The notes below the pieces were generated by a model. The model ran no database searches and was not told the origin of the DNA. It saw only the letters and a list, made by a program, of their open reading frames with translations. A stretch of DNA of 64,000 bases from Candidatus Eiseniibacteriota bacterium (GTDB taxonomy: Bacteria; Eisenbacteria; RBG-16-71-46): contig JBBRLX010000001.1 in NCBI GenBank assembly GCA_038231135.1, positions 10,090 to 74,089 on the forward strand, read 5' to 3'. Below are positions 1 through 64,000 of the stretch, one piece after another. How positions within the stretch are numbered: the stretch's first letter is position 1; the number at the start of each line of letters is the position of its first letter. Both the position numbers and the translations under genes were made by a program.

Positions 1-1
1 C

Positions 2-424
2 GCGCGGCGCTCGCGCGGCACGCCGCGCGTGGCGAACCGGCTGCTGCGGCGCGTGCGCGACTTCGCGCTGATCAAGGCCGACGGCATCGTGACGCTGCCC
101 GCCACGCGCGAGGCGCTCAAGCTCATGGAAGTCGACGAGCGCGGGCTCGACGAGATGGACCGCCGCCTGCTGGACGCGCTGATCACCAAGTACCAGGGCG
201 GCCCGGTCGGATTGAACACGCTGGCCGTGGTGGTGGGCGAGGAGTCGGGCACGCTGGAGGACGTCTACGAGCCGTTCCTCGTGCAGGAGGGGTTTGTGCG
301 GCGCACGCCGCGCGGCCGCGAGGCCACGCCGCTCGCGTATACGCACCTGGGTTACGAGGTGCCGGCGGCGCTGCGCGCCGGCGAGCCCTCGCGGATCCGG
401 CAGCCCGAACTGCCGCTGTCCTGA
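2..424 (+). CDS. ruvB: Holliday junction DNA helicase RuvB, C-terminal portion (5' end lies outside the window)
   Basis: The open frame runs from the window edge to the stop at 424. The translation ([15 protein letters not shown]...[29 protein letters not shown]...RTPRGR) matches the RuvB C-terminal winged-helix region. Confidence 0.85.
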
Positions 425-456
425 GCGCCCCCGGCAGCGACGCGGCGCGAGAGCCG

Positions 457-1485
457 ATGCGGCTCGAGGATCTCGACTACGCGTTGCCCGAGGAACTGAT
501 CGCGCAGCACCCCGCCGCGCGCCGCGAGGACGCGCGCCTGCTCGTCGTCGATCGCACGCGAGGCACGCTCGAGGATGCGGTGTTCGCGGACCTGGGGCGG
601 TTCCTGGTCCCCGGCGACCGGCTGGTGGTGAACGAGACGCGCGTGCGTCCGGCCCGGCTCGAGGTGCGCCGCCCGAGCGGCGGGCGGATCGAGTTGCTGC
701 TGGTGCGTCCCGAGCCCGACGGTTCGTGGCGCGCACTCGCGCGGCCCGCCAAGCGCGCGGTGCCGGGCACGGTGCTCGCGACCGCGGATGGCGGCCTCGA
801 GCTGGAAGTCGTGGGCGCGGGCGAGGACGGCGAGCGCAGCGTGCGCGTGACGCGCGGCGATCTCGCCGCGACACTCGATCGCGAGGGCGAGGTGCCGCTG
901 CCCCCCTACATCCACCGCCCGGTCGAGCCGGCCGACCGCGAGCGCTACCAGACCGTGTTCGCGCGCACCGACGGCGCGGTCGCCGCGCCCACGGCCGGAC
1001 TGCATTTCTCGACCGGTCTGCTCGCGGCGCTCGCCGCCCGCGACATCGGGACGCTGCCGGTCACACTCCACGTCGGTCCCGGCACGTTCCGGCCGGTGAC
1101 CACGGAGGATCCGCGCGAGCATCGCATGGACGCAGAATGGTTCGAGGTGCCGGCGGCCACCGTCGCCGGGATCGCGACCGCCCGCGCCGGCGGGCGCCGC
1201 TCCGTGGCCGTGGGCACGACGTCGGTGCGCGCGCTGGAGTCGGCGTGCGATCTCAACGGCGACGTGCTGGCGCCGGCGTCGGGCTGGACGCGCGCGTTCA
1301 TCGTGCCCCCGCACCGGTTCCGCGCCGTGGATGCGCTGATCACGAACTTCCACCTGCCGCGCACCACGCTGCTGCTGCTGGTCGCGGCGTTCGCGGGAGC
1401 GGAGACGATGCGGCGCGCGTACGCCCACGCCATCGCGAAGCGCTATCGGTTCTATTCGTACGGCGACGCGATGCTGATTGTGTGA
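457..1485 (+). CDS. queA: S-adenosylmethionine:tRNA ribosyltransferase-isomerase
   Basis: The 342-aa product begins MRLEDLDYALPEELIAQHPA and contains LPPYIHRP, TDGAVAAPTAGLHF and ITNFHLPRTTLL, all typical of QueA. It lies downstream of ruvB, as in many genomes. Confidence 0.9.
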   Translation: MRLEDLDYALPEELIAQHPAARREDARLLVVDRTRGTLEDAVFADLGRFLVPGDRLVVNETRVRPARLEVRRPSGGRIELLLVRPEPDGSWRALARPAKRAVPGTVLATADGGLELEVVGAGEDGERSVRVTRGDLAATLDREGEVPLPPYIHRPVEPADRERYQTVFARTDGAVAAPTAGLHFSTGLLAALAARDIGTLPVTLHVGPGTFRPVTTEDPREHRMDAEWFEVPAATVAGIATARAGGRRSVAVGTTSVRALESACDLNGDVLAPASGWTRAFIVPPHRFRAVDALITNFHLPRTTLLLLVAAFAGAETMRRAYAHAIAKRYRFYSYGDAMLIV

Positions 1486-1542
1486 TAGGCGGCGGGCGGT
1501 TCATGGCGCCGGCGATACTCCACGACTTGCCTGCGGCGCGCA

Positions 1543-2145
1543 TTACATCGGAATCGTAGCGTCCGGCTCCGCGCGCCCCAGGCCGCGCGCCGCGAGCTTC
1601 ACCAGCTCACGGGCGCCGGGCAGCTCGCCGCGGCCACCGGCGCGGATCCGGCCCTCGGCGTCGATGACGAACCACGAGATCGAGTTGCGTTGCGTCACGG
1701 GGTCGATGCTCGAATAGAGGCCGCCGATTACGCACTGGGGATCGGCGATCACGCCGCACTTGAGGTGCAGGCGCCGCGTGAGCCGGGCGACCGAGCCGAC
1801 CCGCATGTCGAACGCGGCCACCGGCCACACCCCGATTCCCGCGAGCGCGGGTAGCGCGCGGTCGAGGTCGGCGAGCTGCGCATCGCGCGCTCCGAACACC
1901 AGCAACACCGGGCCCTGGGCCATCAGCTGCCGGAACTCGTGCCACGCGCCGTCGGCGCCGAGATAGGAGAACGCCGGCGCGGGGTCGCCGATCACGACGC
2001 GGCCGTTGGGCTCGCCATCACTGCGCCAGCCATTGCCGGGCTCGGTGTCGCGCTCGACGACGGCGGACGAGGTGAGGCCCTCGGCCGCCAGGACTCGTGT
2101 GGCGGGCAGCAACAACAGCCCGGCGATCAATACTCGGCGCAGCAT
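1543..2145 (-). CDS. Secreted thioredoxin-fold (redoxin/AhpC-TSA-like) protein; canonical catalytic Cys not evident
   Basis: The ATG at 2145 is preceded by GAGGAG. It gives a signal peptide (MLRRVLIAGLLLLPATRVLAA) followed by GDPAPAF...VLLVFGA, a redoxin-like pattern. The longer 266-aa ORF-track version has no ribosome binding site. Confidence 0.45.
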   Translation of the reverse strand: MLRRVLIAGLLLLPATRVLAAEGLTSSAVVERDTEPGNGWRSDGEPNGRVVIGDPAPAFSYLGADGAWHEFRQLMAQGPVLLVFGARDAQLADLDRALPALAGIGVWPVAAFDMRVGSVARLTRRLHLKCGVIADPQCVIGGLYSSIDPVTQRNSISWFVIDAEGRIRAGGRGELPGARELVKLAARGLGRAEPDATIPM

Positions 2146-2356
2146 GACGGAACGCTCCTCGCGAAAGGGACCGGAATGGGATGAACGATGCGGATGGGTG
2201 CACTGCGAGGACTGCAATCTCAGGGCCACCCGCAACTCATGACGGTTGCTCGGATGCGGCGGCAGAGGACCTGCAGAAACCCACGTGCGCTGTGCGAATT
2301 GCCGCAGGCGCCGGGGGGTGTTCCCCCGATTGCGCGAATCCACCCGGCGCCAAACG

Positions 2357-2375
2357 ACGTTACGTGTTACGTAAC
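2357..2375. promoter_or_regulatory. Candidate operator: the sequence ACGTTACGTGTTACGTAAC contains a perfect 10-bp palindrome (GTTACGTAAC) with an adjacent GTTACGT half-site repeat
   Basis: The site was seen directly in the sequence. It sits in an AT-enriched patch about 150 bp upstream of the PqqD-like gene start, inside the 380-bp non-coding leader of the RiPP-like operon. Confidence 0.25.
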
Positions 2376-2526
2376 TCCGCGCCGGGGTGCCGCCTCGGCC
2401 TTGGAACTCATCTTGCGTTATCCCGACGTGACGCAGTGCGAGCAGGCGTTATTCCGTGCCCGCCGCCGCATGCACGTATGTGCTCGCTCCCATTTCATCC
2501 AGACCCGGCGAGGAGGCTCGACAACC

Positions 2527-2808
2527 ATGACCGACACCACCCTCGTGCATGCCCGCACCCGCCACCTCTGGCAGGAGCTGGGCGACGAAGGCGTCATCCT
2601 CGACCTCGACGCAGGCACGTATTTCGGCCTCAACGCCGTGGGCCGCCTGGTGTGGAAGCAAATCCAGTCGCCGTGCACGCTCGCGATGCTCCGGCAGAGC
2701 GTGATGGCCGAGTTCGACGTCGACGCCAAACGCTGCGACCTGGACCTGAGGGCGTTGCTCCAGGCGTTCGCCGCCCGCGGCATGATCGATATGGACGCGG
2801 CCGCATGA
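2527..2808 (+). CDS. PqqD-family RiPP recognition element (lasso peptide B1-like)
   Basis: The ATG at 2527 follows a GGAGG site. The 93-aa product (TRHLWQELGDEGVILDLDAGTYFGLNAVGRLVWKQIQ...) has the PqqD/RRE signature, and its stop overlaps the next start (ATGATGA). Confidence 0.8.
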   Translation: MTDTTLVHARTRHLWQELGDEGVILDLDAGTYFGLNAVGRLVWKQIQSPCTLAMLRQSVMAEFDVDAKRCDLDLRALLQAFAARGMIDMDAAA

Positions 2809-3248
2809 TGAATCCCCGCGCCTGGGCTGTCCTCGAGATCGCGCTCGTATCCGCGCTGCTGCTCCCGTCCGTGCGTGTCGCCGCGGCCCGCGAGCCGTTG
2901 CCGAGGACACGGGCCCGCCTGCGGCGCCTGCTGCGGTCTCGGCGCCGCCCCGCGCGCATCGATGCGGCCGGAGTCGGGCGTGTCGTCTCCGCGATCGGAC
3001 GTCGGATGCCGGGAATCGGAACGTGCCTCACGCATGCGCTCCTCGCCGAGGCGCTGTTGCGCCGCGAGGGACATGCGGCGCGGCTCGTGATCGGCGTCGA
3101 GCGTCCGGAGCACCGACGGCTTGCTGCACATGCTTGGATCGAGAGCCAGGGCGCGGTCGTCGTCGGATCCGCCCGGGATCTCGATCGTTTCACACCCCTC
3201 GCGATGGGAAGGGATTCCCCCAACCCTCGGTCCGCAGGGACCGGATGA
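2805..3248 (+). CDS. Lasso-peptide B2-like transglutaminase-fold cysteine protease (leader peptidase)
   Basis: The 147-aa product carries GTCLTHALLAEALLRREGHAARLVIGVER...AAHAWIESQGAVVVG, the Cys...His-Ala-Trp pattern of B2 proteases. It is translationally coupled to the PqqD-like gene by a 4-nt overlap. Confidence 0.8.
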   Translation: MMNPRAWAVLEIALVSALLLPSVRVAAAREPLPRTRARLRRLLRSRRRPARIDAAGVGRVVSAIGRRMPGIGTCLTHALLAEALLRREGHAARLVIGVERPEHRRLAAHAWIESQGAVVVGSARDLDRFTPLAMGRDSPNPRSAGTG

Positions 3249-3265
3249 ACCCGAAAGGAGCACAT

Positions 3266-3385
3266 ATGCACGAGAACGAAACCCGCAAACCGTACGTTAC
3301 CCCGGAACTCGTCGAGTTCGGCTCGGTGGCCGATCTCACCGAGCGGCTCGGCAGCGGCTTCTGCGACGGCAACTGCAAGCAGTGA
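3266..3385 (+). CDS. Candidate RiPP precursor peptide (39 aa, lasso-like leader)
   Basis: The ATG at 3266 is preceded by AAAGGAG and lies 17 nt after the B2 stop. The product is MHENETRKPYVTPELVEFGSVADLTERLGSGFCDGNCKQ. Its leader resembles the Y-x-x-P-x-L-x3-G-x5-T-x lasso leader motif, with Thr at -2 before a core beginning RLGSGFCDGNCKQ. Confidence 0.6.
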   Translation: MHENETRKPYVTPELVEFGSVADLTERLGSGFCDGNCKQ

Positions 3386-3447
3386 CCCTCGAACCTCGGC
3401 GGCGCGCCGGAGAGACAACCGGCGCGCCGTTCGCGTTCGGCGGCCTT

Positions 3448-4419
3448 ATGACTTCGAAGCTCTACCACGTGTTCGGCACCGTGCTCGAGAGCGACATCGA
3501 GTTGCCCGAGCTGCCCGCGGCTCTCCGGCACGAAGTGCCCGATTGGTCGTGTCATGCGCGCGCCGCGGCTTCGAGCGACACGCCGAGCCCGTCGAGCCGC
3601 ATCCAATGGCTGCATCGCTCGCACGGTGAAGACGGCCGCGTGTGGATCGCCGTCGGCCGCCGCGGCTCCGGGTACGTGATTCGCGTACCGCGTATCGCGG
3701 AGTTCGCGATCGCCGCCGACGGATCCAGGATTCAGTGGCAATGCGTGCGCGGACTCCCGCCGCACACGCTGCGCCACCTGCTGCTCGACCATGTGCTGCC
3801 GCGCGTGCTCGACCTGCGCGGTGCGCTGGTGCTGCACGCCGGTGCCGTCGCCACCTCGGCCGGCGCAGTTCTGCTGCTCGGCGGCAGTGGCCGCGGCAAG
3901 TCGACGCTCACCACCAGCCTCGCCCAGCGCGGGTTCGAGATCCTCGGCGACGACGTGATCGTGCTGCGCATGATCGACGGCTGCTGGCACGCGGTGCCGA
4001 GCTACCCCGGGTTGCGGCTGTGGTCGGATTCCGCGGACCGGCTGCTCGCGGACGGCGGGTGCGTGGGACAGGTCGCGCACTACACGGACAAAACGCGTGG
4101 TGATGCGCGCAGCATGGGGGCGCGGTTCGCGACCGGCCCGGTGTCGCTCGCCCGTGCCTATGTGCTCGAACCCGCGGCGGCCGATGCGATCCCGGCGGTG
4201 GGCGCGATGTCGCCCGGCGCCACGTTCGGCGAAGTCGCGGCGCACACGTTTCGCTTCGATCCCGGCGCGCGCGAGGCGCTGCGCGACGAACTCGCGACCC
4301 TCGGCCATCTCGCCATGCAGCCGTGGTTCCGCACGCTGAGCGTGCCACGGTCGTACGATGCGCTCGACCTGGTGCACGACACCATCGTGCGGGACCTCGA
4401 ACGTGGAGTTGCGGCGTGA
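3448..4419 (+). CDS. HPr kinase/phosphorylase-like serine kinase (RiPP-associated HprK homolog)
   Basis: The 323-aa product starts MTSKLYHVFGTVLESDIELPEL and has the P-loop LLLGGSGRGKSTLTTSL. This matches the HprK-like kinases found in phosphorylated-lasso clusters. Confidence 0.75.
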   Translation: MTSKLYHVFGTVLESDIELPELPAALRHEVPDWSCHARAAASSDTPSPSSRIQWLHRSHGEDGRVWIAVGRRGSGYVIRVPRIAEFAIAADGSRIQWQCVRGLPPHTLRHLLLDHVLPRVLDLRGALVLHAGAVATSAGAVLLLGGSGRGKSTLTTSLAQRGFEILGDDVIVLRMIDGCWHAVPSYPGLRLWSDSADRLLADGGCVGQVAHYTDKTRGDARSMGARFATGPVSLARAYVLEPAAADAIPAVGAMSPGATFGEVAAHTFRFDPGAREALRDELATLGHLAMQPWFRTLSVPRSYDALDLVHDTIVRDLERGVAA

Positions 4420-5615
4420 ACCTCGAGCTCGTGCAACGACGCAGTGCCCCCGGCAAGGGCAGCCTCGCTCTCGAGCTGCGGGTGCTGCTCGACGTGGCGC
4501 GCACCCGGCTGTCGCGCGAACGCCGGCATCACGTCCAGTCCACGATTGCGGGCGGACTCGATGCCGATCGCCTGCTGGCGCTGGCAGCCGGGCACGGCCT
4601 GGTACCGCTGCTGCACCATCATCTTGGCGCGACCGGCGAGCTGCCGGAGCCGGCGCACGAACGGCTGCGCGTCGCCGCGCGCGAGAGCGCGATGCTGAAC
4701 ATGGCGCTGTACGCTGAGCTCCACCGCCTGCTCGACGCGCTGGACGCCGCCGCGATTCCCGTCGTGCCCTACAAGGGCCCGGCGCTCGCGGTGTCGCTCT
4801 ATGGCAACATCGCGCTGCGCGAGTTCCGCGATCTAGATCTTTTAGTAAGGCCCGAGGATGTGCTGCGCGTGAAGCCGCTGCTGCTCGATCGGGGCTACCG
4901 GCCCGAATACTCGCTGTCTGAGGCCGCCGAGCGCATTCACCTACGAGAATCTTGCGATTATCAGTTCGGCCGCAGCCGCGGGCGTGGCGTCGTCGAGGTG
5001 CACTGGGCGTTGCTGCCGCGCTACCTGTCGCGGCCCATGGAGAGCGGCTGCTGGCAGCGCCTGGTGCCGCGCATGCTCGGCAACCGCCAGGTGCGCGGAC
5101 TCGCGAGCGAAGACTTGTTGTTGTACCTGTGCGGCCACGGCACCAAGCACGGCTGGGAGCGACTGACGTGGCTCGTCGACGTGGCTGAATGCGTGCGCGC
5201 CGACGCCGGCCTCGACTGGGACCGGCTGCGCATGCGCGCCGAGCTGCTCAAGGCCAGTCGCGTGCTTCGGCTTAGCCTCGCGATGGCGCGCGATCACCTG
5301 TCGCTGGAGCTGCCCGACGAGATCTCGTCATGGATCGACGAGGACGGCGAGCTGCCGCGCGTGATGCGTTCGATCGCGAACGGCTGGCACGATCCCCGGC
5401 CGCGCCGGGCGATCACCACGACGCTGATGCATCTGGCCACCCGGGATACTCCGGAGGAACGGTTCCGCTATCTCGTGAAACGCGCCACGAACCTCAACGA
5501 GCACGACTGGTCCTTTGTCGCTTTGCCGGAATCGCTCGTCGGGTTGTACTACCCCTTACGCGTCGTGCGACTGGCGGGGGAGGGGTTGGCGAAGATGGGG
5601 AAGACGGGAACCTGA
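4416..5615 (+). CDS. Nucleotidyltransferase-family protein (PF14907-like, RiPP-cluster associated)
   Basis: The GTG at 4416 overlaps the kinase stop (GTGA). The ~400-aa product contains VVPYKGPALAVSLYGNIALREFRDLDLLVRPED and LYLCGHGTKHGWERLTWLVD, typical of the uncharacterised NTase family seen next to HprK-like kinases in lasso clusters. Confidence 0.7.
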   Translation: MNLELVQRRSAPGKGSLALELRVLLDVARTRLSRERRHHVQSTIAGGLDADRLLALAAGHGLVPLLHHHLGATGELPEPAHERLRVAARESAMLNMALYAELHRLLDALDAAAIPVVPYKGPALAVSLYGNIALREFRDLDLLVRPEDVLRVKPLLLDRGYRPEYSLSEAAERIHLRESCDYQFGRSRGRGVVEVHWALLPRYLSRPMESGCWQRLVPRMLGNRQVRGLASEDLLLYLCGHGTKHGWERLTWLVDVAECVRADAGLDWDRLRMRAELLKASRVLRLSLAMARDHLSLELPDEISSWIDEDGELPRVMRSIANGWHDPRPRRAITTTLMHLATRDTPEERFRYLVKRATNLNEHDWSFVALPESLVGLYYPLRVVRLAGEGLAKMGKTGT

Positions 5616-5862
5616 AAGCCGAAGGCCAGCCACGTCCCCGGTCTGATCTGTTACCAGTGTGCCCGGTCCGTACCGACGAATTACCTTGACGTGCTTTCGA
5701 GCTGACCTTCCGGTACCTCGCCGCATGTCGTTTCGATCCACGCCTGTGCGCCCACAACGCGAGTTTGCGATCCCGTTCGCTCATCGACGCGGATGCCTCT
5801 CATAACTCAGCGCTTAACGCGATCTCACGCGATCTGCGAGCCTGAAATCAGGCCGCGCTACA

Positions 5863-6640
5863 ATGATCGCGTCAACGCCCCCGCTCATTCCATTCCGCGA
5901 GCGTCCCATGAACAGCAACGCGTTTCGCCACATCGCCGACCGGACCCTGCTTCAGAATCTCGACGCGACAGTTCGAGTTGATTGCGGCACCACGGCCAGG
6001 ATGCTGGGCGAGATCGGCGAGGTCGATAGGCTCCGGCTGTACCTGGGTGAAGGCCACCCGTCGATGTACGCGTACTGCGTGAACGTGCTGAACATGTCGC
6101 CCGACATCGCGTACAAGCGCATCCGCGTCGCTCGCGCGCCCGGCGGTTCCCGGCGCTTTACAAGCTGGTTGCTGAAGGCCGGTTGCATCTCAGTGCCATC
6201 GTGATGCTGGCGCCGTATCTGACGCGAGACAACGCCGACGACTTGGTGGCGGTGGCCACACGCAAGACCAAGATCGAGATCGAACTGCTGATCGCCGAGC
6301 GCTTCCCGCGGTTGGATCTGGCGACGCAGATCAAGCCGATCTCCCCGTGGACCCCGCAACTGGCCCCGGGGCCAGTTGAAGCGACCCCGCCGAGGCCAAA
6401 GCTCACGCCGCTGTCGCCGGAAAGATTTGGGTTGCAGGTCACGATCGACCGGAGCACATACGACACGCTATTGCTTGCGAAAGCGTTGCTCAGTCACGCG
6501 ATGCCATCTGGCAACGTCGTGGAAGTGCTCGACCGGGCGCTGGACGTGCTCACCAGCAGCTCGAGCTGCGCATGTTCGCGGCGACGGACAAGCCCCGCGC
6601 CTGTGGATTGCTCACGGCTTCCGCGTTCCGCAGATCATAA
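5863..6640 (+). pseudogene. Degraded DUF222/HNH-endonuclease-family gene (13E12-repeat type), frameshifted and 3'-truncated
   Basis: Two ORF-track fragments in different frames (5863..6204 and 6183..6755) together align to the DUF222 N-terminal region (YLGEGHPSMYAYCVNVLNMSPDIAYKRIRVAR...RRFPALYKLVAEGRLHLSAIVMLAPYLT...). There is a 1-nt frameshift near 6140 and a second shift near 6555. The HNH nuclease domain is missing, and GC is lower here. Confidence 0.6.
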
Positions 6641-8185
6641 CGGCATGTTCCCGTGCTTCTTCCACGGCAGCGTCTGGCGCTTGTTGCGCAGCATCTCGAG
6701 CGCGGCGATCAGCCGGGGCCGCGTGTCGCGGGGGTCGATGACGTCGTCGAGGTAGCCCAGCTCGGCGGCGGCCCACGGGCTCGCGAACTTGTCGTTGTAC
6801 TCGGCGATTAGCCGCTTGCGCTCGGCCGCCGGGTCCTTGGCCTTCGCGATCTCTTCGCGATAGAGAATATTTACGGCGCCGTCGGCGCCCATCACGGCCA
6901 TCTCGGCGCTCGGCCACGCCACGTTGAAATCGCCGCGGATGTGCTTGCTCGACATGACGTCGTACGCGCCGCCGTAGGCCTTGCGCACGACGACCGTCAG
7001 CTTGGGCACGGTGGCCTCACAGTAGGCGTACAGCAGCTTGGCGCCGTGGCGGATGATGCCGCCCCATTCCTGGCGGGTGCCGGGCAGGAACCCGGGCACG
7101 TCCTCGAACGTCACGAGGGGCACATTGTACGCGTCACAGGTGCGTACGAACCGGGCGCCCTTGACCGACGAGTCGATGTCGAGCACCCCGGCGAGCACAT
7201 TGGGCTGGTTCCCGACGATCCCCACGGGCCGTCCGTTGAGCCGCGCGAAGCCCACGATTAGATTGCCGGCGAAGTGCTCGTGGACCTCGAAGAACTCGCC
7301 GTCATCCACGATGCGCCGCACGACGTCTGTCATATCATAGGGCTTGTCCGAGGACTCGGGCACCACTGTGGCCAGCTCCTGGTCGCGGCGGTCGACGGGA
7401 TCGGTGCAGGCGCGGCGCGGGGGCTCTTCCATGTTATTGGCAGGCAGGAACGAGAGCAGGCGTTTCACAGTGCGCAAGGCATCGGCGTCGTCCTGTGCGG
7501 CGAAATGCGCGACGCCGCTCTTCGAGTTGTGCGTCATCGCGCCGCCGAGATCCTCGAACGAGACTTCTTCGGACGTCACGGCGCGGATCACCTCGGGGCC
7601 GGTGACGAACATGTGGCTCGTGCCCTCGACCATGATCGTGAAGTCGGTGATCGCGGGGGAGTACACGGCGCCGCCCGCGCACGGGCCCATCACGGCTGAG
7701 ATCTGTGGCACCACGCCCGATGCCAGCGTGTTGCGCAGGAAGATATCGGCGTAGGCGCCGAGCGATACCACGCCCTCCTGAATACGCGCGCCGCCGGAGT
7801 CGTTCAGTCCGACGACCGGCGCGCCATTGTCCATCGCGAGATCCATGATATTGCAGATCTTGCGGGCGTTGGCCTCGCTCATCGTGCCGCCGAACACGGT
7901 GAAGTCCTGGGCGAAGCAGTAGACCTGCCGGCCGTCGATCGTGCCCCAGCCGGCGACCACGCCATCCCCGGTGATCTTCTTCTTCTCCATCCCAAAGTCG
8001 GTCGAGCGGTGGGTGACGAACGTGCCCAACTCGACGAACGATCCGGCGTCGAGCAGCAACTCCAGACGCTCGCGGGCGGTGAGAATGCCCTTGGCGTGGA
8101 GTTTGGCGACGCGCTCGGGCCCGCCGCCGGCCAGGGATTCCTCGCGGCGCCGCTGGAGTTCGGCCAGACGCTGCTCTTTGTTCAA
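6635..8185 (-). CDS. pccB: Propionyl-CoA / methylmalonyl-CoA carboxyltransferase beta subunit
   Basis: The 516-aa product has the full carboxyltransferase signatures ([39 protein letters not shown]). Confidence 0.9.
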
Positions 8186-8434
8186 GACGCCTCCAATGGG
8201 AAGGACACCTGCGGGGAACCCCGGGCATGGAACCGGATTCCCGCAGCCCGGTCAAGAACGGCCGCCAAATTCGAAGAGATGCACGGGTCACCGGCGTGCA
8301 TTAGAGTGGCGGCGCTCGGAATGCGTTCCGCCTCTCCGGATCGAATTCCGGCGGCTGCAGTCGGGCCTCGGCTACTCTCCGGTGATCTCGTGGCCCGCCG
8401 GAGCCGGAAGCATCCGCACCTTTCGGAGGATTCA

Positions 8435-9844
8435 ATGCAAGCGCACTTCATACGAGTCTCCCGCCGCGCGCTAACGTGCGCGTTTGGGCTCGGCGCCCTG
8501 CTCGCGCTGACCGCGACTGTGGCCGGGGCCGAGACACCAGCTTTGAAAGTAACGTATCAGGTATTCACGCTCGCCAACGGGCTCAGGGTGATCCTGCACG
8601 AGGACCACAAGGTGCCGGTCGTGTCGGTGAACACCTATTACCACGTGGGCTCGGGCGACGAGAAGCCCGGCCGCACCGGGTTCGCGCACCTGTTCGAGCA
8701 CATCATGTTCATGGGCTCGCAGCATGTGCCAACCGGCGAATTCGACAACCTGCTCGAGTCGGCAGGGGCGAACAACAACGGCTCGACGAACGAGGACCGC
8801 ACGAACTACTACGAAGACGGCCCGTCGAATTCCGTGCCGCTGATGTTGTGGCTGGATTCGGATCGCATGGGCTACCTGTTGCCCGAGATCAACAAGGACA
8901 AGGTCGATCTGCAGCGCGGCGTGGTGCAGAACGAGCGGCGGCAGTCGTACGAGAACCAGCCCTACGGACTCAGCGAGGAGAACATCCTGAGCCGGCTCTA
9001 CCCCGAGGGGCACCCGTACCACTGGCCGGTGATCGGGTCGATGACCGACCTGAACGCCGCCTCGATCACCGATGTGCGGGAGTTCTTCAAGAAGTACTAC
9101 GTGCCCAACAACGCCACGATGTGCATCGCTGGCGACATCAAGCCCGCCCAGGCGCGTGCGTGGGTGGAGAAGTACTTCGGCAGCATTCCGCGCGGTCCGA
9201 AGAACGTGCGCCCCACGGCGCCGGCGTTCCACATGGCCACCAACGTGTACGGTACGATCGAGGACCACGTGCAGGTTCCGCGCGTATACGATGCCTGGCA
9301 CTCGCAGAAGTCGTTCGCGTCCGACGACGCGGCGCTGCAGGTGATGGGCGAGGTGCTCGCCGGCGGCAAGTCGTCGCGGCTCTACAAGCGCCTGGTCTAC
9401 GAGCTGCAGATCGCGAACCAGGTCAACGCCTATCAGGACGGCGGGCGGCTCGACGGCAAGTTCGTGATCTTCTCGACCGCGCGGCCGGGGCACGACCTGA
9501 ACGAGCTGCAGAAGGTGATCGATGCCGAGGTCGGCAAGCTCGCCGAGTCGGGGCCGACGCCGCGCGAGCTGGAGCGCGTGAAGAACAGCACCGAGTCGGC
9601 GTTCATCGGCGCGATGGAAGAGGTCGGTGGTTTCGGGGGCAAGGCGAGCCAGCTCAATTACTACGACTACTTTCTCGGTGAACCGGATTCGTTCCAGGCC
9701 GACCTGCAGCGCTATCTGTCGGTGACCGCGGCTGACGTGCAACGGGTCGCGAAGCAGTATCTCGAGACTCCGCACCGCGTGGTGCTGAGCGTCGTGCCGC
9801 AGGGTCAGACCAAGCTCGCCGCCACGGAAGGAGTGCAGCCATGA
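8435..9844 (+). CDS. M16-family zinc metallopeptidase (active subunit, HxxEH)
   Basis: The ATG at 8435 follows a GGAGGA site. The product has a signal peptide, the zinc motif HLFEHIMFMGS and the NEDRTNYY motif. Confidence 0.85.
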   Translation: MQAHFIRVSRRALTCAFGLGALLALTATVAGAETPALKVTYQVFTLANGLRVILHEDHKVPVVSVNTYYHVGSGDEKPGRTGFAHLFEHIMFMGSQHVPTGEFDNLLESAGANNNGSTNEDRTNYYEDGPSNSVPLMLWLDSDRMGYLLPEINKDKVDLQRGVVQNERRQSYENQPYGLSEENILSRLYPEGHPYHWPVIGSMTDLNAASITDVREFFKKYYVPNNATMCIAGDIKPAQARAWVEKYFGSIPRGPKNVRPTAPAFHMATNVYGTIEDHVQVPRVYDAWHSQKSFASDDAALQVMGEVLAGGKSSRLYKRLVYELQIANQVNAYQDGGRLDGKFVIFSTARPGHDLNELQKVIDAEVGKLAESGPTPRELERVKNSTESAFIGAMEEVGGFGGKASQLNYYDYFLGEPDSFQADLQRYLSVTAADVQRVAKQYLETPHRVVLSVVPQGQTKLAATEGVQP

Positions 9845-11427
9845 TCATGCTTCGTAGATCCGTGGGCATCGTCGTGGCGCTCGCGGGTTGTCTCGCGCTC
9901 GGCGTCGCGCTGCCCGGGATGGCCGCGACGCCCGTGAAGAACGTGCTCTCGAGCCCCAGGACCGGGGCCGCGAAAGCCAGGCCGGCTGCGAAGGCCGGCG
10001 CGACAGCCGCGTCCACGCACCGGACCGCGTCGAAGCCCGCGGCCATGGCGAACGGTCTCGATCGTTCCAAGCCGCCGGTGCTGGGCCCGCTGCCGCCGCT
10101 CGCGCTGCCCGCCATCCAGTCGCAGAAGCTGGCGAACGGGCTCGAGCTGGACGTGGTCGAGATGCACGAGGTGCCGGTCGTCGACGTGACGCTGCTGCTC
10201 CACGCGGGGGCGATGCGCGATCCCGCCGACACGCCGGGAATCGCGACGTTCACCGCGAACATGCTCGACGAGGGCGCGGGGTCGCGCGACGCGCTCGCGA
10301 TCGCGGACGAGGAGGCGTATCTCGGCGCCGAGCTGAGCACGGCCGCGGGTGCGGAGAACGCCACCGTGAACCTGCACTGCACCAAACCCAAACTCGGGCC
10401 CGCGCTCGATCTGATGTCGGACGTGGTGCTGCGGCCGGCGTTCGCGGATTCCGAGATCACGCGGCAGCGCGAGCTGCGCAAGAACGCACTGCTCCAGCTA
10501 CGCGACCAGCCCACCCAGATCGCGCCGATCGCGTTCAACGCGATTGTGTTCGGCAACGGCCACCCCTATGGGCGGCCGGCGGGCGGCAACGAAGCCTCGA
10601 CCGAGCGTCTCGATCGCACCCGGGTGAAGGCGTTCTACGACGCTTACTACCGGCCCGACAACGCGCGGCTGCTGATCGTGGGTGACATCACTCCGGCCGA
10701 GGCGAAGGGCCTCGCCGAGGCGCGGTTCGGTTCGTGGAAGGCGGGCAGTGCAACGCCGCCGCCGGTAGCGACCGCTCCGGCCGCGGGGCCGCGGACGTTC
10801 TACCTGGTCGACAAGCCGGGCGCGGCGCAGTCGGTGATCCGGATGGGCAACGTCGGCGTGGCGCGCTCGACTCCCGACTACTTCCCGTTGCGCGTGCTCA
10901 ACACCATGCTCGGCGGCTCGTTCACGTCGCGGCTCAACCAGAACCTGCGTGAGACCCACGGGTACACGTATGGCGCGCGCTCGGCATTCGACATGCGGCG
11001 GCTCCCGGGGCCGTTCGTCGCGACCGCCTCGGTCGTGACCGCGAAGACCGACAGCTCGCTGATCGAGTTCTTCAAGGAGCTGCGGCGCATCCGTACCGAG
11101 CCGGTGCCGGAAACGGAGCTGCAGAAGACCAAGTCGAACATGACGCTGGGATTGCCCGGCGACTTCGAGACCACCGCGGACGCCGCGGTGCAATACCTCG
11201 ACCTGATCGCGAACGACCTGCCGCTCGATTCGTATTCGGGATACATCGACAAGATCGAGGCCGTCACCGCCGCCGACGTGCAGCGTGTGGCGGAGAAGTA
11301 CATCGACCCGGACCACTTCGTGGTCGTGGTGGTCGGAGACCGCAAGGTGATCGAGCCAGGCATCAAGGCGCTCAACGAAGGCCCGATCGTCGCGCGCGAC
11401 TTGTGGGGGCAGGAGATGCGTCCATAA
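9841..11427 (+). CDS. M16-family peptidase, non-catalytic partner subunit
   Basis: Its start overlaps the upstream M16 stop (ATGA). It has the M16 fold (GAGSRDALAIADEEAYLGAELS, RETHGYTYGARS) but no HxxEH motif. Confidence 0.8.
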   Translation: MIMLRRSVGIVVALAGCLALGVALPGMAATPVKNVLSSPRTGAAKARPAAKAGATAASTHRTASKPAAMANGLDRSKPPVLGPLPPLALPAIQSQKLANGLELDVVEMHEVPVVDVTLLLHAGAMRDPADTPGIATFTANMLDEGAGSRDALAIADEEAYLGAELSTAAGAENATVNLHCTKPKLGPALDLMSDVVLRPAFADSEITRQRELRKNALLQLRDQPTQIAPIAFNAIVFGNGHPYGRPAGGNEASTERLDRTRVKAFYDAYYRPDNARLLIVGDITPAEAKGLAEARFGSWKAGSATPPPVATAPAAGPRTFYLVDKPGAAQSVIRMGNVGVARSTPDYFPLRVLNTMLGGSFTSRLNQNLRETHGYTYGARSAFDMRRLPGPFVATASVVTAKTDSSLIEFFKELRRIRTEPVPETELQKTKSNMTLGLPGDFETTADAAVQYLDLIANDLPLDSYSGYIDKIEAVTAADVQRVAEKYIDPDHFVVVVVGDRKVIEPGIKALNEGPIVARDLWGQEMRP

Positions 11428-11467
11428 CGCGGCGACAGCCGCAATAGAAAGACGGATCAAACGAATT

Positions 11468-11505
11468 GCGCCGGGTGCTTCGAGCACCCGGCGCATTGTT
11501 TTGGA
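11468..11505. terminator. Rho-independent terminator, likely bidirectional
   Basis: A perfect 12-bp stem (GCGCCGGGTGCT, loop TCGA, AGCACCCGGCGC) is followed by ATTGTTTTGG. It lies between the convergent M16 and msrB genes. Confidence 0.55.
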
Positions 11506-11559
11506 TCTTGCGGGCTACGCCCGCGCGGGCCCGCAACTACCGCCCGCAAGAAGCCGCCG

Positions 11560-12099
11560 CTACTTCTTCGGCACGAACGACAGCGCCGCCGAGTTCATGC
11601 AGAAGCGTTCCCCTGTCGGCTTGGGACCGTCGTCGAACAGGTGGCCCAGATGGCCGCCGCAGCGCGCGCACAGCACCTCGACGCGCTCCATGCCGAGCGA
11701 CGCGTCCTTGTGCAACACCACGTGATCCTTTTCGACCGGCGCCCAGAAGCTCGGCCAGCCGGTGCCGGACTCGAACTTCTGCTCCGACCGGAACAATTCG
11801 AGCCCGCACCCGGCGCACTTGTAGACACCGGGATCGTGCTCGTCCCAGTAGGCGCCGGTGAACGCCGTCTCGGTGCCGGCCTCGCGCAGCACCCGATACT
11901 GTTGGGGCGAAAGCTCCTTCCGCCACTCCGCATCCGTCTTCACGACATGTCCCACTTTGCCTCCATGTTTCGCGGGTTCGGCCGTCGCACCATCGCGCCG
12001 CGACGCCGGCTTGGCGCCCGCCTCGCGCGCGAGCGGCAACACCAGCGCGAGCGCGGTCACGGCGAGCAGCATCGACCAACCCTGGGTTTGGCGTGTCAT
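11560..12099 (-). CDS. msrB: Peptide-methionine (R)-S-oxide reductase MsrB, secreted
   Basis: The ATG at 12099 follows GGAGGA. The product has a signal peptide plus the SelR domain with both CxxC pairs (YKCAGCG...[16 protein letters not shown]). Confidence 0.85.
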
Positions 12100-12252
12100 T
12101 GGATCCTCCAAATGGGGCGCCGTTGCCGGCCGGTCGGCCTGCCGCCCGGCGCCGTCATCCTCAATACGCAGGAGTGCGGCATTTGGGATGTCCTGGGACC
12201 GGTTTCCAGGTTCGGAAACGGTCAAGCCTTAGGGCCTTTAACCTGCGCGTGC

Positions 12253-12981
12253 TCATTGGATCCTGAGCGCCTTCCGCGCCGCGGGCAGCGCGAGCTCCGC
12301 CCAGGCGGCGTGCATCACGGGCGACGGATGGAGTCCGTCCCCCGCCACGAGCTTCGGGTCGCCGGCCACGAGCCGCGACTCGGGCGTCACGTCCACCCAC
12401 TGCGCGCCGGCGTGCGCCACGCCCTCGCGAGCGGTCGTGTTGAACGCGTCGATCTGTCGCGCGATCGCGGCCCGGTCGCGGCCTGCGGCGAACGGCGTCA
12501 CGCCCCAGTCGGGGATCGACAGCACCACGACCCGATCCGCGCGGCCGCCCGCGAATGCCACCGCGCGCGCCAGCAGCGTGTCGAACTGCGCCCGGTATTC
12601 CGTCACGGAGCGGCCGCGGTACTGGTTGTTCACGCCGATCATCAGCGTGACCAGGTCGTAGGGCCCGCGCGGCGCCGCGGCGTCGATGGCGGCCGACAGC
12701 TCGTCGGTGGTCCAGCCGGTGCGCGCGATGATGTCGGGGGCGTCCATGGCGGCACCGGAGGCCACGAGCCCTGCCACCAGCCGCTCCGGCCACCGGTCCG
12801 TCGCGGCCACGCTCTCGCCGATCGTGTAGGAATCGCCCAGCGCCAGGAAACGCATGCTGCCTCCGGTGCGCTCCTCCGCGGGCGCGGAACGCTCGTGCTG
12901 CACCGCGCATCCGGCCGCGAGGACGCCGAGTGCGACCACCAACGCCCGTCGTGCCACGGCTGCCCAATCCATGGGCTGCAT
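12253..12981 (-). CDS. SGNH/GDSL hydrolase-family lipoprotein
   Basis: The product has a LAAGC lipobox and the GDSYT and GVNNQ blocks. Its start is chosen within the longer ORF. Confidence 0.7.
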   Translation of the reverse strand: MQPMDWAAVARRALVVALGVLAAGCAVQHERSAPAEERTGGSMRFLALGDSYTIGESVAATDRWPERLVAGLVASGAAMDAPDIIARTGWTTDELSAAIDAAAPRGPYDLVTLMIGVNNQYRGRSVTEYRAQFDTLLARAVAFAGGRADRVVVLSIPDWGVTPFAAGRDRAAIARQIDAFNTTAREGVAHAGAQWVDVTPESRLVAGDPKLVAGDGLHPSPVMHAAWAELALPAARKALRIQ

Positions 12982-12997
12982 GGTACTGTGATCGGTC

Positions 12998-14128
12998 ATG
13001 AATCGCATGCGACTCGATCATATGGAGTGGAGCAAGGGCACGCTCGGCATGGCGGCGATCGACCTCGCCGACAGCGCGATCTCGGCGCCGGATCTGGCGG
13101 CTCTGGGGCTGCCGCACACGGCGCAACTGCCGTCCTCCGGTCTCGCGCTCGTGCATCAGCTCGAGCGCGCGCTCGGGGTTCGCCTGGCGGCTCCCGGGGG
13201 CAGGGTACAGGTGGTGGCTGGCGCCAGCGAGGCGATTGCCGTGGTGTTCGGCGCGCTGCTCGACCCCGGCGACGAAGTGCTGGTGGAAACGCCGGGCTAC
13301 CAGCCCCACGCCGAGGTACCGAAATTGTTCGGCGCCACGGTGCGGACATTCGCGCGGTCTCGCGGGCAGGGCTATGCTGGATGGGCATCGGCGATCGAGG
13401 AGCAGCTCGGGTCCGCCACCCGGCTGGTGGTGCTGTCGGACCTCCACAACCCGAGCGGTGCCATGGCTACGACGGCGGACCTCGACGCGCTCGGTGTGCT
13501 CGCCCAAGCGCGCGGCTTCCACGTGCTCGTCGACGAAACGTTTCGCGACGCCGGTCCGGCGCCCACCGGCACCATCGCCGTGCGCGGCCCCCAGTGGGTC
13601 AGCATCAGCTCGCTCACCAAGGCCTACGGACTCGGCGGACTGCGCATCGGCTGGATCGCGGCGCACGCCGATGTGCTGCTCCGGTGTTTCGAGTGCCATG
13701 ACGGGCTGTCGGTGCAGCCGTCTCACCTAAGCGTGGCGCTGGCGCTCGAGTTGATCCCGCACCTCGACGCCCTGCGCGCTCGCACGCACCGGCTGCTGGC
13801 GGCGAACCATATCCACTGGGCCCAGTTCATCGCCCGGGTCGGCGCGGCACTCGAGCGCGCCGGCATGCCGCTCCAGCGCGGGGTGGCGCCGTGCGGCACC
13901 ACGACATTTGCGGCATTCGGCCGGGAGGGTCTGGGCGATGCGTTCGCCCGGCACGCGTTCGAGCGATACGACGTCGCCGTGACCCCCGGGCGCTTCTTCG
14001 GCGACGCGGCGGGATTTCGGGTCGGGCTCGGAGTCGAGGCGGCGCAGCTCGACGCCGGCATCGAGCGCCTGGAACGCGCCGCGCGCGAGTTTCCCACAAC
14101 CCTCACCGCACGCGAGGCGATTGCATGA
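12998..14128 (+). CDS. PLP-dependent aminotransferase (class I/II)
   Basis: The 376-aa product shows fold-type I aminotransferase motifs (LSDLHNPSG, SSLTKAYGLGGLRIGW). Confidence 0.75.
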   Translation: MNRMRLDHMEWSKGTLGMAAIDLADSAISAPDLAALGLPHTAQLPSSGLALVHQLERALGVRLAAPGGRVQVVAGASEAIAVVFGALLDPGDEVLVETPGYQPHAEVPKLFGATVRTFARSRGQGYAGWASAIEEQLGSATRLVVLSDLHNPSGAMATTADLDALGVLAQARGFHVLVDETFRDAGPAPTGTIAVRGPQWVSISSLTKAYGLGGLRIGWIAAHADVLLRCFECHDGLSVQPSHLSVALALELIPHLDALRARTHRLLAANHIHWAQFIARVGAALERAGMPLQRGVAPCGTTTFAAFGREGLGDAFARHAFERYDVAVTPGRFFGDAAGFRVGLGVEAAQLDAGIERLERAAREFPTTLTAREAIA

Positions 14129-14586
14129 CCGAACCCAGCATCATGGATCGGATCCAGACCGAGATGGTCGCCGCCATGAAGTCCAAGGATGTCGACACGT
14201 TGAGCACGCTGCGTATGCTCAAGACGGCGTTGATGGAAGCCAAGACCAAGAAGCCCAAGGACGCCGTGCTGTCGGCGGACGAGGAGATCGAGATCCTGCA
14301 GCGCTACGTGAAGAAGCGCCGCGAGGGGATCGAGGAATACCGCAAGCTCGGCCGCGAGGACGTGGTGGCGAAGGAGGAGCAGGAGATCGCCGTCACCGCG
14401 CGGTTCCTGCCGCAGGCGGTGTCCGAGGCCGAGCTGCGCGCGGTGGTGGCGGAGGCCGTGAAGCAATCCGGCGCCACGGGCCCGCGCGAGATGGGCAAGG
14501 TGATCGGCCTCGTGATGGCGCAGGTCAAGGGCCGCGCCGAGGGAGCGCAGGTCTCGAAGCTGGTGAAGGAGGCGCTCGGAAGCTGA
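14125..14586 (+). CDS. GatB/YqeY-domain protein
   Basis: ATGA overlap with the aminotransferase. The product MTEPSIMDRIQTEMVAAMKSKD...REMGKVIGLVMAQVKGRAEG matches YqeY. Confidence 0.8.
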   Translation: MTEPSIMDRIQTEMVAAMKSKDVDTLSTLRMLKTALMEAKTKKPKDAVLSADEEIEILQRYVKKRREGIEEYRKLGREDVVAKEEQEIAVTARFLPQAVSEAELRAVVAEAVKQSGATGPREMGKVIGLVMAQVKGRAEGAQVSKLVKEALGS

Positions 14587-14623
14587 GCTTCCGAACGGCA
14601 ACCGACTCTGTTAAGTTATTGCA

Positions 14624-15295
14624 ATGAAAGCGACTCCTCCGAAGCGGCCGTGGTTCTCGAGTTCCATGTGGGTGAGCGTTGCATGGGTTGCCTGTGCGCT
14701 GGCCCTGCATGCGCAGCCGTTGGCCGCGTCCTCGCGGTCCGAACGGGCTCCGCGGCTTGTCGTGCCCGGCTCCAGCGTGTTGCACGCCGATGAGCGAATC
14801 GACCTGCGGTGGCACGGTGGAGGAAGGAACGTCGAGGAGATGGAGATCCTGCTCACGACCGACGGGCCCAACGGTCGCACCGTGCGTATCTCGCCGCAGC
14901 TCGATCCCCGGCGCGGCGTCTTCGTCTGGCGCGTGCCCGATCTGGGTGGGGCCACGTCCGCGCGCCTGAGCGTGCGTTTCAATTGCGACGGCCACGAAAT
15001 CGAAGGCGAGCCCACGAGTATGCTCCGTATTCTCTCGGCTGCAGATCCATCGCCGCCCGCCGCTCTGCTGCCGGAGGCGGCCGACCGTGAGGCGGGGTCA
15101 TCGGCCAATGGTCGCGGCGGCGACAAGGGTTCGAGCGCCGGCAGCGGCGAATCCGAAGCGGGCCGCGAGATCCACCAGCTCCTGCGCGCCGCGAGCCAGT
15201 CCCACAGTCCGACCTCGGGCGAGCTCGCCGGGTCGTCGGCTCCGCCCAATTCACGCCAGTTCTCCATTCCGCCATTCGTGCCCACGCGGAACTGA
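14624..15295 (+). CDS. Hypothetical secreted protein
   Basis: The product has a signal peptide (MWVSVAWVACALALHA) and a non-repetitive composition. No family was recognised. Confidence 0.45.
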   Translation: MKATPPKRPWFSSSMWVSVAWVACALALHAQPLAASSRSERAPRLVVPGSSVLHADERIDLRWHGGGRNVEEMEILLTTDGPNGRTVRISPQLDPRRGVFVWRVPDLGGATSARLSVRFNCDGHEIEGEPTSMLRILSAADPSPPAALLPEAADREAGSSANGRGGDKGSSAGSGESEAGREIHQLLRAASQSHSPTSGELAGSSAPPNSRQFSIPPFVPTRN

Positions 15296-15583
15296 TCGCG
15301 TTCGGGGCGAACCCGGATCTCCCATAGACCTCGAACCCGCGGTGCGACACGGTCGCGGGCGATAACGAGCGTCGTATCGAGAAGGAGACGGTGCACGTCG
15401 CGACCTCACGTGCGGCCCGCGCTCCCTCGCGAGATTCCCGTTCACAAAACCACGAACTGCAGACCTAGCCCACTCGGGCGGGTCATTCAAACCTACTGGA
15501 CCTTCGCCGTTCGGGACGATTCCAAGCCCCGGGCCATTTGCGAAACCATGAATTCCGGCATGACACCCAAGGAGACTCGTACG

Positions 15584-17875
15584 ATGAATCGCGGCCGTAG
15601 CATGTCCAACACACTCGCCATCACCTTCGCGACGCTGCTGTCGTGGGCCGCCGGCGCGGCGGCGCAATCCATTATCGGAACCGTTGGCTCCGCGGGCAGC
15701 GGCATCGTCGGAGCAACGGTGCGGGTCCTGGAGCTCAATCGCATCGAACACACGGGTGCCCACGGACAATTCACGTTCCCCAACATTCCGAAGGGAACGT
15801 ACAGGGTCTTCGCGGGCGCCATCGGGCACGCGTCCACGATTCAGACGGTCGAGGTGGGCGGCGCCAACGTGTCGGTAGCATTCGATCTCAAGGAATCCGC
15901 GATCCCGATGGAGGAGATCGTGGTTTCCGCATCGCCTTATGCGCGGCCGGCGGACGATCAGTATCAGGCAGCGGAGTCCAAGTCCCAGGTCGAATTCGAG
16001 AACAGCGCAGGTTCGAGCTTCGCCGAGAAACTCTCGGATCTGCCAGGGGTCACGGTCCGCGCCAACGGCTCCGCCCCATCGCGACCGATTCTGCGGGGCC
16101 TGTCCGACAACCGCGTCCTGATCCTCGAGAACGGACTCCGCACCGGCGACATCGCGACCTACGATCCGGCGCATGCCACCCCGATCGAAGCCATCGGCGT
16201 GTCGCAGATCGACGTGGTGCGCGGTCCCGCGAGCATCCTCTACGGACCCAGCACCATCGGTGGACTCGTCAACGTCATCACCAACGTCGTGCCCGCCGTT
16301 TCGGACCGTCCCGTCTCCGGTACGATGGCCGTCGAGGGTAATTCCGTGAGCGATCAGTACGCCGGCTACTTCAATACGGTCTACAGCGGCAATCACCAGG
16401 CGTTCCGGGTGTCCGCCGGTGGACTCCATTCCCAGGATATTCGTATTCCGTCGGGCTCGTACACGGATCCCGCCAGCGGCGTGGCATTCGATCTCGACCG
16501 CATGCCGCAGACGTTCGATCACAGCCACGAGGAGGGCCTCGGCTACTCCTATCAGGGCGACTTCGGCACGATCGGCATCGGTGGCAAGCACTACGAGATG
16601 AACTACGGCATTCCCGGAGTCCCGCCGAACCCGGATTGGGAGACCAATCCCCCGGCAACGTCACGCATTGCCCAGCGCAGGAATACGGTCGAGCTCCTGA
16701 GCACGATCAACGGCGGCAACTCATGGGCGAGGCAGTGGAAGCTCAACGCGAACTACAACGACTACAATCACTCGGAGTTCCCGACCGCCCAGGACTCGAC
16801 CGGCGTATCCGATCCGCAGGCGAATCATTTTCACAAACGCGCGTTCAACGCGGACCTGCGGCTGCAGCATCGGCCGGCGGGCAGGCTCCAGGGCACGCTC
16901 GGGCTGTGGACGAACATCGAGAACCTCACCATCGACGGCGACCAGCCGCTCGGGCCGAACTCGGTGACCAGCGGCTACGCGGGCTACGCGTTCGAGGAGT
17001 ATCGTGTGGCGGAGCACACGCGCCTGCAGGGCGGCCTGCGCTTCGACTACAACAGGATCCAGACGAACCCGAGCGCCTCATCCACGGATTCGGTGTTCCA
17101 GACGCTCGACGTGACGAAGACATCCAATGCGGTCACCGCGTCGTTCGGCGCGATCCATGAGATCAGCTCCGAGGTGACCGGTTCCGTGAACGTCGCCCGT
17201 TCGTTCCGCGCCCCCACGGTGCAGGAGTTGTTCGCCAACGGGCTCGATGCTCCGAGCGGTACCTATTCGATCGGCACCGATGACCTGGAGTCGGAGACGG
17301 GGTTGGGTGTGGACGCGATGCTCAAGGGCAATTTCCAGACGGCATCCTTCGAGGTGTCGCCCTACCTCAACGTCATCCACAACTACATCTACGGGTTCCT
17401 GCGCGGCGACACGATTCAGGCGTTCCCCGTCCGCAAGTTCGCCGCCACCGATGCGCGCCTGGCAGGGTTCGAAGCGAGTGCGACGGTTCAGGTGGCCAAG
17501 CACATGGCGATCAAAGCGAGCGGGGACTACGTCAACGCGGAGGACACGAAGCTGAACGTGCCGCTCCCGTTCACGCCGCCACTCCGGGGACTCGTGCGCG
17601 GGACGTATCAGGACGACAAGTACATGGCCATGGCCGAGTGGCGTGGTGCGGCGAAGCAGACGCGGCTCGGCGACGGCGACACTCCCACGCCCGGATACGG
17701 CATCGCGAATGTCGGCGTGGGGCTGCGGTTCGTCAAAGGTGGGATCGTGCACAATCTCAGCGTCCACTGCGACAACGTGTTCGATCGCGTCTACCGGGAC
17801 CATCTCTCGGTCATCAAGGACTTCCTCCCGCAACCGGCACGGGGCTTCCGGCTGAACTTCGAAATTCAGTTCTAA
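15584..17875 (+). CDS. TonB-dependent outer-membrane receptor with N-terminal carboxypeptidase-regulatory-like domain
   Basis: The ATG at 15584 follows AAGGAGA. The product has a signal peptide, a plug-domain TonB box region and a C-terminal beta-barrel ending ...FEIQF. Confidence 0.85.
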   Translation: MNRGRSMSNTLAITFATLLSWAAGAAAQSIIGTVGSAGSGIVGATVRVLELNRIEHTGAHGQFTFPNIPKGTYRVFAGAIGHASTIQTVEVGGANVSVAFDLKESAIPMEEIVVSASPYARPADDQYQAAESKSQVEFENSAGSSFAEKLSDLPGVTVRANGSAPSRPILRGLSDNRVLILENGLRTGDIATYDPAHATPIEAIGVSQIDVVRGPASILYGPSTIGGLVNVITNVVPAVSDRPVSGTMAVEGNSVSDQYAGYFNTVYSGNHQAFRVSAGGLHSQDIRIPSGSYTDPASGVAFDLDRMPQTFDHSHEEGLGYSYQGDFGTIGIGGKHYEMNYGIPGVPPNPDWETNPPATSRIAQRRNTVELLSTINGGNSWARQWKLNANYNDYNHSEFPTAQDSTGVSDPQANHFHKRAFNADLRLQHRPAGRLQGTLGLWTNIENLTIDGDQPLGPNSVTSGYAGYAFEEYRVAEHTRLQGGLRFDYNRIQTNPSASSTDSVFQTLDVTKTSNAVTASFGAIHEISSEVTGSVNVARSFRAPTVQELFANGLDAPSGTYSIGTDDLESETGLGVDAMLKGNFQTASFEVSPYLNVIHNYIYGFLRGDTIQAFPVRKFAATDARLAGFEASATVQVAKHMAIKASGDYVNAEDTKLNVPLPFTPPLRGLVRGTYQDDKYMAMAEWRGAAKQTRLGDGDTPTPGYGIANVGVGLRFVKGGIVHNLSVHCDNVFDRVYRDHLSVIKDFLPQPARGFRLNFEIQF

Positions 17876-17890
17876 CGGTCCCTGCAACCC

Positions 17891-17919
17891 ATCGGGGGAC
17901 GCTCCGTGCGTCCCCCGAT
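17891..17919. terminator. Perfect 12-bp hairpin (ATCGGGGGACGC / GCGTCCCCCGAT) between convergent genes, a candidate bidirectional terminator
   Basis: Seen in the sequence 16 nt after the TonB receptor stop and 8 nt after the hydrolase stop. Only a weak T-tract follows. Confidence 0.4.
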
Positions 17920-17926
17920 TCTGACT

Positions 17927-18703
17927 TCACAGGGCGAATCTTCCCCGGAAGAATGCGGTCATCGCCACCCACGAGCGTCGCGCGGCCTTTTCATCGTAGG
18001 CCAGGCCGGGGATCTTATACGCGTCGGCGCCGGGGTTGGTGAACCCGTGCACGGCGTGGCCGAAGTAGAACATCTGCCAGTCCACGCCCTTCTCGTCCAT
18101 GCCCTTCTGGAACGCGGCGATTTGAGCGGGGCTCTCGAACGTATCGGCTGCGCCATGGCAAACCAGAATCGCAGGCTTGATCGAGTCGCCCGGTTGCGGG
18201 GCAGGAAGGCCGCCGTGGAACGTCACGACGCCCCTCAGGTCGGCGCCGCTGTAGGCCAGTTCCAGCGCGCACGCGCCGCCGAAGCAGTAACCGGTCGCGC
18301 CCAGCCGGGCATGGTCGACCGCGGGTACCGCAGTCAGCTGATCCAGTGCCGCGATCGCCCGTTCCCGCATCGCCGGCTTGCCGTAGACTTCGCCCGAGAG
18401 CTTCCCCGCCTCGGTTGCATCGTTCGTCGTCTTGCCGCCGCCATACATGTCGGCTACAAACGCGACATACCCAAGCCTGGCCACATCGGTCCCCACGCCC
18501 TTCATGCGGTCATTCACCCCCCACCATTCAGGGAATACCACCACACCCGGACGCGGTCCCTTCAGGGCGTCGTCGTAAACCAGAAATCCTTTCATCTGCA
18601 CATCGCCGGCCTTGTAGGTGACGGTCTTGGTTACGATGGCCGCGTTCGCGGCTGGAACGAAGATCGATAATGCCAGGCAGACGGCAGCGGCTTGGGCGCG
18701 CAT
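17927..18703 (-). CDS. Dienelactone hydrolase-family protein, secreted
   Basis: The product has a signal peptide and the DLH motifs (GYCFGGACALELA, ILVCHGAADTF). Confidence 0.8.
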   Translation of the reverse strand: MRAQAAAVCLALSIFVPAANAAIVTKTVTYKAGDVQMKGFLVYDDALKGPRPGVVVFPEWWGVNDRMKGVGTDVARLGYVAFVADMYGGGKTTNDATEAGKLSGEVYGKPAMRERAIAALDQLTAVPAVDHARLGATGYCFGGACALELAYSGADLRGVVTFHGGLPAPQPGDSIKPAILVCHGAADTFESPAQIAAFQKGMDEKGVDWQMFYFGHAVHGFTNPGADAYKIPGLAYDEKAARRSWVAMTAFFRGRFAL

Positions 18704-18965
18704 GGTTTTCGAGTCCTTTCTGGAACGGGAAGGGAATTGGCATCGGTGCACAGCGTCCCCAGCCGATCACGCCAAGGCATGGCTGGAGTCTAGCGCGGAC
18801 AATTCAAGAATCGCCAGCCGGCGTTCGAGCTGTCTGCGCTGCGTTCCCTTGCGAATCTTGTGAGCGGGCGAAGGAGCGTGACGATGGCACGGTTCCCCAC
18901 GCCGGTAGTCACCAGACGGGAAAGTCATATCTCCTTGCCGCGGGCGCGCCTACAATGAGCCGGAT

Positions 18966-18990
18966 GAAACGGACCGGCCGACCCCGCGTC
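18966..18990 (+). promoter_or_regulatory. Candidate ECF-type promoter (GAAAC - 16 nt - CGTC) upstream of the ECF sigma gene
   Basis: GAAAC at 18966-18970 and CGTC at 18987-18990, about 35 nt upstream of the ATG at 19027. The pattern resembles autoregulated ECF promoters. Confidence 0.25.
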
Positions 18991-19026
18991 CGCGGATGAC
19001 CCGGCTTTAGCGGAAAGACGGCCGCC

Positions 19027-19596
19027 ATGCCTCGCAACGACATCACACAGATCCTGCGCGACCTGCGCGGCGGTGAACGCGATGCCGTCGGGGCCCTGCT
19101 GCCGCTCGTCTACGACGAGCTGCGCGTCATGGCGCACAGGCGCCTCTCTCCGGGCGCCCGGGACGTGACTCTCGACACCACCGCCCTGGTCCACGAGGCC
19201 TATCTCCGTCTGTTCGACCGCGACCGGCTCGATTGGAAGGACCGGCGCCATTTCTTCTCGGTCGCCGCCATCGCCATGCGCCAGATCGTGGTGGACCACG
19301 CCCGCCGCCGCAGCACCACCAAGCGCGGCGGCCACCTCAGGCGGGTCGACCTCGACTCGTCGCAGCTCGCCCTCGAGGGCCAGGCCGAAGAAATTCTGGC
19401 CCTCAACGACGCACTTTCGCGTTTAGCCTTGTTGGACGAGCGACTCGCCCGCGTTGTCGAGCTCCGGTTCTTTGCCGGCCTCTCGGTGGAGGAGGTCGCC
19501 CAGGTGATGGAGACCAGCGAGCGCACCGTGAAGCGCGACTGGCGCAAGGCGTGCGCGCTGCTCTATCAGGCGATGACCGCCGAGGAGCCGAGATGA
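19027..19596 (+). CDS. ECF-subfamily sigma-70 factor (kinase-partnered type)
   Basis: The 189-aa product has region 2 (LVHEAYLRLF) and region 4 (LSVEEVAQVMETSERTVKRDW). Confidence 0.85.
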   Translation: MPRNDITQILRDLRGGERDAVGALLPLVYDELRVMAHRRLSPGARDVTLDTTALVHEAYLRLFDRDRLDWKDRRHFFSVAAIAMRQIVVDHARRRSTTKRGGHLRRVDLDSSQLALEGQAEEILALNDALSRLALLDERLARVVELRFFAGLSVEEVAQVMETSERTVKRDWRKACALLYQAMTAEEPR

Positions 19597-22500
19597 ACCT
19601 GATGCTGCACAGTGCCATCGATGTCGAGCGCTGGCATCGCATCGACTCTGTGCTGGACGTGGCGCTGGAGCTGCCGCCGCACGAGGTGGGGGCCTATCTC
19701 GACCGCGCCTGCGCCGGCAGCCCGGTGCTGCGCGCCGAGGTCGAGGAGCTGCTCGAAGCCGACCGGCGCGCGGCCGGGTTCCTGTCGGTGCCGCCGGCGC
19801 TGGTCGCGGATGCCTTCGCGGACGATGGCCGGACGGCCGGAGCCGGCGCCAATCCGACGCCGGATTCCGCGGCCCAGGATGCCGCGCCGCCCGCACGCCT
19901 CGGTCGCTACGGGATTCTCGACGAGCTGGGCCGCGGCGGCATGGGGATCGTCTACCGCGGATTCGACGAGACGCTCGGGCGGGAGGTGGCGATCAAGGTG
20001 TTGCCTGCCGCGGTAGCGGAGGACCCGGAGCGGCTGGGACTGTTCCTGCGCGAGGCCAAGCTGCTGGGCGCCCTCCACCACCCGAACATCGCGGGCATCC
20101 GCGGCATCGAGCAGGCCGCGGGGCGTCGCTATCTGATCCTCGAGAAAATCGATGGCTGGACCCTGGCCGACCGGATGCGCGCGGGCCCGCTGCCGGTCGC
20201 GGCCGGGCTGGATGCCCTGGCCCAGGTCGCGAGCGCGCTCGCCGCCGCCCACGCCTATGGCATCGTGCATCGCGATCTCAAGCCCGGCAACATCATGATC
20301 ACACCCCGCGGGCTCGTGAAGGTGCTCGACTTCGGTCTCGCGATGCACGTGTCGGATCACCATGCCGCCCGGCGCGGCGCAGCCGCCGGGGAGGGAGCGT
20401 CCGGTTCGCCGCCGGCCGGGGCGCGGCGCGGCACACCCGGGTACATGAGTCCCGAGCAGGTCCTGGGCCGGCCCCAGGATGAGCGCGCCGATCTGTTCGC
20501 GTTCGGGGCGGTGCTCTATCACGCCCTCGCCGGCGAGCGGGCGTTCCGCGGAGGATCGGTGTACGCCGTGCTCGACGCGACCCTCCACGCGTCACCCGAC
20601 TTCACGCGGATTCCTGAGGAAACGCCGGCGCCGGTGCGCGAACTGCTCGCGAGGCTCCTGGAGAAGGATCCCGCGCGTCGGCCCGCGGATGCCTCGGAAG
20701 TCGCGGCCATGCTGGCCCGGGGCGCCCGCGGCGAGTCGCCCGTTGCTGCGGCGCGCGATTCGCGGGCGCACGGATGGGCCGGAAACGCAGGAGCGGCGAG
20801 CTCGTGGTCACCTCAGGATTCCCGCGCCGAGGGCTGGCCCGAGCCGGCGACGCCCCTGATCGGACGCGAGCGCGAGATCACGGAGACCCTGGAACTGCTC
20901 GAGCGCGCGCCAATCGTGACACTCACCGGTACGGGCGGCTGCGGCAAGAGCCGCGTCGCCCTCGAGGTCGCGCGTTCGGCGCGTGGCCGCGTGGCGCGGG
21001 ACCGCGCGCCCGGCGGCGGGCCCGCGAGCGCGTCAGGCACCGGTGCGCGTCCCGTGTGGTACGCCGATGTGTCCTCGGCGACGGACCTGGCCGCCATCGC
21101 GGCGGCCATCGCCGCCGCGGCCAGGCTGCGCGACCCCGCCGAGACCGGACTCCCCGACGCCCTGGCCGGGCGGCTCGGCGAGCACGGCGGGCTGCTCGTG
21201 CTCGACAACGTGGACCGGGTGCCCGCCGAGTGCGCGGCGCTGGCGGGCCGGTTGCTCTCCGCCGCGGCGGGACTGCGCATCCTGGCCACCTGCCGCGAGC
21301 GCCTCGGCATCGGGGGCGAGCAGACGTTTGCAATCGCACCGCTCGCAGTGCCCGACGCCGACACGCCCGCGCGCCGCGATGCGGTGCTTGCGTTCGCGTC
21401 CGCCCGGCTGTTCGAAGCGTGTGCCGCGACGCTGCCCGGCGGCTTCGAGATCACCGACACGAACGCCGCGCGCGTCACGGCACTGTGCCGCGACCTGGAC
21501 GGCGTGCCGCTCGCGATCGAGTTGACCGCGGCGCTGCTGCGCCACCAGAGCCTGGAGGCTATCGTCTCCGAGGTGGCGCACGCCGCCGGCGGCCAGGATC
21601 CGCTGCAGGGCGCTCTCGCGCTCGGGTATCGGCGGCTCGCCGCCGACGAGCGCCGGTTCCTCCGCGCGCTCTCGGTGTTCACCGGAGGCTGGAATCTGGA
21701 GGCCGCCGCCGCGGTATGCGAAGTGGATCGTGACGAATTCGTGGCGCTCGACTTCCTGACGCGGCTTATCGACAAGTCGCTCGTCACGGTGCAGTGCGCC
21801 GATCGCATCGAGCCCCGCTACCGGCTGCTCGAGCCGATTCGCCACTTCGCCGCGACCCAGGCCGGGCTCGCGCAAGAATCACACGCTCTGCGGGCGCGCC
21901 ACCTGGACTGGTTCGTGGAGCAGGTCGAGCGCACGTCGCCCGCACTCCAGAGCGGCGCCGATCAGGCGCGTGCCCTCGCCCGGCTCGAAGCCGATCATCC
22001 CAACCTGCTGGCCGCGCTGGCCTCGTGCGAGGACACCGCGGACGGCTCCCGCCAGGCGTTGAGGCTGGCCGGGTCGGTGTGGCTGTTCTGGTACATACGC
22101 GGCCACTTCACACGCGGCCGCGAAGCGCTGGCAAGAGCACTCGCCCTGCCCAGCGCCCCGACGCTGGCGCCGGCGCGCGCCCAGGCCATGTACGCCGCGG
22201 GCGGGCTCGCGCTGTTCCAGGGCGACTACGCGGAAGGGCGGCGCCTGAGCCGTGCGGCGATCGAACTCTATGAGCAGCTCCACGACTCGCTGGGTCTCGC
22301 GCGATCGCTGGTACATCTCGGCCTGTGCGAAAGCGGTGAGCAGCGTTATGCCGAGGCTCGCGACCACACCCGGCGAGCCATCGAGATGTTCCGTGGGCTG
22401 GGCGAGGAGCGGCGCCTGTCGGTGGCGCTCAACAACCTCGGGGTGTTCGAGCGCCAGCAGGGCGACTTCGCCGCGGCGTTTCCCCATCACGAGGAGGCCC

Positions 22501-22946
22501 TCGCATTGCTCGAGCAGGCCGGCGACCAGGATGGCATGCTCGTGACGCGCGTGAATCTCGCCCTCGCCTCCACGCGGCTCTGCCGCGAGGCGATCGCCGG
22601 GCGGCACATCGACGCCGCGCTGGAGCTGGTGCAGGAGCTCAAGGCCCGGCGGTCCGGCGCTGCCGCGCTCGAGGTGGCAGCCGAAGTGCTGGCGAACCGC
22701 GGACTCACCGCCGAGGCCACGCGACTGTTGGGCACCGCGCGGGCGCTGCGAGCCGCGATCGGCCTCGCGCCCGATGCCGGTTGGCGCCGGGTGCTGGACC
22801 CGCTCGCGGTGCGATTGCAGGCGGGATCCGGCTCGGAACGGTTCGAGCGGTGGATCGCGGAAGGAACGGACAGACCGTTCGAGGAGTCCGTTCGGGAGGC
22901 GCGGCGATGTCTTGTGCGCGCGACGATGCTGGAGGGGGGGGCATGA
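19593..22946 (+). CDS. Ser/Thr protein kinase fused to STAND-type NTPase and TPR repeats
   Basis: ATGA overlap with the sigma gene. The N-terminal kinase has VAIK and HRDLKPGNIM, the central region has the P-loop GTGGCGKSRVA, and C-terminal TPR-like repeats follow. Confidence 0.85.
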   Translation: MNLMLHSAIDVERWHRIDSVLDVALELPPHEVGAYLDRACAGSPVLRAEVEELLEADRRAAGFLSVPPALVADAFADDGRTAGAGANPTPDSAAQDAAPPARLGRYGILDELGRGGMGIVYRGFDETLGREVAIKVLPAAVAEDPERLGLFLREAKLLGALHHPNIAGIRGIEQAAGRRYLILEKIDGWTLADRMRAGPLPVAAGLDALAQVASALAAAHAYGIVHRDLKPGNIMITPRGLVKVLDFGLAMHVSDHHAARRGAAAGEGASGSPPAGARRGTPGYMSPEQVLGRPQDERADLFAFGAVLYHALAGERAFRGGSVYAVLDATLHASPDFTRIPEETPAPVRELLARLLEKDPARRPADASEVAAMLARGARGESPVAAARDSRAHGWAGNAGAASSWSPQDSRAEGWPEPATPLIGREREITETLELLERAPIVTLTGTGGCGKSRVALEVARSARGRVARDRAPGGGPASASGTGARPVWYADVSSATDLAAIAAAIAAAARLRDPAETGLPDALAGRLGEHGGLLVLDNVDRVPAECAALAGRLLSAAAGLRILATCRERLGIGGEQTFAIAPLAVPDADTPARRDAVLAFASARLFEACAATLPGGFEITDTNAARVTALCRDLDGVPLAIELTAALLRHQSLEAIVSEVAHAAGGQDPLQGALALGYRRLAADERRFLRALSVFTGGWNLEAAAAVCEVDRDEFVALDFLTRLIDKSLVTVQCADRIEPRYRLLEPIRHFAATQAGLAQESHALRARHLDWFVEQVERTSPALQSGADQARALARLEADHPNLLAALASCEDTADGSRQALRLAGSVWLFWYIRGHFTRGREALARALALPSAPTLAPARAQAMYAAGGLALFQGDYAEGRRLSRAAIELYEQLHDSLGLARSLVHLGLCESGEQRYAEARDHTRRAIEMFRGLGEERRLSVALNNLGVFERQQGDFAAAFPHHEEALALLEQAGDQDGMLVTRVNLALASTRLCREAIAGRHIDAALELVQELKARRSGAAALEVAAEVLANRGLTAEATRLLGTARALRAAIGLAPDAGWRRVLDPLAVRLQAGSGSERFERWIAEGTDRPFEESVREARRCLVRATMLEGGA

Positions 22947-24379
22947 CCACCACGCTGCTTGAGCGCGCCCTGCGCACGATCGACATGGGCCGGGCCGCAT
23001 TCATACTCGTCGCTGCGTCGCTGATCGTCGCCGGCTTCGAGGCGCCCCCGGCGTTCGCACGCGACCTCTGCCCGGGGTGCCAGGCCGAGAACGATACCTC
23101 GTCTTCACCGGGCAACATCGGGAGCCCGCGCTGGCCGGTGGACCGGGCGGTCACGCCGCCCATCGTGTTCGTGGCGAAGGACTCGGAGGTGCATTGTGCG
23201 CTCCCCGCCGGCGATACCTGGATCATCGAGACCGTCGATCCCATCCCCGGCGCAGGCGGGTGCTCGATCACGCTCGACGACGCGCACGATCCCCTGATCG
23301 CCTATCACGACCGGAACGGCATGCTATTCTGGTCGCGTCGGCTGTCCTCCGGCTGGACGAAGGTTCCCATCGACCGCGGCAGCTTCGTTCCGGGCTCGAC
23401 CTCGATTGCCCGGGTGCCCGCGGGGCTCGCGATCGCCTACGTGGATGCCGCCGCCGGAATTCTTCGCTACGCCGAGCAGGACGCCAGCGGGGCATGGCAC
23501 ATCGAGAGCGTGGCGCCGGCCATCGGCGTCGAGGCATACCCGTCGCTCGTGGTCGACGGGAGCCTGCGGGCGATCAGCTACTACGACCCCGCGCGCCACG
23601 ATCTGCGGCTGGCCTTGCGCACGATCGTGGGTGGGTGGACCACGCAGACGATCGACAACTCCGCCGACGTGGGCGGCTACAGCAGCCTGGTCGGGCAGCC
23701 GTCGCAAGGCGTCGTCGGCGTGGCGTATTACGACTTCACGCACGGCGACCTGCGCTACGCCCACGGCAGCCCCGGCGGAGGATTTACCGTCCAGACGGTC
23801 GATGCCGGCGGCGACGTGGGCCGGTTCTGCTCGGCCGTCGCGTTCGCCGGGACCGCCCAGGATCATGTCGGGATCACCTATTACGACCGGGACCACGGCG
23901 ATCTCAAGTACGCGCTCCTGCAGGGCGAAACGTGGTCGCTCCTGACGCTCGACGCGGCGGGGGACGTGGGGAGACATGCGAGTTGTGGCGGAACGCTCGT
24001 TCCCGGAGACACCCTGGGAGTCGCCTACGTCGACAACGGCACGGGTACGCTCAAGTATCTGCTGCGCACGCGTAACGTGACGGCGGTGCCGGCGCCACCC
24101 GTGCCGCACGGCGCCATGCACGTCACCTGGGAGCGGACGAGCGCCGGGGGCCGGATTCGATTCAACCTGGCGTCTGCGGGGCCGGTGCGCGTCACGATCT
24201 ACGATGCGCAGGGTCGCCGGATCGCCGCCCCGTTCACGCACGAGTTGCCGGTGGGTGCCGCGGAGGTCGATTGGAACGGGCGGGATAGCCAGGGTCTGGC
24301 GGTGCGTTCCGGCGTGTGCTTCGTGCGCGTGGCGGCGGGCGGGGAGTCCGGAGTGGCGGCGGCGGTGCTGGTAAGGTAG
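22943..24379 (+). CDS. Secreted beta-propeller-like repeat protein with C-terminal FlgD-Ig/T9SS-like domain
   Basis: ATGA overlap with the kinase. Repeated YYD...GDLRYA blades are followed by a C-terminal ~80-aa domain shared with five other proteins in the window. Confidence 0.7.
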   Translation: MTTTLLERALRTIDMGRAAFILVAASLIVAGFEAPPAFARDLCPGCQAENDTSSSPGNIGSPRWPVDRAVTPPIVFVAKDSEVHCALPAGDTWIIETVDPIPGAGGCSITLDDAHDPLIAYHDRNGMLFWSRRLSSGWTKVPIDRGSFVPGSTSIARVPAGLAIAYVDAAAGILRYAEQDASGAWHIESVAPAIGVEAYPSLVVDGSLRAISYYDPARHDLRLALRTIVGGWTTQTIDNSADVGGYSSLVGQPSQGVVGVAYYDFTHGDLRYAHGSPGGGFTVQTVDAGGDVGRFCSAVAFAGTAQDHVGITYYDRDHGDLKYALLQGETWSLLTLDAAGDVGRHASCGGTLVPGDTLGVAYVDNGTGTLKYLLRTRNVTAVPAPPVPHGAMHVTWERTSAGGRIRFNLASAGPVRVTIYDAQGRRIAAPFTHELPVGAAEVDWNGRDSQGLAVRSGVCFVRVAAGGESGVAAAVLVR

Positions 24380-24506
24380 AACCGCGGAGGGGGACTGGCC
24401 CCGGATCCGGAAGCGTGGTGAAATGCGGTGGTCATCCCGCATGCTCATCGCCGCCCACGATCACAACCGCCACCGTCCCTGCTGCCCTGAACAGGAGTCC
24501 ACGTCG

Positions 24507-26564
24507 ATGAAGCCGTCCCTCCGTTCGATCGCTGCGCTTGCCTTGTGTGCCGGCGCCGTTTGCGCCGCCGCCGCTGCTCCCAAGCCCGCCCACCCGGCCG
24601 CGGGATCCGACGTGCTCGCCGCGCACCGCAATACCGCGGTGAGTCCGGCCGCCGACTTCTTCGAATACTCGAACGGACTGTGGCTGCAGCAGCATCCGAT
24701 TCCCGCCTCCGAGAACTCGTGGGGCATCGGGCGCGAGGTGCAGAACGAGACTTACGCCCGCCTGCTCACGATCAGCCAGTCGGCCGCGGGGGCACACGCC
24801 GCGCCCGGGACCGAAGCCCAGAAGATCGGCGACTTCTGGGCGACCGCCACGGACTCGGTGCTTGGAGAGCATGTGGGCCTGGTACCCCTGCGTTCCGAAC
24901 TGGACCGCATCGACGCGGTGCGCGACGTCGCCGGCATCCTCGATGCCACCTTCGCGCAACTGCCGCTGGGAACCGGAGCGTTCTTCGGGCTGCGCGTGGG
25001 GCAGGACCAGAAGGCCAGCGACGTGATCGCGGTTGGGCTGGGCCAGGGCGGCCTCGGCTTGCCGGACCGCGATTTCTACTTCAAGCCCGATTCGAACTCG
25101 ATGCGCGTCCGCGCCGCCTACCCCGGTCATGTGCAGAAGATGCTCGAGCTGGCGACGCCCGCCGCAGCCGCGCGTCGCGGCGCGGGCACCGCGGTCGTCG
25201 CGTTCGAGACCGCGCTGGCCCGCGTCTCGCGCACCCGTGCCGACCGCCGCGACCCCGAGAAGAACTACAACAAGCTGGGCGTCGGCGACGTCACCGCGAA
25301 GCTCACGCCGTCCGTCGACTGGTCGAGCCGCCTGCCGGCGTTGGGGCTCACGAACGTGACCTACATCATCGTGGGGCAGCCGGAGTTCTACACTGCGCTC
25401 GACAGCCTGCTGCACGCCACGCCGGTCGAGGTGCTCAAGGACTACATGCGCTACCACCTGGTCTCGGCGTACGCCGACTACCTGGGCGGAGCCGTGGAGG
25501 CCGAGGACTTCGCGTTCTACGGCACGATCCTGTCGGGCCAGCAGGTGCAGCGGCCGCGCTGGAAGCGCGCGCTCGACGCCGAGGAGAACGCCCTCGGCAT
25601 GGTGCTCGGCAAGTTGTACGTGAAGGAGTACTTCTCGCCGCAGGCCAAGGAGCGGTACAGCCGGATGGTCGAGGACATTCGAACCGCGTATCGCGATCGC
25701 ATCGGCCGGCTCGACTGGATGAGCGACGCCACCAAGCAGAAGGCGCTCGACAAGCTGGCAAAGGTCGGCAAGAAGGTCGGCTACCCCGACAAGTGGAAGG
25801 ACTATTCGGCGCTCACGATCGGGCGCGAGTCCTGGGCGGCGAACATGATGAGCGCGTCGCGCTGGCAGTTCGCCGACCGCGTCTCGAAGTTCGGCAAACC
25901 GGTGGATCGGACCGAGTGGAACATGACGCCGCAGACCTACAACGCCTACTACAGCCCGTCCAACAACGAGATCGTGCTGCCGGCCGCCGCATTCGCGATT
26001 CCGGGTGTGTCCGACGCCAACGCCGATGACGCGATGACCTACGGATACGCGGCGGCGTCGACGATCGGCCACGAGATCACGCACGGGTTCGACGACCAGG
26101 GCCGGCAGTACGACGCCAGCGGCAACCTGAAGAGTTGGTGGACGCCCGAGGATGAGACCAGGTTCAAGGCCCGCGCCCAGCGCATCATCGACCAGTTCGA
26201 CGCCTACGAGCCGCTCCCCGGGATGCACATCAACGGCCGGGCGTCGACCGGCGAGAACATCGCGGATCTCGGCGGCGTCCTGCTCGGTCTCGACGCGTTC
26301 AAGAAGACCGCGCAGTACAAGGAGGGTGAATCGATCGCCGGGCTGACGCCGACCCAGCGATTCTTCCTGGGCTATGCGCTGAGCTGGATGGACCAGACGC
26401 GCCGGGAGATGCTGGCCCAGCGGCTGCTGTCCGACGTTCACGCGCCGGCCAAGTGGCGCGTGCTGGGGCCGCTCGCGAACGTTCCCGAGTTCTACGCGGC
26501 ATTCGGCGTCAAGCCCGGGGATCCAATGTGGCGGCCGGACAGTACGCGCGTCAGCATCTGGTAG
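24507..26564 (+). CDS. M13-family zinc metalloendopeptidase (neprilysin/PepO-like)
   Basis: The ATG at 24507 follows AGGAG. The product has a signal peptide, the HEITHGFD zinc motif and ENIADLGG. Confidence 0.85.
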   Translation: MKPSLRSIAALALCAGAVCAAAAAPKPAHPAAGSDVLAAHRNTAVSPAADFFEYSNGLWLQQHPIPASENSWGIGREVQNETYARLLTISQSAAGAHAAPGTEAQKIGDFWATATDSVLGEHVGLVPLRSELDRIDAVRDVAGILDATFAQLPLGTGAFFGLRVGQDQKASDVIAVGLGQGGLGLPDRDFYFKPDSNSMRVRAAYPGHVQKMLELATPAAAARRGAGTAVVAFETALARVSRTRADRRDPEKNYNKLGVGDVTAKLTPSVDWSSRLPALGLTNVTYIIVGQPEFYTALDSLLHATPVEVLKDYMRYHLVSAYADYLGGAVEAEDFAFYGTILSGQQVQRPRWKRALDAEENALGMVLGKLYVKEYFSPQAKERYSRMVEDIRTAYRDRIGRLDWMSDATKQKALDKLAKVGKKVGYPDKWKDYSALTIGRESWAANMMSASRWQFADRVSKFGKPVDRTEWNMTPQTYNAYYSPSNNEIVLPAAAFAIPGVSDANADDAMTYGYAAASTIGHEITHGFDDQGRQYDASGNLKSWWTPEDETRFKARAQRIIDQFDAYEPLPGMHINGRASTGENIADLGGVLLGLDAFKKTAQYKEGESIAGLTPTQRFFLGYALSWMDQTRREMLAQRLLSDVHAPAKWRVLGPLANVPEFYAAFGVKPGDPMWRPDSTRVSIW

Positions 26565-26630
26565 AAGGCGCGGCGGCAGCGCATTGAGCTGCATACCACG
26601 GCTTATCGGCGCCGGCGCCCGAGCGCGTCG

Positions 26631-27731
26631 CTATCGGCCCATCAGGTGTGGCAGCGGATCGGCGAGCAGGTAGGGCCAGATCGTCTCGTGCGGAGCGACG
26701 AACCCGCTGCCCAGCGGCCACCGGCAGCACGCGCGCAGCGATGACCTCGCCTGGAGGAATCGCTGCGCGCGCGGGCGTGGCGGCGCGAAGTCGATGCCGA
26801 GCGCCGCGAGGCATGCGAGCTGCGGGAAGTCGACGCCCGCCGCGTGGGACGCCAGCAGGCTCGACCAGTACCGTGGATTGATTTCGAGCACGGACAGGCT
26901 GCCGTCGCGCTCGTCCACGCGCAGGTCGACGTTCGCGATGCCCGACCAGCCGAGTGCCGCAACCAGGCGGCGAACGAGCTTCGACGCTTCCGGATGATCG
27001 AGCATCTCGAGCTGCGTTGGCGTCGAGAAGCCCCTCGCGGCGCCGATCGACTGTTGAACCGTCTGCGCGAGCACCACTCCATCACGGCACAGCACGCTCG
27101 AGCCCATGTCGCGGCCAGGGACGAACTCCTGGACCACGAATCGATGTGCCATTTCCGGATGGGCTTCGAGGAAGCGCAGGAGGGAGTCGGGATCCGCGAA
27201 CGTACGAATGCCGTAGCCGCCGGTCATGAGCCGCGGCTTGATCAGCACGGGGAAGGCTCCAAGTTGCCGCTGGAATGCCGCGTCGGCCGTGTACAGCAGC
27301 GTCGGCGGATGCGGAATGGCGGCGTCGCGGAGGATCTCGACGAGACGCCACTTGTCGTCGATCGCGAGCGTGCCCTCGAAGGGAGCCAGTGCGACGCGGC
27401 CACGCAGCTCATCGCCTCTGGCCTGGAGGAGCCGCATGCCGGTCTGGCAGACCGGCAGCACCACGTCGGCCCGAACGCGATCGATCAGCGTCCGCACGAC
27501 ATCGAAGCGCGCTTCCGGCTCGCCCGGGGGCATGACGGTGAACGATGCGCAGTACCGCGACCAGTGCACCCGCGCCCTGGCATCGTTCGCGACGACATGG
27601 ACGCGATGCCGCCGATGCCGCCCGAGACAGGTGGCGACGGGGAGTGCGAAGTGACTCTCGCCGTCAGGGATGACGATGACGATCTCGCTGGCATCGGGTC
27701 GCGCGTGCAGCAGTGGCTCGGGCATCAACAT
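26631..27731 (-). CDS. ATP-grasp ligase-family protein
   Basis: ATP-grasp blocks are present (FPVLIKPRLMTGGYGIRTF, VVQEFVPGRDMGSSVL, VLEINPRYWSS). It is the last gene of a same-strand cluster with a papain-like peptidase and a repeat peptide. Confidence 0.75.
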   Translation of the reverse strand: MLMPEPLLHARPDASEIVIVIPDGESHFALPVATCLGRHRRHRVHVVANDARARVHWSRYCASFTVMPPGEPEARFDVVRTLIDRVRADVVLPVCQTGMRLLQARGDELRGRVALAPFEGTLAIDDKWRLVEILRDAAIPHPPTLLYTADAAFQRQLGAFPVLIKPRLMTGGYGIRTFADPDSLLRFLEAHPEMAHRFVVQEFVPGRDMGSSVLCRDGVVLAQTVQQSIGAARGFSTPTQLEMLDHPEASKLVRRLVAALGWSGIANVDLRVDERDGSLSVLEINPRYWSSLLASHAAGVDFPQLACLAALGIDFAPPRPRAQRFLQARSSLRACCRWPLGSGFVAPHETIWPYLLADPLPHLMGR

Positions 27732-27835
27732 GTCGTCGTTATCGGCACGCGGATCGCGCGACAGCGGGGAAACATCGTCGGCGGGAGAGGCACGCCGGCG
27801 CTCCCCATAGCCGGCGCTTCGTGACAAAGCTCAGG

Positions 27836-28402
27836 TCACGGCAGGAGCGGGTCTCGCGGTGCGGCCGCTCTTGCCGCAGCGACCGGCTGGAGCGATGCGA
27901 GGTAGGCTCTTGCATCCTGGACCACGGGTGGCCCGAGCGTTTCGGAGAACAGGTCGAAGGGAACGACCTGGGCGTTTCCGCCCGGGGAATTCGCGCGCAG
28001 GTAGAACGCCTCGACGAACAGGCTGGGCATGATGAGCAGGTTGAGTGTGTAGCCTCCATGCGCCAGCTCCGGCAGCGCGCCCATTTGCTGGATGCGCCTC
28101 CAACCCCATTCCGCCCATTCGCCGTCGAGCATGTTGCGGAACCTGGCGTTCCCATAGTCCCTGGGATTCGTCATCTCACACGATACCGTGCCGATAGGAG
28201 GCGGATAGCTTGCGTAGAAGCGACATCCGGAGGGCGCTTCGGCGGCGGTCCCGAGCGATCGCACCACGGCGTCGAGAGGTATCGCGTACACGGGCACGTG
28301 CACGGCGCTGTCATCCGGTGGCGGCGTTCCGACGAGGTCGAGGAATCCGTCCCGGTAGGTTTGGAGCACTTGCGGCGATGGCGTCACGAACTCGAGCGGC
28401 AT
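27836..28402 (-). CDS. Hypothetical protein, family not recognised
   Basis: The 188-aa product has a balanced composition. Its start lies 1 nt after the stop of the upstream peptidase gene. Confidence 0.5.
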   Translation of the reverse strand: MPLEFVTPSPQVLQTYRDGFLDLVGTPPPDDSAVHVPVYAIPLDAVVRSLGTAAEAPSGCRFYASYPPPIGTVSCEMTNPRDYGNARFRNMLDGEWAEWGWRRIQQMGALPELAHGGYTLNLLIMPSLFVEAFYLRANSPGGNAQVVPFDLFSETLGPPVVQDARAYLASLQPVAAARAAAPRDPLLP

Positions 28403-28403
28403 G

Positions 28404-28997
28404 TCAGCGCTTTCCCGCGGGGGGCTTCACCAGGAACGAGTACGCCCACACGCCCTGTCCATCCTGGTAGCCACCCTCGTCCCCGCTCTGCGAGGCGAAT
28501 ACTTGGTAGGGATGGTGGGAGCGTGACGAGGGGTAAAGCGGGTTGCGGACGAATACGTATGGGGTTCCCCGCGCGGACACCGAGTAACCCACGATTATGA
28601 TGAAGTGACCGCGCCCGTCGTCCCGCCAGCGGATGAGCACACAAATCGGGCGGCCGGCGTCGATCTCGGTGGAGATCACGCTGAACGCCACCGGACCTTT
28701 GACCCACTTGTTGTCGTGCGTCCCCGGCGGCTGAGCCAGAACCTCCATGCGTTCGAGGACCTTGTGCAGGTAGCCGGGCCGGTTACACTTCGAACCCCAG
28801 CCCGCCCCGGCACGCCCGTCCTCGCAGCAGCTCTCCTTGAATTGTTTGCCGACGATCTCGCACTGCGATTCGGGGGCGAGCCCGAAGTGAAGGGCGACTC
28901 CTTGCGACACCGCGGCCCAGCACCATTCCGATGCCTGCTGCTTCGGGAGCCGCAGGTCGAGCGGTTTGGATCTCGGCGTTTCGGGATCGGACTTCAT
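28404..28997 (-). CDS. Papain-fold / C39-like cysteine peptidase
   Basis: The product carries Q...SEWCWAAVSQGVALHFG (Gln oxyanion plus Cys nucleophile) and GHFIIIVGY (His), the catalytic arrangement of C39-like peptidases. Confidence 0.6.
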   Translation of the reverse strand: MKSDPETPRSKPLDLRLPKQQASEWCWAAVSQGVALHFGLAPESQCEIVGKQFKESCCEDGRAGAGWGSKCNRPGYLHKVLERMEVLAQPPGTHDNKWVKGPVAFSVISTEIDAGRPICVLIRWRDDGRGHFIIIVGYSVSARGTPYVFVRNPLYPSSRSHHPYQVFASQSGDEGGYQDGQGVWAYSFLVKPPAGKR

Positions 28998-29018
28998 GGA
29001 TCGATGCCGATGGACGGC

Positions 29019-29228
29019 CTACTTCCTGGCGGTCTTCTTCGACGATCGCCGTTTGGGGCCGCCACCGCCAGTGAGGTCGCCGCCGCTACCCTGGTTGCCA
29101 CCGCCGCCTCGCATGGTGGAACTGCGGGCGGACGTCTTCGCGGCCTTCTTGCTAGCCGTCCGCTTCTTCCCGCCGCGGTCGCCGCCGCCGCCGGTCAGGT
29201 CGCCACCACTGCCTTGATTGCCTCCCAT
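29019..29228 (-). CDS. Small Gly/Lys-rich protein with two tandem repeats (candidate modified-peptide substrate)
   Basis: The 69-aa product is MGGNQGSGGDLTGGGGDRGGKKRTASKKAAKTSARSST / MRGGGGNQGSGGDLTGGGGPKRRSSKKTARK. The two units are identical in amino acids over GGNQGSGGDLTGGGG but differ at synonymous positions in DNA, so the unit is conserved at the protein level. Confidence 0.55.
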   Translation of the reverse strand: MGGNQGSGGDLTGGGGDRGGKKRTASKKAAKTSARSSTMRGGGGNQGSGGDLTGGGGPKRRSSKKTARK

Positions 29229-29275
29229 GGACGCCCCCCTGCCAAGAGTGATGTGAATCGGTACCCTGACCGACT

Positions 29276-31693
29276 CTACGGCCTTTGCCGAGCCGCACTC
29301 AACCGAATCTGATAGTCCGGTTGCCGGGTCAGGCCGGAGGCTCCGGGCCAGCGCGACAGGTCCTCCAGCAGGTCGCGGGGCGCGGCGGCGAGCGCACGGA
29401 TCGCACGGTCGTGCTGCCCGAGCGCATCATAGGTGAGGGCGGCCGACCACATCACATCCCCGAGTGCCGGCGAGGAGCGGAGCGCCTGTTCGACCTCGAC
29501 GTCCGCCCGTCTCGCATCCCCGAGTCGGGCGCAGAGGTAGCCGAGGAAGCCCCGGAAGTACCCTCGATCCGGAGAGCTGGCGACGGCATTCTCGACCATC
29601 GTGAAGCTGTGTTCGTATGCGGCCCGAGACTCCGCGGCGTCGCCCAGGCGCAGATGACAGTCGCCCAGGTAGAGCCAGGTGAGGAACTCGGAGGAATCCC
29701 GTATCGCGGCGCGGCGCAGGAATGGAATCGCATCGCGCTCACGGGATTGGTACATGAGCACTTGTCCAAGCGACAGCAGCGCGCTCGGATCATCACGCTG
29801 CTCGAGCGCCAGGCGGAGCTCGCGTTCGGCATCGGCGAAGCGCCCCACATTCATGAGGGCGTTGGCCAGGACCGCACGCACGCGGGTCACCGTCGGAGCC
29901 AGCGCCACGGCCTTCCGGAGTTCGGGAATGGCGTCGTTGTAGGCGCCCTGGCTGAAGTACCAGCTCCCGAGATCCTGATGGGTGCGATAGTAGGCCGGCT
30001 CCACCTCGACCGCCTTGCGCAACGCCGCGATCGCCAGGTCCAGTTGATTGTCTCGCCGGTAGGCTTCGCCCAGCCGCCGCCACGCATCCGAATTGGTCGA
30101 CGGCAGTTCGGTGGCCCGCTCGTAGCGGACGATCGCCGGGGCGAACCGGCCATCGTTTGCTTCGAGCAATCCGGCGATGCGGTGCACTTCGGGCGTGTCC
30201 TGTGCGCGCAGTTCCGCGCGTCGCACGGATTCCTTGCAGCGCGCGAACCACGTGGTGTCCTGGGTGAGGTAGTACCTGCGCCACTCGGCTTCGGCCTGTC
30301 CCGCCCACGGCAGCGGCGAGCCGGGTTCCGCCGCGGCCGCATGCTTCATGAGCGCCAACGCCTCGTCGAGGCGGTCGTCGTCGCGAAGCAGCGGCAGCGC
30401 TGATTCATAGATCCGCCGAGCCTCCGGGCGGTTCATTCGTAACGTCGTGGGATCGGGCATCAGGTGCAGCGCGGCACTCACCACCGACGCCGCGGCGACA
30501 CTCGCGAATGGCAGCTCATCGGGCGCGTAGTCGCCTTCCCATCGTGTCAGCGTCTGCTGTGATCCGGTTGCGAGCAATTGCACATGCAACCCGTGACTCG
30601 TGGTCGTCGAATCCATCACGACCCGCAACTGATGCGTCGCACCCACCATCGAATGCGTAATGTGGAACGCGCGCTGCCGGGTGCCTCGAAGCGCCTGCAG
30701 GGCGCCACGCAGGTCCAGCGTGGACGACACGGCCAGGTGCACGGTCTCGGGCGGCGCATTCACGCGCCAGTACGCGACCGAGGCGGTGAGGATCACGGCC
30801 CCGAGCGCACTCAACACCAGCACTCGCCGGCGGCGCGGAGGGTCGAGTGCGCGCTGCAGCGCGGGCACGTCGGCGAAGCGCTCGCGCGGATCCATGGCGA
30901 GGCAGCGTTTCACGATTGCATCCCAGCGCCCGCCGGGCGGGCTGCGTCTGGCGGGAGACCCCGCGGTTCCGGATCGGGCGGGCGTCGAACCACTCGCGGC
31001 AACGGTCACGGTCGAGGCCGCTTCGAGCGCCCGGAGTTCCTTTGAGCTCGAGAGCAGCCTTTGAAGGACGACGCCGAACGCATAGATATCCGATGCAACC
31101 GATATCGATGCGCCCGTGAGCAGTTCGGGCGCCATGTAACCTGGCGTGCCCCCCGAACTCCCGTCCTGCCGCGGGCCCTGCGCCAGTCCGAAGTCCGTGA
31201 TCACCGCTCGAGCCGCGCCGTCGGCCGTCGGCGCCAGCAGGATGTTGTTGGGCTTGAGGTCGCCGTGCACGACACGGCAGCGATGCGCCTCGGCCAGCCC
31301 CGCGCAGATCTGCAGGGCGATGCTGCGCGCCTCCTCGTTGCGCATCGGGGCGCGTGCCAGGCGTTGCGCGAGCGTCTCGCCCTCGAGAAACTCCATGGTG
31401 ATGAAGTCCACGTCACCGGCGGGCGTGTGCGCGGAATGAATCTCGAAGATCTTGCACACGTTCGGGTGGCTCACCGAACTGGCGTTGCGGACCTCGGGTG
31501 AGAGCAGTCGCCCCAGCCCGAATCGCGCCACCTTCAGCGCGATGCGGCGGTCGAGCTTTTCGTCGTACGCTTCGTATACGATGCCCATTCCGCCGTGCGC
31601 AAGCTCACGCGTGATCCGGAAACGACCTGCCAGCAGTGCTCCGGGAGCGAAGTGATCGGGAGACTCGCGTGTTCCTGCCGGATCGTCATGCAT
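29276..31693 (-). CDS. Ser/Thr protein kinase with transmembrane segment and C-terminal TPR repeats
   Basis: The ATG at 31693 opens a kinase domain (GGMGIVYEAYD, HGDLKPNNILL, GTPGYMAPE), followed by a long TPR region. Confidence 0.8.
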   Translation of the reverse strand: MHDDPAGTRESPDHFAPGALLAGRFRITRELAHGGMGIVYEAYDEKLDRRIALKVARFGLGRLLSPEVRNASSVSHPNVCKIFEIHSAHTPAGDVDFITMEFLEGETLAQRLARAPMRNEEARSIALQICAGLAEAHRCRVVHGDLKPNNILLAPTADGAARAVITDFGLAQGPRQDGSSGGTPGYMAPELLTGASISVASDIYAFGVVLQRLLSSSKELRALEAASTVTVAASGSTPARSGTAGSPARRSPPGGRWDAIVKRCLAMDPRERFADVPALQRALDPPRRRRVLVLSALGAVILTASVAYWRVNAPPETVHLAVSSTLDLRGALQALRGTRQRAFHITHSMVGATHQLRVVMDSTTTSHGLHVQLLATGSQQTLTRWEGDYAPDELPFASVAAASVVSAALHLMPDPTTLRMNRPEARRIYESALPLLRDDDRLDEALALMKHAAAAEPGSPLPWAGQAEAEWRRYYLTQDTTWFARCKESVRRAELRAQDTPEVHRIAGLLEANDGRFAPAIVRYERATELPSTNSDAWRRLGEAYRRDNQLDLAIAALRKAVEVEPAYYRTHQDLGSWYFSQGAYNDAIPELRKAVALAPTVTRVRAVLANALMNVGRFADAERELRLALEQRDDPSALLSLGQVLMYQSRERDAIPFLRRAAIRDSSEFLTWLYLGDCHLRLGDAAESRAAYEHSFTMVENAVASSPDRGYFRGFLGYLCARLGDARRADVEVEQALRSSPALGDVMWSAALTYDALGQHDRAIRALAAAPRDLLEDLSRWPGASGLTRQPDYQIRLSAARQRP

Positions 31694-32112
31694 GGATCCA
31701 GTTTCGCCCCCGAGATGGCCGCGCCCAGCACGCTGCGAGACTCTGCGATAGTCCGTGAGCGCTTTGGCGGGTGTCAACCGAAGCAATGCCCCGGATTCGG
31801 ATCGCAGGGCCAAGTCGCTGCCACCGGCGTGGAGCCGCCGGCGAGCGGCGCGAGCAAGGCCGCTGACCTCCTCACGATGGGTCAGGGGAACAACGCCACC
31901 GAGGCGAGATCCTACCGTTTGCAGGGGTATGGCGCAGCACCGAAATCGCATCGCCACGCATCCACAAGCTCGTTCGCGCGGAGGCTAGAGGACGTTCAGG
32001 CCGGGAGGTGCGGACGGAACTCTCTTGCGTTGTGGGTGAAGTCGTACATGTCGGGCGGTTGGAACCCATCCGTCGCACGTAGGTATAGAGCTGTCCGCGG
32101 TGGTGGTGTTCA

Positions 32113-34470
32113 TCAGCGCATGCGCACCATGCGTCGGGCATCGCTCACCCCGCCCGCCTCGAGCCGGCTGAAGTACAGCCCGGCGGCCGTCGCCGCGCCC
32201 GCATCGTCGCGACCGTCCCAATCGAGCGAGTAGTGACCGGCCTCCTGCACCGTGCCCGCGACCAGCGAGCGCACGAGGCGGCCGCCGATGTCGTAGATGC
32301 GCAGCGAAACGCGGCCACGCTGCGCCAGGTCGTAGGCGAGCGCCGTGCGCGCCTGGAACGGGTTCGGGCGCGCCGCGCGCAGCATCGCATGCAGAGGCAC
32401 GCCGCCGCCGTCGACGCCGGCGACATGATTCGAATCGTAGATCGCAGTCGCGAACTCGGGGTGATCGACGAACGGGTTGCGATTGTGCTGGTACTCGTAG
32501 ATCGCGCCGTTGCGCACGCGCTCTTTCCAGCTCACGGCGTCGGCGATGCTCCACAGCAAGTACTGGTCGGCCGCCCACGGCAGCATCTGCGACTTGCTGG
32601 TCGATGCGCCGCCCGGCCACGAGGCGTCCTCGTTGAAGTACCGCGTCGAAACATAGAACTGGCTGCGCGACAGGTCGCCCTTGTAGCCGTCGATCGGCTC
32701 GAAGCAGGTGCCGCTGTATCCGGGTGACACGCAGCCGCCGAGCCGGGTGCCGTTCAGCGACGTCCAGGTGGCCGAGCCGACCTTGCCGTACGGGTAGTTG
32801 CCGCGCTCGCTGTTCACCTTGGAATCCGTCGGATAGATGATCCACAAGTCCGAGTACATCGGCAGAATGCTGCCACCGAACCACGATTGCGGAAACGAGT
32901 GCTCGCGGTTGTACGCGATGCCTTCGCTGCCGCCCGAGCCCAGCGGGCCGAACGCGAACTCGTACGGCGGTGTGCCGCCCGGGACGTCGGAGTAGACGTC
33001 CCACACCTTGCCGTCCGGACGCTTGTCGGTGTTCTGGAACGCAGTCGCGGTAAAGCTGTAGGTGAGGGAGGTGTGGGCCTTGATGATGTTGTGAAGCGCG
33101 ACGCGCAGCGCCGAACCGCGCAGGCCGATCGCGGAGTCGTAGTAGCCCGCGGGGATCGACACATCGACATAGTGGAAGACGAAGGTCGCATGGTCGGTGA
33201 AGTGCGCCATGAGATCCCCGACGCCATTCACCGTGAGCGTGCGGTCGCCCGCGGGGATGGACCGCACCGTGATCGTCACCTCCGACATCGTAACGGAGTC
33301 GCGGACCGCGTTCACCGTGGTGAGTCCATCGACACTGTAGTTGCCCGGGAGCTGCGAGGTCGAGGGGTCGACCGCGACGCTGAAGAACACCTGCAGCGTC
33401 GAATCGCTCGCTTCGTAGACGGAGGTGATGACCGGCGTCCCCGAGCCGCCACCGCCCGTGCCGGTGACGGCATAATTGAGGACCGGCGACTGCACGGTCA
33501 CGGAGTCATCGGCCGCGATGACCTGGTAATAGACGACCGTGCCACCCGTCTGTGCCGGGATGGGCGACGAGGTCTGCCAGAAGTCCCCGCTCGCGGGGGC
33601 CATGCTGATGATGTTCGGGAGCGACGAGTTACTCGTGCCCCACGCCAGCGAGACGGCGTCGAGCGCGCGCGCGGTGTCGACCACACTGGCCTGGACCGTG
33701 ACGCCGAGCGTATCGAGCGGCACCGACGGGGACGTCGAGAGGTTCGAGATCACCGGGCCCGCGGGGCCGCCGCCCGAACCGATCAAGGTGCCGGTCACCG
33801 CGACATTGTCGATCGAGGCCTTGGGACGTGCCCCCGAGGAACCAGACGGACCGGTGCCGTTGTAGTCGTAGAAGCGGATGCGCGCGGTCGGGCAATTCGT
33901 GAACGCCGCCGGCAGCGTTATGAGCGAGACGTTCTGCGAGAACGCGACATTGTTCGTAAAGTTGACCACCGAGGCGGCGGACAGTTCGGTGAACGTCGTG
34001 CCGTCGATGCTCGTGTAAACCCGCATCGAACCGTTGCGATTGCCGGTGGTGTTGAACACGGTCGCGAAATCGAAGCTCAGCGTGCCCGCGGTGACGCCGG
34101 TGAAGTCGAACAACAGGTCGATGGCGTCTGCGTTGATGTTGTCGGTGCCGTTCGTGGACAGCAGCTGGATGTTGCCGGAGCCCTTCTGCACGCCACCCGA
34201 AGTCGACGTAACGAACGTCGCCGTGCTCACCGTGATCTTGACGCCGTCGGGGATCGTTCCCGTGCCGTTGGTGCCGACGGATGCCCAGTACTGGGCGCCG
34301 ACACCGGAGGCGAAATTATTCGTCCAGTTCGCGACGTCGTTGAAGTTCTCGAGGTAGTTGCCACTCGCCATCGGGAACGGAGTGGCGGCGGAGGCCGGTG
34401 AAGCGGCTGTCCCGACGAGCAACACGAGCAGCAACAACGGAGCGGGGAAGGACACGGGGAGCTTGCGCAA
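32113..34470 (-). CDS. Secreted endonuclease-I-family nuclease with C-terminal FlgD-Ig/T9SS-like domain
   Basis: A TTG start at 34470 follows GAAAGG and gives the signal peptide MRKLPVSFPAPLLLLVLLVGTAASPASA. The Endonuclease_1 block is YNREHSFPQSWFG...YPTDSKVNSERGNYPYG. The ORF-track starts upstream at 34755 and 34596 have no signal peptide. Confidence 0.7.
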   Translation of the reverse strand: MRKLPVSFPAPLLLLVLLVGTAASPASAATPFPMASGNYLENFNDVANWTNNFASGVGAQYWASVGTNGTGTIPDGVKITVSTATFVTSTSGGVQKGSGNIQLLSTNGTDNINADAIDLLFDFTGVTAGTLSFDFATVFNTTGNRNGSMRVYTSIDGTTFTELSAASVVNFTNNVAFSQNVSLITLPAAFTNCPTARIRFYDYNGTGPSGSSGARPKASIDNVAVTGTLIGSGGGPAGPVISNLSTSPSVPLDTLGVTVQASVVDTARALDAVSLAWGTSNSSLPNIISMAPASGDFWQTSSPIPAQTGGTVVYYQVIAADDSVTVQSPVLNYAVTGTGGGGSGTPVITSVYEASDSTLQVFFSVAVDPSTSQLPGNYSVDGLTTVNAVRDSVTMSEVTITVRSIPAGDRTLTVNGVGDLMAHFTDHATFVFHYVDVSIPAGYYDSAIGLRGSALRVALHNIIKAHTSLTYSFTATAFQNTDKRPDGKVWDVYSDVPGGTPPYEFAFGPLGSGGSEGIAYNREHSFPQSWFGGSILPMYSDLWIIYPTDSKVNSERGNYPYGKVGSATWTSLNGTRLGGCVSPGYSGTCFEPIDGYKGDLSRSQFYVSTRYFNEDASWPGGASTSKSQMLPWAADQYLLWSIADAVSWKERVRNGAIYEYQHNRNPFVDHPEFATAIYDSNHVAGVDGGGVPLHAMLRAARPNPFQARTALAYDLAQRGRVSLRIYDIGGRLVRSLVAGTVQEAGHYSLDWDGRDDAGAATAAGLYFSRLEAGGVSDARRMVRMR

Positions 34471-34836
34471 GGGATGGAACCTTTCGGTCTTGGGCTCCGC
34501 GCCGCGGACCACCGGGCATTTACGGATCGGTGGCTGCGGGAGGAGACGCTTCGGCTGGTGCAAGGGACGGGCCCAGAAGGGGTACCGGATCCCCATAAGA
34601 GTAACCCGGAATGGACCGCCCGCAAATGGTTTACAGGCACCCGCGAGCCTACAACCCCACCTCACTTTCACCGCATGACGCGGACCCGGAATCCGCTCGC
34701 GCTCAGGACCCGCTCCTTGCCTGGCCGGGAATCTCCGCAGCACGACTCCCACCACTTGGACCTTGACCCCTCGCCCAGTTCGGAGCCACTATTGCGAAAG
34801 TCTTGACTTCAGGGAATCACCCTGGGAACCCCTTAC

Positions 34837-35448
34837 ATGGCCGCCGCCCGCCTTCGTGCCGTTCTACTCGCCGTCATCCTCTGCGCCGTGTGCGTCTCCG
34901 CCGCGCAAGCCACTGGTGTCATCTGCGGCACCGTGCGTGACGCGATCACGGCTCAGCCCATCGTCGGTGCCGGCATCTTCGTCCGGCAGACCACCGGCCC
35001 GTACACGGGGCTGAACGGCGCGACCGACGCCGCCGGGCATTACTGCATCGGCGGTATTCCGGCGGGCACCTACGATCTCGAAGTGCGTGTCGACGACTAC
35101 CAGGTCGCCTATCGCCGCGGCGTCGTGGTAACCGACCAGACGACGGGTGTGGATGTCGACGCGCATTTCCTCAAGAGCACGCTGTCTCCGCCCTGGCCCA
35201 ACCCGGCCCGGAACGGTGTGAGCTTCCGCCTGCGCATTCGTGATGCGGGGACGATCGGGCTCGCGGTGGTCGACTTGAACGGGCGGCTGTTGAAGGGCTG
35301 GACCGGACTCGCCGGTGCCGGTGAGGACCGCACCATCCACTGGGACTTTCGCGACGCCGCCGGACGCACGCTGCCGGCGGGTCGCTACTTCCTGCGACTG
35401 AGCGCGGGTGATCTCGCGATGATTCGTTCGTTCGTGCGTCTTCCTTAG
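34837..35448 (+). CDS. Secreted carboxypeptidase-regulatory-like domain protein with C-terminal FlgD-Ig/T9SS-like domain
   Basis: The product has a signal peptide, then GTVRDAITAQPIVGAGIFV (CarbopepD_reg-like), then the C-terminal PWPNPARNGVSFRL...YFLRLSAGD. Confidence 0.65.
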   Translation: MAAARLRAVLLAVILCAVCVSAAQATGVICGTVRDAITAQPIVGAGIFVRQTTGPYTGLNGATDAAGHYCIGGIPAGTYDLEVRVDDYQVAYRRGVVVTDQTTGVDVDAHFLKSTLSPPWPNPARNGVSFRLRIRDAGTIGLAVVDLNGRLLKGWTGLAGAGEDRTIHWDFRDAAGRTLPAGRYFLRLSAGDLAMIRSFVRLP

Positions 35449-35459
35449 GAGAACCTCCG

Positions 35460-37904
35460 ATGCCCCGCTCCCTGCGAGTCTCGAACCCCCGGTTGTACGC
35501 GACGCTCGCATGCTCGGTCGCAGTCGTCCTGCTGGCCCTCCAGGCGGGGTGCGGCAGCAACGCCAGGAGCGTGTTCGAGCCGCTCGCCCCGACGCCGACT
35601 GGCGCGGTGATCGCGGGCTCTGTGCGCGCGCAGGGCGGCGGCGTCCTCCCGGGCGTGGTCGTCACGCTCGAGGCGATCGACGGTGGGTTGTCCGCGAGCG
35701 TGTACCGCGCGATGCGTGATGTCGCTCCGGCGGCGGCGAGTCTCGGGCGCGGGGGGCGGTTGCCCCTCGTGGGCGCACCGGCGACCACCACCAACGGACG
35801 CGCGCCCAGCGCCGTGCTCGGCACGCCGAGCCGTTCCGCAGTGACCGACTCGCGCGGCGGCTTCGCGTTCGCGGGTGTGGCCTCGGGTGCGTATCTATTG
35901 ACCGGGATCACGCAGAACCACCAGGCGGGAACGGCGCACGCCGACGTTCCGCACATCGAGTCGAGCACGGCCGTCGAGACGACCTTCGTGAACATCTCGA
36001 TGATGCCGACCGGCAAGTTCTACGGCAACGTCACGCTCGAGAACGCGACGAACCACCAGAGCACGATCGTCTACGTGGATGGCACCTCGTACCTGGCGGT
36101 CACCAACGCGGCCGGCAATTACCGGATCGAGGGCGTGCCGGTGGGAACGTGGACCGTGCGCGGTACGCATCCGGGTTACCTCGATCGTTCGACGAGCGGA
36201 TCCATCGCCGCGGCGGGCGACAGCATCCCGCTCGCCAGCTTCCAGCTGCCGCTCAACTCGAACATCCCGCCGACTGCGGCAGCGAACGCTCCGACTTCGC
36301 TGGTCACGCACGTGCCGACCAGCTTCTCGGGCTCGGGCGCCGACGACGACGGCACGATCGTGCGCTACGAGTGGGATTTCGAGAACGACGGCACCTTCGA
36401 CTACTCGAGCCCGACGTCCGCGAGCACCACGCACGCCTACCCGTCGAACGGCACCTATGTCGCGAAGTTGCGCGTCACCGACAACCAGGGGGCCATCGGG
36501 CTCGACGCGATCACGTTCACCGTGACGAACGCGGTATTCCTCTCCACCACGGGCGGCGACGCGAACCCCGGCACGTTCGATCAGCCGGTGGCCACGTTCG
36601 CCCAGGCGTTCTCGCTCGCCGCGTCGCAGAACCTGACCAACGTCTACGTGGCCACGGGGACGTACACCGAAGCGCCCGTCTTCCCGGCCGGCCTCGAGAT
36701 TCGCGGCGGGTATACTTCGGGCGCCACGTGGACCCGGACTGCCGGCAACTACAGCATCGTCAACGTGGGCCTGTCCCCGGCGCTGGCATCCGGCGTCAGC
36801 AGCGCGACGCTCGTCAGCGGCCTCGATATTCGCGCCAGCAATCAAATCGCTCCAGGCGCCAGTTCGATCGCGATGCGCGTGCAGAACAGCACCGCGGCCC
36901 TGCAGTTCACGGACTGCAAGTTCTCGGCGGGCAACGGCGGCAATGCCAATAACGGATCCAGCGGCGTCGCCGGCAGCAGTGGCTCCAGTGCCGGCGGTCA
37001 GGGGGGCGGCGTCGGCGGCATTCCCGGTGGCGGCCTGGGAGGCGCGGGCGGGGGCGGTGGCAACTTCGGTTCCGGCGGTGGCAATGGGGGGAATGGCGGG
37101 AACTTCTGCGGCGGCAATAGCGGTGGTTTCGGTGGAAGTGGTTTCTCGTGCTCCCCCGGCGGCGGCGGCGGCAATGGTTTCCCCGGGACCAATTGCGCCC
37201 CCGGTGACGGCCCCAACGGAGCCTCACTCACCGGTGCGGGTACCGTGGTGACCGGAGTGTGGGTCCCCGCCGCGGGCAACTCGGGTGTTCAGGGCGCGGG
37301 CGGAGCGGGCGGCGGTGGCGGCGGTGGCGGCGGCGGCACGACGACTGGATTCCTGTGCGGCAACAACGCGACCGGCGGAGCGGGCGGTGGCGGTGGCGGC
37401 GGAGGTGGATTCGGTACGGGCGGCGTGGGAGGCCAGGGAGGTGGCGCGTCGTTCGCTGTGTTCCTCCTCAACTCGTCTCCCATCTTCAGTGCGTGCTCCT
37501 TCACCTCCAAGTTCGGCGGGGCGGGTGGAATTGGCGGCAACGGTGGCGGATTCGGGCTCGGCGCCAATGGAGCCGGCGGATCCGCCGGCGGCCTCAACGC
37601 GGGTTCGGGCGGGCCTGGCGCCCTGGCCGGAAGGGGAGGCGGTGGTGGCGGCGGCGGTGGCGGGGCGGGCGGCCTGACCGTTTGCGTCGCGAGCGTGGGA
37701 GCGTCTTCGCCGACGCTCACGAGTCCCTCGTACACCGTGGGTCTCGGGGGCTCCGCGGGCAGCGGCGGATTCAACGGCGGCACCGCCACGCAAGCGCCGG
37801 CGGGCCCGAATGGCACGTCGGCTCAGACGTTGCTGCTTCCGGGTTCCGAACCGGGACTGGTGGGGAGCAGGGTGACGGTGCGGCATGAGGGCAGGAGCCG
37901 CTGA
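35460..37904 (+). CDS. Lipoprotein with Cna-B/carboxypeptidase-regulatory-like domains, a PKD domain and an ~300-aa extreme Gly-rich C-terminal region
   Basis: Lipobox LALQAGC. PKD block IVRYEWDFENDGTFDYSSP...YVAKLRVTDNQGA. From about aa 480 the sequence is mostly GGxGG, GN and GS runs. Confidence 0.6.
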   Translation: MPRSLRVSNPRLYATLACSVAVVLLALQAGCGSNARSVFEPLAPTPTGAVIAGSVRAQGGGVLPGVVVTLEAIDGGLSASVYRAMRDVAPAAASLGRGGRLPLVGAPATTTNGRAPSAVLGTPSRSAVTDSRGGFAFAGVASGAYLLTGITQNHQAGTAHADVPHIESSTAVETTFVNISMMPTGKFYGNVTLENATNHQSTIVYVDGTSYLAVTNAAGNYRIEGVPVGTWTVRGTHPGYLDRSTSGSIAAAGDSIPLASFQLPLNSNIPPTAAANAPTSLVTHVPTSFSGSGADDDGTIVRYEWDFENDGTFDYSSPTSASTTHAYPSNGTYVAKLRVTDNQGAIGLDAITFTVTNAVFLSTTGGDANPGTFDQPVATFAQAFSLAASQNLTNVYVATGTYTEAPVFPAGLEIRGGYTSGATWTRTAGNYSIVNVGLSPALASGVSSATLVSGLDIRASNQIAPGASSIAMRVQNSTAALQFTDCKFSAGNGGNANNGSSGVAGSSGSSAGGQGGGVGGIPGGGLGGAGGGGGNFGSGGGNGGNGGNFCGGNSGGFGGSGFSCSPGGGGGNGFPGTNCAPGDGPNGASLTGAGTVVTGVWVPAAGNSGVQGAGGAGGGGGGGGGGTTTGFLCGNNATGGAGGGGGGGGGFGTGGVGGQGGGASFAVFLLNSSPIFSACSFTSKFGGAGGIGGNGGGFGLGANGAGGSAGGLNAGSGGPGALAGRGGGGGGGGGGAGGLTVCVASVGASSPTLTSPSYTVGLGGSAGSGGFNGGTATQAPAGPNGTSAQTLLLPGSEPGLVGSRVTVRHEGRSR
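36900..37750 (+). repeat. Coding low-complexity Gly-codon (GGC/GGT/GGN) repeat tract
   Basis: Runs of GGCGG, GGTGG and GGCGGCGGTGGC were seen directly. The antisense frame reads as poly-Pro pseudo-ORFs. Confidence 0.6.
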
Positions 37905-38056
37905 TCCACTCTTCAACCAGCGCTTCAAGTGGTGTCCACGAATCAATGATGATCAGCAGCGCTGTGATCGTTCCCGGTGACCCCCGGGTCGTCGGGCCAA
38001 CCAAGTGCAGTCCTCGCGCCGGCCGCCGCCCCCAGCGCCGCGCCTTGGAGCCGCCG

Positions 38057-41000
38057 ATGAAACTCCCAAGGGTTCACCCGTTCCTGACCACGGCGCTCGT
38101 CGCCACGCTCTTCACCTCGATCCTCGCATCCACTTCCGGGGCGCAACTGCTCCTCAACGAGAATTTCTCGTACACCCCAGGCACGAATCTCACCGCCAAC
38201 GGGTGGGTTGCCCACAATGCCGGCGGCACGAACCCGATTCCCGTGGCGAACTTCGGACTCGCCTACCCTGGCTATCCCTCGTCGGGAATCGGATTCGCGG
38301 CCGGCCCCCTGGCGCCGAGCGGCGAAGACGATAACCGGACGTTCGCGCAGCAGACGACCGGGACCGTCTATCTCGCGGCGCTGGTCGCCATGAACGGCGC
38401 CCAGGCCGCAGGGGATTACTTCCTTCACCTGGCCTCGGCCCCGGTCAGTACCTCGTTCTTTGGCCGCGTCTTCGCACGAAGCAGCGGGACCGGGTATCAG
38501 CTCGGGCTAGGATTCACGACCGAGACCCCGGTCTATGGGGCCACGGTCTATCCGTTCGGCCAACCTCAACTCGTCGTCGTCAAGTACACGTTCCTCGCCG
38601 GACTCAACAACGACCAGGTCGCGCTGTTTGTGAATCCGACGCCGAACGCTACCGAGCCGCCGCCAACGCTCGCGACCTCGAACCCGGTCGCCGTCGACGC
38701 CTCGAATCTCGGCGGCGTGGCGCTCCGTCAGGGCTCGGCCTCCGCGTCCGCATCGCCGGTCGTGGACGGCATTCGAGTCGGCCGCACCTGGGGCGACGCC
38801 ATAGGACAGACCTGGGCCATCCTGGCCTCGGCGGGTCCTGGCGGACAGATCGCTCCTTCCGGCGGTGTCACCGTGCCCAATGGCGGGAGCGTAATGTTCA
38901 ACGTCACCCCAGCCCCATCCTTCGCGATCCAGGACGTGCTGGTGGACGGCGTCTCGATCGGGCCCGCTCCGATCTACACGTTCTCCAACGTGACCGCGAA
39001 CCACACCATCAGCGCCGCGTTCGTGGCCTCCTCCAACGGCGTGTCGGGGCTCGCGTTCCAGCAGCTCGAATACTCGGCTCCCGACGCCGACGTCTACCCG
39101 AATTCACGCTACATGCGGTGCAGCTTCGACTACCTTCCCGGTCCCGATCGCCAGTTCATCAACGTCCTGGTGCGTGGCGGTGGGAATCCGTCCGGGGATT
39201 GGCTGGTGCGCAATCTCTACCTGCCGCCGACCTCGGTGGCGCCTCCGATCGAGCACCTGTCCTATGGAATCCCGCTGTGCTGCGACGGGCTCTCGGTGTT
39301 TTCGTACGAATACGACTACCGGATCACGTCCAACCCGATCTCGGACGCGGACGCGAATGCATGGCTGCCGGCCGCGAATTGGCAGGGTCCTCTCCAGGTC
39401 ACACACACGGTGCTCGAGCGCGGGGACGCGCCCGCGGATCCCGCCGCGGTGGGCGTGACTCCCGAATTGTGGAGCTGGTTCCTTGCCTTCAATCCTCCGT
39501 TGCTCTCGGACACCCTGGCCTATATCGGTTGCAACATGCCGAACGTCGACCTGGACGACTCGACGCACGCCGGCGACCTCAATGGATGCGTGCCCGCTTC
39601 GTGCGCCAACAGCATGACGTGGCTCAAGGGGCAGCATGCCCAGATCGACCTGCCGCCCGATCTGCGCAAGACCTTCGAGCAGCTCAGCAATCTCATGAAT
39701 CGGCTGGCCGGACAGGGCGCGACCCAGGATGAGATGATCAAGGCCAAGCTCGATCTCATCGAGGCATACGGCCTCCCGATCCGCGTCGACTATCAGTCGG
39801 TCAACCTGGAGGGGAACTTCAACAGTACGAGTGGCAAGAGCCACGCCACCTGTCACGACGCGAATGCCAGCGACTGGCCGATGCTCGACTGGCTCAATTC
39901 CGAAGCGAAGGACGGCGAGGACGTCGAATTGTTCGGAGGCTATTACTACCACGATGGCGCCGGCTGGCACCGGGCGGGCGGGCACGCGGTGGTGGTCTCG
40001 GGGGTGGGAACCCGGGCCGGAGTCCCATGGGTCGAATACAAGGACGACGCCGACCAGAAAAAGCCCGGGGGCCAGGAGCAGCAGTCGAGCGACATCGATG
40101 TCGTGGCCGGCTTGATGCACATTCCCGGGATCGATGGATGGCTCAAGGTAGGCGGCGTGTGGCACGACTGCGTCTTCCTCGTCCAGGGTGTCGTGGCGGA
40201 GAGTTATGACGCGAGCGTCGGCTCGGTTCCGACCAACGAGAACTTCGGCGATTACTGTCAATGGATCATCCGCACGATCCGCCCCGGCGCCAAGCTGACC
40301 GTCACCTATCCCCACGGCAACCGGTGCTTCAACTCGACCGTCTGGGTGGAGGATCGCACCGTCAAGCCGCCGGTGTGGCGCAAGACGGCCACCTGGAACT
40401 TCAACAGCGACTCCACTCGCACTTACGTCAACTCCAGCGACAGCTGCCTATCCGTAGCGGTCCACAACGACGATCACACCTACTCGGGTGGCCTCTACGT
40501 GCCGTTCGGCATTACCGCGGCCATGCCCGCGGGGGGCGGAACGAGCTCGATCAGCAATCCCGCCGCATATGGAGGGTTCTCGCTGGGCGGCGCGGACGGG
40601 TCCGCGGGCGAGTTCGGATCCCCGGCAGGCCCGGCGGTGACCGTTGACTGCTCAGATGGCATGCTGCTGTCGCAGGTTCCGGGTCGGATGGGAGTGGGAA
40701 GCGGCGTGCTGCAGCTCACGCTGACAGATCCCACCACCAACAACCCCTATTGGGGGCACCTCGGCCTCAACCTCCACGTGCTGTCGGTCGCGAGCGCCGG
40801 CCTGCTCGACGTGGATGTTCCGTCGAATGGATTCCATGGAACGCTCCTGATCGATCACCCGGGCCTCTATACCCTCGACTTCGGCCCGACCGGCCCGCTG
40901 CCGCTCGTCTACGCGACCACGCTGACGTGCGAGCCCGGCGTCGATTTCGACCTCGATGCGCTCGGCATTCCCTCGCTGGCGCTAACCGTCTCGGTGCCCA

Positions 41001-41293
41001 GGGCGGGGACGCCGCTCACCGCCGGCCTGTGGAATCAGGGGCCGAATCCGACGCACGACGCGCTGCGCATGAGATTCGACCTCCCGCGCCGGAGCACGGT
41101 GTCGCTCGCGCTGTTCGACGTTTCCGGCGCGCGGGTCGCGACGCTCGCATCCGGAGTGATGGAGGCCGGCAGCTACGCCAGGTCGTGGTCGATCGATCAA
41201 TCGGCCGGCCGCCGGCTCTCGGCAGGACTCTACTTCTGCAAGCTGGTCACCGAGCAGGGTAGCTGGGCCACGCGGATCGTGATCGTCCGATAG
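38057..41293 (+). CDS. Large secreted protein with C-terminal FlgD-Ig/T9SS-like domain
   Basis: The ATG at 38057 follows GGAG. The product has a signal peptide (MKLPRVHPFLTTALVATLFTSILAS) and ends with the shared PNPTHDALRMRFDLP...YFCKLV...IVIVR domain. Confidence 0.65.
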   Translation: MKLPRVHPFLTTALVATLFTSILASTSGAQLLLNENFSYTPGTNLTANGWVAHNAGGTNPIPVANFGLAYPGYPSSGIGFAAGPLAPSGEDDNRTFAQQTTGTVYLAALVAMNGAQAAGDYFLHLASAPVSTSFFGRVFARSSGTGYQLGLGFTTETPVYGATVYPFGQPQLVVVKYTFLAGLNNDQVALFVNPTPNATEPPPTLATSNPVAVDASNLGGVALRQGSASASASPVVDGIRVGRTWGDAIGQTWAILASAGPGGQIAPSGGVTVPNGGSVMFNVTPAPSFAIQDVLVDGVSIGPAPIYTFSNVTANHTISAAFVASSNGVSGLAFQQLEYSAPDADVYPNSRYMRCSFDYLPGPDRQFINVLVRGGGNPSGDWLVRNLYLPPTSVAPPIEHLSYGIPLCCDGLSVFSYEYDYRITSNPISDADANAWLPAANWQGPLQVTHTVLERGDAPADPAAVGVTPELWSWFLAFNPPLLSDTLAYIGCNMPNVDLDDSTHAGDLNGCVPASCANSMTWLKGQHAQIDLPPDLRKTFEQLSNLMNRLAGQGATQDEMIKAKLDLIEAYGLPIRVDYQSVNLEGNFNSTSGKSHATCHDANASDWPMLDWLNSEAKDGEDVELFGGYYYHDGAGWHRAGGHAVVVSGVGTRAGVPWVEYKDDADQKKPGGQEQQSSDIDVVAGLMHIPGIDGWLKVGGVWHDCVFLVQGVVAESYDASVGSVPTNENFGDYCQWIIRTIRPGAKLTVTYPHGNRCFNSTVWVEDRTVKPPVWRKTATWNFNSDSTRTYVNSSDSCLSVAVHNDDHTYSGGLYVPFGITAAMPAGGGTSSISNPAAYGGFSLGGADGSAGEFGSPAGPAVTVDCSDGMLLSQVPGRMGVGSGVLQLTLTDPTTNNPYWGHLGLNLHVLSVASAGLLDVDVPSNGFHGTLLIDHPGLYTLDFGPTGPLPLVYATTLTCEPGVDFDLDALGIPSLALTVSVPRAGTPLTAGLWNQGPNPTHDALRMRFDLPRRSTVSLALFDVSGARVATLASGVMEAGSYARSWSIDQSAGRRLSAGLYFCKLVTEQGSWATRIVIVR

Positions 41294-41404
41294 CCGCGGC
41301 ATTCACGAAACTGGCTGCTCGAGGAGACTCGGGCGGCCAGTTCTCGTACGCGCGTGAACCCGGCCTCCGGCGGGACCGGGGCTGCCCCCGAACCGCACCC
41401 ACCG

Positions 41405-42595
41405 TCACTTCACGACGATCAGTCCCGACAACATTCCCATTCCGCAAGTGAACGGCAGGTTGCCGGGATCGCGCGGTGTGAAACGGACCAGCACGGTCCG
41501 CCCGACGGGAACGTCGCGGCGAATGCCGAGGCCCGGGATCACGACGGTGCCGCCACAATTGCCGGCATGTGGGCGCGTGAACGCGAGGACGGCCGGCTGT
41601 CCCTGACGGAGCTCAACTCGCGCCGGTGTGTATCCCGAAGCCGAGATCGAGATCCGCACGGCCGCTTCGGGAACGACGGGCGCGGGACGGGCTGCGACGG
41701 GTGCGGCGGCGGCTACGTCGAACACAAACGGCACCGTGGTGACACGACCGGCACGCTGGAACTGCATCCACAGCTTGTAGCGCCCCGCGTGCGGAAAACT
41801 GGTGGCCGCGCGGATCGTCGACGGACTCGGGCCAATGAGCACCTTGCCGAGCAGCGCCGGATCGTGCACGTGCACGGCGGACGGATCCTGCGAGGGATCG
41901 AAAATCTCGCCGGTCTCGAGCGGGTGCGCGTGGATGAAGTCGCGCAGGTCCGCGCTGACGACAATAAAATGCGCCAGCGCGCCGAGGTAGAGCTGGAGGT
42001 CCGTGACGGGATGCTCATCGGACGCGTAGGCCAGTGATGCCTCGATCAGGAGGTCCGCATTGGCGCGTGGCGCGCGGTCGAACCGGAGCGTCACCCGCAC
42101 GCTGTCGACGGTGTGAACCAGTTCGGCATCCGGGGTGAGTCGGGCCGGCGCCGGCGTGGCTCCGCTCACTGCCACGTCGAACGGATCGACGCGGGTGCCC
42201 GAGCCGGGCGGCGTGTAATCCGCGAACAACCGGTACCTGCCCCCATGATTGAACGCGTGCGTCACGCTATAGGCGTCGTCGAGTCCCAGCTCCGGATGGA
42301 TGTGGGCAAACTCCGACAGATCGCGCGACACGACGATGAGGTGCATCGGGCGCTCGTGTACGAACTGGAGGAAGCGCACGGAGGTGCCGAGCGCATCCCG
42401 CACGCGGAGGCTCAGCTCCGCGGGCTCTCCGGCGCGCGGCGTCGCGGGCCGCGTCACCAACTCGGCGTGAAACGTGCGCGCTCCCGCCGCGGCGGCCGGT
42501 AGCGCCGCGCCCATCGCCAGCACGAGCGCCACGAGCGGCGCTCCCCACCGCACCCGCTCCAGGCACCGTGAGCCACCCCGCCGCACGCGGTTCAT
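41405..42595 (-). CDS. Secreted protein with two homologous internal domains and a C-terminal cupredoxin-like segment
   Basis: Signal peptide, then an internal duplication (HIHPELG...RYRLFADYTP and HAHPLETG...RYKLWMQF), then C-terminal LPFTCGMGMLSGLIVV. Confidence 0.55.
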   Translation of the reverse strand: MNRVRRGGSRCLERVRWGAPLVALVLAMGAALPAAAAGARTFHAELVTRPATPRAGEPAELSLRVRDALGTSVRFLQFVHERPMHLIVVSRDLSEFAHIHPELGLDDAYSVTHAFNHGGRYRLFADYTPPGSGTRVDPFDVAVSGATPAPARLTPDAELVHTVDSVRVTLRFDRAPRANADLLIEASLAYASDEHPVTDLQLYLGALAHFIVVSADLRDFIHAHPLETGEIFDPSQDPSAVHVHDPALLGKVLIGPSPSTIRAATSFPHAGRYKLWMQFQRAGRVTTVPFVFDVAAAAPVAARPAPVVPEAAVRISISASGYTPARVELRQGQPAVLAFTRPHAGNCGGTVVIPGLGIRRDVPVGRTVLVRFTPRDPGNLPFTCGMGMLSGLIVVK

Positions 42596-42605
42596 CGCGG
42601 TGGGC

Positions 42606-43898
42606 TCACCGTACTACGACGAGATGCCGCGACTGCGTCCATGCGCCGGCCCGTAACTCGTAGAAGTACACGCCCGCTGCCAGCTTCGCGGTGTCGAGCG
42701 TGACGTCGTGTGCGCCGGCGGCCCGCATGCCTTCGACCAGCGTCGCCACGCGGTGACCGTTGAGGTCGTAGAGTTCGAGCCTAACCTTGCCAGCCCGCGG
42801 TAACTCGAAGCGGATCGTGCTGCGCGCCACCGCCGGATTGGGCTGATTCTGCGCCAGTGTGAGCACGTTCGCGCCGGGTGCGGCGCCACCGACGCCCGTC
42901 GTGGGAGTCCAGGCCGTCACCGGCTCCGAGATCGTGACGTGGCCGTGTGACGTGATGTCATCGGTGGCGACGACCCCGTAGTAGCTGGGACCGATGTCGT
43001 ATGGGTAGACTGCGGCCCCAGTGGCGTCGACCGTGACGTAGTAGGCGTAGGTGCCCCCGGGATACTCCGGCGTGACTGCGAACCGGCCGTTGAATTCGTC
43101 AAGATCCCCGAGGCCGGCGATGTGCGCGTAGTCCTCGACGTAATATCCGAGCGGATAGTTCGCGGACACCGCGGGGCCGTACTGGGACGGCGTGAGCACG
43201 GTGCCATCGGGCAGCACCTGGCGCACGACAATGTTGCGCACGCCATAGCTGGAGCGGATCCGCGTGATGCCGCCGGTGCCGTCGGTGTTCGCATAACCGT
43301 AGGGGCCGTAGACCGGGAAGCCGTCGAACGCGAATCCCAGCAACTGCGAATGTCGCGTCGAATCCGCGCCGTACAGACACGACGCGTTCTCGTGGTTGTG
43401 GTAGTTGCCGCCCGGCGCCGGATGCCCGAGGCAGGCGTCGAACGATGGACCCTCGACGGTGACCGCGTTCTGGTGCCAGATGTTCTGGTTGAGGTACGAG
43501 TGGGCGTCGAGCGCGTTGAAGATCGACACCCCGTTGGTCCAGACGCCAACCGTGCCCAGCGGCGTCGACGTCTTGGTGCCGGCATTCACGACCGGCGACC
43601 TGGGGAACCGCAGCAGGAAGTCCTGGTTGGTCGGCGTGTTGGGGTTCCCCGGCCACGGCCCGATGCTGTAGGAGGGAATGCTGGTGCAATTGACGTAGAC
43701 CGAGGTGGCCGAGTAACGAACCGTCTGGATATTGGCCGGCAGCCCCCCGTAGCCGGTCAGGCCGGAGACGTTCCGCCGCCACACGGCCAGCTCCGGCGGG
43801 TCGGCGGCACGCGCGGCATGGCTCGCCGCCATTCCCACGGCGAGAGCCATCGTGGACACGAGCGCCCAGTGGACGGGTGAGATCCTGCGTTTGGCCAT
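42606..43898 (-). CDS. Secreted YHYH-domain protein with C-terminal FlgD-Ig/T9SS-like domain
   Basis: The ATG at 43898 follows GGAGGG. YHYH-like segment GGNYHNHENASCLYG, then C-terminal NQPNPAVARSTIRFELP...VYFYELRAG...LVVVR. Confidence 0.65.
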   Translation of the reverse strand: MAKRRISPVHWALVSTMALAVGMAASHAARAADPPELAVWRRNVSGLTGYGGLPANIQTVRYSATSVYVNCTSIPSYSIGPWPGNPNTPTNQDFLLRFPRSPVVNAGTKTSTPLGTVGVWTNGVSIFNALDAHSYLNQNIWHQNAVTVEGPSFDACLGHPAPGGNYHNHENASCLYGADSTRHSQLLGFAFDGFPVYGPYGYANTDGTGGITRIRSSYGVRNIVVRQVLPDGTVLTPSQYGPAVSANYPLGYYVEDYAHIAGLGDLDEFNGRFAVTPEYPGGTYAYYVTVDATGAAVYPYDIGPSYYGVVATDDITSHGHVTISEPVTAWTPTTGVGGAAPGANVLTLAQNQPNPAVARSTIRFELPRAGKVRLELYDLNGHRVATLVEGMRAAGAHDVTLDTAKLAAGVYFYELRAGAWTQSRHLVVVR

Positions 43899-44043
43899 GA
43901 TTCCCTCCGGTTTCGTCGCGTTTGGATCTGGCTGTGCGCCCCGAGTGTTCGAGGTCGGGAGCGGGAGCCAGCGCGCCCGGCCGAGTCCCGCACCCGGCGT
44001 ACTCGCGCCTCATTACCTTAGGAGACCCTACACGTGAGGTGTG

Positions 44044-45147
44044 TCAGAGTTGTCGCAGAGCCTTGAAGAATCGTGACCGGGTGGGGTGGGTCTGCCGGTT
44101 CCAGCTCACGAGGTCGCGCCACGACGCGGGGCGTCCGCCCTCGGTCCACACCATGCGCGATCGGAGCAGGAATTCCTGAGCTGGAGCGCCCGGCGAAGCG
44201 ATTTCGCCGACGCCGATCTCGTTGTGGTGACGAGATTGAACCGTCATCACCTGACCGGAGGCGAGGTCACGCGACAGGAGGGTCGAGCGTCGCAATGCGG
44301 GCGCGAACCGTCGTACGAATCGAACGATGAAGAAGATGATCAGTGCGGGGGCCACCAGTCCGAGCAGGCGATGCTCGCCGGAGCGAATCCAGCCCAGAAG
44401 CAGCATGACGCCGATCGCCGAGTAGGGGATGAGCCAGAACAAGCGTCGCCAGCTTGCCCGCCACACGTGTCGGATGTATTGGCGAATCTCCTCCCGCTCG
44501 GCAGCGCTCAGCGATCGCTGGACGAGCTCCTTGTCGGGATCGGTCACGACGGCGATTCCGTGCGGAACGGGCGCGCGCATGGCATAGGTCGGAGCTGCTG
44601 CCACGGCCCGCACTCGCACCCTCAGCGCCTGCCAACTACCGCGTCGGTCTTGATACACGACGCTGCGCGATACGGCGAGCACGGCGATGCGCTGGTCGCC
44701 TGTCCAGCCTGGCTGCAGCACGCCTGCGGTAACGAGTGCCGCAAGGTCGGCGTCGGCTCCCGGTGTCACCGAGACGGTGCCGGCGAATTCGAGAACGGTT
44801 CCATCTGTAATGTCTGCGAGAAGCGGGGCACGCGCTCGCCACAGAGCGTGCGCACGCCAGACGAGGGCGACGATCGAAGCGAAGAACCCCAGCACGGCCA
44901 CCGCGGACGCGACGATCGAGGCCATGGGGCCGATGTCTGGTGCGCGATAGCCCTCCAGCGCAAACGGTAGCAGGACGAGGGCGGCCAGGATCCCAAGGAT
45001 CCCCCACCAGCTCCGCAGCAGGCCTCGGGCGATCGCGGTGACCGCCTGACGCTCGTCCGGCATCATCGAGCGAACGCCGACATAGGGGAGCCCCGCGCAC
45101 CAACGGTCGGACTCGGCGAGAGGGTCTTCTTCGAGCGCCTGCATCAC
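44044..45147 (-). CDS. Hypothetical membrane protein
   Basis: The 367-aa product has several predicted TM helices. Its 3' end includes copy A of a 40-bp direct repeat. Confidence 0.5.
   Translation of the reverse strand: MMQALEEDPLAESDRWCAGLPYVGVRSMMPDERQAVTAIARGLLRSWWGILGILAALVLLPFALEGYRAPDIGPMASIVASAVAVLGFFASIVALVWRAHALWRARAPLLADITDGTVLEFAGTVSVTPGADADLAALVTAGVLQPGWTGDQRIAVLAVSRSVVYQDRRGSWQALRVRVRAVAAAPTYAMRAPVPHGIAVVTDPDKELVQRSLSAAEREEIRQYIRHVWRASWRRLFWLIPYSAIGVMLLLGWIRSGEHRLLGLVAPALIIFFIVRFVRRFAPALRRSTLLSRDLASGQVMTVQSRHHNEIGVGEIASPGAPAQEFLLRSRMVWTEGGRPASWRDLVSWNRQTHPTRSRFFKALRQL
44106..44145. repeat. 40-bp imperfect direct repeat, copy A (TCACGAGGTCGcGccACGACGCGGGGCGTCCGCCCTCGGT)
   Basis: Matches 37 of 40 positions with copy B at 46570..46609. 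The mismatches are transitions. Confidence 0.55.
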
Positions 45148-45331
45148 CCCGGTATCGGCACGGGACGGCGTTGGCTAAAGGTCGCTGCCGGCTGCACTCG
45201 GGGTTCGGATCGAACCTGGGTCGCAGATCGAGGACCGCATGGAGATCTGGCTTCGCCGCCGACCCGGCAGTGGCGCGCCGCAATCCTGGCGCATCTCGAA
45301 TGGCGCGGGGTAAATCTCAGGACAACGCCGC

Positions 45332-46198
45332 CTATTCGGCGGGTACGGGTCGGAATCGTATCGCGAACGACTGGCCTTGAAGATTGACATGTACTTCGAA
45401 GTCACAGGTGTTCGCCCTGTTCAGCATACGTTGGACACCCTCGTAATAGTCTTGCTGAGCGTGCGTCACGGCGCCCGAGTACTTCTCAAGGCTGCGGTTG
45501 GGCCCCGCTTCCGTGGGCATGTCTGCAAATCGCGGAAAATAGACGTACCCATTTACAGTTTTGCCGGAGAACATCGTGTTCCTTCGCAACACGCCCTCGC
45601 TTACGCTGCTTGAAAACGTGTCGTACCAGGTGGCTGTGTTTGTCGCCGCTTGTATCGTCTGAGCCGTTGCGCGTTCGCTGAGGGCGTCGCGCTTCTCCTG
45701 CGCGTCGTTGACCACGAATCCGTTTCCAGACTGAGAACCTGTCCCGGTGATTGTCGTGGGTGGGACTTGTTGTGCCTTGAAGGCACGAAACGCACCTGCA
45801 ATAGCCGCGAATATGAGAGCGCTCGTCTTGTCGTCCGAAATCTGAGCGAGGACATGCTGTGGGGACTCGGGCTCCAGGGAGAACGTCACGGCTTTCTTGG
45901 GATCCGTGGCCTGAATGGAGAACGTCGTTCGTGGTTCAAACAAGAATTCGCCCTGCGACCGGTTTTGGAACATGCACCACAGTCGCATGTACCTGGTTGA
46001 TGAGAGGTTCGTTGATTCGAGAACCAGCCACATCGAAATACTATCGCCTTGCACGGCCGCAATGGCCTGCCCGTTCGACCACACGCACGAGACGTGCACG
46101 GTTGGAACGGGGGCAAACACGATCGTGTTAGGGTCAGCCGATACTGTGGCGCGGAGTGCCGCACACAGCATGACCGTGATGACGCCTACACGGAACAT
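45332..46198 (-). CDS. Hypothetical secreted protein in a low-GC islet
   Basis: The 288-aa product has a signal peptide. Local GC is about 52%, against about 70% elsewhere. Confidence 0.5.
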   Translation of the reverse strand: MFRVGVITVMLCAALRATVSADPNTIVFAPVPTVHVSCVWSNGQAIAAVQGDSISMWLVLESTNLSSTRYMRLWCMFQNRSQGEFLFEPRTTFSIQATDPKKAVTFSLEPESPQHVLAQISDDKTSALIFAAIAGAFRAFKAQQVPPTTITGTGSQSGNGFVVNDAQEKRDALSERATAQTIQAATNTATWYDTFSSSVSEGVLRRNTMFSGKTVNGYVYFPRFADMPTEAGPNRSLEKYSGAVTHAQQDYYEGVQRMLNRANTCDFEVHVNLQGQSFAIRFRPVPAE

Positions 46199-46272
46199 TA
46201 CGCCCCCCTCGCAGGCATCTCGCGGAAACGAGATGCTTTACCTGGATGTATCGGCGTCCGCAGGTGCCAAAT

Positions 46273-46563
46273 CTAGTGCTGGGTTGAAGATCGGGCGTCG
46301 GTCGGGAGCATGATGTGCAGGGTTGGGTCGTGGCTCGCCCAATCGACGCTCCAGAACGCGTCACCCTTGATCGAGCGATGGATCGCCATCCGGTCGCGAT
46401 AGGTGAACTCGATCTCGATTCTGCGCCATTGCGCCGAGTCGACGTAGTCTCCCAGTTGATGGCGGACGATCTGTTCGAGTCGATCCCGTGCACGTTCCAA
46501 AGATCCATAGCCCACTCGTGGACCCGGGCCGTTCGATCGTCCAGGGCGTGTCCGCGATGGCAT
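46273..46563 (-). CDS. Hypothetical small protein
   Basis: The 96-aa ORF has a non-biased composition. No ribosome binding site is visible. Confidence 0.25.
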   Translation of the reverse strand: MPSRTRPGRSNGPGPRVGYGSLERARDRLEQIVRHQLGDYVDSAQWRRIEIEFTYRDRMAIHRSIKGDAFWSVDWASHDPTLHIMLPTDARSSTQH

Positions 46564-46569
46564 GAGAGT

Positions 46570-46609
46570 TCACGAGGTCGTGTTACGACGCGGGGCGTCC
46601 GCCCTCGGT
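46570..46609. repeat. 40-bp imperfect direct repeat, copy B
   Basis: Pairs with copy A at 44106..44145. It lies directly 3' of a tRNA-like fragment on the minus strand. Confidence 0.55.
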
Positions 46610-46690
46610 GCGCCGCGAAGGAATCGAACCTTCAACCTACTGATTAAGAGTCGGTAGCGACCGGACATGGCGCCCGGCTGGCTCGCGGAC
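46609..46690 (-). other. tRNA-like fragment: perfect T-arm (GAAGG-TTCGATT-CCTTC) plus 3' acceptor GCGGCGC-A-CC, and a possible Lys(CUU)-like anticodon arm; 5' acceptor and D-arm not canonical
   Basis: Seen on the minus strand immediately after the mtgA stop. Only about 58 nt separate the stop from the T-stem, which is too short for a canonical tRNA 5' half. The best 5' acceptor pairing reaches only 4-5 of 7 bp. Confidence 0.3.
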
Positions 46691-46691
46691 G

Positions 46692-47603
46692 TCACCTCAA
46701 GATCTGCGCCCCACCCGTATCGACGCCAGCGGAATCGCCCGCAGGCGTAGTCTCCGCTTCACCTGCTGCCGCCGGCGGAGCACCGTTGCCTCCGCCCGAC
46801 GTATCCGCCGCCTTGGGCTTACCGCCGCCGAAGAGCCAGCCCAAGAACGACCCGTGCGGCGCCGCCGGTGCCGCGCGCCCGATCACCACCGCGTACTGAT
46901 CCTGCGTCAGATATCCGCGCCGCAGCATGCGCCCCGCGATCATTCGCACGCGCCGCTCGATGCGCCGCGGCGGATGGAGCACGGAGAACCGGCGGGGGTT
47001 GATGATCACCGCCGCGAGCAGCACCGCCTGGCGTTCGTTGAGATGGCTCGCGGACACGCCATAGTAGTGTCGCGCGGCGGCCTCGGCGCCGAACACGCCG
47101 TCGCCCCATTCGATCAGGTTCAGGTACAGCTCGAAGATCCGGTGCTTGGACAGGGCGCGCTCGAGCCGCATGGCGAGGAACGCCTCCTCGAGCTTGCGCG
47201 TGATCGTGCGCGAATCGCCGAGGAACACGTTCTTCGCGAGCTGCTGGGTGATCGTGCTGCCGCCGCGCACCACTTTGCCGCGCTCGAGGTTGGTCTTCGC
47301 GGATGCCTTGATCTCGTCCCAGTCGAGGCCGTCGTGGCTGTAGAACTTGTCGTCCTCGGCGATCAGGATCGCGCGCCGCAGCTCGGGCGACACGGCAGAG
47401 TAGGGCACCCAGCGCTGGTCGATGCGCAGCGTTGCGCCCTTCGACCGGGCCTCGCGCTCGCGCTGGCGCATCATCGCGGTGGTCTTCGGCGCGGAATTCG
47501 CGAGCGCGTCCACCGGGAACGTGCGCACGCGCACGGCGGAGATTGCGGCGAGCAGCAGCACCACGGCCGCGATCACCAGCAGTGCCACGCGCAGTCGCTT
47601 CAT
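46692..47603 (-). CDS. mtgA: Monofunctional biosynthetic peptidoglycan transglycosylase
   Basis: The ATG at 47603 overlaps the upstream stop (ATGA). The product has an N-terminal TM helix and the GT51 motifs (EDDKFYSHDGLDW, GGSTITQQLAKN, RIFELYLN). Confidence 0.8.
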   Translation of the reverse strand: MKRLRVALLVIAAVVLLLAAISAVRVRTFPVDALANSAPKTTAMMRQREREARSKGATLRIDQRWVPYSAVSPELRRAILIAEDDKFYSHDGLDWDEIKASAKTNLERGKVVRGGSTITQQLAKNVFLGDSRTITRKLEEAFLAMRLERALSKHRIFELYLNLIEWGDGVFGAEAAARHYYGVSASHLNERQAVLLAAVIINPRRFSVLHPPRRIERRVRMIAGRMLRRGYLTQDQYAVVIGRAAPAAPHGSFLGWLFGGGKPKAADTSGGGNGAPPAAAGEAETTPAGDSAGVDTGGAQILR

Positions 47604-48916
47604 GCCCCGCCGTGCTCGGCCACCACCACCACGGTCATGTCGTCGCTCTGGACCGCGCGGCCGCGGAATTTCTCGACGTCGGCGAACAGTCCGTCGATCA
47701 CCGGCAGCGGCAGCGACGCCGCGTGCCGGCTCCAGAACGCCTTGAGCCGGTCCTCGCCGTACTCCTCGTTGCGCCGGTCCAGCGCCTCCGAGATGCCGTC
47801 GCTGTAGAGCAACAGCGCGTCGCCGGCGCCGAACGACTCCTCGCCCGTCGGATACGCGGAGTCGTCGATGATCCCGAGTGGCAGCCCGCCCACGGTCAGC
47901 TCGACGAGCGACCCGTCGCGCCGCTTGAGCAGGGGATAGTTGTGGCCGGCGTTCGAATAGAACAGCCGGCCGCGCACGAGGTCGATCTCGGCGTAGAAGA
48001 ACGTGATGAACTTGCCGCTCGAAGCGCTTCGCAACACGCTGTGGTTGATGCTCTTCACGGCGTCGGCGATGGGATTGCGGCCGTCGCAGAACGCGCGCAG
48101 CGATGCCAGCACGCTCGACATCAGCAGCGCCGCCGGCGTGCCCTTGCCCGACACGTCGGCGATCGCCACACCGATGCGGCCGGGGCCAAGCAGGAAGTAG
48201 TCGAACGCGTCGCCGCCGACCTCGCGGGCAGGAACGATGCGCCCCATCGCCTCCCACGCGCCCTCGCGCAGCGGCCTGGCCGGCACCAGCGACATCTGGA
48301 TGTCGCGCGCCTGGTTCAGCTCACGCTGCATCGTCTCGGCCTCCTCAGCCAGCCGGCGGCGCTCGTGCGCCTCGACGCGCAGCCGGGCCTGCTCGATCAC
48401 GCCCGCGGAACTGCTCGCCACGATCGTGAGCAACTGGAGATCCTGAGGCGTCCAGTCGTGGCCGGGCTGGGCGAACGTCACCGCTAGCATGCCGGTGAAC
48501 CGGTTCTCGACCTTGAGCGGCACCGCGAGCACTGCGCGGATGCGGGTGTCGGCGCCCTTGAGCGCCACGAACCGCGGGTCGGCGGTCAGGTCGGGGGTGG
48601 CGAGCGGCTCGTTCTTCGCCATCAGGAACCCCATCACGTTCGTGGCGATCGCCGGCGGCCACGAGCCCGAGGACTTGCCGGGGTCACGCTGCGCCACCAG
48701 CGTCTTCACGGTGGGCTCGGTGAGCTCGGGCCCCAGCAGCTTGATGCTGCCCTCGTCGGCACCGAACATCGCCGTCGTCTTCTGCACCATCCAGTCGAGG
48801 ATCGGCTGCAGCTCGGTGTGCGACGCGACGACCGTGCTGAGCTCGGTGAGGAACTGGAGCTCCGCCATCAGGCGCTGCACGTCGGGCGTGGCGGCGGTCT
48901 GCGGGTTCGTGGTCAC
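47600..48916 (-). CDS. GAF-domain PP2C-family (SpoIIE/RsbU-like) serine phosphatase
   Basis: A GTG start at 48916 follows AAGGAC. An alternative ATG lies at 48868. The GAF region is followed by the PP2C motifs (GGDAFDYF, LYSDGISEA). Confidence 0.7.
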   Translation of the reverse strand: MTTNPQTAATPDVQRLMAELQFLTELSTVVASHTELQPILDWMVQKTTAMFGADEGSIKLLGPELTEPTVKTLVAQRDPGKSSGSWPPAIATNVMGFLMAKNEPLATPDLTADPRFVALKGADTRIRAVLAVPLKVENRFTGMLAVTFAQPGHDWTPQDLQLLTIVASSSAGVIEQARLRVEAHERRRLAEEAETMQRELNQARDIQMSLVPARPLREGAWEAMGRIVPAREVGGDAFDYFLLGPGRIGVAIADVSGKGTPAALLMSSVLASLRAFCDGRNPIADAVKSINHSVLRSASSGKFITFFYAEIDLVRGRLFYSNAGHNYPLLKRRDGSLVELTVGGLPLGIIDDSAYPTGEESFGAGDALLLYSDGISEALDRRNEEYGEDRLKAFWSRHAASLPLPVIDGLFADVEKFRGRAVQSDDMTVVVVAEHGGA

Positions 48917-49122
48917 GGGCAGGTCCTTGGCACGAGGGCACGGGTTCGCGGCCTGATGGCGGCGTGGTGGGGAGTCTAGGGCCGCCGTTTGGCCCCCACA
49001 AGGACCGGCCGCGGGCGGGGTGCCGAGCCGCGGAAACACCGCGGCAAAGTTGCTGTCACGGCGGGCGCTGCCTATACTGCCGCGTTCGCCTGCGCGTTCC
49101 GCTCCTGGCTCAGAGATCCGCC

Positions 49123-49923
49123 ATGACGACCTCCACGATGCCGACCTACCAGAATCTGCTGATCGAGCGCGCCGGCGCCGTCACGGTGCTGCGCATCAAC
49201 CGGCCGGACGTCCTGAACGCGCTCAACCGCGCGACGCTGACCGAGATCGAGGCCGCAGCGCGCGCGTTCGTCGCCGACGATGCCCAGGCGGCGCTGATCG
49301 TCACGGGCGCCGGCGACAAGAGCTTCATCTCGGGCGCCGACATCAACGAGCTCGCGGTGCTCGGCCCCGCGGCGGCCGAGGACATCTCGCGGTTCGGCCA
49401 GCGGGTGCTCGAGGTGCTCGAGCGCTCGCCCAAGCCGGTGATCGCCGCGGTGAATGGCTACGCGTTCGGCGGCGGCTGCGAACTGGCGCTGGCGTGTCAC
49501 ATGCGGCTCGCCAGCGAGAACGCGGTGCTCGGGCTGCCCGAGGTGAGCCTGGGCATCATCCCGGGCTACGGCGGCACGCAGCGGCTGCCGCGGCTGATTG
49601 GCGCCGGGCGCGCGCTCGAGCTGATGCTGTCGGGTGGCAGGGTCAAGGCCGACGAGGCGGTGCGCATCGGCCTCGTGAACCGCGTGGTGCCGCGCGAACA
49701 GTTGATGGACGAGGCGATGAAGCTGGCGCAGGCGATCGTCAAGAACGGCCCGCTCGCGGTGTCGGCGGTGCTCGAGGCGGTGCATCGCGGGCTCCAGCTG
49801 CCGCTCGATCAGGGCCTGCGGCTCGAGAGCGGCCTGTTCGGCATCCTCGCCGCGAGCGAGGACATGCACGAAGGCCTGAACGCGTTCCTCGAGAAGCGGC
49901 CCGCACGGTTCCAGCGCCGATGA
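49123..49923 (+). CDS. Enoyl-CoA hydratase/isomerase (crotonase family)
   Basis: The 266-aa product shows the crotonase motifs (IVTGAGDKSFISGADI, AAVNGYAFGGGCELALACH). Confidence 0.85.
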   Translation: MTTSTMPTYQNLLIERAGAVTVLRINRPDVLNALNRATLTEIEAAARAFVADDAQAALIVTGAGDKSFISGADINELAVLGPAAAEDISRFGQRVLEVLERSPKPVIAAVNGYAFGGGCELALACHMRLASENAVLGLPEVSLGIIPGYGGTQRLPRLIGAGRALELMLSGGRVKADEAVRIGLVNRVVPREQLMDEAMKLAQAIVKNGPLAVSAVLEAVHRGLQLPLDQGLRLESGLFGILAASEDMHEGLNAFLEKRPARFQRR

Positions 49924-50387
49924 ACCTCATGCCTCCGGTGACCGTGAACGGTGGCGTGGTGAACGATCTCATCGCCATGCTGGTCTCGACGGTGCTCGGC
50001 ACCATGGTGGGGTGGGAGCGCCAGCTCGGGCGCAAGCCGGCCGGGCTGCGCACGCACACGCTGGTGTGCCTCGGTTCCACGATGTTCGTGCTGGTGACGA
50101 AGCACGCGGTCGCCGACATCGGCGGCCCCAGCACGGATCCCACGCGCATCATCCATGGCGTGATCACCGGCGTGGGCTTCCTCGGCGCCGGCAGCATCAT
50201 GCGCACCGAGGGCTACGTGCACGGGCTCACCACCGCGGCCAGCGTGTGGATGGTGGCCGCGATCGGCGTCGCGGTCGGCGTGCACTCCTACTGGCTGGCG
50301 CTGATGGGCACGGTGCTCGCACTGATCGTGCTCGAATTCTTCCGCTGGGTCGAGCGCTTCATGTCGCCGCAGGACACCGACGGCTGA
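49920..50387 (+). CDS. mgtC: MgtC/SapB-family membrane protein
   Basis: ATGA overlap with the upstream gene. The 155-aa product is hydrophobic, with GLRTHTLVCLGS and ITGVGFLGAGSIM. Confidence 0.75.
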   Translation: MNLMPPVTVNGGVVNDLIAMLVSTVLGTMVGWERQLGRKPAGLRTHTLVCLGSTMFVLVTKHAVADIGGPSTDPTRIIHGVITGVGFLGAGSIMRTEGYVHGLTTAASVWMVAAIGVAVGVHSYWLALMGTVLALIVLEFFRWVERFMSPQDTDG

Positions 50388-50480
50388 TTCGGACGCCGGG
50401 CGCGGGCTGCCTTCTGCGACCCGCGGGATCCCGCAGACCCCATCGATGAACCACGCGACCCCGGGCGGGACCGCGACCCG

Positions 50481-52295
50481 TCACCGCAGCCGCACCACCC
50501 GCTGGAACCGCACGCCCCACAGCGTCACAAGCCGCGCGAAGTAGACGCCGGCCGGCGCCGGCGCGGCCGATGCGAGCTGACCGCTCCACAGCACGCGATG
50601 CTCGCCCGCGGTGAACGTGCCGTCCTGAGCCCGCCACACGCTGCGCCCCGCAAGGTCGAGTATGTCGAGCCGCGCGCGCCCCGCCTGGGGCAGCGTGAAC
50701 CGCAGCGTCACCGGACCGGTCGCGGGCACCGGCCACGGCCGGGCGAAGCTCAGCGCCGCCGCGGCGCCTGCGGGGACGCCGGTGTCCTGCACGATGTGGA
50801 ACGCGGAGTCGCTGACGGCGACCGCGGTGTTGAGGCCGGGATCGTACGCGGTGACGCGCACGAACGCGCTGTCGCACGAGACGTTCGGCGCCGACCACGT
50901 GTAGAGGCCGGAGTTCGGGACGCCCGCGATCCGGATCCAGGGGCCGCCGCTGCCGTGCAGCGAATATTCGATCCGGAGCGAATCGACGTTCAGGTTGTCG
51001 TCGGCGCTCCACATCACATCCTGGTCGCTGGCGCCGTACCAGGACTCGCCACCGACCGGCGCGATCAGGCTCACGATCGGCGGCGACTGGTCGGCGATCG
51101 TGAAGCGGCCGCTGATGCCGCTGCCGACGTTCCCCGCCGCGTCGCGGCCGGTCACACGTACGCGTGCCTGGGCGCTCACGAGGTGCGGGAGGTTCCACGC
51201 CCTGGAGCCGCTGTTCGCGATGTTCGTGGCGATCGCGGTCCAGTGCGCGCCGTCGTCGAGCGAGTAGTGGACGTCGACGCTCGTCACCGCCAGGTTGTCG
51301 ATCGCGGTCCAGGTGATCGTGTGCGCGCTGCCGGCGGCCCACGTCACGCCGCCCGCGGGCGAGGTGACGGTCACGGTCGGCGGGCTGGTGTCGGCCAACG
51401 GCCGGCGCGTCACCCATTGCGTTCCGTTCAGGAACAGCACGCTATCCTTGCCCCCGGCTTCCGCCCAGCCGTTTTGCACGTTGGAGCCGTCCGATGCGCT
51501 CCCGTCGTCGGCGGGCGAGCTGTCGGTAACGAAGAACACCCGTCCGATGCCGTACATGGCCTGTGCCGCCATGACCGCGCCGTTGCCCTGCGGCGTGGCG
51601 CTGCGCCAGACGTTGCCGCGCACGCTGGGGTTGATCGCGGGGTAGAGCGTCATCGAGGTGCCGTTGTGGAATGCGAGCGCGTCCACCACGCCATTGGGCC
51701 CGTGGATGATCGAATCGTCGGGCGCCGTGTCCACGTTCAGCGACGTCTCGCTGAAGTTGCCGGCCGCCGAGACGTCGAACGACACGCCGAACAGGTGCTG
51801 GGTGTCGAGCGCGTTCAGGGCGCGGGGTGAGTCGACGCCGTCCGGGGGGTTGTTGCGGTCCGAACCGATGTGGTCCGAGATCGCCACCAGGCCGCCGCCG
51901 TTCCGGACGAAATTGAAGATCGCCGTGGACTCGGCCACCGTGAACGAGGTGTTGGGCTCGTTCTCGATGAACACGTCGTAGTTCGACAGATCGTAGGGAT
52001 TGAGGGCATTGCCGTACGTGATGCCGTAGACGGTGGTGAGCGTCACCACCGTGTACCCGCGCTTGACGAGCTGCACACCCCACGCGGAATTCGCGCCGCT
52101 CCAGTAGGTCTCGGGCGTGCTCCAGGTGATGCCGCTCTGCGGCGGCGACGGCACCGGCTGGTCGTTGTCGATGATCCAGTTCGCGTTGCCGGCGGTCTGC
52201 GAGTGGGTGTTGTCGAACAGCGCCCGGGGCGGCGCGGCAGCGGCCGGGGCGGCCACCAGCAGGAGCAGCAGGGCGAAGCCGTGAAGCAGGCGCAT
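50481..52295 (-). CDS. Secreted protein with N-terminal ThuA/glutamine-amidotransferase-like region, Ig-like repeats and C-terminal FlgD-Ig/T9SS-like domain
   Basis: The ATG at 52295 opens a signal peptide (MRLLHGFALLLLLVAAPAAAA). The C-terminus is PWPVPATGPVTLRFTLP...VYFARLV...VVRLR. Confidence 0.7.
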   Translation of the reverse strand: MRLLHGFALLLLLVAAPAAAAPPRALFDNTHSQTAGNANWIIDNDQPVPSPPQSGITWSTPETYWSGANSAWGVQLVKRGYTVVTLTTVYGITYGNALNPYDLSNYDVFIENEPNTSFTVAESTAIFNFVRNGGGLVAISDHIGSDRNNPPDGVDSPRALNALDTQHLFGVSFDVSAAGNFSETSLNVDTAPDDSIIHGPNGVVDALAFHNGTSMTLYPAINPSVRGNVWRSATPQGNGAVMAAQAMYGIGRVFFVTDSSPADDGSASDGSNVQNGWAEAGGKDSVLFLNGTQWVTRRPLADTSPPTVTVTSPAGGVTWAAGSAHTITWTAIDNLAVTSVDVHYSLDDGAHWTAIATNIANSGSRAWNLPHLVSAQARVRVTGRDAAGNVGSGISGRFTIADQSPPIVSLIAPVGGESWYGASDQDVMWSADDNLNVDSLRIEYSLHGSGGPWIRIAGVPNSGLYTWSAPNVSCDSAFVRVTAYDPGLNTAVAVSDSAFHIVQDTGVPAGAAAALSFARPWPVPATGPVTLRFTLPQAGRARLDILDLAGRSVWRAQDGTFTAGEHRVLWSGQLASAAPAPAGVYFARLVTLWGVRFQRVVRLR

Positions 52296-52603
52296 GGCAG
52301 GTCCAGGGCTGGGTGTCGGGCGAGGGGGCGACTTGGCCCGGGGCAGGGCCGTTGAACCCATGAGTCTAGCACACGCCTCACGGCGTCCCCGGGGTTTCGG
52401 GGGCCGCCTCGATGGGCTGGACCCGCCGGTTCCGCCGCCGTTAACCCGCGTGGGATTCAATGAACGCCGGCGCCGCGGATCGGCGTTTCAGCTCCGGCGG
52501 GGATGTGATCCCGGGCCGGTTTCCACCCGAGGGAGGCAGCCATGGGCAGCGCGAACGCCGGTCACGGATGTCAGGATCGCGACGCGCACGTGGCGGTCAG
52601 CTG

Positions 52604-52819
52604 ATGCCGGCGCCGCTGGTCCTGGTGAATCCCGGAGAACCGCACACCGCGATCGCGAACGCGCTGCGGCTGGCCGCGGAAGGCAATCACGTGATCGAGT
52701 TCCGCTGCACGAACTGCATGGGAGTGATCGGGAGTCTCAGCGACGAGATCGCGTCCCTCGAGACCGGGATCCGCACCCAGCTGTGGGCCGCAATCGACCG
52801 TCACCGCTGCCCCCGGTGA
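52604..52819 (+). CDS. Hypothetical small Cys-containing protein (71 aa)
   Basis: ORF with a protein-like composition (NHVIEFRCTNCMGVIGS...HRCPR). No strong ribosome binding site. Confidence 0.25.
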   Translation: MPAPLVLVNPGEPHTAIANALRLAAEGNHVIEFRCTNCMGVIGSLSDEIASLETGIRTQLWAAIDRHRCPR

Positions 52820-52859
52820 GCCTGAGGTCGGCCCCGCCGGGCGCGGGCCCGCGCCCGCG

Positions 52860-53945
52860 CTAGACGCCGGCCCCGGACTTCGTCGCGCCTTCCAGCTCCT
52901 CCAGCACCAGTGCGCCGATCTGCCCGGTGCTGAGCCCCGAATCGGTCCCGAGCGACGGCAGCCGCCGGGACGACACCAGGCGCGCGACGGCGTCCTCGAC
53001 GCGCTTCGCGGCCGCGGCTTCGCCGAGCCAGTCCAGCATCATCTGCACGGCCATGATCGCGGCGATCGGATTCGCGACGCCCTTGCCCGCGTACTTGGGG
53101 GCCGAGCCGTGGATCGGCTCGAACAACGACACCTGTCCCGGGTGGATGTTTCCCGACGCCGCAATGCCTAGCCCGCCCTGGATCATCGCCGCCAGGTCGG
53201 TGAAGATGTCGCCGAACATGTTGCTGGTGACCGCGGTGTCGTACTGCGCGGGATCGCGCACCACGTACATGCACGCGGCGTCGATGTACTGGTGGTCGCG
53301 CGTGATGTCCGGATATTCGGCGCCGACCTCGGCGAACGTGCGGGTCCACAGGTCCATCGCTCGCACGGCGTTCGCCTTGTCGATCAGCGTGAGCTTGTTC
53401 GCCTTGTTCCGGCGGCGCGCGAGTTCGAACGCGTAGCGGATCACGCGCTCCACGCCCTTGCGCGTGAAGATGATCTCCTGGGTCGCGACCTCGTCGGGCG
53501 TGCCCTTCTTGAAGAATCCGCGCATGCCCGCGTAGGCGTCCTCGGTGTTCTCGCGCACCACCACGAAGTCGACGTCCTTGGGGCCGGTGTCCTTGAGCGG
53601 GCACAGGTGCTCGGCGTAGAGCTTCACCGGCCGCAGGTTCACGAACAGGTCGAGCTCGAACCGCAGTTTCGCGATGATCCCGAACTCGAGCAGCCCCACC
53701 TCGATCCGGGGATCGCCGATCGCCCCCAATAGAATGGCGTCGTGCTGCTTCACTTCCAGGAACGCCGGATCGGGGAAGATCTCCTTCGTGCGCAGGTAGT
53801 GCTCGGCGCCGAACGGATAGGGGGTGGTCGTGACGCGGAAGCCTTCGACCGCGGCCACGCGCTCGAGCACGCGCAACGCTTCGCGGACGACTTCTGGGCC
53901 GATCCCGTCCCCCGGGATCACGGCGATGCGATAGTCCCTGGCCAT
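52860..53945 (-). CDS. Isocitrate/isopropylmalate-dehydrogenase-family enzyme (tartrate dehydrogenase / 3-isopropylmalate dehydrogenase-like)
   Basis: The ATG at 53945 follows GAGGAG. The product has IPGDGIGPEV and NMFGDIFTDLAAMIQGGLGIAASGN. Confidence 0.8.
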   Translation of the reverse strand: MARDYRIAVIPGDGIGPEVVREALRVLERVAAVEGFRVTTTPYPFGAEHYLRTKEIFPDPAFLEVKQHDAILLGAIGDPRIEVGLLEFGIIAKLRFELDLFVNLRPVKLYAEHLCPLKDTGPKDVDFVVVRENTEDAYAGMRGFFKKGTPDEVATQEIIFTRKGVERVIRYAFELARRRNKANKLTLIDKANAVRAMDLWTRTFAEVGAEYPDITRDHQYIDAACMYVVRDPAQYDTAVTSNMFGDIFTDLAAMIQGGLGIAASGNIHPGQVSLFEPIHGSAPKYAGKGVANPIAAIMAVQMMLDWLGEAAAAKRVEDAVARLVSSRRLPSLGTDSGLSTGQIGALVLEELEGATKSGAGV

Positions 53946-54316
53946 GCGACTCCTCTGAGTGTGGGGATGAAACCCCGCGTGCTGGGCGGCGTCTGATGGG
54001 TTGCCACCGGACGCTAACAGAGGCTGCCGGAGTCCTCCAACACGACCATTTTTTCTCCGCTCGGTTGGAAAAATGTAGAAGTGGGATCTTCGTCCGTTTC
54101 CTGGCCTCCGTGGAACCATCGAATTTCAAATGACTTACGCGCGTCGCGAAGTCTGTAAGGTTGGCACGAATCTTCCGAAGGGACCGGAAATTCAAATTTC
54201 CACACCTTTCACGTGAGCGCCGTCTCCGGGATCCGGATGAGCCCCGCACCGGCGATCCGCAGAGTGCCCTCGTCGAAGCGTTCTATATGTGCCGCCGCCC
54301 AACTCTCGAGGACTTC

Positions 54317-55747
54317 ATGATCAAGACCGAGGCTCCGCCCAACGCGATCCAGGATGATCAACTGGTGGAACTGCTGACGGCGCTGACCGCGCTCAGGGAA
54401 GGCCGCCGCGATGTGCGGCTGCCGTCGCAGTGGACCGGAGTCTCGGGCAAGGTGGCGAGCGCGTTCGCGGAAGTGGCCGAGCTCAACGAGCGCATGGCCG
54501 ACGAGCTGGCGCGGCTGCGGCGCGTCGCCGGCCGCGAAGGAGGTTTGCGCCAGCGGCTGTCGGTCGGCGACGTGAGCGGCTTCTGGCGCGATTCGGTGGA
54601 TTCGGTGAACGACCTGATCGACGACCTCGTGTGCGACGACCGCAACAAGAGCGAATTCCTCGCGATGCTCGCTCACGAGCTGCGCAATCCGCTCGCGCCC
54701 GTGCGGAACGCGATCGAGGTCCTGAATCTGGACGGCCTTGCCCCGGACCGGCAGCAATGGGCGCGCGGCGTGATCGACCGGCAGATGCAACAGATGACCC
54801 GGCTGATCGACGATCTGCTCGACATGAGCCGGATCACGCGCAACCAGCTCGAGCTGCGCCGCGAGCGAGTGACGCTCGCGGAGGTGGTGCAAGGCGCGAT
54901 CGAGACCAGCCGGCCGCTGATCGAATCGCACGGTCACCGGCTCACGGTGACGCTCCCCGCGGAGCCCGTGTATCTCGAGGCGGATCTCACACGCCTCGCG
55001 CAGGTGCTGCTCAACCTGCTGAACAACGCCGCCAAGTACACGGAGAATGGCGGGCTCATCGAGTTGGAGGCGCGCCGCGGGGATGGCGACGTCGCGGTGG
55101 TGGTGCGTGACACCGGCATCGGGATCCCGCGTGAGCAACTGCCACGGATCTTCGACATGTTCACCCGGCTCGACCGCTCGCTCGAGAAGTCGCAGGGCGG
55201 GCTCGGCATCGGTCTTACGCTCGTGAAGCGACTGGTCGACATGCACGGCGGCACGATCACCGCCGACAGCGAGGGCCCCGGGCTCGGCAGCGAGTTCACG
55301 TTGCGGCTGCCCGTAGCCCGCCCGCCGGCAGCGGCGTCGCCGTCGCCGTCGAAACGCCTGGTCCGCGCCCCGCAGCCATTCCGGATCCTCGTCGCCGACG
55401 ACAACACGGACGCCGCCGACACGCTCGGGATGCTGCTCGAGAGCATGGGCCACAGCGCACGGGTCGCCTACGATGGGCTCGAGGCCATCGAGGCGGCGCA
55501 GGACTTCCAGCCCGAGGTCGCGTTCATCGACGTGGGCATGCCGCGACTGAACGGGCTCGACGCCTGTCGCCGGTTGCGCGCCGACCACGGCTCCGATGCG
55601 ATGGTGCTGATCGCGCTGACGGGCTGGGGACAGGACGAGGATCGCCGCCGGACGCGTGAGGCCGGCTTCGACCACCATATGGTCAAACCGGTCGATCCCA
55701 CGCAACTCATCCGGATACTCGCCGAGCTGCAGGCGGTCCGGGGCTGA
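54317..55747 (+). CDS. Hybrid sensor histidine kinase / response regulator
   Basis: HisKA block (FLAMLAHELRNPLAPV), HATPase block (RDTGIGIP, GGLGIGLTLV) and a C-terminal REC domain (ILVADDN...D...K). Earlier in-frame starts exist at 54161 and 54287. Confidence 0.75.
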   Translation: MIKTEAPPNAIQDDQLVELLTALTALREGRRDVRLPSQWTGVSGKVASAFAEVAELNERMADELARLRRVAGREGGLRQRLSVGDVSGFWRDSVDSVNDLIDDLVCDDRNKSEFLAMLAHELRNPLAPVRNAIEVLNLDGLAPDRQQWARGVIDRQMQQMTRLIDDLLDMSRITRNQLELRRERVTLAEVVQGAIETSRPLIESHGHRLTVTLPAEPVYLEADLTRLAQVLLNLLNNAAKYTENGGLIELEARRGDGDVAVVVRDTGIGIPREQLPRIFDMFTRLDRSLEKSQGGLGIGLTLVKRLVDMHGGTITADSEGPGLGSEFTLRLPVARPPAAASPSPSKRLVRAPQPFRILVADDNTDAADTLGMLLESMGHSARVAYDGLEAIEAAQDFQPEVAFIDVGMPRLNGLDACRRLRADHGSDAMVLIALTGWGQDEDRRRTREAGFDHHMVKPVDPTQLIRILAELQAVRG

Positions 55748-55753
55748 GACCGG

Positions 55754-57019
55754 TCAGCTCCCGGAATGCAGCGTGAGCTGAATCGCCGTCCACACCGGCT
55801 GCGGCTCGTTGTGCTTCAAGGCCGGGCTGAACCGCCACATCGGCAGGGCGCCCAGCACGGCCGACACCACGGACGGCGGAATGCGCCCGGCGTCGAACCA
55901 TGGCAGCTCGTGCAGCACGATCCGGCCCTGCCGGTTGACGAGCACCGGCAGCGTGAGGTCGGCGGCGGTGCCGTGGCGGCCCGAGTCCGGCAGCGCGGCC
56001 TTGATGGAGCGCACGATCAGCGTCGGCTGGTCCATCTGGACGAACTCCTCGAGCTTGGGACCCAAAGGCGAGGTGAGGAGCCCGGCGGCGCGTTCGCCGG
56101 TGAGCAGTTCGGCCGGCAGCGAATCCGGGTGCCCGAATGGCAGCTGCGCGCGCACCAGCGCGGTCGCGGCGGCGCGATAACTGGAGTCGAGCGACACCGC
56201 GGTGCGGAACCGGTCCTGGGCCTCCATGCGCCGGCCGTCGCGCCACGCGAACACGCCTCGCAGGTAGAACGCCTCGGGCAGCGTGGGATCGAGCTCGGCG
56301 GCCACGTCAGCGGCGTGCCGCGACGTCTCGAGATCGCCGTCGTGCCCGGCGCACACGGCGAGGATCAGCCATTCCTTGCCCGCCAGCGGCCGCGCGGCCA
56401 CCGCGGCATCCGCCGCGACGCGCGCCTCGTGCCACTTCGCGAGCGTGGCGCCCAGCTCGGCGCGGGCCCGCACGATGTACCAGTGCCAGCCGTCGAACGA
56501 GCCGTTCACCCAATAGCGGTCACGCTCCGACTGGTAGTCGCGCCGGCGCGTCGCCGGCATCGAATCGTGTTCGGCGGCGACGAGCACCGGTCCCGTCAGG
56601 CGCTTCCAGGCCGCGTCCCTGAGCCCGAGCCGCGACTCGGCGAGCGCCATCGCGATCTCCAGGTCCGCGTCGGGCTTCACCCGGTCGTGGAGCTGGCGCA
56701 GTTCGTCCAGCTCGGGGCCGTAGGCGCCGAGGTCGTCGAGGCGCTTGGCATCGGCGGCGAGGTCGGCAATCGCGAGGCCTGAGGCATGGGCGGCCGGCGC
56801 GGGACCAGGCCTCAGCCGGGGCGCCGTGCGCGGACGCGGCGGCGCATCGCCGAGCGCGGGCGCCGAGGCGAATGCCCGGCCGGGGCTCAGCAGCATCGCC
56901 GCGGCGCACGCGAGCGCGGCGGACGTCGCGAGCGCGGAGCGTAGCCGGAGCCTCGACCGGCGGCCGGCGGGCGTTCGAAGCACGCGTGCCGGGCGGCAAG
57001 ACGGGGCCATCGCGCTCAT
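55754..57019 (-). CDS. Secreted/periplasmic protein with C-terminal TonB-C-like domain
   Basis: The ATG at 57019 overlaps the upstream stop (ATGA). The C-terminus (VLVNRQGRIVLHELPWFDAG...ALPMWRFSPALKHNEP) resembles the TonB C-terminal fold. Confidence 0.5.
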   Translation of the reverse strand: MSAMAPSCRPARVLRTPAGRRSRLRLRSALATSAALACAAAMLLSPGRAFASAPALGDAPPRPRTAPRLRPGPAPAAHASGLAIADLAADAKRLDDLGAYGPELDELRQLHDRVKPDADLEIAMALAESRLGLRDAAWKRLTGPVLVAAEHDSMPATRRRDYQSERDRYWVNGSFDGWHWYIVRARAELGATLAKWHEARVAADAAVAARPLAGKEWLILAVCAGHDGDLETSRHAADVAAELDPTLPEAFYLRGVFAWRDGRRMEAQDRFRTAVSLDSSYRAAATALVRAQLPFGHPDSLPAELLTGERAAGLLTSPLGPKLEEFVQMDQPTLIVRSIKAALPDSGRHGTAADLTLPVLVNRQGRIVLHELPWFDAGRIPPSVVSAVLGALPMWRFSPALKHNEPQPVWTAIQLTLHSGS

Positions 57020-58257
57020 ACCACCCGCGTCTCGGCGAGCGCCTCGATTACCGCGCGGATCTCGGCCTCGGTGAGCAGGCGGTCGACGCTCTTCGCCCGC
57101 TGGAACACGGCCTGCACGCGTTCGGGCGTCGCCGTGAGCTCGTGGCTCTCGAGCCAGAAGATCACGTTGCTCTCGCCGCTCATCGGGCCGACTTCGATCG
57201 ACTGGCGGCGGCCGACGAGGCTCGCGGGCACGCCCGAGTAGACGCGATCGGCGAGCCAGTCCTCGCCCTTGCGGTACGCCTTGATCACCGCCGCCGCGTG
57301 CACGCCGGTGCCGGTGCGGAACGCGTCCTGGCCCACCACCGGATAGTTCGTCGGCACTGGCACGCCGGTGGTGTGGCTCACGCGTTCGCAATACTCGGGC
57401 AGCGCCGTGAGGTCGTTGTCGATCCAGCCCAGCAGCCTGAGATTCACGAGCAACTGGTCCATCGGCGTGTTGCCGACGCGCTCGCCGATGCCGATCGCGC
57501 AGCCGTGCACGCGCGTGGCGCCGGCGCGGATCGCGGCGATGGTGTTGATGACCGCGAGCCCGCGATCGCTGTGGCCGTGCCAGTCGAGGCCCACGTCGGC
57601 GCCGCTCTCGAGCACCACGGTGGCGGCGAACCGCACCAGGTTCGCGACCCCGGTGGGCGTGGCGTGGCCCACGGTGTCGCACAGGCACAGCCGCTGGGCG
57701 CCACAGCGGATCGCGGTGAGGAACAGCCGCCGCAGCGTGTCGGGATGGGCGCGCACCGTGTCCTCGGTGACGTACATCACCGGCAGACCGTGCTCCACCG
57801 CGTACGTCACGGCGTCCTCGGTGTGGCGCAGCATGATGTCCAGCGTCCAGTTCTCGGCGTACTGGCGGATGGGCGAGGAGCCGATGAATGTGCACACCTC
57901 GATCGGCAGTCCGGTCTGCTGCGAGATCTCGATCACCGGCGTGATGTCCTGGCGCAGCGTGCGCGCCGCGCAGTTCGCCCGGATCGTCATGCGGTGGTCG
58001 CGGATCTCCTGCGCCAGCCGGGCGACGTCCTTCACCACGTGCGGGCCCGCGCCCGGCAGGCCGATGTCGGCGGTGTCGATGCCGAGCCGCTCCATCAGGT
58101 GGAGGATGCGCAGCTTGTCCTCGATCGCCGGCGTGCGCACCGACGGCGACTGGAGCCCGTCGCGCAGCGTCTCGTCGTCGAACTGCACCCGGAACGGCGG
58201 CGGCTGCCAGCGCTCGCCGGCGTCGTTCCAGTCGTAGATCAGGTCACGCTCGTTCAT
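57016..58257 (-). CDS. HMGL-like 2-isopropylmalate/homocitrate/citramalate synthase-family protein
   Basis: The 413-aa product has LRDGLQSP and HGHSDRGLAVINTIAA, the LeuA-family DRE-TIM barrel. Confidence 0.75.
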   Translation of the reverse strand: MNERDLIYDWNDAGERWQPPPFRVQFDDETLRDGLQSPSVRTPAIEDKLRILHLMERLGIDTADIGLPGAGPHVVKDVARLAQEIRDHRMTIRANCAARTLRQDITPVIEISQQTGLPIEVCTFIGSSPIRQYAENWTLDIMLRHTEDAVTYAVEHGLPVMYVTEDTVRAHPDTLRRLFLTAIRCGAQRLCLCDTVGHATPTGVANLVRFAATVVLESGADVGLDWHGHSDRGLAVINTIAAIRAGATRVHGCAIGIGERVGNTPMDQLLVNLRLLGWIDNDLTALPEYCERVSHTTGVPVPTNYPVVGQDAFRTGTGVHAAAVIKAYRKGEDWLADRVYSGVPASLVGRRQSIEVGPMSGESNVIFWLESHELTATPERVQAVFQRAKSVDRLLTEAEIRAVIEALAETRVV

Positions 58258-58428
58258 GCGGGGACTCGAATCATTGGGGTGCGGGGCGGCGCGTCAGCGG
58301 GAAGCTGGCCAACGAGTATGCGAGCACGGCCGCCGGGGCGCAATAGGCCGGACGTTTTCCTGACGACGCCGGCCGCCGGGGGCAGCGACTTTCCGTGGCC
58401 GTCCGTCACCGCCGTCCGTCACCGTACG

Positions 58429-59652
58429 TCAGGCGCGCTCCACCACGATCGCGATGCCCTGGCCGCCGCCGATGCAGGCCGACGCCACGCCCCAGCGCTT
58501 GCCGCGGCGGCCCAGCTCGACGAGCAGCGTGTAGAGCAGCCGCGTGCCGCTGGCCCCCAGCGGGTGGCCGAGCGCGATCGCGCCGCCGTTCACGTTCACC
58601 TTCTCGCGGTCGAGCCCGAGCGTCTTCTCCACCGCCAGGTACTGGCCGGCGAACGCCTCGTTGATCTCGATCAGGTCGAGGTCCGCCACCTGGATGCCGG
58701 CGCGTTCGCACGCCTTGCGGATCGCGGGCGCCGGGCCGATGCCCATGATCGACGGATCGACGCCCACGCTGGCGTAGCCGCGCACGATGCCGAGCGCGCG
58801 CTTGCCGGCGGCGCGCGCCTGGTCGCCGCTGGTGACGATGACGGCCGCGGCGCCGTCCACGATGCCGCTGGCATTGCCGGCGGTGACGAACGATTCCGGA
58901 CCGAACGCGGGCTGGAGCTTCGCCAGCCCTTCGAGCGTCGTGCTCGGGAACAGGTGGTCGTCCTTGTCGACCATCATCGATTTCTTCCCGAGCTTCACCT
59001 CGACCGGCACGATCTCCTCGGCGAACCGCCCGGTCTGGGTCGCGGTGTTGCCGAGCTGATGCGAACGCAGCGCGAACGCGTCCTGCTGCTCGCGCGTGAT
59101 GCCGTGCTGGCGGGCGAGGTTATCGGAGGTCTGCGCCATGAAGCAGCCGCAGTAGCTGTCCTTGAGCGCGACGAACAGCGAGTCCTCGAGCTGGCCCTGG
59201 CCGAGCTTGAGGCCCGCGCGCGCCCCGCGGATCACGTGCGGCGCCTGCGACATGTTCTCCATGCCGCCGGCGACCACCCACGTCGCCTCGCCGTCGCGGA
59301 TCTGCTGGACCGCGGTGACCACGCTCTGGATCCCCGAGCCGCACAGCCGGTTCAACGTGAGCGCCGGCACTTCGACCCCGAGGCCGGCCTTGAGCGCGAC
59401 GTGGCGGGCGCCGTAGATCGCGTCGCTCGACGTCTGCAGCGCGTTGCCCATCACCACGTGGTCGATCTTCGCGGGCTCGATGCCGGCCCGCTCGATCGCC
59501 GCCTTCGCCGCGATGGCGCCGAGGTCGATCGCCGAAACGCTCGCGAGCAACCCGCCGGGCTGGCCGTCCCCGCGCTTGCCACCGATCCACTCGGCCATGG
59601 GGGTGCGTGCGCCCGCTACGATGACGACCTCGGCTTGATCACGGTTCGACAA
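58429..59652 (-). CDS. Acetyl-CoA C-acetyltransferase (thiolase II)
   Basis: A TTG start at 59652 follows GAAGGAG with 7-nt spacing. The ORF-track ATG at 59679 has no Shine-Dalgarno site. Thiolase motifs are present (NRLCGSGIQSV, NVNGGAIALGHPLGASG, CIGGGQG). Confidence 0.85.
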   Translation of the reverse strand: MSNRDQAEVVIVAGARTPMAEWIGGKRGDGQPGGLLASVSAIDLGAIAAKAAIERAGIEPAKIDHVVMGNALQTSSDAIYGARHVALKAGLGVEVPALTLNRLCGSGIQSVVTAVQQIRDGEATWVVAGGMENMSQAPHVIRGARAGLKLGQGQLEDSLFVALKDSYCGCFMAQTSDNLARQHGITREQQDAFALRSHQLGNTATQTGRFAEEIVPVEVKLGKKSMMVDKDDHLFPSTTLEGLAKLQPAFGPESFVTAGNASGIVDGAAAVIVTSGDQARAAGKRALGIVRGYASVGVDPSIMGIGPAPAIRKACERAGIQVADLDLIEINEAFAGQYLAVEKTLGLDREKVNVNGGAIALGHPLGASGTRLLYTLLVELGRRGKRWGVASACIGGGQGIAIVVERA

Positions 59653-59769
59653 GGGGTTGCTCCTTCGGATTGAGAACATGATGGAATCTCGAGTTCGGCG
59701 GCGACGCTAGCAGGCGCGCCGCCCACCCAACAAGCCACGGCCGGCCGGACCCCGTGATAATGTCGGCGC

Positions 59770-60189
<420 letters not shown>

Positions 60190-60283
60190 TCACGGCACTG
60201 CCGGCTCCGGAGCCTTGCCGAGAACTTCGGCGAACGAAGCGTGGCAACCGAATGGAAACACGAGGTCTGGAGCGCGGTGTCCG

Positions 60284-61168
60284 ATGCTGAGGACGCTCGA
60301 GGGGGGGACCCTCTGGGTCATGGTGGCGATCGCGGCGCTGCTCGGGCTCGGGCTGGTCGTCAGCCTCGCGATTCAGCTCCGTCGGGCACTCGCGGCGCGG
60401 GAACGCGCGGAACTGGAGCTGAAACGTGCCGCGATAGCGAATCAGGAATTTTTCTACACGCTGCTGGAGGAGCTGAATTTTACGCTGGCCGCGCTCGGTA
60501 CTGTGATCGAGCTCATGCGACGTGCGGCGGACAAGACCGTTGCGTACTCGCAGTTCCGCGACAAGCTGGATCGCCAGGTCGATCGGCTCCGGAATCTCGT
60601 CAACCGTCTGCTCGACATGAACAGATTCGTGCTAGTCGACTTGGGTGTTCGCAATACCCCGATCAACCTCGCCGATGTGATCAAAATCGCCTGCGAGACG
60701 AGCCGGCAGTCGATCGAAGCGTCCAAACGCCACCTCTCCGTGACGCAGTCGCGAGCCCCGCTGACGTTGCTGGGCGATGAGGCGCAGCTCTCCGAGGTGG
60801 TGTCGAACCTGTTACTCAACTCCGCGAAGTACACGCCGCCCGGTGGCCACATCGAGCTCACTACGGAACGAATCGGCGACGACGCCGTGATCCGGGTGCG
60901 GGATGACGGCAAGGGCATTCCGTCCGACATGCTGCCACGAGAGTACGACCTGTTCATGCAGATCGATCGGTACGGGTCCACGTTTCCATACGGGCTCGGA
61001 ATCGGCCTCAGCCTGGCGCGGTGGCTGGTGGAACTGCATGGCGGCACGATCGAAGCCGCGAGCGACGGCGCCGGGCGCGGCACCACGTTCACCGTGCGGC
61101 TGCCGCTGGACATCGAGCCCGGGGCGGCGACCGCGGAGCCCCGGCCCGACGCGGAGGCCCGGTCATGA
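60284..61168 (+). CDS. Membrane-anchored sensor histidine kinase
   Basis: ATG at 60284. One TM helix, then HisKA-like and HATPase domains (NLLLNSAKYTPPGG, GLGIGLSLARWLVELHGG). Confidence 0.75.
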   Translation: MLRTLEGGTLWVMVAIAALLGLGLVVSLAIQLRRALAARERAELELKRAAIANQEFFYTLLEELNFTLAALGTVIELMRRAADKTVAYSQFRDKLDRQVDRLRNLVNRLLDMNRFVLVDLGVRNTPINLADVIKIACETSRQSIEASKRHLSVTQSRAPLTLLGDEAQLSEVVSNLLLNSAKYTPPGGHIELTTERIGDDAVIRVRDDGKGIPSDMLPREYDLFMQIDRYGSTFPYGLGIGLSLARWLVELHGGTIEAASDGAGRGTTFTVRLPLDIEPGAATAEPRPDAEARS

Positions 61169-61665
61169 CGCTGCCGGTCGATCCGTCCGTCCCCGCCGTC
61201 CGCCCGGTCCGGCGTGAGGACCTGCCGCGGGTCTGGGAACTGGTGCTGGAGCTGGCCCGCTACGAGCGGCTCGAGCACATCGTCAAGAACACACCCGAGC
61301 GGCTAGCCCGGCACCTGTTCGACGGCCGGTGGCCCGCGGTCGAGTGCCTCGTGGCCGAAATCGACGCAGCGATCGTCGGTTACGCGCTGTTCTTCGGCTG
61401 CTACTCGAGCTTTCGCGGGCAGCCCGTGATCTGGCTCGAAGACCTGTGCGTTACCGAGTCGCGGCGCGGCAGCGGAGCGGGGGTCGCTCTGATGCGGGCG
61501 CTGGCCCGGCTGGCAGTCCTGCGGGAATGTGCCCGGGTGGCGTGGGATGTCCTCGACTGGAACGACCCGTCGATCCGGTTCTACGAGCGGCTGGGCGCCC
61601 GGCGGAGCGAGGGCTGGCACAATTATGTGCTTGAAGACGAGGCGCTGCGGGCTTTGAATCAATAG
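61165..61665 (+). CDS. GNAT-family N-acetyltransferase
   Basis: ATGA overlap with the histidine kinase, and GGAGG before the start. The acetyl-CoA-binding block is RRGSGAGVALMRAL. Confidence 0.75.
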   Translation: MTLPVDPSVPAVRPVRREDLPRVWELVLELARYERLEHIVKNTPERLARHLFDGRWPAVECLVAEIDAAIVGYALFFGCYSSFRGQPVIWLEDLCVTESRRGSGAGVALMRALARLAVLRECARVAWDVLDWNDPSIRFYERLGARRSEGWHNYVLEDEALRALNQ

Positions 61666-61728
61666 ACGATGAACGGCCGGTTGGGCCGTTCTGCCCCCAA
61701 AGCCCCTGGGAAACTTGCGGAGCCGAGC

Positions 61729-62448
61729 ATGAATCGTCGCGCATCTCGGTCGAACCTGCCGCCGCGCACCCTTGCCCTGCTGCGTATGGGTGCGCCGGCG
61801 GCCTTCGCCGTCCTTCTGGCGGGCGCCGCAGCGGCCGATTGTCCGGGCGGCGGTCTCGGAATTCCGTGCGGAACCGACAGCGATGTCCCGTGCGGCCTCA
61901 ACCTGGTCGGCCGTTCCGGCACAGCGGCCGATGCCCACAGCACGTTCACCGTCGTCGTGCGCGATATCGCCCACAATCCCGTGGCCGGGTGTGACGTTTC
62001 CGTCGACTTCAGCGGCTGCGCCCCCGACATCCGGGTCGCGATCGATCAACCGTGGCCCGGACTCGCCATCACGTGCGCCGGGGCCGGGAGCGCCGTGGTG
62101 CACGCGACCACCGACGGCGCGGGGCAGGCGACCTTCAGCATCGTCGGCGGCGCCAACAACGCCGGCACGGGAACGCCGGGCGCCGGATTTCACTGCGCCA
62201 CGGTTCGTGCCTGCGGAGATCTGCTGGGGACCGTCAACGTCGGTGCGTTCGACGAGAACAGCTCGGGTGGCCTGAATCCCGCCGACATCTCGGTGTGGCT
62301 GCCCGATTTCTTCAACTCTCAAACGGTGTACGTGTCGCGCTCCGACTACAACTGCACGAACACCATCAACCCCGCCGACCTCAGCATGCTGCTCGCCGCG
62401 TCGTTCGGCGCGGGCTCGACCCAGAGCGGGGGCGACTACTGCCACTGA
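61729..62448 (+). CDS. Hypothetical secreted Cys-rich protein
   Basis: The ATG at 61729 follows GGAG. The product has a signal peptide and multiple Cys residues. No family was recognised. Confidence 0.5.
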   Translation: MNRRASRSNLPPRTLALLRMGAPAAFAVLLAGAAAADCPGGGLGIPCGTDSDVPCGLNLVGRSGTAADAHSTFTVVVRDIAHNPVAGCDVSVDFSGCAPDIRVAIDQPWPGLAITCAGAGSAVVHATTDGAGQATFSIVGGANNAGTGTPGAGFHCATVRACGDLLGTVNVGAFDENSSGGLNPADISVWLPDFFNSQTVYVSRSDYNCTNTINPADLSMLLAASFGAGSTQSGGDYCH

Positions 62449-62455
62449 GCGTCTG

Positions 62456-62956
62456 TCAGTGGCCCCGCACCTGCGAGGTCACGGCTTCGGCGAGCGACTC
62501 GTGCAACGCGCCCAACAGCTCCGCGAACTCGGGGGATCCGCCATCGCCCGCGATGTGCCGCGCGGCGGCCTCGCCCAGACGCTGCGTGACGGTCGTCGCT
62601 CCCGACGCGCCGCCGTCCTGGCCGATCGCGCCGTATTCGGCGTAGCGGTCCGACACCCGCGCGCGCAGCGCATCGAGCGTCTCGCCGGGCTCGAGCGTGC
62701 GGCTCCAGCCGTCCATCACCGCGTCGTGCAGCGCGTCGATCGCGGCGCCGGTCTCGATGTTGAACCCGCCGCCCGCGACGAGTCCCCGCACGCAGCCGTA
62801 GAGCGCGAACACCTCCCATTCACGGCGGGCCGCGAGGCCGGTGGCGACGGCCGCGCCGTCGCGCGATTCCGCGAGATCCCGAAGCAGCGCGGGCGCGTGC
62901 TCGAAGAACAGCGCGGCGATCGCGCGGCCGCGCTCCACGGGGTCCGTGAGCTTCAC
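62456..62956 (-). CDS. Hypothetical protein
   Basis: A GTG start at 62956 overlaps the hbd stop (GTGA). The ORF-track TTG at 62977 would overlap hbd by 25 nt. Confidence 0.45.
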   Translation of the reverse strand: MKLTDPVERGRAIAALFFEHAPALLRDLAESRDGAAVATGLAARREWEVFALYGCVRGLVAGGGFNIETGAAIDALHDAVMDGWSRTLEPGETLDALRARVSDRYAEYGAIGQDGGASGATTVTQRLGEAAARHIAGDGGSPEFAELLGALHESLAEAVTSQVRGH

Positions 62957-63819
62957 GACGGCGGGTTTGTCGTCCAATTGTAGAAGCCCCGTCCGCTCTT
63001 GCGGCCGTTGAGGCCGGCGAGGACCATCCGCTTGAGCAGCGGGGGTGCTGCGAACCGCGGCTCCTTGAACTCGTCGAACATGATCTGCGAGATGTAGTAC
63101 GTGGTGTCGAGCCCCACGTAGTCGGTGAGGAACAGCGGGCCCATGGGGTACCCGCAGCCCAGCTTCATCGCGTTGTCGATGTCATCGCGGCTGGCGAGGC
63201 CCTGCTCGAACACCCGCACCGCGTCGAGCATGTACGGCACCAGCAGCCGGTTCACCACGAACCCCGTTGAGTCGCCGCAGCTCACCACCGTCTTGCCGGT
63301 GGCCAGGCACCAAGCGGACGCGGCCTGCACGACGTCGGGGTGGGTGCGCACCGTCCGCACCACCTCGACCAGCTTCATCAGCGGGACCGGGTTGAAGAAG
63401 TGGAGCCCGATCACGCGGTCGGACCGCTTCACGAACGTGCTCATCTCGGTGATCGACAGGCTCGACGTGTTCGAGGCGAAGATCGTCCCGGGCTGGCAGA
63501 CATGGTCGAGCGTCGACAGCAGCTCCTGCTTGGCGGAGATGTTCTCGACGATGGCCTCGACCACCAGGTCGCAGTCCGCGAGCGCCGCCAGTTCGACGGT
63601 GCCGGTGAGGTTTGCGAGCGTCCTGTCCATGTCGGCCTGCGCGAGCTTGCCCTTCTCGACGCCGCCCTTGAGGAACTTCCGGATCGAGCCCAGGCCCTTG
63701 TCGAGCACGTCCTGCGACACCTCGCGCACCACGGTCGGGAACCCGGCCTGGGCGCTGATCTGCGCGATGCCGCTGCCCATCAGCCCGCAACCCACCACAC
63801 CCACCTTGTGAATCGCCAT
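62953..63819 (-). CDS. hbd: 3-hydroxybutyryl-CoA dehydrogenase
   Basis: The 288-aa product has the NAD-binding GVVGCGLMGSGIAQ and the 3HCDH motifs (NTSSLSI, HFFNPVPLMKLVE). Confidence 0.85.
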   Translation of the reverse strand: MAIHKVGVVGCGLMGSGIAQISAQAGFPTVVREVSQDVLDKGLGSIRKFLKGGVEKGKLAQADMDRTLANLTGTVELAALADCDLVVEAIVENISAKQELLSTLDHVCQPGTIFASNTSSLSITEMSTFVKRSDRVIGLHFFNPVPLMKLVEVVRTVRTHPDVVQAASAWCLATGKTVVSCGDSTGFVVNRLLVPYMLDAVRVFEQGLASRDDIDNAMKLGCGYPMGPLFLTDYVGLDTTYYISQIMFDEFKEPRFAAPPLLKRMVLAGLNGRKSGRGFYNWTTNPPS

Positions 63820-64000
63820 GATCGAGTCCGCCTCCGTTGCTGGTTCACCGGACGCCCGCTTTGGGGGTCCGCCATCGTGTTTCGCAGGTGCTCGTCGAGG
63901 ACGCCAGGCACTCGATGCGGGCGCGCAGGATACGCAATTGGGCAGACACCGTCATCCTGCTACGCTGCTCCCGAAACCGGCTGGTTCACTCAATAGGGGA

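Follow-up and report, generated by a model that had tools for sequence, protein, structure and literature searches.

A two-unit glycine- and lysine-rich peptide gene within a kinase-protease cassette of Eisenbacteria and other bacterial phyla

Does a 69-codon minus-strand ORF that encodes the same 15-residue block twice represent a real gene, and if so, what kind of product does it make? The ORF lies in a 64,000-nucleotide stretch (hereafter the window) of Candidatus Eiseniibacteriota bacterium (GenBank assembly GCA_038231135.1, contig JBBRLX010000001.1, positions 10,090 to 74,089). A sequence-only reading of the window had argued that the two blocks, identical in protein but divergent in DNA, are under purifying selection and that the frame is real. 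It had further proposed that the second Met-initiated unit might be translated independently or might be a second core of a multi-core precursor, and had named a KGG/YciG stress-protein repeat as an alternative. The observation itself is confirmed. Its interpretation is partly supported: the frame is real and the idea of a second core fits what relatives show, whereas independent translation from the second Met and the KGG/YciG alternative are not supported.

The ORF translates to MGGNQGSGGDLTGGGGDRGGKKRTASKKAAKTSARSSTMRGGGGNQGSGGDLTGGGGPKRRSSKKTARK*, and the block GGNQGSGGDLTGGGG occurs twice. The two DNA copies differ at 9 of 45 nucleotides, all at third codon positions and all synonymous, and none of 200,000 simulated sets of 9 random substitutions left the peptide unchanged. 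pS is 0.72 (dS about 2.4, saturated) and dN is 0. The basic tails of the two units are also related (KKRTASKKAAK versus KRRSSKKTARK). The same pattern recurs in independent two-unit relatives, here designated by the numbers of the loci retrieved in this analysis (L001 and onward): 9 synonymous and 0 nonsynonymous codon differences in L001, 4 and 0 in L090, 5 and 1 in L118, and 7 and 1 in L085, for a total of 34 synonymous against 2 nonsynonymous across the five genomes. The gene was called as a 69-aa product in L081 and L082, two Logan assemblies of the same organism, where the peptide DNA is identical to that of the window. Both copies in the window use several A/T-ending codons (unit 1: GGA, AAT, CAA, AGT, GGT; unit 2: GGT, ACT) in a 68% GC genome, which may reflect selection against long identical or G-rich DNA repeats (recombination or slippage).

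Features of the cassette and of neighbouring genes, in window coordinates
Position	Strand	Feature
29019..29228	-	Gene for the 69-aa Gly/Lys-rich precursor-like mini-protein (pI 11.9, net charge about +12), stop codon included
29181-29225	-	First copy of the 15-aa block (aa 2-16)
29187..29225	-	Unit 1, 13-mer GGNQGSGGDLTGG (aa 2-14), directly after the initiator Met and ending in the site L-T-G-G (from L11)
29115..29186	-	Basic spacer GGDRGGKKRTASKKAAKTSARSST (aa 15-38)
29103..29114	-	Upstream bracket site M-R-G-G (aa 39-42)
29058-29102	-	Second copy of the 15-aa block (aa 43-57)
29064..29102	-	Unit 2, 13-mer GGNQGSGGDLTGG (aa 43-55), identical in protein to unit 1 and ending in L-T-G-G (from L52)
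29022..29063	-	C-terminal basic tail GGPKRRSSKKTARK (aa 56-69)
29276..31693	-	Hanks-type Ser/Thr kinase, one transmembrane helix and a C-terminal TPR region; ORF runs up to 31957, likely start Met89 at 31693
29276-31588	-	Automatic 770-aa kinase call (L081 3410-5722)
28404..28997	-	Clan-CA papain-like cysteine protease, 197 aa, standalone, no signal peptide
27836..28402	-	Uncharacterised 188-aa acidic protein (DUF188), pI 4.8; start overlaps the protease stop
26631..27731	-	ATP-grasp ligase (366-398 aa), about 100 nt downstream of the cassette
19027-19596	+	Sigma70_ECF sigma factor (PF07638, E 5.7e-55)
19233-22946	+	Large kinase with AAA_16 and TPR domains
32113-34755	-	Endonuclease_1 protein with a FlgD_ig-like C-terminal domain
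22781-24379	+	ORF with a FlgD_ig-like C-terminal domain
24423-26564	+	M13-family metallopeptidase (E 1.8e-107) with a signal-like N-terminus

Direct homology searches with the peptide found no relatives: a word-indexed search of 5.8 billion proteins gave no hit at E<=0.01, and phmmer against 1.84 billion representatives gave none at E<=0.001. Pfam, NCBIfam and PADLOC likewise gave no hit for the peptide or for DUF188. The Gly/Lys-rich composition and small size are in favour of a KGG/YciG-type general stress protein unrelated to its neighbours. Neither the peptide (hmmscan against Pfam-A) nor any of 25 family members hit PF10685 at E<=1, and the neighbours are strictly conserved rather than unrelated, so this reading is rejected as highly improbable.

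Relatives were instead found by synteny through the protease, which has a small family (33 hits). Using it as an anchor, we retrieved 80 genome loci and 80 metagenome loci, plus contexts for individual hits. Of 170 protease loci, 53 carry a small Gly/Lys-rich ORF with a D-[L/M]-x-GGG motif directly upstream of the protease. In every such locus with enough flanking sequence, a homologue of the TPR kinase (40-60% identity) lies immediately upstream (29 of 29), and in every such locus with enough downstream sequence, a homologue of the 188-aa protein lies immediately downstream (35 of 35). Carriers include Candidatus Eisenbacteria (closest, 57% protease identity), many Bryobacterales, Terriglobia and other Acidobacteriota, and a Limnocylindrales MAG of the Chloroflexota. 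The reading frame is therefore conserved at orthologous positions; loss of the frame in relatives, or a KGG hit, had been named beforehand as the outcome that would count against a real gene. The four genes are tightly packed, with spacers of 47 nt (kinase to peptide), 21 nt (peptide to protease) and a stop/start overlap (protease to DUF188), and in L083 the peptide stop overlaps the protease start. No sigma-70-like promoter or terminator-like site was found on the minus strand inside the cassette, and Rfam gave no match.

The kinase matches Pfam Pkinase (5.8e-33) and many TPR families and contains HGD, DFG and APE motifs; its PADLOC hits cover only the generic kinase domain. The automatic call starts inside the Gly-rich ATP-binding loop (MGIVYEAY...) and so truncates it. 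Homologue alignments begin near residue 93-103 of the 893-aa ORF, so the true start is probably Met89. A single transmembrane helix after the kinase domain is conserved in all 41 homologues examined, and the TPR part should therefore be extracytoplasmic, as described for PknS (PMC13147305). A second transmembrane helix, which would place the TPR region in the cytoplasm, was considered, but the second hydrophobic peak is not conserved among homologues.

The protease hits Pfam C70 above its cutoff and C39_2 just below, with no hit in NCBIfam or PADLOC. Gln20 (the oxyanion residue), Cys26 and His131 are invariant in the family, and Asn152 is present. The closest structural neighbour is staphopain, and the neighbours include three double-glycine peptidases. 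DUF188 is predicted to form a tandem helix-plus-sheet arrangement with two similar halves; a Foldseek comparison of this protein with the PDB found no significant match. PDB sequence searches with the protease and DUF188 profiles found nothing meaningful. A catalytic role for DUF188 (H35, C60) was considered, but these residues are not kept in the wider family, where Trp replaces Cys.

The adjacent ATP-grasp gene raises the possibility of a graspetide-type RiPP precursor, in which the ligase would cross-link Asp with the Thr/Ser side chains of each GGNQGSGGDLTGG core and the protease would remove the flanks. The gene is on the same strand, each unit contains D, S and T, and multi-core graspetide precursors exist. 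However, tblastn with the window ligase hit only L081 and L082, which are the same genome, among 163 loci, and no homologue was found in the 161 others. Close relatives have an SDR, RibD_C or unannotated genes at that position. The ligase matches Pfam ATP-grasp_3 (2e-14), but NCBIfam gave only generic CPSase-like, PRK06849, Ddl, RimK and PylC hits, all far below their cutoffs, and no peptide-maturase model. The Asp is also conserved in all lineages that lack the ligase. We conclude that the ATP-grasp is a genome-specific neighbour rather than part of the conserved cassette, and that a RiPP reading relying on it, being unsupported by conservation, is very unlikely.

The anatomy of the family is defined by [L/M]-x-G-G sites. 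Examples include L083 (MGGSTSHTGDLKGGGGPKKGKK...), L166 (MGGSTGHTGDLKGGGKGG...), L164 (...DDLRGGGGTLPTGGDLGGGGGARRK...), L168 (...AALKGGGGDESVGGDLRGGGKKPAK...KKASLKGGGGDEAVGGDLRGGGKRPGK...), L118 (MKGGGGNPGVGSDMGGGGGPGQKKK...SAMKGGGGNPGTGSDMGGGGGRRK...) and an acidobacterial form (MATKKK...NLSGGSGDxGSGSDLKGGGGPKGGGK...KKKK), with one to three units per gene and Lys/Arg-rich segments flanking the units in all relatives. In 36 distinct peptides, 74 of 95 Leu/Met residues sit in [L/M]-x-G-G, against a shuffled mean of 5.5 and maximum of 16, and successive sites are exactly 13 residues apart in 34 of 44 intervals. Aligned on the site, the unit is G/S-G-x6-D-[L/M]-x-G-G, with position 8 being Gly or Ser in the window's clade; the two window copies follow the template G-G-x5-G-D-[L/M]-x-G-G, and each is bracketed by [L/M]-x-G-G sites. 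Entropy is near zero at D, L and GG and reaches 2.1-3.6 bits between genomes at positions 3-8. These variable positions are nevertheless identical at 4-6 of 6 in the eight genuine within-genome unit pairs, against 1.18 of 6 between genomes (permutation p<1e-5). The variable core is therefore a lineage-specific feature that must match in all copies, as expected of a specificity determinant tracking a partner. The peptide of L002 (6693-6959) ends with a third, incomplete unit (…KKSAGGSNTSTTDLQ*) that stops right after D-L-x and lacks the Gly-Gly.

The second Met of the window peptide is the hydrophobic residue of one such site (MRGG). Leu occupies this position in L001 (SALKGG), L168 (ASLKGG) and L090 (ANLSGG), and no purine-rich Shine-Dalgarno sequence precedes it, so it is probably not a start codon.

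These data suggest, tentatively and at somewhat less than even confidence, that the disordered, polycationic peptide is the substrate of the co-encoded protease, which would cut after the [L/M]-x-G-G sites. The sites have a hydrophobic residue at P4 and Gly-Gly at P2-P1, as in double-glycine leaders and the LxGG sites of deubiquitinases. Cleavage after MRGG and LTGG, together with removal of the initiator Met before Gly (the established specificity of methionine aminopeptidase), would yield two identical 13-mers (GGNQGSGGDLTGG, M 1075.45 Da) plus Lys/Arg-rich fragments. The 15-aa identity block starts exactly at the predicted N-terminus of the unit and ends two residues past the predicted cut, and single-unit relatives start M|GGSTSHTGDLKGG|GG. 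Gly-rich short repeats (GGGNGQT, GGSDAGHT, GGGGTGGT, GGANPKGGSGMGG) are also naturally fused in frame to the N-terminus of the protease domain in L015 (6731-7537), L020 (6623-7498; protein P0031, four copies of the 13-mer GGANPKGGSGMGG), L027 (6764-7531) and L053 (6787-7542), and several arrays start with an LxGG site (PLKGG, GLVGG). The site statistics, unit boundaries, fusions, translational coupling and fold of the enzyme all fit this reading. In this view the acidic DUF188 probably binds or restrains the protease or the peptide, and the kinase probably couples the cassette to an envelope signal. While the gene, the selection on it, the synteny, the site periodicity and the protease fold and catalytic residues are established by the analysis, cleavage, the identity of the products, export and the roles of the kinase and DUF188 are inferred. 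An AF2 model of P0031, made to see whether a repeat docks in the active site, left the repeats disordered (pLDDT<50) and gave no docking evidence. Canonical C39 substrates also need hydrophobic residues at -7 and -12 in a leader helix (PMC6363468), which these peptides lack, and staphopain is not a Gly-Gly-specific enzyme. Moreover, the peptide, protease and DUF188 have no signal peptide or TM and look cytoplasmic, no transporter cluster is conserved in 38 kinase-linked loci, and the TPR region is extracytoplasmic, so that a direct link between the products and the sensor domain is unexplained.

The main rival, which we consider unlikely but not negligible, is that the peptide is not cut and acts as an intact disordered polycation, for example an H1-like nucleic-acid or polyanion binder, or a kinase substrate or regulator. 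The paired motifs would then be docking sites, for instance for the two halves of DUF188 or for the protease active site as a pseudo-substrate inhibitor. Consistent with this, the peptide is strongly basic, the tails in L002, L004 and L006 are AKKAP-type, H1-like repeats, two members hit Pfam HC2 (histone H1-like nucleoprotein), DUF188 is acidic with two similar halves, and the fixed 13-residue spacing would suit bivalent binding. The Lys-rich tails could be the functional part, with the Gly-rich unit serving as a linker or binding motif. However, the tails conserve only composition, whereas the Gly-rich unit and its sites are the conserved part. Strict coupling to a protease with intact catalytic residues and the natural repeat-protease fusions are more simply explained by a substrate relationship, and the Ser/Thr positions in the unit are not conserved, which argues against a fixed phospho-acceptor.

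Literature searches found no description of this cassette or of its motif strings. With double-glycine leader peptides cut by C39 peptidase domains (ComC/ComA, PCAT1, LahT150), the cassette shares a clan-CA peptidase with the catalytic residues and a site motif with Gly-Gly at -2/-1 and a hydrophobic residue at -4. It differs in that the protease is standalone rather than fused to or encoded with an ABC exporter, and the peptide lacks the amphipathic leader helix with hydrophobic -7 and -12 positions that LahT150 requires (PMC6363468), the corresponding unit positions being Gly, Ser, Asn or variable polar residues. The sites are also repeated inside one peptide, the flanks are polycationic, and a receptor kinase and an unknown protein are obligate partners. 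Multi-copy precursors, such as yeast alpha-factor MFalpha1 with tandem 13-mers and basic spacers, or multi-core cyanobactin and graspetide precursors, similarly have tandem identical short units separated by basic spacers, kept identical by selection while the DNA diverges, with an implied dedicated processing protease; here there is no secretory signal, no modification enzyme conserved with the peptide, and no known receptor. Staphopain-staphostatin operons, which pair a protease with its inhibitor, offer a further comparison. Relative to LxGG processing of ubiquitin-like proteins by papain-like deubiquitinases and viral PLpro, there is no beta-grasp domain, there are no E1 or E2 genes, and the unit is only 13 residues long.

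The kinase shares the PknS-like architecture of ECF43 sigma/Hanks kinase pairs (PknT-EcfP of Vibrio, PknS-EcfK of Xanthomonas; PMC13147305), with a cytoplasmic kinase domain, one TM and an extracytoplasmic TPR region. No sigma gene adjoins it in the window; the nearest Sigma70_ECF gene, about 10 kb away, is followed directly by a different kinase and looks like a separate ECF-sigma/Hanks-kinase pair. In 17 relatives of a second subfamily, however, a Sigma70_ECF sigma carrying an LQPTE motif sits directly upstream of the kinase, like the ECF43/Hanks pairs in the literature. The peptides of this subfamily (L029, L031, L042, L043, L050, L061, L062 and L070; ORFs between kinase and protease at about 6460-7000 in locus coordinates) are longer, with a conserved N-terminal beta-hairpin-like segment (MAIEIRITVG.../MTIEITIRPG...), Gly-rich repeats with periods of about 10-12 residues, and hydrophobic VLVIGPIV segments. 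The papers searched on ECF43/Hanks pairs do not mention a peptide-protease-DUF module.

As in the receptor-plus-propeptide cassettes of peptide signalling (RRNPP systems such as rap-phr, nprR-nprX and plcR-papR; comCDE), the peptide gene lies immediately downstream of a TPR-containing sensor gene, and its variable core is constant within a genome and diverse between genomes, like pherotypes. In contrast, the sensor is a membrane Ser/Thr kinase with an external TPR region rather than a cytoplasmic TPR regulator, the peptide has no hydrophobic segment or export signal, and no exporter is linked. A more speculative and, in our estimate, unlikely reading is that the cassette is an undescribed peptide-signalling system of Gram-negative soil and sediment phyla. 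A cytoplasmic LxGG-specific protease would excise one to three copies of a hypervariable 13-mer (GG-x5-GD[L/M]xGG) from a polycationic precursor, and the 13-mer would reach the periplasm and be read by the TPR ectodomain of the adjacent kinase, in some lineages feeding an ECF43-type sigma factor; positions 3-8 would then carry pherotype-like specificity. If the units are excised, the cassette would be a standalone double-glycine/LxGG-type processing system tied to Ser/Thr kinase signalling, with lineage-specific 13-mers reminiscent of pheromone pherotypes. It would also give a concrete handle on what TPR-type Hanks kinases, and in relatives the ECF43 pairs, control in Acidobacteriota and their relatives, as the inputs and outputs of these kinases are largely unknown. 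The family escapes sequence searches, yet is strictly linked to a receptor kinase, a protease and an unknown protein in at least three phyla. It further shows that tandem units kept identical in protein while their DNA is saturated with synonymous change can flag real small genes in high-GC genomes full of spurious ORFs.

More distant members of the protease family lack the kinase and peptide and are instead fused to other N-terminal domains: a ~140-aa domain in uncultured proteobacterial and Gemmataceae MAGs, a ~110-aa domain in Streptomyces, and long repeat domains in archaea (L022, L045, L051 and L059; L041, L046, L049 and other Streptomyces loci; and the archaeal L039 and L040). Within the window, the M13-family metallopeptidase gene is convergent with the ATP-grasp gene and is not conserved with the cassette. 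The FlgD_ig-like C-terminal domain shared by the Endonuclease_1 protein and a second ORF is possibly a sorting or secretion tag typical of this lineage.
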